Assembly: GCA_964493715.1 (NCBI GenBank)
Contig: CAZBPC010000070.1
Location: 1-17,496, forward strand
DNA length: 17,496 bases
Direction: 5' to 3'
DNA from: an uncultured archaeon
Lineage (GTDB): Archaea; Asgardarchaeota; Lokiarchaeia; Sigyniarchaeales; SOKP01
Shown: piece after piece, positions 1-17,496 of the stretch
How positions within the stretch are numbered: the stretch's first letter is position 1
Layout of the letters: every line of letters starts with the position of its first letter
Notes under the pieces: model-generated
Database searches by the model: none
What the model saw: the letters and a program-made list of their open reading frames with translations, nothing else
Told to the model about the DNA's origin: nothing
Made by a program: the position numbers and the translations under genes

Positions 1-62
1 AGTTATTAATCAAAATTTTTAAAACTCATAAAAGATAGAAAAATCTAAAGGTGAATCAAAAA

Positions 63-1199
63 ATGGTTGTATCAGACATATATGAAAGATTGCGCGTATT
101 ATTGAGTAAAGGTGAAAATGTTATTGGATTGCCAAAACATGAAGTAACAATGAAATTATTGAAAAACATGTTTACTCAACAAGAAGTTGAAATTTTAACT
201 TCAAGTTTTAGCAAAGTCAGTACTCCGATGAATGTGAAAAAGATTTCAAGGCTATCAAATATAGCTATTGATGATTTGACAGATATACTTGAAGACATGT
301 ATCATAAAGGAAAATTAATAAAGTTAGGCACTCTGTATGTCTTATTACCTTATCTACCCGGTGGTTTTGAAGTATATTTCACCACTAATCGGGATGACCC
401 AGAGAGAATGAAGAAGGCCGCAGAAGCACACTTGGAATTATTTAAATTAGGATTTCCTTATGAATTAAGTGCTAGCGATTATACGATTTATCGCGTAATT
501 CCTACAATAAAACCCACTGAAAGATTGATTGAAATAGAAAATTCAATGGAATTGACACATCAAATCTTACCTTTTGAAATTTTAAAAGAATATTTAGAAA
601 AGGCAAATCCGAAAGTATATGCCGTCGTTCCATGTAGTTGTAGAAATGCCGCAAAGTTAGCTGGAGAGCCATGTAAACAAACAAATGAAAATTTTTGTGT
701 TACTACGGGAACCTTGGCAAAAATGGTTATTGAACAAGGAGTTGGACGTGAAGTTTCTTTAGATGAATTAATGGATGTAATGGAAAGGGCAGAAAAGGAA
801 GGTTTAGTTCATGAAACATTTAACATGCAAGATACGGCTACGTTTGTGTGCAATTGTTGTTCATGCTGTTGTGGGTTTTTAAAATCTGTAAAGGAACTTA
901 ACAATTACAATTCTATTACAAAATCCAATTTTGAACCCCATGTTCAACAAGAAGAGTGTACGTTGTGTGAAAAATGTTTGGAAATTTGCCCAATGGGAGC
1001 AATATATCATCATTGGCCTCACAAAGAAGATTCATCTGACAATGAAATCAAAATTCGACTAGATCGTTGCATAGGATGTGGGTTATGTGCTTCTAATTGT
1101 CCCGAAGAAGCTATTGTTTTAGAAAAGGTTCGAGAAGTTGTACCTGTTAAAAGTCAGATTGACTTGCTTACTCAAAGAGCTGCAGGGAAAACTCATTAA
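63..1199 (+). CDS. Cys-rich Fe-S protein with C-terminal 2x[4Fe-4S] ferredoxin domain (N-terminal wHTH-like region)
   Basis: Two ferredoxin motifs (CTLCEKCLEICP, CIGCGLCASNCP) plus a central Cys cluster (PCSCR...C...C and VCNCCSCCC). The ORF track starts at GTG 51, but that GTG lies within an SD-like AAGGTGA (48-54), 8 nt before the in-frame ATG 63, which is the more likely start. Confidence 0.8.
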   Translation: MVVSDIYERLRVLLSKGENVIGLPKHEVTMKLLKNMFTQQEVEILTSSFSKVSTPMNVKKISRLSNIAIDDLTDILEDMYHKGKLIKLGTLYVLLPYLPGGFEVYFTTNRDDPERMKKAAEAHLELFKLGFPYELSASDYTIYRVIPTIKPTERLIEIENSMELTHQILPFEILKEYLEKANPKVYAVVPCSCRNAAKLAGEPCKQTNENFCVTTGTLAKMVIEQGVGREVSLDELMDVMERAEKEGLVHETFNMQDTATFVCNCCSCCCGFLKSVKELNNYNSITKSNFEPHVQQEECTLCEKCLEICPMGAIYHHWPHKEDSSDNEIKIRLDRCIGCGLCASNCPEEAIVLEKVREVVPVKSQIDLLTQRAAGKTH

Positions 1200-1384
1200 A
1201 GTTTTTAATATCATTTTCCTCTACTAAAAAGATTTATATAGATAATCTATTTCAGTTCAATACTTAATTAATAAATAAAGATTTCTTGAAAATACTTACA
1301 TAATCATAATCATAAGAGATTTATTCTTGATATCACTTTTTAAAAGGAATTTTAATAGAAATTAATAGAGAGGTAGATGGAATT

Positions 1385-3532
1385 TTGAGTAATCGTAATA
1401 AAAAACCAAAGGAGGAGCCTAAGGGAAGACTTGATGAAACAATTATTGATAGATTATCTGAATTCTGGCCTGAACCTCGAGAACAACTTCATTTTGGTGG
1501 TTGGAAAACTACTTATGAACTTGTTGAGAAATTAGACTTAAAAAATGTAAAAAATGTGCTGGATCTCTGTTGTGGTGAAGGTAGTACAGCCTGTTGGCTA
1601 GCAAAAGAATATAGATGCAATGTAAGTGGGATTGATATATTAAGTAAAGCAATAAGTGTTGCTAAAAGTCGAGCAAAAGAACTTGGTGTATCTGATTTAG
1701 TAGATTTTAAAGAAGGAGATATTTTTAAACTACCTTATGAAGATAATTCATTTGATGCTGTATACGGTCAAGATCCAGATGGTATTGCTCACAAGGATAG
1801 AAAATTAATATTCAATGAAATACGGAGAACCCTCAAACCTCAGGGGAGGTTTGGTTTCCAATTGTGGATCCCTTTTTCAACGGTTTCAAATGAAAGAGTA
1901 AAGTATTTTGAAGAAGTTACTTCTGAAGTCGGATTTTCGGAAATGATAAGACTTTCTGTTCATGATTTTATTCAAGATTTGAAAGAAGCAGGGTTTACAA
2001 ATATAATCGTTGAGGATCTTAGTGAAATTTATAGTAATCATATGCGAGGAATGGAGAAGAAATATGGGGAAAAACTGGCAAGTCCGGATAAATGGCATAA
2101 AATGCTCCTGGAAATGGTAGATGATGGATTGAAATTTGGAGTAAGAATAATTGCTAAAGTTGTCAAAGATCAAAAACAAGCAAGCTTTTCAAAAGATTTA
2201 CCTAAAGCAGAAGAGCTATATTTCTATGGAACTGGAGTATTCAGCCTAGATCATATATTTGATTTTGATACAATCGCAGAAGAAAGAAAATATAGGAAAA
2301 TTATATTAGATTATTTGGTTAAAAATCATTCTAAATTTGATTGGTCTGAAGAAGGTTCGGGAGTGTTGGCTTCTGGTGCAGTTGATAATTATTCACCTCC
2401 TAAGGTAGGCAATTTTTTAAGTGTAGATATTACAGATGTTGTTGAATCAAAAGAATTTAATATTAGAATTAATGATGAAAAATTCCTTGATGTGAGGATT
2501 GATGAAATTTATATAGATATATATCACTTTAATTGTGCTATCCTTCATTTCATGGCATATATCCCTCAAGAATCTTGGCAAGACAAGGAAGTTTTAAAAC
2601 GGGTAAGATTCTTTATTCAAAGACATTTGCATCCGTTAACAGAATTTGGTATAGATATGGAATCCATTTTTGCTCCTACAATTATTGAATTAAATTTGAT
2701 TTTTAATAAGGTTGTAGAAGAGATTAACCCTCCAATTTTAAAGACTCCAATTATGGATTTTACTCAATTGAGCGATGAAATGACTACTCAATTATTTTGG
2801 ACACATGCTACAATAGTTGCTGCCATGCCAGAAGATTTTGATGTTAATTCCGAACATTTTCAGGAGGTTCTTCTTAACGTCAACCCAGAGGGGGTTTTTA
2901 ACTATTCAATTGTGCCTAATATCTTTGCTTATGTAGAATCTGGAGATTCACTGATCTGTTTGCCAAACGTTCCCGATATTCGTAATAGATCCCCAAAAAC
3001 TATAGCAAACGAGGATTGGATCCAATGGATAGCAATACAACATTACACTTGGAAGACAGCTTGGGAATTGGACAGAGGATTTTATGTTCTCTTGAATGTT
3101 GTCACATCTCACTTAAAATACAAGAGAACTGAAGAATACAGTGATGTCTATGCTGTAAATGCCTTGCTAAATCATATAATTTTAGTATTAGACACACACA
3201 AGCCTCGAAATGTCACCTCTACATATTATAGCATTACATTTATCGAGAGAATACGTAAATCTTGGAGAACTGATGATATCCTTGAAGCTGCTACCTCAAA
3301 GATGGGAATGCTACGTGATTTAATAAGTCAATTAGATGAAATTGAATCTTCAAGAAGGAGTAAAAGAGTCGAGTTATTTCTTACATTACTTGGTATATTT
3401 GCTTTAGGAAGTTTGGTTCTTGATTTCTTAGGTGCAATTTCAATAACAATTCCAGACTGGATAACAATTACCTTAGGATTAAGCATACCATCCATTTTTT
3501 CAATTATAGCTTATCGATTACTGAAAAAATAA
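1385..3532 (+). CDS. Class I SAM-dependent methyltransferase fused to a CorA-like domain with two C-terminal TM helices
   Basis: aa ~35-258 carry LHFGG, motif I VLDLCCGEG, SGIDI, GDIFKLPYEDNSFDAVY and RTLKPQGRF. The C-terminus has a long amphipathic stalk (ERIRKSWRTDDILEAATSKMGMLRDLISQLDE) then two hydrophobic helices and a basic tail (RLLKK). TTG start with SD GAGGT at 1370-1374. The MTase call is solid; the CorA-like call is an inference. Confidence 0.7.
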   Translation: MSNRNKKPKEEPKGRLDETIIDRLSEFWPEPREQLHFGGWKTTYELVEKLDLKNVKNVLDLCCGEGSTACWLAKEYRCNVSGIDILSKAISVAKSRAKELGVSDLVDFKEGDIFKLPYEDNSFDAVYGQDPDGIAHKDRKLIFNEIRRTLKPQGRFGFQLWIPFSTVSNERVKYFEEVTSEVGFSEMIRLSVHDFIQDLKEAGFTNIIVEDLSEIYSNHMRGMEKKYGEKLASPDKWHKMLLEMVDDGLKFGVRIIAKVVKDQKQASFSKDLPKAEELYFYGTGVFSLDHIFDFDTIAEERKYRKIILDYLVKNHSKFDWSEEGSGVLASGAVDNYSPPKVGNFLSVDITDVVESKEFNIRINDEKFLDVRIDEIYIDIYHFNCAILHFMAYIPQESWQDKEVLKRVRFFIQRHLHPLTEFGIDMESIFAPTIIELNLIFNKVVEEINPPILKTPIMDFTQLSDEMTTQLFWTHATIVAAMPEDFDVNSEHFQEVLLNVNPEGVFNYSIVPNIFAYVESGDSLICLPNVPDIRNRSPKTIANEDWIQWIAIQHYTWKTAWELDRGFYVLLNVVTSHLKYKRTEEYSDVYAVNALLNHIILVLDTHKPRNVTSTYYSITFIERIRKSWRTDDILEAATSKMGMLRDLISQLDEIESSRRSKRVELFLTLLGIFALGSLVLDFLGAISITIPDWITITLGLSIPSIFSIIAYRLLKK

Positions 3533-3575
3533 ATCAAATTAGGATAAGAATAATTGTATTACATTGATTAATTAT

Positions 3576-3594
3576 AAAAGAAAAAGAAAAAAAA
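3576..3594 (-). terminator. Oligo-T tract, putative archaeal-type terminator of heliorhodopsin
   Basis: Minus strand reads TTTTTTTTCTTTTTCTTTT immediately after the tandem TAA TAA stops (3600-3595). Confidence 0.5.
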
Positions 3595-3597
3595 TTA

Positions 3598-4458
3598 TTA
3601 GCCAGTTGGAGAGAATACTCCCCCGAAAACTAACCATGCTAAAAACGTTTTAGAGACAAGACTAAGTATAATGTACATTTTTTCACCATATAAATAATCT
3701 TTCCATTTACCTACGCCTTTATATTGGAGAATCATATTAATCGCAAATGTATTAAAAAAGAATAATTCAATTGCATAAATCCAATATACAAACCCGGGAA
3801 TCTCTCCACCATTTACTCCTGTGTTAATGAAATATGCTGAGATAACGATCCAAGGAACTGCACCAGCGACTACTCCAAGATAGTAAGCAGTCCATCTAAC
3901 TTTTTCCTTTAATTTTCTCGTATATACATTATGGAGTTCCATCATTAGACCAAACATGTTCATCAAGGCATTAGATATAAAGATCATAAATAAAGCCCAG
4001 AAATCTAAGACTCCAAAGAATAAAGCGATTAAGACTATCATAATTGAGCTTGAAAAAGCATATTCAAACCATCGAACTTTATTAATTCCTTTCTTTAGAT
4101 CTCTATTATATACTTTATTCAATGGGTAAGCAATTAGAAAGTGTGCGATTGCAGATAAGAGAAGGAACGTTCCAACAAACGCACCAAGAGCCGTGAAAGC
4201 AAATATTACTTCTGGATTTGGAGAAAGTGTAGGTGGGGGACCAAGATCAAATTCTAAATAGAAAGTATAGATATTTACCGAAAAACTCAAGAAGGGTAAA
4301 AATCCAAAGAGTACCATCAATAAACCTTGTACTAGATGCAAGATCATGGCATTACGATTAAATTTTTTCAGGTATTCAAAAGTTATCTCTGATTTTGGGA
4401 TTAACCATTCATCTTCATTTTTTATAGAATTCATAATCATAATATTTCGCTTTAGCAT
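3598..4458 (-). CDS. heR: Heliorhodopsin (HeR)
   Basis: Seven hydrophobic segments with HeR signatures: LHLVQ (H41/Q44), SAIAH (S102/H106), RWFEY counterion (R129/E132), FGLMME, FFNTFAIN, and GEKMYIILSLVSK with retinal Lys K270. Alternative starts are ATG 4440 and 4434. Confidence 0.95.
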   Translation of the reverse strand: MLKRNIMIMNSIKNEDEWLIPKSEITFEYLKKFNRNAMILHLVQGLLMVLFGFLPFLSFSVNIYTFYLEFDLGPPPTLSPNPEVIFAFTALGAFVGTFLLLSAIAHFLIAYPLNKVYNRDLKKGINKVRWFEYAFSSSIMIVLIALFFGVLDFWALFMIFISNALMNMFGLMMELHNVYTRKLKEKVRWTAYYLGVVAGAVPWIVISAYFINTGVNGGEIPGFVYWIYAIELFFFNTFAINMILQYKGVGKWKDYLYGEKMYIILSLVSKTFLAWLVFGGVFSPTG

Positions 4459-4610
4459 TTAAAAAAACCGTTTTAAAATTATTAATTTTCATCTCAAATT
4501 GATGCCTACAGAGCTGGTTGGATTCCTCTGTTTGTATTAGTAATTTTAGTTAATTCTTGAATAATGAGATTTAATATTTAATATTTTAAAAAAAAGAGAT
4601 TTAATACGAT

Positions 4611-6350
4611 TTATTCATTCATCTCATACTCATCCTTTAAGGAATGGACAGTTTTCCATACTCTTTTAAACCTATCTGGATCTACGTTTGGTTTTTTTAT
4701 CATTTTTAAGCACCATTCCATTTGTTCAGGGGTGGTACTTGACTTATTATACAAGCTCAATGCGTACTTGGAAAAATCTCTCACTAGGAAATCAAAAATT
4801 TGGTCTATAGTATCTCCATCTAAGATATAAATAGCTGCATTTTCAATAATTAAATGAGCATATACTATTAAAGAAAAAATCTCACCAATGCCAGATAGCA
4901 TGAAATCCATATCTTTTTGTTGGTCAACACTTGGAGTAGCTTTATTTCCAAGTAAATTAAACAATTTTATTTGTTCTAAGAAAATTTTGACGTTTGGTAA
5001 ATCATATTTTTCAAAAGCGGGTTTCCAATCATGAAGTCTAACGCGTCCTAAACCTCTTGTAGGACCTTGGTTGAATAAAAAGTCATCATTTCCCACTTGA
5101 TCTTGTTTAGGAACAGGTTCAAATTTCTTATGATTCATAAAAAAGTTGAGCATGAATTTTAAAATTAACGCAATGTTTACATGAACTGTTCCTTCGAGTT
5201 TGGGTAATGCTCGTATATCTTTCGCCGCCATTTCAAAGTACATGTCTTTCTCAAATCCTTTAGCAGCAATAACGTCCCACAAAAGGTTGATTACTTCTTC
5301 TCCTTGGGTTGTAGTTTTCATTTTCATAACGGGGGAATAAAGTAGGTAGCGTCTATCCTTATTAGAAGCAATCCTCATGTAATCTGCTGTCCTCAAACCG
5401 AATAATTTCATTGCAACAAGACGGGTATAAGCATCAACAAAATTCTGTTTAACATGTTGAAAATCAGTAACATGCATTTTATACAACTGACGATGGGAAG
5501 CATGATGTATTGCTTCATAAAACGCGTGCGTACAAATACCTATTGATGCCCAACCTAAATTATATTTCCCAACATTAACAGTATTTAATGAGGAATTCCA
5601 AGCATCCTCCCCTTTCGAAAGAATGTCTTCTTCATTAATAGGATAGTCATGAAGTGCAAAATTTGAAACGTAATTTTGGCTATCACACACGTTTTTAATT
5701 AATTCATAATTTTTGTGCTTATAATTTGCCACAAAGAATACATACTGTTCTTTATTTTTCATATCATATTCTGGAATTTTTCCATTCTTATCCGCAAATT
5801 TCCCAAAGTTTGATACCATCTCTGCTTCATTACCGTTTCCAATATAATATTTTTCTCCATTTGCTTTATAAGTCCCATCATCTTGAGGCGTGAGAGCCAT
5901 TTCAGAAGCATAAATGTCCGCGCCATGATCCTTTTCTGATAGACCAAACGCAAAAATAGCCCCTTCTTCAAGTAATTTAGCAGCTTTTTTTTTCGCTATT
6001 TCATTATTACTCATCCATATTGGACCTAATCCCAATATTGAAACCTGCCAGGTATACCAGTAACTGAGGCCATAAAATCCCAAAATTTCATTAAATTCAC
6101 ATATTCTCCAAGTATCCCAACGATAATTATTATCTTTTCCATATTGGGAGGGTGTAAGAAGTTGAGCAAAAAGTTTATTTTTTTTCTGGAATTCAAGAAA
6201 ATCAGAATACCAAACTTTATTATGATCATCTTCTTTAATTTTAGCCAGACCTTTATTCTCAAAAAATTCAACAGTTTTAGCCATTATTTCGTCAGAATTT
6301 TTATCTGGATAGTAACGATCACGTTTTTTAGGATTCAATAAAAGTGTCAT
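4611..6350 (-). CDS. Acyl-CoA dehydrogenase (long FadE-like subfamily)
   Basis: FAD-binding motifs AFGLSEKDHGAD and ANGEKYYIGNG, RQLY...FQHV, and C-terminal AAKGF...LPKLEGTVHVN with a putative catalytic Glu. Confidence 0.9.
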   Translation of the reverse strand: MTLLLNPKKRDRYYPDKNSDEIMAKTVEFFENKGLAKIKEDDHNKVWYSDFLEFQKKNKLFAQLLTPSQYGKDNNYRWDTWRICEFNEILGFYGLSYWYTWQVSILGLGPIWMSNNEIAKKKAAKLLEEGAIFAFGLSEKDHGADIYASEMALTPQDDGTYKANGEKYYIGNGNEAEMVSNFGKFADKNGKIPEYDMKNKEQYVFFVANYKHKNYELIKNVCDSQNYVSNFALHDYPINEEDILSKGEDAWNSSLNTVNVGKYNLGWASIGICTHAFYEAIHHASHRQLYKMHVTDFQHVKQNFVDAYTRLVAMKLFGLRTADYMRIASNKDRRYLLYSPVMKMKTTTQGEEVINLLWDVIAAKGFEKDMYFEMAAKDIRALPKLEGTVHVNIALILKFMLNFFMNHKKFEPVPKQDQVGNDDFLFNQGPTRGLGRVRLHDWKPAFEKYDLPNVKIFLEQIKLFNLLGNKATPSVDQQKDMDFMLSGIGEIFSLIVYAHLIIENAAIYILDGDTIDQIFDFLVRDFSKYALSLYNKSSTTPEQMEWCLKMIKKPNVDPDRFKRVWKTVHSLKDEYEMNE

Positions 6351-6492
6351 AATTTCAATCTCATTATTTTATTTACCAATATCTAGCTAAAAGATACGAA
6401 ATTTTTTAAAAATTATGAATACAATTTAAAATAATTAAAAACAAGAAGAAGTATTTATTAAAATGATTATATATGAATGAGATGACAAAAAA

Positions 6493-7239
6493 TTGAAAAG
6501 AAAACCAAAACGTGGATTTTTAACGGCACTTCTCATAGGTTTTGACGAGAAAGAGATCCATGCGTGGAAAGTGTATAGTCATTCTTTAAGATTTTATAAA
6601 ACTATCAGATTAACTCGAAAATGGAAATACTTGGATGAGAAACAAATATATCATTCACTCGAAGAATTAGTAAATCTCATTCGAATTGTTATTAAAGAAG
6701 GAGTAAAGAGCATTTTATTAGCAGGTCCACTGAAAACAGATTATTCAACCATCTTTTTAGATCATATTAATAAACATCACCAGTGGTTGGTTCGTACAAA
6801 AGGATATGATCGAGTAAGTTTTGGTGAGATTGTTGGAACTGCTAATACATTAGACAGTGCTAACTATTTAATTTCTCAGGAGAAATCATTAAATATTATT
6901 TCTGAAACTACATCTGACGAAATAAATCTACTAGTTAAACAGTTAAATAAAATAATCAACATCGGTGATCCTAGCAGAATACTGTTGTATAATTTGGAAG
7001 AGATTGAATCTCTCATTTATGGAAGGGGTAAAAAAGACAAATCCGCAGCAGAAAAGCTAGATTTCTTAATCGTAACGGAAAATTTCATTAACAACCATAG
7101 GAGTAAGCATCGAATACATCGTCTCATACAAATTGCGAATAATAAGGGAATTATAACAAAGACAATATCAATTGAAAATCCAGCAGTGGATCGTTTTGAT
7201 CAATTTGGAGGGATTTTGGCTTTCAAAAAGACAAATTAA
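6493..7239 (+). CDS. Pelota/eRF1-like protein comprising only middle (eRF1_2) and C-terminal (eRF1_3) domains
   Basis: The N-terminal half resembles the pelota M domain (LLIGFDE...SILLAGP). The C-terminal half matches the eRF1_3 pattern (LYNLEEI...FLIVTEN...LIQIANNKG...ISIENPAVDRFDQFGGILAF; cf. pelota GxQLxxLGGIAAIL). TTG start. Confidence 0.65.
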   Translation: MKRKPKRGFLTALLIGFDEKEIHAWKVYSHSLRFYKTIRLTRKWKYLDEKQIYHSLEELVNLIRIVIKEGVKSILLAGPLKTDYSTIFLDHINKHHQWLVRTKGYDRVSFGEIVGTANTLDSANYLISQEKSLNIISETTSDEINLLVKQLNKIINIGDPSRILLYNLEEIESLIYGRGKKDKSAAEKLDFLIVTENFINNHRSKHRIHRLIQIANNKGIITKTISIENPAVDRFDQFGGILAFKKTN

Positions 7240-7280
7240 AATAGTATAGAGCAAAAAAATGCATTTTAAGAAAAATTTAT

Positions 7281-7293
7281 TGATTTTAATTCG
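7281..7293 (+). promoter_or_regulatory. Putative Lrp/FFRP-type operator TGATT-TTA-ATTCG upstream of iorAB
   Basis: 12/13 identical to the site at 17373-17385 (minus strand) and 11/13 identical to the site at 13064-13076. Confidence 0.4.
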
Positions 7294-7336
7294 ATACTAA
7301 ATATTATTTATTTTAGTAAAGATAGCTAATGTGATA

Positions 7337-9280
7337 ATGAATATTCATAAATTAATGAATGATACTTCAGGAAAGGTAAATTTTTTATTAGGAAATGAAG
7401 CAATTGTCCGTGGAGCTTTAGAAAGTGGGGTGGATGTCTACACATTTTACCCAGGTACTCCAAGTTCAGAAATTGGTGAGATTTTCATGCGAATTCACAA
7501 TGATATTGGAATGAAGTGGGTGGAATCGAGTGTAAATGAAAAGGTTGCTATAGAAATCGCTGGAGCAGCATATGCGAGAGGAGCTACTGCCATGGTTGGG
7601 ATGAAAAATGTTGGCTTAAATGTTGCCTCTGATCCGCTATTTGCGATTGCAACTACTCGTCCTAAAAACTTTAACTCCGCTTTGGTTGTTATAGTAGCAG
7701 ATGATCCCCAAGCGCATTCCAGCGCCGTAGAGATGGACTCAAGATATTATTTAAAACTGTTAAAAATTCCAGCATTAGAACCAAGTGATCCTCAAGAATG
7801 TTTAGATTTTACAAAAAAAGCCTTTGAGATTTCTCGAGAATTAAAGCTTCCTGTAATTGTAAGGACTGTCACGATGGTTTCTCATGCGAGAAGTAATGTT
7901 GTATTTGGAGATTTAAAAAGTTCAGATATTTCTAATGAATTTGATTTATCAAAAGAAGTAAATGTGGCTTCAAGGCTATACTTTCTTGAGTTAAAGGATG
8001 ATCAAATTTACTCTCGAATGAATAGGGCTTTACACATGTCAGAAGAGAGCTCTTTAAACAAAATTGTTAATCTAGAAGACGAAAATAAATACAGATTAGG
8101 AATCGTTACAAGCGGAGTGTCATATCACTATGCTTTAGAGGCTCTTGATCATTTAGGTATCTCAATTCCCATTCTTAAACTCGGTTTTATCAATCCTTTT
8201 CCAGTTAAAGTTGTTACAGAATTTCTTAAGAAGTTTGATAAAGTACTTGTTATAGAAGAAATGGATGCGTTTCTAGAAGACCAGATCCTTGCTGTTGCAA
8301 AAATTGCTGACATTAATACGCAAATTTATGGTAAATTTCCTTTTTCTTATTCGAAAGAACAATCTCTATTACCACTTGTAGGAGAGTTAAATCCTACAAT
8401 AATAAATTTAGCCTTGAAAAAAGTATTGGGGAAAGATTTTACTCCAAATCAAAATGAAGTGAATTCGATCGAACTCGAAACAATGAAGAGACTTCCACTC
8501 TTGTGTTCAGGATGTCCGCATCGCACTACGGGTTATGCTTTGAAGGAAGTTATCAATAAAATAAAATCATTAAAAGGAGTGGATACATATTTTTATCAAG
8601 ATATTGGATGCTATACGATGTTGTCTTATCCTCCTCTTGGATTTGCTAATGTTAAGTATTGCATGGGGTCCAGCATTGCAACAGCTCAAGGTGTTGCTCA
8701 CACAAGCAATGATTTGAACATTGCTATCATAGGAGACGGAACCTTTTTTCACGCGGGCATTCCTGCACTTATAAATGCAGTTCACCATAAAGCACCGATA
8801 TTAGTTTTAATATTAGATAATGGTTGGATTGGAATGACAGGACAACAGCCTCATCCTGGAAGCAATATCATGCACTATCAAGAAGGTATTTATAAAAAAA
8901 ATATTGATTTAGAATCCTTATTAATCGGAATGGGAGCGAACGTAACTTTAATCGACCATAGACCTGAAAGTGATTCTTATTTTAAACATTTAAAAAAACT
9001 TATCCAAAGTAAATGTTTTGAAGTAATCGATAATCAGTCTTTACGGGTAATTTTGATCCGAGATGAATGCATTCAAAAAATTGTCAAACGAAGGACTCCA
9101 ATATTAAGGCAAGTGAATTTTGAATTATGTAATAAATGTGGTTTATGTTACACTCAATTTGCTTGTCCATCAATAAATTTAATCGATGATTCTGTTATTA
9201 TTGATTCAAATTCATGTTTAGGATGTGGGATTTGCGAAGAAATCTGCCCTAACAATGCAATTAACAAGGAGGGGAAATGA
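7337..9280 (+). CDS. iorA: Indolepyruvate:ferredoxin oxidoreductase alpha subunit
   Basis: LLGNEAIVRGA, YPGTPSSEI, NEKVAIE, MKNVGLNVASD, DDPQAHSS, LCSGCPHR, DIGCY, CMGSS, TPP motif GDGTFFHAG...LDNGWIGMTGQQPHP, and C-terminal ferredoxin motifs. The start could be GTG 7331, ATG 7337 or ATG 7355. Confidence 0.93.
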   Translation: MNIHKLMNDTSGKVNFLLGNEAIVRGALESGVDVYTFYPGTPSSEIGEIFMRIHNDIGMKWVESSVNEKVAIEIAGAAYARGATAMVGMKNVGLNVASDPLFAIATTRPKNFNSALVVIVADDPQAHSSAVEMDSRYYLKLLKIPALEPSDPQECLDFTKKAFEISRELKLPVIVRTVTMVSHARSNVVFGDLKSSDISNEFDLSKEVNVASRLYFLELKDDQIYSRMNRALHMSEESSLNKIVNLEDENKYRLGIVTSGVSYHYALEALDHLGISIPILKLGFINPFPVKVVTEFLKKFDKVLVIEEMDAFLEDQILAVAKIADINTQIYGKFPFSYSKEQSLLPLVGELNPTIINLALKKVLGKDFTPNQNEVNSIELETMKRLPLLCSGCPHRTTGYALKEVINKIKSLKGVDTYFYQDIGCYTMLSYPPLGFANVKYCMGSSIATAQGVAHTSNDLNIAIIGDGTFFHAGIPALINAVHHKAPILVLILDNGWIGMTGQQPHPGSNIMHYQEGIYKKNIDLESLLIGMGANVTLIDHRPESDSYFKHLKKLIQSKCFEVIDNQSLRVILIRDECIQKIVKRRTPILRQVNFELCNKCGLCYTQFACPSINLIDDSVIIDSNSCLGCGICEEICPNNAINKEGK

Positions 9281-9861
9281 TGGAATCATCAAATTATACA
9301 ATAGTAATTACGGGATTAGGAGGTCAAGGCATAATACATTTCATTCAGGTTTTAGGTGAAGCAGTAATGGATAAAGGATATTCGGTGATTACTTCTGAAA
9401 CTCACGGTCTAAGTCAACGAGAGGGGAAAGTGAAATGTTTTCTCCGCTATGGAAATAAAATATTAGCCCCGATACCGATGAATGGTTCAGCAGATATCAT
9501 AATTGCACTTGAAAAAAGTTGCATTCTAGATGTATTAAACTTTGCAAAACTAGATAAGAGCACTGAATTGATAATTTCTGAATTTAAAAAACCCATAAAA
9601 AATCAAAAATACATTAGTGATGATTATTTCAACCGTACTCTCCCAAATTTTTCAAAAAATATCCATTATATTACGATTACTGAAATAAAGAATGATATTA
9701 GATTACTAAATACATTGATACTGGGCTATATCATATCTTTTTTACCACTAAGTTATCAAGATCTCCAAAAATCTCTAAATAGCTATTTCTCAGGGGTTAA
9801 TTTGGAAGCAAATCTTAAAGTACTCCAAATTGGACGAATAATAAGGCGAAAAAAAGATTAA
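9277..9861 (+). CDS. iorB: Indolepyruvate:ferredoxin oxidoreductase beta subunit
   Basis: ITGLGGQG, SETHGLSQREG, ADIIIALE, NTLILG, ANLKV. ATGA overlap with the iorA stop and SD GGAGG at 9268-9272 (the second ATG at 9280 is equally plausible). Confidence 0.88.
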   Translation: MMESSNYTIVITGLGGQGIIHFIQVLGEAVMDKGYSVITSETHGLSQREGKVKCFLRYGNKILAPIPMNGSADIIIALEKSCILDVLNFAKLDKSTELIISEFKKPIKNQKYISDDYFNRTLPNFSKNIHYITITEIKNDIRLLNTLILGYIISFLPLSYQDLQKSLNSYFSGVNLEANLKVLQIGRIIRRKKD

Positions 9862-9874
9862 AGGCAACTTCGCA

Positions 9875-11236
9875 TTAGAGGTGTTTTTGTAAGGATATAA
9901 TTCGTTTTTCTAATTTCTTAATTTGAGATTCATTCTCAATTGCTCCTCCACTATTACCCAAAATTGCAATTGCTGACTGGAAGTTTTGAATTGCATTAAA
10001 ATAATCTTTCTTCTTTTCAGCTTTTTCACCGTATTCTAAACAGAAGTCAATTTCTAACGATTTTATTTTTTTATCAAGTTCAAGGATAATAAATGAAATT
10101 TTTCCAATTAACAGTTCAAAATTAAAACCCGTAGCTAAATAGAGTGCTTTTTCATATTCTTTTTGAGCTTCTTTATATGCTAAAGCTTTTTCAGCGGTTT
10201 CTCCTTTCTTGATAAAATTTTCCATTAACTTTTTCGCTTCTTCAGCATCCAATGTGCGAGCTTTTTCTTTTAAATTGTTCATAGCGTCATCATTTGCCAG
10301 TATTGACGAAATTAAGTCATTATCGGCAATTCTTTTTGCACGAGTCTCTTGAAATTTTTTAACTTCAACCGCTAAATTTTCTATTTTCGAAGGAATAATG
10401 ATGTTCCTTTCTAATAGTTGGTAAATTTCATACAATATTATTGATGGATGAGAGTTGACTACTGGTTGTACTTTATCGATGAGATTATTTATGAAGAAGA
10501 AATTTTTGGCGTTTATTAGTTCATTGGCAAAATCAATCACAGCCTTTTGAATGATATTCTTATTAATTATTTCCAAATCCCCAGGTGAAATCATATGGCT
10601 TAAAACCATTGGAAAAACCAACTTGATGTTGAAAGCCTCGATTATAAAATCAATTGTATCATCAAAGTACAACATCCCTGATTTTAGGAGACGTTCAATC
10701 TTTTGATTGTATATTCTTTCATATTCAAATAAAAATTCAACTACTTTTTGTTTCAAACTTTCTGAAGGTTTTCCATCTAATACTAAACAGATTCTAATGA
10801 AGTTACCGTTTTTAATAAGTAAATTAAATGTGTCATATTGAAGTTCATAGAAGTTATGGTTATCATTTCTCGTTTCTATAGATCTTGAACTTGAAAAGGT
10901 AATATTAGCTTGCATGAAACCTATTAATAGATCAATATTAAGGTTAGTTCCTGAGACGGGATAGTTCAATATGAGCAGTCCTGAATCCTTAGTTTGTAAT
11001 ATCACCGATTTTATGTTTAAAACATCCATGAACTTGTACCAAATCAATGATTGCTGCATCTGAATCCGTTTTTCTTCAGAATCCATCATTGATATTTTAG
11101 GATTTTGAGAAGTATCAAACCCTGCTTTAGCGATATACGTTTTTACGCATTCTTTACAGCGATCAGGATAAAAACTACAATCTTCTTTCTCTTTTCCGCA
11201 ATTAAACCCTATTCGACTAACTTGGAAATATACCAT
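9875..11236 (-). CDS. Asgard-type multidomain protein: N-terminal Cys4 motif, longin-like domain, wHTH-like region and C-terminal TPR/MIT-like helices
   Basis: C13-x6-C20-x6-C27-x2-C30. Longin-like pattern IKSVILQTKDSGLLI...DLLIGFMQANITFS...ELQYDTFNLLIKNGNFIRICLVLDGKPSESLKQKVVEFLFEYERIY. Helical repeats GETAEKALAYKEAQKEYEKAL and GEKAEKKKDYFNAIQNFQSAI. Confidence 0.55.
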   Translation of the reverse strand: MVYFQVSRIGFNCGKEKEDCSFYPDRCKECVKTYIAKAGFDTSQNPKISMMDSEEKRIQMQQSLIWYKFMDVLNIKSVILQTKDSGLLILNYPVSGTNLNIDLLIGFMQANITFSSSRSIETRNDNHNFYELQYDTFNLLIKNGNFIRICLVLDGKPSESLKQKVVEFLFEYERIYNQKIERLLKSGMLYFDDTIDFIIEAFNIKLVFPMVLSHMISPGDLEIINKNIIQKAVIDFANELINAKNFFFINNLIDKVQPVVNSHPSIILYEIYQLLERNIIIPSKIENLAVEVKKFQETRAKRIADNDLISSILANDDAMNNLKEKARTLDAEEAKKLMENFIKKGETAEKALAYKEAQKEYEKALYLATGFNFELLIGKISFIILELDKKIKSLEIDFCLEYGEKAEKKKDYFNAIQNFQSAIAILGNSGGAIENESQIKKLEKRIISLQKHL

Positions 11237-11477
11237 TACAATCTTTAATTTTTATATTTATATCTTATACCTTTCAACCTATTATGAATTCCATATTATT
11301 AAGATTTTGGAGATCACGAAAGGATTTGTATCGTCAGTACGAAATTTAAAGTATCATTTTAAATCAAAATGTAATTCAAAATTTCATATGTTTAATATTG
11401 GTACTTTAAGATTAACCTTTAAATATGAGGGAATCTCCTAAATAAAATAATCCAATTTTTTAAAAATGTGATTTATA

Positions 11478-12743
11478 TTGGAAAAAATTACTTCCAAAAA
11501 AGAAATTTCAATTCTATACATATACATTACCCTTATGATTTTTGCGTCAGTATCAGTGATTTCTCCCAAGAATATAGTAGCACCGAGTAGTGAGATTATC
11601 GTTCCTGGTTCGGAATTACATTCTTCTTTTGCAAGCTCGGGCACAAATGACATGAGTCCTTCAAACCTTTTGCCAGGAGATATAATTCTATTAGGAACGG
11701 ATGATACCTTTTTTGATTATCTCATTCCTGGTAAATGGTCTCACACGGTCATAGTAGGGGGAATTGCAGGATTTCATCAAATTTGGGCAACTGAAGAAAA
11801 TACTTGGGTCCCAACAGGAGAAACATGGGTCGTTCATTCGACAATGGATGATATGGGTTCTGGTTTAAGAACTTCCAGATTCAATAATGTGGTCAATGAT
11901 CATGCTGGAAATGTAGTTGCAATGAGAATATTAAAACCTGGCGGTGCCTTGCTATCCTCATCTGAAAGAGCTGCAATCGTAAATTTCGCAGTTTCAAAAA
12001 TAGGTCATGATGAAGGATACGATTGGAATTGGCTTGGGAAACAAATTGGAATTGATACTGCAGATCCAGAGATCGCCCCAGATGGATATTATTGCTCAGA
12101 ATTGGCTTGGGCAGCGTATAAGTCAGTAATAGGAATAGACCTCGATGGAGATTTTTCACCTTTTAACATTGGAGTTTCACCAGAAGACCTATACTGGTCA
12201 CAATATGCTCAAGTAATAGCTTTAGAAATGAATTCGGATCCAAATGGTAATAGCGTTCCTGGAGGGGCTTATGCTGTTGACGCGTCTAATGATCTCTATA
12301 AAATGACTGTTTTTGTTGATGAAGTTTATTACGACGATGAGCATGAAGGTTGGCTCATGGGAGATGGTGAGATGTATCTTAAGTTTTGGATAGGAGAAGC
12401 TTATTTCCCAAGCTGTGCTGCTGGTGGCGATTTAAATGATAATCAATTAGACAAGATAGATGACGCTAATGATGATTGGGAATCAGCAGGTAAAAAAGAA
12501 GCACTGGATTGGAATAATTATCACTATGCTCTATTTTCATATAATTCATATTGTAAGGTTAGAGTACAAGCCTCGGAATATGATTCTACTTCAGGTGATG
12601 ATGATTATCCCGCCTTCCAATGGTGGTGGAGTCCGTCTACATGGCATGGTTATACTAATAACGGCTGGTATTGGTCAGGGTATCGATATGATGTGGGAGA
12701 TTGCCGCTACACAATCTACTTCAGAATAGATTCAGTTTATTAA
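11478..12743 (+). CDS. Exported permuted NlpC/P60 (YiiX/YaeF, C92-like) cysteine hydrolase with acidic C2-like C-terminal domain
   Basis: N-terminal hydrophobic signal/TM segment. LLPGDIIL...GKWSH (His) precedes YYCSELAWAAYK...GIDLD...VSPEDL (Cys), the permuted order. The C-terminal region is beta-rich and Asp/Trp/Tyr-rich. TTG start with SD-like GTGAT at 11468-11472. Confidence 0.8.
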   Translation: MEKITSKKEISILYIYITLMIFASVSVISPKNIVAPSSEIIVPGSELHSSFASSGTNDMSPSNLLPGDIILLGTDDTFFDYLIPGKWSHTVIVGGIAGFHQIWATEENTWVPTGETWVVHSTMDDMGSGLRTSRFNNVVNDHAGNVVAMRILKPGGALLSSSERAAIVNFAVSKIGHDEGYDWNWLGKQIGIDTADPEIAPDGYYCSELAWAAYKSVIGIDLDGDFSPFNIGVSPEDLYWSQYAQVIALEMNSDPNGNSVPGGAYAVDASNDLYKMTVFVDEVYYDDEHEGWLMGDGEMYLKFWIGEAYFPSCAAGGDLNDNQLDKIDDANDDWESAGKKEALDWNNYHYALFSYNSYCKVRVQASEYDSTSGDDDYPAFQWWWSPSTWHGYTNNGWYWSGYRYDVGDCRYTIYFRIDSVY

Positions 12744-12757
12744 ATTTTAAAAATTCC

Positions 12758-12779
12758 TTTTTTTTTTAATTTTTTTTTT
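12758..12779 (+). terminator. Double oligo-T terminator
   Basis: T10 (12758-12767), AA, T10 (12770-12779), starting 15 nt after the stop at 12743. Confidence 0.6.
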
Positions 12780-13063
12780 AAAATATGATATAAAGATCGA
12801 ATTAAATTTTTAGAATACAATTTTGCTAAGGATTTCCTCTTTATTGTGGTATTGAGGTTGAAAATATTAGCTATGATATTATTAATTCGGAACTCAAAAT
12901 CAGATATTCTTATGATTTCAGATACAACTAAGTATTTTGTCTCGAAATCTATTCGGCATCCCACTATTTTCCCAGAATCTAGTTCGTTAGATTTATAATA
13001 GATAAAAGAGATTATTTATTTGTAATTTACCAAAAAAATTAATTTCATATAAAAAAATAGAAA

Positions 13064-13076
13064 TGAATTTTATTCG
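13064..13076 (+). promoter_or_regulatory. Putative Lrp/FFRP-type operator TGAAT-TTT-ATTCG upstream of gdhA
   Basis: 5-3-5 semi-palindrome with a TTT centre. The 20-mer 13061-13080 is 18/20 identical to the reverse complement of 17369-17388. Confidence 0.5.
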
Positions 13077-13092
13077 TTAAATAATAAAAAAA

Positions 13093-14424
13093 GTGGGGAA
13101 AATAATTTATAAAGAAGCCATTGTAATTAGGAATGAAATTGAGGATTCATCTAAGTTAAAGAAACCAGAGAGGGTAAGTAGAAATCCCTATGAAATGGCA
13201 AAAAAACAGATTGATATAGTAGCGAAAGAAATGGATTTAGATGTGAACATTATAAAATATTTGAAAAAAGTCGAACGGTCACTAATAGTATCCATTCCGG
13301 TTGTAATGGATAATGGAGATCTAGAGGTTTTTGAAGGGTTCCGAGTACATCATTCTACGGTACGTGGTCCAGGAAAAGGAGGAATTCGATTTTCACCAGA
13401 TGTTTGTTTGGATGAAGTAAAAGCGCTAGCAACGTGGATGACATGGAAAAATAGTTTACTTAATCTTCCTCTGGGGGGTGCAAAAGGGGGTGTTTGTGTA
13501 GATCCTAGAAAATTATCGATTAAGGAGCTTGAGAGGTTAACTAGAAGATATACGGCCGAAATTATTAATGTAATTGGCCCAGATATTGACATACCTGCTC
13601 CAGATGTAGGGACAGATAAAAGGATTATGGCATGGATTATGGATGTATATTCGATGCAAAAAGGGCGTTCAATTCCTGGGGTAGTGACTGGTAAACCAAT
13701 AGAAATAGGTGGATCTGTAGGGCGAGAAAGTGCTACAGGAATGGGCTTGTATTTTGTAATTGATGCTTTATACAAAAAATTGAATTTAAAACTATCAAAT
13801 GCTACTGTAGTTGTTCAAGGATTTGGAAATGTCGGAGGAACTATTGCTAAGATTTTATTTGAAAAAGGAACGAGTATTTTGGCAGTTTCTGATGTTAGTG
13901 GGGGTTTATATAATAAAGAGGGTCTGGATATTAATAAATTACTCAAGTGGAGAGATCAAAACCGTTTATTGAAAGACTTTATCGAGGAAGATTATATATA
14001 TGTTCAAAATAATGAACTTTTAACAATAGATTGCGATATCTTGGTACCAGCAGCAATTGAGAACCAAATAACCCTCTCAAATGTCGATAATATCAACTGT
14101 GCAGTTATTTTAGAAGGGGCAAATGGACCAACTACACCTGAAGCGGATGAAGTATTGAAAGAAAGAGGAATAATTGTCGTTCCAGATATATTAGCCAATG
14201 CTGGAGGCGTTTGCGTCAGTTATTTCGAATATATTCAGGATATACATAGTTACTTTTGGAAGCTGGATCGGATAAATACTGAGTTGGAGAGTATTATGGT
14301 TAGTACCTTTGAAGAAGTGTATCAACTTTCTGTAAAAAGAAATGTGACCTTGAGAACGGCAGCCTACATTATTGCTATATCAAGACTAGCGAGAGCTATT
14401 GAATTAAGGGGAATATTTCCTTAA
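13093..14424 (+). CDS. gdhA: Glutamate dehydrogenase (Glu/Leu/Phe/Val dehydrogenase family)
   Basis: RGPGKGGIRF, MTWK, GGAKGG, DIPAPDVGT, VTGKP...GGS.GR..ATG, Rossmann VQGFGNVG, EGANGPTT, PDILANAGGV.VSYFE. The GTG start is uncertain because it gives a ~30 aa extension before NPYEMA. Confidence 0.96.
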   Translation: MGKIIYKEAIVIRNEIEDSSKLKKPERVSRNPYEMAKKQIDIVAKEMDLDVNIIKYLKKVERSLIVSIPVVMDNGDLEVFEGFRVHHSTVRGPGKGGIRFSPDVCLDEVKALATWMTWKNSLLNLPLGGAKGGVCVDPRKLSIKELERLTRRYTAEIINVIGPDIDIPAPDVGTDKRIMAWIMDVYSMQKGRSIPGVVTGKPIEIGGSVGRESATGMGLYFVIDALYKKLNLKLSNATVVVQGFGNVGGTIAKILFEKGTSILAVSDVSGGLYNKEGLDINKLLKWRDQNRLLKDFIEEDYIYVQNNELLTIDCDILVPAAIENQITLSNVDNINCAVILEGANGPTTPEADEVLKERGIIVVPDILANAGGVCVSYFEYIQDIHSYFWKLDRINTELESIMVSTFEEVYQLSVKRNVTLRTAAYIIAISRLARAIELRGIFP

Positions 14425-14429
14425 GTAAG

Positions 14430-15314
14430 TTAATCTTCAATTTTTAATTTTATTTTTGAGGTTCTTTTAAAAATTTCAATAATACTAAATACATTCATTT
14501 GTGACCTTATCCCTAAAATCGGTTTTATTTCTTTATTAATCAATTCCCATAATTCTTTCTCATTTATCGTAATGATTTGTAAAAGGAGATTAAACTCTCC
14601 TGCGATTCCTGCGATAAGTTGAATTTCTTCAAAATATTTCAATTTATTAGATATTTCACTTATATTTGAAGGATCGACTGATAGACTAATAATAGCTATA
14701 GTTTCATAACCAACTTTATACGGATTGATAAGTGTATCAAATTTTTCGATAATTCCATCACTTATCATATTTTGTACACGATTGTGAATTGTACTTGCTG
14801 CAAGATGGATTCTTTTACTTATTTCTTTAAAGGATATTTTATAATTCTCTTGTAAAATATTGAGGATCATCTTATCTTTACTATCCAATGAAGGTATACT
14901 AACTTTCTTCAAATTTTTTTGAACTTTTATTTTATGCCTTTCAATTCCATATAAAATAGAGCGAGCTAATATAGTTTCATTTAATTCTCCCTTTAATAAA
15001 TAATCTTGAATTCCTCGATTCAAGGAATTTAGAGCGATTTCTTTATCATCATATCCAGTTAAGATAATAATTGGATATTTTAATGTATAGCCTAAAATGC
15101 CAGATAGAGTAGAATCTTTATCACTATCTGGTAAGGTTAGATCTAACAATATAACGTCAACATTTTTCTTTTTAATATAATCTAAACCTTCAGAAAGTCG
15201 CGTAAAAGTTTCAATTTCAAAAGGACTTAAGGAAGATTTTTTTAATAGTTCCTTAATAAGACGTATATCAGCGGGATTATCTTCAATCAATAATATTTTC
15301 AAATATTTTCTCAT
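14430..15314 (-). CDS. Response regulator: receiver domain fused to a full Lrp/AsnC transcription factor (wHTH + RAM)
   Basis: REC with E11-D12, phosphoacceptor D58 (DVILLDLTLPD), IILTG and DYLLKG. Then the Lrp HTH LDSKDKMILNILQEN...FKEISKRIHLAASTIHNRVQNMISDGII, linker INPYKVGY, and a RAM-like region IAGIAGEFNLLLQI. Confidence 0.88.
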   Translation of the reverse strand: MRKYLKILLIEDNPADIRLIKELLKKSSLSPFEIETFTRLSEGLDYIKKKNVDVILLDLTLPDSDKDSTLSGILGYTLKYPIIILTGYDDKEIALNSLNRGIQDYLLKGELNETILARSILYGIERHKIKVQKNLKKVSIPSLDSKDKMILNILQENYKISFKEISKRIHLAASTIHNRVQNMISDGIIEKFDTLINPYKVGYETIAIISLSVDPSNISEISNKLKYFEEIQLIAGIAGEFNLLLQIITINEKELWELINKEIKPILGIRSQMNVFSIIEIFKRTSKIKLKIED

Positions 15315-15366
15315 CTCTTATAAAGCAAGTTTAAATAAATTAGGTTTTAATTATTTTAAATAATTT

Positions 15367-15399
15367 TGAATAATTTTCATTTAATATGTAATTATTTCA
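15367..15399. promoter_or_regulatory. Tandem putative Lrp/FFRP-type sites TGAAT-AAT-TTTCA (15367-15379) and TGTAA-TTA-TTTCA (15387-15399)
   Basis: Two 13-bp semi-palindromes, 20 bp apart start-to-start, 53-85 nt upstream of the REC-Lrp start in the divergent regulator/kinase intergenic region. Confidence 0.35.
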
Positions 15400-15590
15400 G
15401 TAATAGATTATTTTAAATTGATGGTTAATGCAGAAATTGAATAATCATAAATTTTAATTCGGAATATTATCTTAAAAAACGAATAAAATTTTAATTTATT
15501 CAATTTTTTACTATGAAATTTAAATATATAATTTCACTTTCATAAATCAAGAGAAAGAATATTAACTTCACAAATTTTAAAGAAACCTTT

Positions 15591-16673
15591 ATGAGATTAT
15601 CAAATCAAAAAGAAGGCCTAATTATTCTCACAATTTCAATATTGTTCATTATTTCATGTATATTAATTATCTATTTCGAAGTGTTGCTTAAAAATCACTT
15701 TTTTATTGTAAATTTCTTATATATCCCAACAATTTTGTCTTGTTTATATTGGAAAAGAAAAGGTTTATTCGTACCTATTATCCTAATTGTTTTCTTATTA
15801 GTAGTCCAAATTAGTCAAGGAGTATCATTCTTAGGAGAAAATGCTATTAATGGTCTTTCGATAAAGATTTCGATATTAATCGTTGGAATCATAGTAGCGG
15901 TTCTATCTGAAAAGATTTTAAAAAAAGAAATCGAGTTAAATGATATAATTAAAGATTTGAAGCGCTCAAACGAGGATCTTCAGCAATTTGCTTATGTAAC
16001 TTCCCACGATTTACAAGAACCTCTTAGGGCAATCATTAGTTTTTCTCAACTCTTAGAGGAAAAGTATCATAACAAATTAGACAAGGATGGTAAGGAATTT
16101 ATTTATTTTATTACTGATGGAGCAAAACGTATGAATATACTTATAAAAGACTTATTGAGTTATTCTCGAATTATTACTCAAGCAAAACCTTTTGAATGGC
16201 ATAATCTAGAACCAATTTTAAAAGATGCTTTATTCAATTTACAAGAAGCAATTAAAGAAAGCGGTGCTGTTATTACTTATGATCCCCTACCCACATTGAA
16301 GGTTGATCGAATTCAATTTTTACAATTATTTCAAAATTTCCTGAGTAATGCAATTAAATTTCGTAAAAATGAGCCTCCGGTTATTCACATTGGGGTTAAT
16401 CGATTAAATAATAAATGGGTGTTTTCAATTAAAGATAATGGTATAGGAATAGATTCCAAATATCATGATCGCCTTTATAATATTTTTTATCGCTTGCACA
16501 CCAAAGAAGAATATCCTGGAACAGGGATTGGTTTGCCTATATGTAAAAAAATTATTCAGAGATATGGTGGAGAAATATGGGTGGAATCTGAACTTGGAAA
16601 AGGTTCTACATTCTTTTTTACAATCATGACTAAAAAAGTTAAAAATCATCAGAGGGAAAATTATTTATCATGA
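15591..16673 (+). CDS. Membrane-bound sensor histidine kinase (4 N-terminal TM segments; Cph1/bacteriophytochrome-type HisKA-HATPase core, no photosensory module)
   Basis: H-box FAYVTSHDLQEPLR, N-box QLFQNFLSNAIKF, G1 IKDNGIGI, F-box IFYRLH, G2 YPGTGIGLPICKKI, and ESELGKGSTFFF. Four hydrophobic segments in aa ~9-106. Confidence 0.93.
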   Translation: MRLSNQKEGLIILTISILFIISCILIIYFEVLLKNHFFIVNFLYIPTILSCLYWKRKGLFVPIILIVFLLVVQISQGVSFLGENAINGLSIKISILIVGIIVAVLSEKILKKEIELNDIIKDLKRSNEDLQQFAYVTSHDLQEPLRAIISFSQLLEEKYHNKLDKDGKEFIYFITDGAKRMNILIKDLLSYSRIITQAKPFEWHNLEPILKDALFNLQEAIKESGAVITYDPLPTLKVDRIQFLQLFQNFLSNAIKFRKNEPPVIHIGVNRLNNKWVFSIKDNGIGIDSKYHDRLYNIFYRLHTKEEYPGTGIGLPICKKIIQRYGGEIWVESELGKGSTFFFTIMTKKVKNHQRENYLS

Positions 16674-17095
16674 ACGATAACAGTAAGAAATACTTTAAGA
16701 TTTTGCTTGTGGAAGATAATCCCGCAGATATCAGCCTTACAAAAGAAGCTCTAAATAAAAATGATGTTATTACTGAAGTATACGTAGTCCATAATGGAGT
16801 AGAGACATTACACTTTTTAGAAAAAAAAACTCGCCCCGACTTAATCTTTTTGGATCTCAATTTGCCAAAAATGACTGGTTTGGAAGTGTTAAAAGAAATT
16901 AAAGAACATGAAGAATACAGAAGAATTCCTGTTGTAATTTTAACGATATCTGCTAACGAGGAGGATTTAAAAAAAGCATATGATCTTCACGCTAATTGTT
17001 ATGTAAACAAACCATTGGAAATCAAGGAATTTTATGAAATTATGAAATCTATTACAGATTTCTTTTTTAAAACAGTTAGACTCTCAAATATTTAG
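16670..17095 (+). CDS. Single-domain response regulator, Rcp1-like
   Basis: ILLVEDNPAD, PDLIFLDLNLPK.TGLEVL, IPVVILTIS...AYDLHANCYVNKP. ATGA overlap with the kinase stop. Confidence 0.92.
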   Translation: MNDNSKKYFKILLVEDNPADISLTKEALNKNDVITEVYVVHNGVETLHFLEKKTRPDLIFLDLNLPKMTGLEVLKEIKEHEEYRRIPVVILTISANEEDLKKAYDLHANCYVNKPLEIKEFYEIMKSITDFFFKTVRLSNI

Positions 17096-17139
17096 AGTTA
17101 TGTAAGAAAAAGGACTCAAAAAATAGTAGAATTTAAATA

Positions 17140-17358
17140 TTATTTAATAGCTAAAACTACATTTTTATCGTGATATGTGGCATCTAAGGTTAATTTGATT
17201 TTAGGTTGATTAAAGTCTTCAATCGAATTACAATTCCAAGGTCTACAAATCCGATCATCACCAAAAACTACACCATGACAGATTGTATATTCTTCACAGG
17301 AATGGTAAATTCTCGTTCCTAAACTATATTCCATATCACATTTTGGACACTTGACCAA
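17140..17358 (-). CDS. Small Cys/His-rich putative metal-binding protein (72 aa)
   Basis: MVKCPKC...HSC...CHG...C...WNC. The ORF-track GTG (17367) lies within an SD-like AAGGTGA, 5 nt before the in-frame TTG at 17358, which is the more likely start. The ORF fills otherwise empty space. Confidence 0.65.
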   Translation of the reverse strand: MVKCPKCDMEYSLGTRIYHSCEEYTICHGVVFGDDRICRPWNCNSIEDFNQPKIKLTLDATYHDKNVVLAIK

Positions 17359-17372
17359 TTTTTTCACCTTAC

Positions 17373-17385
17373 CGAATAAAAATCA
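17373..17385 (-). promoter_or_regulatory. Putative Lrp/FFRP-type operator TGATT-TTT-ATTCG upstream of small Cys-rich gene
   Basis: Same orientation and similar distance to the start codon as the gdhA site, and 12/13 identical to it. Confidence 0.45.
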
Positions 17386-17496
17386 TTTATTATAATAACT
17401 AAATTTCAATTATTTTAGTTGATATACGTTATAATATATTAATTTATTTTATTTAAATTCATCGTAATAAATTCGGTTATTTTAAATTCTATCATA

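Follow-up and report, generated by a model that had tools for sequence, protein, structure and literature searches.

Archaeal Lrp proteins bind dyads of the form abcdeWWWedcba, as set out in PMC2715240 (Yokoyama et al. 2009). In that account, FL11 (PH1519 of Pyrococcus OT3/horikoshii), which was solved with DNA, recognizes a 13-bp dyad with the half-site TGAAA, and its SELEX optimum is CGAAA with an AAT/ATT centre. Ala34 and Thr37 of FL11 contact T at position a (C is predicted there in the SELEX-optimal duplex), Ser36 contacts G at b, and His39 contacts the c pair. PMC2995911 describes an FL11 octamer that covers long DNA, and several FL11 sites in the protein's own and a metabolic promoter. 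According to the same review, Lrp-type sites have centre-to-centre spacings of two or three helical turns, and activator sites lie just upstream of the BRE. The archaeal Lrp activators Ptr2 (Methanocaldococcus jannaschii), LysM, and Ss-LrpB (Sulfolobus) use a dimer site just 5' of the promoter, a few bases from the BRE and tightly constrained in position, with more regularly spaced sites farther upstream; in Ss-LrpB, ∼100 bp of DNA wrap around three dimers, and autoregulation turns from positive to negative with concentration (PMC2995911). DNA-binding response regulators are rare in archaea, as stated in a census (PMC5847659). FilR1 of Methanosaeta, LtrR of Methanococcoides burtonii, and the Bat-type regulators of haloarchaea combine a receiver with an HTH output and are encoded beside a kinase.

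The window analyzed here, a whole stretch of 17,496 nucleotides, encodes a hybrid response regulator (REC-Lrp) with a receiver, an AsnC-type wHTH, and a RAM domain. Its gene also lies beside a kinase gene, but FilR1, LtrR, and the Bat-type regulators have other HTH classes and domain orders (wHTH-DUF1724-REC, HTH-REC). The passages of the census (PMC5847659) considered here mention neither a REC-Lrp/AsnC architecture nor a phased operator of this geometry. The locus resembles the FL11 system in four of six DNA-contact residues (A34, S36, T37, and H39), in the AAT centre of the palindrome upstream of REC-Lrp, and in having several sites in the regulator's own promoter and in a metabolic promoter. 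In contrast, FL11 has no receiver domain and is switched by amino acids alone, its target is lysine synthesis whereas here it would be the catabolic gene gdhA, and the present sites stand on both sides of the TATA box at fixed distances of 30/31 and 90 bp. The half-sites also differ: position e is A in FL11 and T here, a change that goes with those at residues 24 (F/Y for L) and 35 (A for E). The departures from FL11 at half-site positions d and e go together with those at these two residues. Ptr2, LysM, and Ss-LrpB likewise have no receiver domain, and their further sites lie upstream, whereas the third site here lies 90 bp downstream, in the predicted leader.

The REC-Lrp regulator and its gene cassette

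Asgard archaea are the closest known archaeal relatives of eukaryotes, and to our knowledge transcription control in this group is almost unstudied. Glutamate dehydrogenase is an entry step of the amino-acid fermentation on which these organisms are thought to live. In the window, a glutamate dehydrogenase gene (gdhA) is part of a self-contained cassette with REC-Lrp, a histidine kinase, a stand-alone receiver, and a small Cys/His protein (Table 1). About half of the genomes of this one Asgard genus carry the cassette: REC-Lrp orthologues were found in 19 of 40 genomes, and gdhA orthologues in the identical 19. The kinase gene is divergent from the REC-Lrp gene and adjoins it in the relatives' loci as well; from its N-terminal sequence, we read the kinase as a probable membrane protein. 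The stand-alone receiver gene follows the kinase gene in 9 of 10 relatives' loci, the exception being a locus whose contig stops within the kinase gene (L038). The small Cys/His protein matched no family in a Pfam search, and in three genomes (G013, G018, and G021) an Lrp module is joined to its first ∼50 residues. This DNA was found in no RNA run.

Table 1. Candidate regulatory sites and genes in the window
Feature	Positions	Strand	Remark
iorA-upstream match (TGATTTTAATTCG)	7281..7293	.	1 mismatch
gdhA operator O3 (CGAAATCTATTCG), candidate	12943..12955	.	31 bp upstream of O2
gdhA operator O2 (AGAATCTAGTTCG), candidate	12974..12986	.	4 nt before TATA box; absent from the initial annotation
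Putative gdhA TATA box (ATTTATAA)	12991..12998	+	role inferred from sequence
gdhA operator O1 (TGAATTTTATTCG), candidate	13064..13076	.	90 bp downstream of O2, 16 nt before start codon
gdhA, glutamate dehydrogenase paralogue with N-terminal extension	13093..14424	+	Pfam ELFV_dehydrog, E 3.5e-79; its N-terminal domain, E 2.5e-56
REC-Lrp hybrid response regulator (receiver, AsnC-type wHTH, RAM domain)	14430..15314	-	Pfam Response_reg, HTH_24, HTH_AsnC-type, AsnC_trans_reg_3
Candidate operator between REC-Lrp and kinase genes (TGAATAATTTTCA)	15367..15379	.	near-perfect palindrome
Initially annotated site (TGTAATTATTTCA)	15387..15399	.	A/T-rich TATA-like block
Initially annotated partial site (CGAATAAAATTTT)	15480..15492	.	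weak
Histidine kinase, hydrophobic N-terminus	15591..16673	+	Pfam HisKA and HATPase_c
Stand-alone receiver protein	16670..17095	+	Pfam Response_reg, E 5.5e-25
Small Cys/His protein (75 aa)	17140..17367	-	conserved motif CPxC...HxC...H...C
Cys-gene operator O1', candidate (TGATTTTTATTCG on gene's strand)	17373..17385	.	5 nt before start codon
Putative Cys-gene TATA box (ATTTAAATA on minus strand)	17450..17458	-	4 nt from O2'
Cys-gene operator O2', candidate (CGAATTTATTACG on gene's strand)	17463..17475	.	90 bp upstream of O1'
O3', first 4 bases (CGAATAAAATATG on gene's strand)	17493..17496	.	runs past window end

REC-Lrp matched the Pfam models Response_reg (E 2e-16), HTH_24 (E 9.1e-16), and HTH_AsnC-type (E 5.1e-12). 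Its RAM domain scored 24.8 bits with AsnC_trans_reg_3 (cut-off, 24.4) and 22.5 bits with PF01037, which is under the cut-off of 25. Residues 142 to 290 match solved Lrp proteins, the closest being DARP (PH0140 of Pyrococcus horikoshii) and 7fby, with E of about 1e-24. DARP is described as a local feast/famine regulator with a small gene set, an amino-acid racemase cluster and neighbouring amino-acid catabolism genes, which resembles the present locus, but it is without a receiver domain, and its recognition stretch has Pro34 and Arg39 in the alignment. Alignment of REC-Lrp to FL11 (E 3.6e-19) placed F24, A34, A35, S36, T37, and H39 at the DNA-contact positions. In the receiver, Asp58, Thr86, and Lys108 are invariant in 121/121 family members, as are the contacts A34, S36, T37, and H39 in the Lrp part, while E11 and D12 are present in all 106 members that have the N-terminus. 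Among the 11 Lrp-like ORFs of this genome, REC-Lrp alone carries the Ser36-Thr37-His39 triad.

Dyads in the window and in orthologous promoters

The initial annotation had listed eight 13-mers, one before iorA and the others around these genes, as candidate Lrp-type operators. All eight were found letter for letter where it placed them, and all lie outside ORFs of at least 80 aa; the site at 12943 overlaps two short ORFs only (74 and 50 aa), the longer of which has no Pfam match. The loose pattern YGWWWNNNWWTCR fits seven of the eight and gave 7 matches in the 1,970 bp of non-ORF DNA of the window, against 0.82 expected from the genome's non-ORF rate, and 6 matches against 6.44 expected within the window's ORF DNA; since it was fitted to the sites, its count is circular. 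We therefore scanned non-ORF DNA with a stricter consensus, YGAATNNNATTCR (YGAAT-N3-ATTCR), allowing ≤1 mismatch. The window contains 6 matches (6416, 7281, 12943, 13064, 15367, and 17373) against 0.55 expected (Poisson P = 2.5e-5, or 0.006 after correction for 226 equal blocks). None of the other blocks has more than 5 matches, and the contig has the highest match density among all contigs with at least 1 kb of non-ORF DNA. The excess is local: genome-wide, the motif is no more frequent outside ORFs than inside, at 0.29/kb in non-ORF DNA versus 0.28/kb in ORF DNA. Any regulon is therefore local, and single sites carry little weight; the motif is unsuitable for predicting targets by genome scan and marks this cassette only.

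In a genome of 31% G+C, where the motif is equally frequent inside and outside ORFs and the loose pattern was fitted to its sites, the whole set might be chance matches in AT-rich intergenic DNA that were chosen post hoc, and two or three of the eight sites do look so. As an account of the whole set, chance is highly improbable in view of the local excess and of three further observations. The same dyad was recovered independently of the initial annotation, from relatives' promoters only (26 regions, 8,335 bp, window excluded), where the commonest perfect 5-3-5 palindromes are TGAAT-N3-ATTCA (14) and CGAAT-N3-ATTCG (7), followed by AAAAA (5). Position, spacing, and sequence are kept in 19/19 gdhA loci while the flanks diverge, and none of 11 paralogous gdh promoters carries the dyad. 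Five of the eight annotated sites (12943, 13064, 15367, 17373, and 17463) are conserved in orthologous promoters, which already contradicts chance for these five. Recent copying of the promoters is opposed by the 64 to 75% identity between promoter groups and the 55 to 67% identity of the regulator.

Three dyads, O3, O2, and O1, precede gdhA in 19/19 genomes of the genus that bear it, although these loci are kin and collapse to about nine promoter groups, otherwise 64 to 75% alike. Phylogenetic footprinting upstream of gdhA orthologues, as the initial annotation had suggested, found O1 in all 19, with 0 mismatches in 15 and 1 in 4. Across the nine promoter groups, O1 is the top conservation peak (15.5 bits; mean, 6.6), and the unit TTCG-N4-ATTTAT is the second (10.1 bits). 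This unit belongs to O2, which in every locus is a dyad ending in TTCG, followed by 4 nt and then a TATA-like box; its right arm is invariant and its left arm degenerate, with a perfect GAA..TTC core in 14/19 loci. The distance from O2 to O1 is 90 to 92 bp in 17/19 loci and 102 bp in 2. O3, a dyad with ≤2 mismatches and a perfect GAA..TTC core in 17/19 loci, lies 30 to 31 bp upstream of O2 in all 19, a spacing that is partly built in because the search was confined to offsets 29 to 33. The spacers of O2 and O3 often contain G or C, unlike optimal FFRP sites.

The promoter of the small Cys/His gene has the same 30/90 layout. Its proximal dyad, O1', is present with ≤1 mismatch in 9/9 loci, and a pattern search found a TATA-abutting dyad 90 to 92 bp from it in 7/9. 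O3' stands 30 bp upstream of O2' with 2 mismatches; the final 55 nt of the contig are the initial 55 nt of contig C37, where the O3' 13-mer occupies positions 52 to 64. The gdhA and Cys-gene promoters are the only non-ORF places in this genome where two dyads are spaced by 90 bp. Of 18 relatives' genomes, 16 have a TGAATAATATTC[A/G] palindrome upstream of REC-Lrp, the exceptions being G007 and G052, and a second dyad lies 61 to 63 bp from the palindrome in 9 of 17 relatives. O1 and the REC-Lrp palindrome have the feast/famine form abcdeWWWedcba, with centres mostly A/T, and the spacings (O3 to O2, 30 to 31 bp; O2 to O1, 90 to 92 bp; Cys gene, 30 and 90 bp) agree with a phasing by two or three helical turns.

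Probable assignment of the dyads and a proposed model of the circuit

We conclude that the YGAAY-N3-RTTCR dyads are very probably operators of the adjacent REC-Lrp. A 13-base palindrome that recurs at fixed 30/90 spacings at the promoters of gdhA, the small zinc-finger (Cys/His) gene, and REC-Lrp is most likely the site of REC-Lrp, whose contact residues would fit a YGA half-site, judging from the published FL11 contacts. The core idea of the initial annotation, that 13-bp Lrp-type dyads belong to REC-Lrp, thereby gains the 19/19 co-occurrence, the fixed spacing, and the contact residues, all of them drawn from sequence comparison.

The dyads could also be real conserved cis-elements with another reader, be it a zinc-finger-Lrp paralogue, the small Cys/His protein, another Lrp-family protein, or basal factors, in which last case the TTCG-N4-TATA unit would be an unusual BRE. 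The cassette is inherited all-or-none as a unit, so co-occurrence with the dyads does not single out REC-Lrp; moreover, the fused zinc-finger-Lrp proteins of G013, G018, and G021 share the AASTIH recognition stretch and could bind these sites too, and by our own reading the CG of the right arm of O2 falls where a BRE would begin. However, neither a zinc-finger-Lrp fusion nor a second Lrp-like ORF with Ser36-Thr37-His39 occurs in this genome, and archaeal Lrp proteins are reported to bind dyads of just this 13-bp 5-3-5 form (PMC2715240). A BRE role cannot account for O1 and O3, which are not beside the TATA box. Furthermore, TTCG-N4-WTTTAWA is no general element of promoters, since non-ORF DNA of this genome has only 10 copies of it. 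A single copy, gdhA O2, serves a gene, and another is the 55-nt overlap as it recurs on C37. A reader other than REC-Lrp is rather improbable.

That the proximal dyads act in RNA, forming small hairpins in the gdhA and Cys-gene 5' leaders with an effect on translation or stability, seems to us very unlikely. O1 and O1' lie 5 to 47 nt before start codons and downstream of the predicted TATA boxes, hence are probably transcribed, and could on paper fold into a 5-bp stem with a 3-nt loop. Such a stem, A/U-rich, would probably be weak, and the gdhA arms are conserved as specific bases (G2 and C12) and not as compensating pairs. Nor would an RNA role explain O2, O3, and the REC-Lrp palindrome, which have the same sequence but lie upstream of or between TATA boxes.

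Returning to REC-Lrp as the reader, we infer binding, phosphotransfer, the TATA and transcription-start positions, the oligomeric state, and the sign of regulation as follows. The kinase would phosphorylate Asp58 of REC-Lrp, and Lrp dimers would read each 13-bp dyad through the Ala34/Ser36/Thr37/His39 surface. With three dyads at 0, +30/31, and +120/121 bp in the gdhA and Cys-gene promoters, O2 would touch the BRE/TATA region, while O1 would lie in the predicted 5' leader, directly before the start codon. This spacing would suit the joint binding of O2 and O1 by one higher oligomer, either an octamer or a stack of dimers, with the core promoter wrapped around it, and the palindrome between the REC-Lrp and kinase genes suggests autoregulation. 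As to sign, our guess is a two-state switch in which O3 and O2, upstream of the TATA box, activate, as in Ptr2, LysM, and Ss-LrpB, and added engagement of O1 represses. The state may be chosen by phosphorylation, and perhaps also by an amino acid bound to the RAM domain.

A bolder version, which we regard as doubtful, makes REC-Lrp a phosphorylation-gated, nucleosome-like promoter wrapper with an amino-acid input through RAM and a docking Cys/His protein. Phosphorylation of Asp58 would drive the Lrp dimers into an octamer-type ring, the first dimer gripping O2 and the fourth O1, exactly 90 bp apart, so that the TATA box and transcription start would be spooled onto protein; unphosphorylated dimers at O3 and O2 would recruit TBP/TFB. 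Its fusion to an Lrp module in three genomes hints that the small Cys/His protein may be a zinc-finger sensor that docks on the Lrp core and can detach from it. If REC-Lrp acted in this manner, one protein would set Asgard glutamate catabolism from both a membrane signal and the amino-acid state inside the cell. On either version, sequence alone yields a complete candidate circuit, with a kinase, a receiver-Lrp fusion, a 13-bp operator, three target promoters of fixed geometry, and a glutamate dehydrogenase output. All its parts are short and synthesizable, so that binding, its dependence on phosphorylation, and the 90-bp spacing are testable in vitro without culture.

Sites outside the conserved set

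Beside the five conserved sites, the initial list held three that fared less well, and it had missed one gdhA site (O2). It had placed iorAB in the regulon on the strength of the match at 7281. Nine iorA orthologue promoters from REC-Lrp-bearing genomes showed no conserved site (one has a match with ≤1 mismatch, elsewhere), and the window's iorA site has no partner dyads at -31 or +90; a different 1-mismatch match recurs in 4 of 9 iorA promoters of genomes where the regulator was not found. The match at 7281 is probably due to chance, or species-specific; as far as the compared promoters indicate, iorAB is outside the conserved regulon, and the regulon first proposed was too wide. The accompanying caution that weaker copies might be chance matches was right for this site and for 15387, which we rejected as an operator: it has 3 mismatches here and 4 to 8 at the equal offset in 16 relatives, where it is not a dyad. 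At the weak site 15480, the closest relative (G023) has 1 mismatch against 2 here, and the six other loci with the kinase-proximal promoter block have 3 to 5 (best within a few bases).

The gdhA-REC-Lrp cassette and local enrichment of the dyad

The window is an entire 17,496-bp contig, C70, of a genome of 3.68 Mb (31% G+C, 160 contigs), and its initial gene calls were borne out by Pfam annotation (see the table). The order gdhA, REC-Lrp (opposite strand), histidine kinase, stand-alone receiver and small Cys/His protein gene (Cys gene; opposite strand) is kept across the examined loci of relatives, and we refer to it as the cassette; iorAB lies outside it in other genomes. The last 55 nt of the window (17442-17496, contig C70) are identical to positions 1-55 of contig C37 (L186), so the two contigs probably join at this overlap. 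In C37, the overlap is followed by ∼160 nt of non-coding sequence, after which comes the 3' end of a minus-strand ORF that resembles short-chain dehydrogenases.

Genes of the window and fused Lrp proteins of relatives
Feature	Position	Strand	Annotation
iorA	7331-9280		Pfam
iorB	9277-9861		Pfam
gdhA	13093-14424		Pfam
REC-Lrp (receiver + AsnC-type HTH + RAM)	14430-15314	minus	Pfam
HisKA/HATPase kinase	15591-16673		Pfam
Stand-alone receiver	16670-17095		Pfam
75-aa Cys/His protein	17140-17367	minus	without family in Pfam
Zinc-finger-Lrp type fusion	L034 11162-11755 (reoriented locus)	minus	
Zinc-finger-Lrp type fusion	L035 11472-12065 (reoriented locus)	minus	
Zinc-finger-Lrp type fusion	L037 2769-3362 (reoriented locus)	minus	

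The genome holds three more gdh paralogues, all lacking the N-terminal extension of the cassette gdhA: a divergent pair (C31:17805-20544; 41% and 71% identity to the cassette gene) and one at C111:5313-6578 (55%). The C31-type arrangement is seen again beside the cassette in G018 and G021. A heliorhodopsin gene (3598-4458 (-); PF18761, E 3.8e-88) lies ∼10 kb from the cassette, and we saw no connection between it and the dyads.

The initial annotation had proposed that eight 13-mers of 5-3-5 type define a regulon of iorAB, gdhA, the regulator/kinase pair and the Cys gene, and all eight are present at their positions. We counted motifs in non-ORF DNA, defined by leaving out ORFs of ≥80 aa, so that the 75-aa gene is included; it amounts to 445,788 bp genome-wide, of which 1,970 bp belong to the window. 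The pattern YGWWWNNNWWTCR, which was derived by fitting to these sites and matches seven of the eight, occurs 7 times in the non-ORF DNA of the window versus 0.82 expected, and 6 times in its ORF DNA versus 6.44 expected. With ≤1 mismatch, YGAATNNNATTCR occurs 6 times in the non-ORF DNA versus 0.55 expected (Poisson P 2.5e-5; 0.006 allowing for 226 equal-size blocks). Every other block has ≤5 matches, and C70 has the highest density among contigs with ≥1 kb of non-ORF DNA. Among 5-mers of the window's non-ORF DNA, ATTCG shows the strongest over-representation (10 versus 2.55), and among 8-mers CGAATTAA does (4 versus 0.12). Genome-wide, the motif is no commoner outside ORFs (0.29/kb) than inside (0.28/kb). 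The signal is therefore local, and a genome scan is unable to find targets.

Relatives provided a view of the motif that leaves the window out. Across their 26 promoter regions, the perfect 5-3-5 palindromes that occur most often are TGAAT-N3-ATTCA (14) and CGAAT-N3-ATTCG (7), followed by the AAAAA type (5). We use "dyad" for the form YGAAY-N3-RTTCR. One further single-mismatch match in the window, TGAATACAATTTA at 6416-6428, was absent from the initial list; it sits between an acyl-CoA dehydrogenase-like gene and a 248-aa ORF, and the closest relative has a different gene order.

Dyad geometry at the gdhA and Cys-gene promoters

Among the 40 genomes searched, gdhA orthologues (≥70% identity, with the N-terminal extension aligned) were found at 19 loci, in exactly the 19 genomes that carry REC-Lrp. 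The regulator adjoins gdhA at 17 of these loci, the remaining two being at contig ends. Phylogenetic footprinting upstream of gdhA, suggested initially as a check, showed a conserved dyad in all 19 promoters. This dyad, O1 (≤1 mismatch), lies 14-27 nt before the gdhA start codon and is perfect in 15 loci. In genomes without the cassette, none of 11 promoters of paralogous gdh genes had a dyad within 160 nt. The 19 promoters fall into nine groups with 64-75% identity between groups, and when one representative per group was compared, O1 stood out as the most conserved stretch, with 15.5 bits per 13 nt versus a mean of 6.6.

The second conservation peak (10.1 bits across the nine representatives) is TTCG-N4-TATA, which marks a conserved dyad, O2, whose TTCG end is separated by 4 nt from ATTTAT, a TATA-like box. 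The window copy of O2, at 12974-12986, had been overlooked. O2 is separated from O1 by 90 bp in 12 loci, 91 bp in 4, 92 bp in 1 and 102 bp in 2. A third dyad, O3, was found 30-31 bp upstream of O2 at 19/19 loci, in a search covering offsets 29-33, where a site with ≤2 mismatches has a chance probability of ∼0.016.

The Cys gene has counterparts of these dyads. A proximal dyad (≤1 mismatch) is present in all nine loci, and a TATA-abutting dyad lies 90-92 bp upstream of it in seven loci by pattern; the other two have a degenerate dyad at 90 bp, recognized by eye. In the window, the two dyads (17373-17385 and 17463-17475) are separated by exactly 90 bp; 30 bp upstream of the distal one, a third dyad with 2 mismatches spans the window end into C37. 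The outer promoters of the cassette thus have the 30/31 + 90 plan in common, in mirror orientation. Across the whole genome, non-ORF dyad pairs 90 bp apart occur only at these two promoters.

The REC-Lrp/kinase spacer, iorA and other possible targets

Upstream of REC-Lrp, the palindrome TGAATAATATTC[A/G] was found at 31-78 nt in 16 of 18 relatives, and the window copy (15367-15379) has one mismatch. The two relatives lacking it are G007 and G052. In G007, the REC-Lrp gene (L039, G007:C78, 7973-8979) is broken into two reading frames that cover residues 3-212 and 195-285, which may reflect a decaying regulator or an assembly error; O1 of its gdhA is still perfect despite the split and the lost palindrome. 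A second dyad, of CGAAA-N3-TTTCA type, lies 61-63 bp kinase-ward of the palindrome in 9 of 17 loci and is degenerate in the window. No conserved partners were found at +/-30 or +/-90 bp, only at +61 to +63.

Two further 13-mers initially listed in this spacer were compared with relatives. In 16 of these, the sequence at the offset of 15387 departs from the dyad at 4-8 positions; it is an A/T-rich, TATA-like block, which we do not retain. The 13-mer at 15480 is weak: mismatches number 1 in the closest relative and 3-5, at the best placement within a few bases, in the six others that hold the kinase-proximal promoter block. A second promoter-like block, CTAYGRW + ATTTAAATA, is located at 15511-15526, ∼65 nt before the kinase gene, and is kept in eight distinct loci with a long REC-Lrp/kinase spacer.

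The proposed membership of iorAB was rejected after comparison of 18 iorA orthologue promoters, as no conserved site was found in the nine from REC-Lrp-bearing genomes. One of these nine has a 1-mismatch match, at another position, and the closest relative has none. Among the nine from genomes where the regulator was not found, four have a common, different 1-mismatch match. Moreover, the iorA site of the window has no partner dyad at -31 or +90. We treat it as a chance match or a species-specific gain.

Perfect non-ORF matches in the genome number four: O1 of gdhA, C57:16489, C101:2003 and C131:5033. The C57 site, between an Orn/Arg-type decarboxylase gene and a TPR-SIR2 gene, was rejected as a target, since its only recurrence is in G011 (a close, near-identical relative, 86% complete, in which REC-Lrp was not found) and it is missing from G023, which has the regulator. 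A 1-mismatch match, C16:14394, lies upstream of a serine hydroxymethyltransferase gene. We conclude that the conserved regulon coincides with the cassette and comprises gdhA, REC-Lrp and the Cys gene, probably together with the kinase-receiver operon.

The REC-Lrp family and candidate readers of the dyads

Of 40 genomes sampled from the genus, 19, counting that of the window, have a full-length REC-Lrp orthologue (55-67% identity); in 16 genomes from other families of the order only partial matches were found. The family comprises at least 120 clusters at ≥53% identity, named only "response regulator" or "winged helix-turn-helix regulator"; those with a named source are labelled as Asgard MAGs, and the relatives found with the regulator protein carry the labels Promethearchaeota, Lokiarchaeota, Hermodarchaeota or Hodarchaeota.

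Yokoyama et al. 2009 (PMC2715240) describe archaeal Lrp proteins as binding abcdeWWWedcba. In the FL11-DNA crystal described there, Ala34 and Thr37 contact T at a (C is predicted in the optimal duplex), Ser36 contacts G at b, His39 the c pair, and Leu24 and Glu35 the d and e pairs. HMMER alignment to FL11 (PH1519, native numbering) gives F24, A34, A35, S36, T37 and H39 in REC-Lrp. These FL11-type contact residues predict a half-site starting Y-G-A, as observed. The single arm difference, T at e here and A in FL11, accompanies two changed residues. All 121 of 121 family members have A34, S36, T37 and H39, and the receiver residues D58, T86 and K108 are likewise without variation. Among the 11 Lrp-like ORFs of the genome, only REC-Lrp has the Ser36-Thr37-His39 triad.

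The review PMC2995911 describes Lrp sites two or three helical turns apart and places the activator sites of Ptr2, LysM and Ss-LrpB immediately before the BRE in a tightly constrained position. It also reports ∼100 bp of DNA wrapped by three dimers of Ss-LrpB, whose effect changes sign with its concentration, and an FL11 octamer that covers long DNA stretches. O3 and O2 of gdhA match the activator layout, and O1, which stands three 30-bp steps (90 bp) downstream of O2 and inside the predicted leader, would fit an oligomer wrapping the core promoter. From this combination we propose that phosphorylation might control a switch between an activator state (O3 + O2) and a wrapped state with O1 engaged; the TATA boxes and transcription starts are themselves sequence predictions. 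As an operator, the dyad is of a kind common among Lrp proteins; the new features are the fusion of a receiver to Lrp and the fixed 30/90 spacing by which the dyads bracket the promoter. We found no description of the REC-Lrp architecture or operator in literature searches or in the consulted passages of the 2018 census of archaeal two-component systems.

The small Cys/His protein belongs to no Pfam family and has no ESM Atlas match ≥0.9, and its AlphaFold2 model (mean pLDDT 52.9) is too poor for a fold search. A search for longer, fused relatives found none, yet three fusions are visible in the loci: in G013, G018 and G021, its first ∼50 residues continue, as a fusion, into an Lrp HTH+RAM module (198 aa). 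This module has 44-48% identity to the Lrp part of REC-Lrp, with the recognition stretch AASTIH in both. The fused protein is a possible second dyad binder in those three genomes, not in this one. Elsewhere in the window's genome (G000:C14:9189-9231), a pair of TTAAT-N3-ATTAA/ATTCA dyads with a spacing of 30 bp immediately precedes a further Lrp-like ORF on the minus strand (C14:8739-9158), whose recognition stretch is TEATVR; this pair may serve another Lrp paralogue as its operator.

Follow-up and report, generated by a model that had tools for sequence, protein, structure and literature searches.

A receiver-Lrp/AsnC fusion protein conserved beside a kinase-receiver operon and gdhA in one Asgard archaeal family

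According to the main text of a 2018 census (PMC5847659), archaeal two-component signalling proceeds mostly via protein-protein contacts, and response regulators with DNA-binding outputs are rare and form a very small class, in agreement with the rarity assumed by the original prediction for this locus. The described examples include LtrR (HTH-REC), FilR1 (wHTH-DUF1724-REC) and the Bat-type regulators (PMC5847659), which come from haloarchaea or methanogens. A second point of comparison is provided by the Pyrococcus feast/famine regulators (FFRPs), among them DARP, which according to PMC13628549 binds its amino acid through D111, T141 and T143, with the Asp holding the amino group and the Thr pair the carboxylate. 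The third is the cyanobacterial phytochrome module Cph1-Rcp1/RcpA, in which a kinase and an Rcp1-like receiver are arranged as an operon.

The protein analyzed here resembles LtrR, FilR1 and the Bat-type regulators in being an archaeal two-component regulator with an HTH output. Unlike LtrR and FilR1, it carries its receiver (REC) at the N-terminus, and unlike all three its output is a complete Lrp/AsnC protein with an oligomerisation domain, found in an Asgard family. This REC-Lrp/AsnC architecture is not mentioned in the main text of the 2018 census (PMC5847659), whose supplementary regulator list of unfinished Asgard genomes may include such proteins. Our full-text searches returned no description of a REC-Lrp/AsnC regulator, in keeping with the expectation that the architecture is not widely characterised, and the papers searched describe no Asgard DNA-binding response regulator.

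Domain content of the fusion and its locus

The window is the whole analyzed stretch of 17,496 nucleotides from an uncultured archaeon whose genome (3.68 Mb, 31% GC) is 100% complete by marker genes. Its relevant features are as follows.

13093 to 14424, plus strand: gdhA, glutamate dehydrogenase, ELFV_dehydrog and ELFV_dehydrog_N by Pfam (longest ORF; true start uncertain)
14430 to 15314, minus strand: REC-Lrp/AsnC fusion response regulator, 294 aa (ORF and Pfam domains)
14967 to 15296, minus strand: receiver domain of the fusion, residues 7-116 (Response_reg)
14883 to 14978, minus strand: linker of the fusion, residues 113-144 (AF2 secondary structure and pLDDT)
14745 to 14888, minus strand: AsnC-type winged helix-turn-helix (wHTH), residues 143-190 (HTH_24 and HTH_AsnC-type)
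14460 to 14702, minus strand: RAM, the Lrp-AsnC C-terminal domain, residues 205-285 (AsnC_trans_reg_3 and model)
15591 to 16673, plus strand: membrane histidine kinase, 360 aa (ORF, Pfam and similarity searches)
16670 to 17095, plus strand: Rcp1-like single-domain receiver, 141 aa (ORF and Pfam)
17140 to 17367, minus strand: 75-aa Cys/His-rich (Zn-ribbon-like) protein

The ORF coordinates bear out the predicted layout: the kinase TGA and the single-receiver ATG overlap as ATGA at 16670-16673, this pair is divergent from the fusion gene, and the fusion gene converges on gdhA with 5 nt between the gdhA end and the fusion stop. The gdhA product is an archaeal GdhA by NCBIfam (NF040817, 4.9e-154). 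Contigs from three other salt-marsh runs, which may stem from one sampling campaign, cover 30/30, 29/30 and 30/30 bins of 13000-17496, with no insertion or deletion reported inside the fusion gene, in line with the prediction that the fusion is genuine. Orthologues in 27 other genomes rule out an assembly chimera or a frameshift artefact as its source.

As predicted, the protein encoded at 14430-15314 is an intact receiver joined to a complete Lrp/AsnC module. Response_reg (PF00072) matches residues 7-116 with 60.5 bits against a cut-off of 30.2, and E11, D12, D58, T86 and K108 are invariant in 65/65 aligned family members, while position 105 is Tyr in 61, Phe in two and His in two. We take these residues to correspond to CheY D12, D13, D57, T87, Y106 and K109. 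The receiver therefore has the acidic pair, the acceptor Asp (D58, codon at 15141-15143), the Thr, the switch Tyr/Phe and the Lys. The wHTH is matched by HTH_AsnC-type (PF13404, residues 143-183, 45.8 bits, cut-off 27) and by HTH_24 (PF13412, residues 143-190, 57.6 bits, cut-off 21.9); in the 65-member alignment L171, A172, S174, T175, H177, R179, V180 and Q181 are invariant, and A173 and I176 are conserved at 90% or more. The RAM domain is matched by AsnC_trans_reg_3 (PF22482) over residues 217-285, with 24.8 bits narrowly over the cut-off of 24.4, and by AsnC_trans_reg (PF01037) over 210-271, with 22.5 bits under the cut-off of 25. The AF2 model (mean pLDDT 84.7) gives this domain a strand-helix-strand-strand-helix-strand order (E205-213, H215-225, E231-236, E243-249, H252-263, E269-276). 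In the linker, a long helix (113-135) extends receiver helix 5 and is followed by a low-confidence stretch, with pLDDT below 50 at 136-138 and an average of 54 for the block 131-140.

The Pyrococcus FFRPs are matched along their entire length, wHTH and RAM included, by the last 155 residues of the fusion. By phmmer, DARP (PH0140; 9w4v, 7fby), the closest solved relative, matches at 1.3e-24 over 142-273, FL11 (PH1519; 1ri7, 2e1c) at 6.8e-19 and LrpA (1i1g) at 7e-16; the alignments with solved FFRPs run through residues 273-290, and the best Foldseek matches belong to the same DARP, FL11 and LrpA group. Unlike these proteins, the fusion carries a 140-residue receiver and a helical linker before its HTH and sits in a kinase cassette. 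Foldseek found no solved structure that combines both halves, with a query-normalised TM-score of at most 0.43 over the whole length.

A further difference from DARP lies in the ligand pocket, where the equivalents of D111, T141 and T143 (fusion positions 242, 272 and 274) are mostly replaced. Position 242 is Asn in 52/65 members, Asp in 12/65 and Ser in 1/65, and Thr occurs in 1/65 at position 272 and in 0/65 at position 274, the last two positions being approximate because they sit at the extreme edge of the phmmer alignment. A DARP-type amino-acid effector pocket thus appears not to be conserved in the fusion family, which leaves unsupported the amino-acid sensing that the original prediction had implied for the Lrp half. 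With the canonical amino-acid contacts not conserved, phosphorylation has probably taken the place of the amino acid as input, and the receiver would have become the main input of the Lrp module.

Alternatively, the receiver might act independently of phosphorylation as a dimerisation or stability module, that is, as a functional pseudo-receiver in an Lrp regulator that is constitutive or answers to a ligand. Control by an effector is the norm for Lrp proteins according to PMC2995911, and the 12 members with Asp at the DARP ligand-binding position could be read in the same way. We regard such a pseudo-receiver as very improbable because all five catalytic residues are invariant; the switch Tyr is also largely kept, the carboxylate-binding Thr pair is absent and a cognate-looking kinase is co-inherited.

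Distribution of the family and its cassette

A database search with the fusion returned 414 proteins at E<=1e-3; all 120 among the matches listed, which are 52-94% identical to it, contain Response_reg, HTH_24 and AsnC domains. After clustering at 50%, an exhaustive HMMER search of 1.84 billion proteins contained one full-length family representative (P0046, 1.4e-95). Within the phylum, 33/299 genomes have a match at E<=1e-40, every one of them in a single Asgard family (f1); a match spanning receiver and Lrp half is present in 27/66 other f1 genomes and in 0/233 genomes of the 29 other families. A back-translated receiver pattern searched against genome contigs gave 80 loci, one of which (L009) is a true fusion orthologue, and the Lrp half, used as a tblastn query, gave no match in the remaining 79. 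Judged by sequence conservation, the REC-Lrp/AsnC fusion is a real, tightly conserved family within one Asgard (Promethearchaeota, Loki-type) family.

The cassette is conserved along with the protein. Kinase and single receiver adjoin the fusion in 19/19 loci with the flank present, spanning at least four genera, and do so divergently in 18; at L137 all three genes lie on one strand. gdhA is convergent beside the fusion in 17/21 assessable loci, and the other 4/21 are without an adjacent gdhA. The full-length kinase occurs in 25/27 fusion genomes, and in the two that miss it the fusion lies on contigs of 3-4 kb. The listed f1 genomes without the fusion have no kinase match or a match to the kinase core only, except G147, in which residues 67-349 are matched, a partial hit on the contig bearing its Lrp-half match. 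These patterns, which realise the recurrence of architecture and synteny foreseen by the original prediction, support co-inheritance of the fusion with the kinase-receiver operon and with gdhA.

This distribution bears on a reading in which the kinase and single receiver work as a closed pair of their own. In that case the single receiver would act by protein-protein interaction, the phosphoryl group for the fusion receiver would come from another kinase or from small phospho-donors, and the adjacency would reflect regulation of the locus by the fusion. Such a pair would agree with the separation of the ATGA-overlapped operon from the divergent fusion gene, with the predominance of stand-alone receivers in archaeal signalling reported in the main text of the census (PMC5847659), and with the further kinases of the same genome, whose cores are up to 54% identical (for instance C21:41141-41842). 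We nevertheless consider it improbable, given the near-complete co-occurrence of full-length kinase and fusion, with G147 alone among the listed fusion-free genomes exceeding a core match, the unbroken adjacency across genera and the single-strand arrangement at L137.

Similar architectures may also exist in bacteria. Two ESM Atlas clusters with REC and AsnC domains, with Chloroflexota as the commonest phylum (99 and 55 members, 274 and 278 aa), resemble the fusion in carrying Response_reg and AsnC_trans_reg in 100% and an HTH family in 97-98% of members (feature score 0.90). They are not close to it: the best 150 matches of the exhaustive HMMER search, which extend down to 113 bits, include none of them. 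These clusters suggest that uncharacterised bacterial look-alikes exist. A bacterial REC-AsnC fusion was found neither in 5 Chloroflexota genomes nor at E<=1e-30 in 301 genomes with 7 candidates scored per genome, a limited sampling that does not show absence. PF01037 matches in 151 genomes included 10 longest-frame ones (242-279 aa) among the matches listed, none with a receiver, and 79 further matches outside that list. Eight candidates taken from near-300-aa two-stretch matches of the exhaustive search proved by Pfam to be REC-REC, REC-HisKA or similar, and none was REC-Lrp.

Kinase and single receiver

The only Pfam domains of the kinase are HisKA (130-194) and HATPase_c (239-345). Its H-box His is H139, within an SHD motif that is invariant in 19 orthologues. 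The designation as a Cph1-type kinase holds for the core, which matches 8f71 best (1.4e-46) and then bacteriophytochrome kinases (6.5e-33). It does not hold for the sensory part: unlike Cph1, the kinase has no PAS/GAF/PHY photosensory module and begins instead with about 110 hydrophobic residues. This hydrophobic region extends from about 9 to 107, and three Kyte-Doolittle blocks (6-40, 54-83 and 84-112) are compatible with the four membrane spans originally proposed, as judged by eye from the hydropathy scan only. The N-terminal 115 aa match no Pfam family even at E<=10; in the ESM Atlas they fall into unnamed clusters, with a weak lead to DUF4118, which is present in 28% of the sequences of one cluster at rank 14.

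The 141-aa receiver scores 88.1 bits with Response_reg and has the catalytic residues E15, D16, D62, T92 and K114, the sequence LDLNLP around D62 being invariant in 19 orthologues. Residues 1-138 match RcpA (1k68) at 3.1e-33 and Rcp1 (1i3c) at 2e-30, so the protein is Rcp1/RcpA-like, as had been proposed, and its operon with the kinase recalls that of Cph1-Rcp1/RcpA. The accompanying generalisation that such pairs often come with a third REC-output protein finds one further example within the same genome, where a REC-PAS-HisKA protein is encoded on contig C21 in a cluster with another kinase and another single receiver.

The system had been described as a phosphorelay, which is not supported. 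The HPt domain PF01627 has no match at E<=0.01 in the complete own genome, in a search whose control was positive in 9/14 reference genomes, and Pfam detects no extra His domain on the cassette kinase or receivers. With HPt absent from this genome by that search, the arrangement of a single kinase and two receivers corresponds to a branched two-component system and not to a His-Asp-His-Asp relay. A point against the branched arrangement that we favour below is that the kinase is co-transcribed with the single receiver and not with the fusion; its primary partner could be that receiver.

Predicted operators and a candidate circuit

A 13-bp palindrome, TGAATAWTATTCA, is conserved before gdhA, the fusion gene and the Zn-ribbon gene. 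The half-sites of FL11 are presumably also TGAA/TTCA. The palindrome k-mers are 17-36-fold enriched in the three promoter classes, a count that uses a motif discovered in those same regions and orthologous loci that are not independent, and 42/58 sites with at most one mismatch in 313.6 kb fall within 15.8 kb of target regions. The length equals that of the FL11 site given in PMC2995911. The window holds the following candidate sites, for which no strand is assigned.

12943 to 12955: weak distal site CGAAATCTATTCG, tentative, 3 mismatches, 121 nt upstream of O1
13064 to 13076: operator candidate O1, TGAATTTTATTCG, 1 mismatch, 17 nt upstream of the longest gdhA ORF
15367 to 15379: operator candidate O2, TGAATAATTTTCA, 1 mismatch, between the two divergent genes, 53 nt before the fusion ATG
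17373 to 17385: operator candidate O3, CGAATAAAAATCA (plus-strand sequence), 2 mismatches, 6 nt upstream of the Zn-ribbon ORF

When the window is scored with a matrix derived from 40 orthologue sites, none of them its own, the gdhA, fusion and Zn-ribbon promoters come out first, second and third, at 16.9, 12.5 and 11.0 bits. The third of these scores is above the third-best value in every one of 100 mononucleotide shuffles of the window (maximum 10.5); for the best single site, 1/100 shuffles reached 19.6 bits. Genome-wide, O1 ranks second of 110 matches of at least 11 bits in 3.68 Mb, and the 12.5- and 11.0-bit sites are unremarkable among these 110, many of which lie inside ORFs. The imperfection of the window operators (1, 1 and 2 mismatches) weighs against the circuit proposed below.

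Orthologous loci show how these positions are kept. The O1 position is retained in orthologues, and the distance of 121 nt between the distal site and O1 recurs between stronger sites at L121. At the O2 position, 15/18 divergent regions have a zero-mismatch site, with none found in two, and the Zn-ribbon orthologues have theirs near -56 to -64 and -206 to -215. Of 34 distances between neighbouring sites, 29 deviate by no more than 2 nt from a multiple of 30. The proximal gdhA operator is flanked by a conserved TATA-like block on one side and by the start codon on the other, with TATA box and transcription start deduced from sequence only, and weaker sites are found 90-150 nt upstream. Conserved predicted operators support a link between the fusion and gdhA.

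It is possible that another Lrp protein occupies these palindromes, with the fusion having other targets or forming mixed oligomers. In 12/22 loci the same cassette contains a 197-aa Zn-ribbon-Lrp paralogue that is 46-50% identical to the fusion Lrp half and has a nearly identical helix-turn-helix, including the recognition helix; where it survives, it could bind the same sites, which is an argument against the fusion as sole binder. Several other Lrp-like frames exist in the own genome, at most 35% identical to the fusion Lrp half. In the window, however, the 75-aa protein aligns only with the N-terminal domain of the paralogue found at this place in other genomes (L009:5536-6129, 59% identity over 54 aa), and L118 and L120 have undergone the same reduction to a Zn-ribbon part of 75-78 aa. 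L118 and L120 keep sites with 0 or 1 mismatch at all three promoters. The persistence of the sites in a genome whose paralogue has lost its Lrp half argues for the fusion as the binder, and we give binding by another Lrp protein little credence. The Zn-ribbon part itself has no Pfam family and has C7, C10, H22, C24, H31 and C46 invariant in 15 sequences.

From the observed domain content, catalytic residues, conservation, co-inheritance, and operator conservation and position, we propose, as the reading we hold to be reasonably probable, a lineage-specific branched two-component system in which the kinase phosphorylates the fusion and thereby alters palindrome occupancy at the gdhA, fusion and Zn-ribbon promoters. 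The membrane-embedded kinase, in which no extracytoplasmic or PAS/GAF sensor is recognisable, would autophosphorylate on H139 and pass the phosphoryl group both to D58 of the fusion and to D62 of the co-transcribed single receiver, which might serve as a competing acceptor or phosphate sink. We infer these phosphotransfer partners, and likewise that the fusion binds DNA, in which direction it regulates and what the kinase senses. Phosphorylation of the receiver could act via the long helix 113-135 on Lrp oligomerisation or wHTH presentation, and so change the occupancy of the phased palindromes at gdhA, at the fusion's own gene (autoregulation) and at the Zn-ribbon gene. Repression would be the likelier sign at gdhA because the placement of the proximal operator and the weaker upstream sites fit an Lrp-type wrapping that occludes the core promoter. 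With a RAM domain that lacks the DARP-type holding residues, the receiver would probably stand in for the amino acid. The original idea of a recruited feast/famine regulator linked to amino-acid catabolism survives in its connection to gdhA, through co-inheritance and conserved operators; its phosphorelay and the implied amino-acid sensing are not supported.

If this circuit is correct, phosphorylation instead of an amino acid would be a new control of an Lrp oligomer. The cassette constitutes a complete and compact candidate circuit (sensor kinase, two receivers, DNA-binding output, predicted operator and defined metabolic target) in the closest prokaryotic relatives of eukaryotes. Apart from the membrane part of the kinase, its components are small soluble domains, so it is testable in vitro without growing the organism. 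More speculatively, and in our estimate doubtful, a phospho-receiver in the functional place of the amino-acid sensor might provide Asgard archaea with a kinase-to-promoter circuit acting directly on central nitrogen and carbon metabolism through gdhA, which in the fuller cassettes might be extended by mixed oligomers of fusion and Zn-ribbon-Lrp that integrate membrane and redox/metal signals on shared operators, leaving a free 75-aa Zn-ribbon under operator control here.

A regulon call from the genome-wide operator scan was rejected, the background being too high in a 31% GC genome. Among its intergenic matches, one of 15.1 bits precedes a serine hydroxymethyltransferase gene and another is near a further AsnC-type HTH gene.

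A receiver-Lrp/AsnC regulator in a conserved cassette

The window, which is the entire contig C70 of a genome of 3.68 Mb in 160 contigs, ends on its right with four closely spaced genes in the ORF listing:

13093-14424, + strand, gdhA
14430-15314, - strand, gene for the receiver-Lrp/AsnC fusion (294 aa), its stop 5 nt from the gdhA stop
15591-16673, + strand, histidine kinase gene (360 aa)
16670-17095, + strand, single receiver gene (141 aa), its ATG overlapping the kinase TGA

The fusion and kinase genes are separated by an AT-rich gap of 276 nt (GC 24% over 15001-16000). By Pfam, the fusion consists of a receiver (residues 7-116, 60.5 bits), an AsnC-type winged helix-turn-helix (wHTH; residues 143-190) and an Lrp/AsnC C-terminal domain, with PF22482 barely above its cut-off (24.8 bits) and PF01037 barely below (22.5 bits). 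In the kinase, HisKA and HATPase_c follow about 110 hydrophobic residues. The structure that the original prediction ascribed to the cassette was right in all details checkable against the ORFs and Pfam domains. Elsewhere in the window, 7331-9861 (+) and 4611-6350 (-) hold a gene pair resembling indolepyruvate/2-oxoacid:ferredoxin oxidoreductase (TPP_enzyme_C with POR_N and Fer4, then POR) as well as an acyl-CoA dehydrogenase-like gene; this wealth of amino-acid and acyl-CoA catabolism genes fits the gdhA context. Some 10 kb away from the cassette is a heliorhodopsin gene (3598-4458, -, 286 aa; PF18761, 3.8e-88). The product of 11478-12743 (+), 421 aa long, is hydrophobic at its N-terminus and has a permuted papain-like C92 amidase domain (PF05708, 1.3e-8), after which comes an Asp/Trp/Tyr-rich C-terminal region.

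A word-indexed protein search returned 414 relatives of the fusion. The 120 listed are 263-310 aa long and 52-94% identical to it, and all 120 carry receiver, HTH and AsnC domains. The source labels (Promethearchaeota, a phylum within the kingdom Promethearchaeati, and Loki-, Hod-, Thor-, Heimdall- and Hermodarchaeota) are all Asgard names, and automatic annotation is generic, such as 'response regulator' or 'DNA-binding Lrp family transcriptional regulator/CheY-like chemotaxis protein'. When 1.84 billion representatives clustered at 50% identity were searched exhaustively with HMMER, the family came down to one fragment and a single representative of full length (P0046; query 5-289, 1.4e-95); the other top matches were receiver-only or Lrp-half-only, none having both. 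Alignments of 18 and 65 members show no variation at E11, D12, D58, T86 and K108, and Y105 is retained in 61 of 65. Since HTH segment 171-181 is mostly invariant in the larger alignment (A173 and I176 at least 90%, N178 variable in a few), the family's near-constant recognition segment points to a single conserved DNA target.

Contigs from three other salt-marsh runs span the cassette region, with no indel reported in the fusion gene; since a single campaign may have produced all these runs, the orthologues carry more weight as support. In a scan of 299 genomes sampled over the phylum (E<=1e-40), the fusion matched 32 of 66 other genomes of the window's own family, f1, and none of 233 genomes from 29 other families. 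Five of the 32 have only a stand-alone Lrp relative; in the remaining 27, matches extend across the receiver and Lrp halves, and the fusion is intact in related genomes. No ATG, GTG or TTG precedes the first receiver strand in orthologues L121, L123, L127, L009, L129 and L133, whose frames open with Ile, Asn, Glu or Lys codons directly after a stop. In several gdhA genes of genus g1 (window ~13093-13110; L118, L119, L120, L126), a G-rich stretch resembling a Shine-Dalgarno sequence precedes ATA or ATT in place of a canonical start, and family f1 may use these as start codons. Some database entries begin within the receiver (e.g. P0037, P0075).

The expected synteny with the kinase, Rcp1-like receiver and gdhA was borne out when ORFs from about 8 kb either side of 20 fusion loci were clustered together with the window and locus L009. 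The kinase and single receiver accompany the fusion in all 19 loci having the upstream flank, of which 18 share the order single receiver <, kinase <, fusion > and one has all three on one strand; a convergent gdhA is the fusion's neighbour in 17 of the 21 loci where this could be assessed. A full-length kinase, including its membrane part, occurs in 25 of 27 fusion genomes, and in the other two the fusion sits on contigs of 3-4 kb. The listed f1 genomes without the fusion have no kinase match or kinase-core matches within far larger proteins, except for G147, where a partial match (residues 67-349) lies beside the Lrp-half match. Given this synteny and co-occurrence across f1 genomes, the cassette is passed on as a unit, and its presence is patchy, in about half of g1 species and most species of a second genus, g2. 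Upstream of the cassette in four g1 loci (L122, L124, L128, L136) lie a divergent pair of extra gdh-like genes (418 and 416 aa), so that up to three glutamate-dehydrogenase paralogues cluster there, together with one gene of 263 aa and another of 261-439 aa; the window itself is without the extra gdh-like genes.

The fusion is a genuine, conserved class of response regulator within a well-defined cassette, and one that is apparently undescribed so far. Full-text literature searching found no description of a REC-Lrp/AsnC regulator. The available main text of a 2018 census of two-component systems in archaea states that only a handful of the regulators bind DNA, namely the Bat-type, LtrR-like HTH-REC and FilR1 proteins, and the Asgard architectures it lists are others than REC-Lrp/AsnC (PMC5847659). 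The words fused, fusion, receiver and two-component are absent from the available text of a 2010 review of archaeal Lrp proteins (PMC2995911). The REC-AsnC architecture as such is probably not unique to archaea, since the ESM Atlas holds two bacterial clusters (99 and 55 members, mostly Chloroflexota) whose domain set, by cluster annotation, equals that of the fusion.

Signalling partners and origin of the fusion

In its core, the kinase is similar to 8f71 (1.4e-46) and to bacteriophytochrome kinases (6.5e-33), and the single receiver is like RcpA and Rcp1. The label 'Cph1/Rcp1-type' accordingly fits the transmitter core and the single receiver, but not the kinase as a whole, which is without a photosensory module; its membrane part is conserved in 19 orthologues and found no Pfam family. 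'Phosphorelay' is the wrong term, because the genome yielded no HPt domain, and one kinase with two receivers makes a branched system instead. Within such a system, the single receiver could serve as a phosphate sink or modulator.

A second signalling cluster of the same genome (contig C21, ~37172-41842; loci L002 and L003) comprises a HisKA-HATPase kinase, a single receiver of 149 aa, a protein of REC-PAS-PAS-HisKA architecture and, beside these, a REC-HATPase_c protein. Since the receivers of the latter two are the closest paralogues of the fusion (42-46% identity), this relationship suggests that the fusion arose inside its own lineage from a C21-type receiver and a local Lrp gene.

The closest solved relatives of the Lrp half are PH0140/DARP (1.3e-24), FL11 (6.8e-19) and LrpA (7e-16); Foldseek recovered the same relatives and no solved structure combining a receiver with Lrp. 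In DARP, as described in the available text of its report, the amino acid is held by Asp111 together with Thr141 and Thr143 (PMC13628549). This canonical pocket is not conserved in the fusion family, as these positions are mostly replaced: among 65 members, the Asp111 equivalent is N in 52, D in 12 and S in 1, and the Thr141 and Thr143 equivalents, both at the end of the pairwise alignment, are T in one and none, respectively. We read the receiver as a probable replacement for the amino-acid input, rather than a second input. The AF2 model (pLDDT 84.7) has a normal receiver, a helix at 113-135 extending helix 5, a low-confidence hinge, and then the wHTH and RAM domains; owing to the low pTM (0.48), the relative orientation of the domains is not predicted.

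A Zn-ribbon paralogue and predicted operators

In 12 loci, a fifth gene lies upstream of the single receiver on the same strand as the fusion. Its 197-aa product begins with a Cys/His-rich domain of about 50 aa (C7, C10, H22, C24, H31 and C46 invariant) and continues as an Lrp/AsnC module 46-50% identical to the Lrp half of the fusion. In the window, this position is occupied by a shorter frame:

17140-17367, - strand, 75-aa Zn-ribbon-like ORF

As the 75-aa ORF matches solely the Cys/His domain of the paralogue (59% over 54 aa), the window's genome has lost the paralogue's Lrp half and retained the small domain as a free protein; L118 and L120 carry the same reduced form. Of the cassette proteins that this genome encodes, the fusion alone has a DNA-binding domain, and the genome's nearest other Lrp paralogue is only 35% identical to the fusion's Lrp half.

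Across the three promoter classes, k-mers enriched 17-36-fold assemble into a 13-bp palindrome, TGAATAWTATTCA. The pattern is matched perfectly in 15 of the 18 fusion/kinase intergenic regions; the window's copy has a single mismatch, and 2 of the 18 loci yielded no site. Further sites lie immediately before gdhA and, at the Zn-ribbon(-Lrp) gene, near positions -60 and -210. Of 58 sites with at most one mismatch in 313.6 kb of loci, 42 fall within 15.8 kb of target regions, a count that is partly circular because the motif was derived from the same regions. A cleaner test used a matrix of 40 orthologue sites, with the window left out, which had the following as its three best matches in the window:

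13064-13076, candidate operator O1 before gdhA, 16.9 bits
15367-15379, candidate operator O2 at the fusion promoter, 12.5 bits
17373-17385, candidate operator O3 before the Zn-ribbon gene, 11.0 bits

The third-best score exceeds the third-best of every one of 100 shuffles. Genome-wide, O1 ranks second of 110 matches of at least 11 bits, and O2 and O3 are unremarkable by score alone. Contigs of the other salt-marsh runs end or diverge exactly around O2 (window 15352-15381), with small insertions (T; TA or AAT) at 15363 and 15438-15439 in the divergent intergenic region, which suggests strain-level variation in this promoter region.

The spacings of neighbouring sites deviate by at most 2 nt from a multiple of 30 in 29 of 34 cases, a statistic that is descriptive because orthologous loci are not independent; such phasing is what wrapping of DNA around an Lrp oligomer should produce. 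Archaeal transcription starts about 25 nt past the TATA box. When gdhA orthologues are aligned on the site, a conserved TATA-like block lies 45-70 nt upstream and the start codon 2-30 nt downstream, so that, by the usual geometry, the proximal operator would sit at or past the transcription start, with weaker sites upstream of the TATA box. This arrangement favors repression, in which occupancy of the predicted operators would occlude the gdhA core promoter. Where present, the Zn-ribbon-Lrp protein may share the predicted sites with the fusion. Receiver and Lrp are both familiar building blocks, and their joining would be expected to give just this circuit logic; the cassette comes with a predicted operator and a predicted target, gdhA.

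Operator-like sites also occur elsewhere in the genome, one 121 nt ahead of a serine hydroxymethyltransferase gene (C16:14394-14406, 15.1 bits) and two around another AsnC-type HTH gene (C131:5033-5045 and 5615-5627; 14.3 and 12.6 bits). Against a high background of matches, these genes are possible further members of the regulon.
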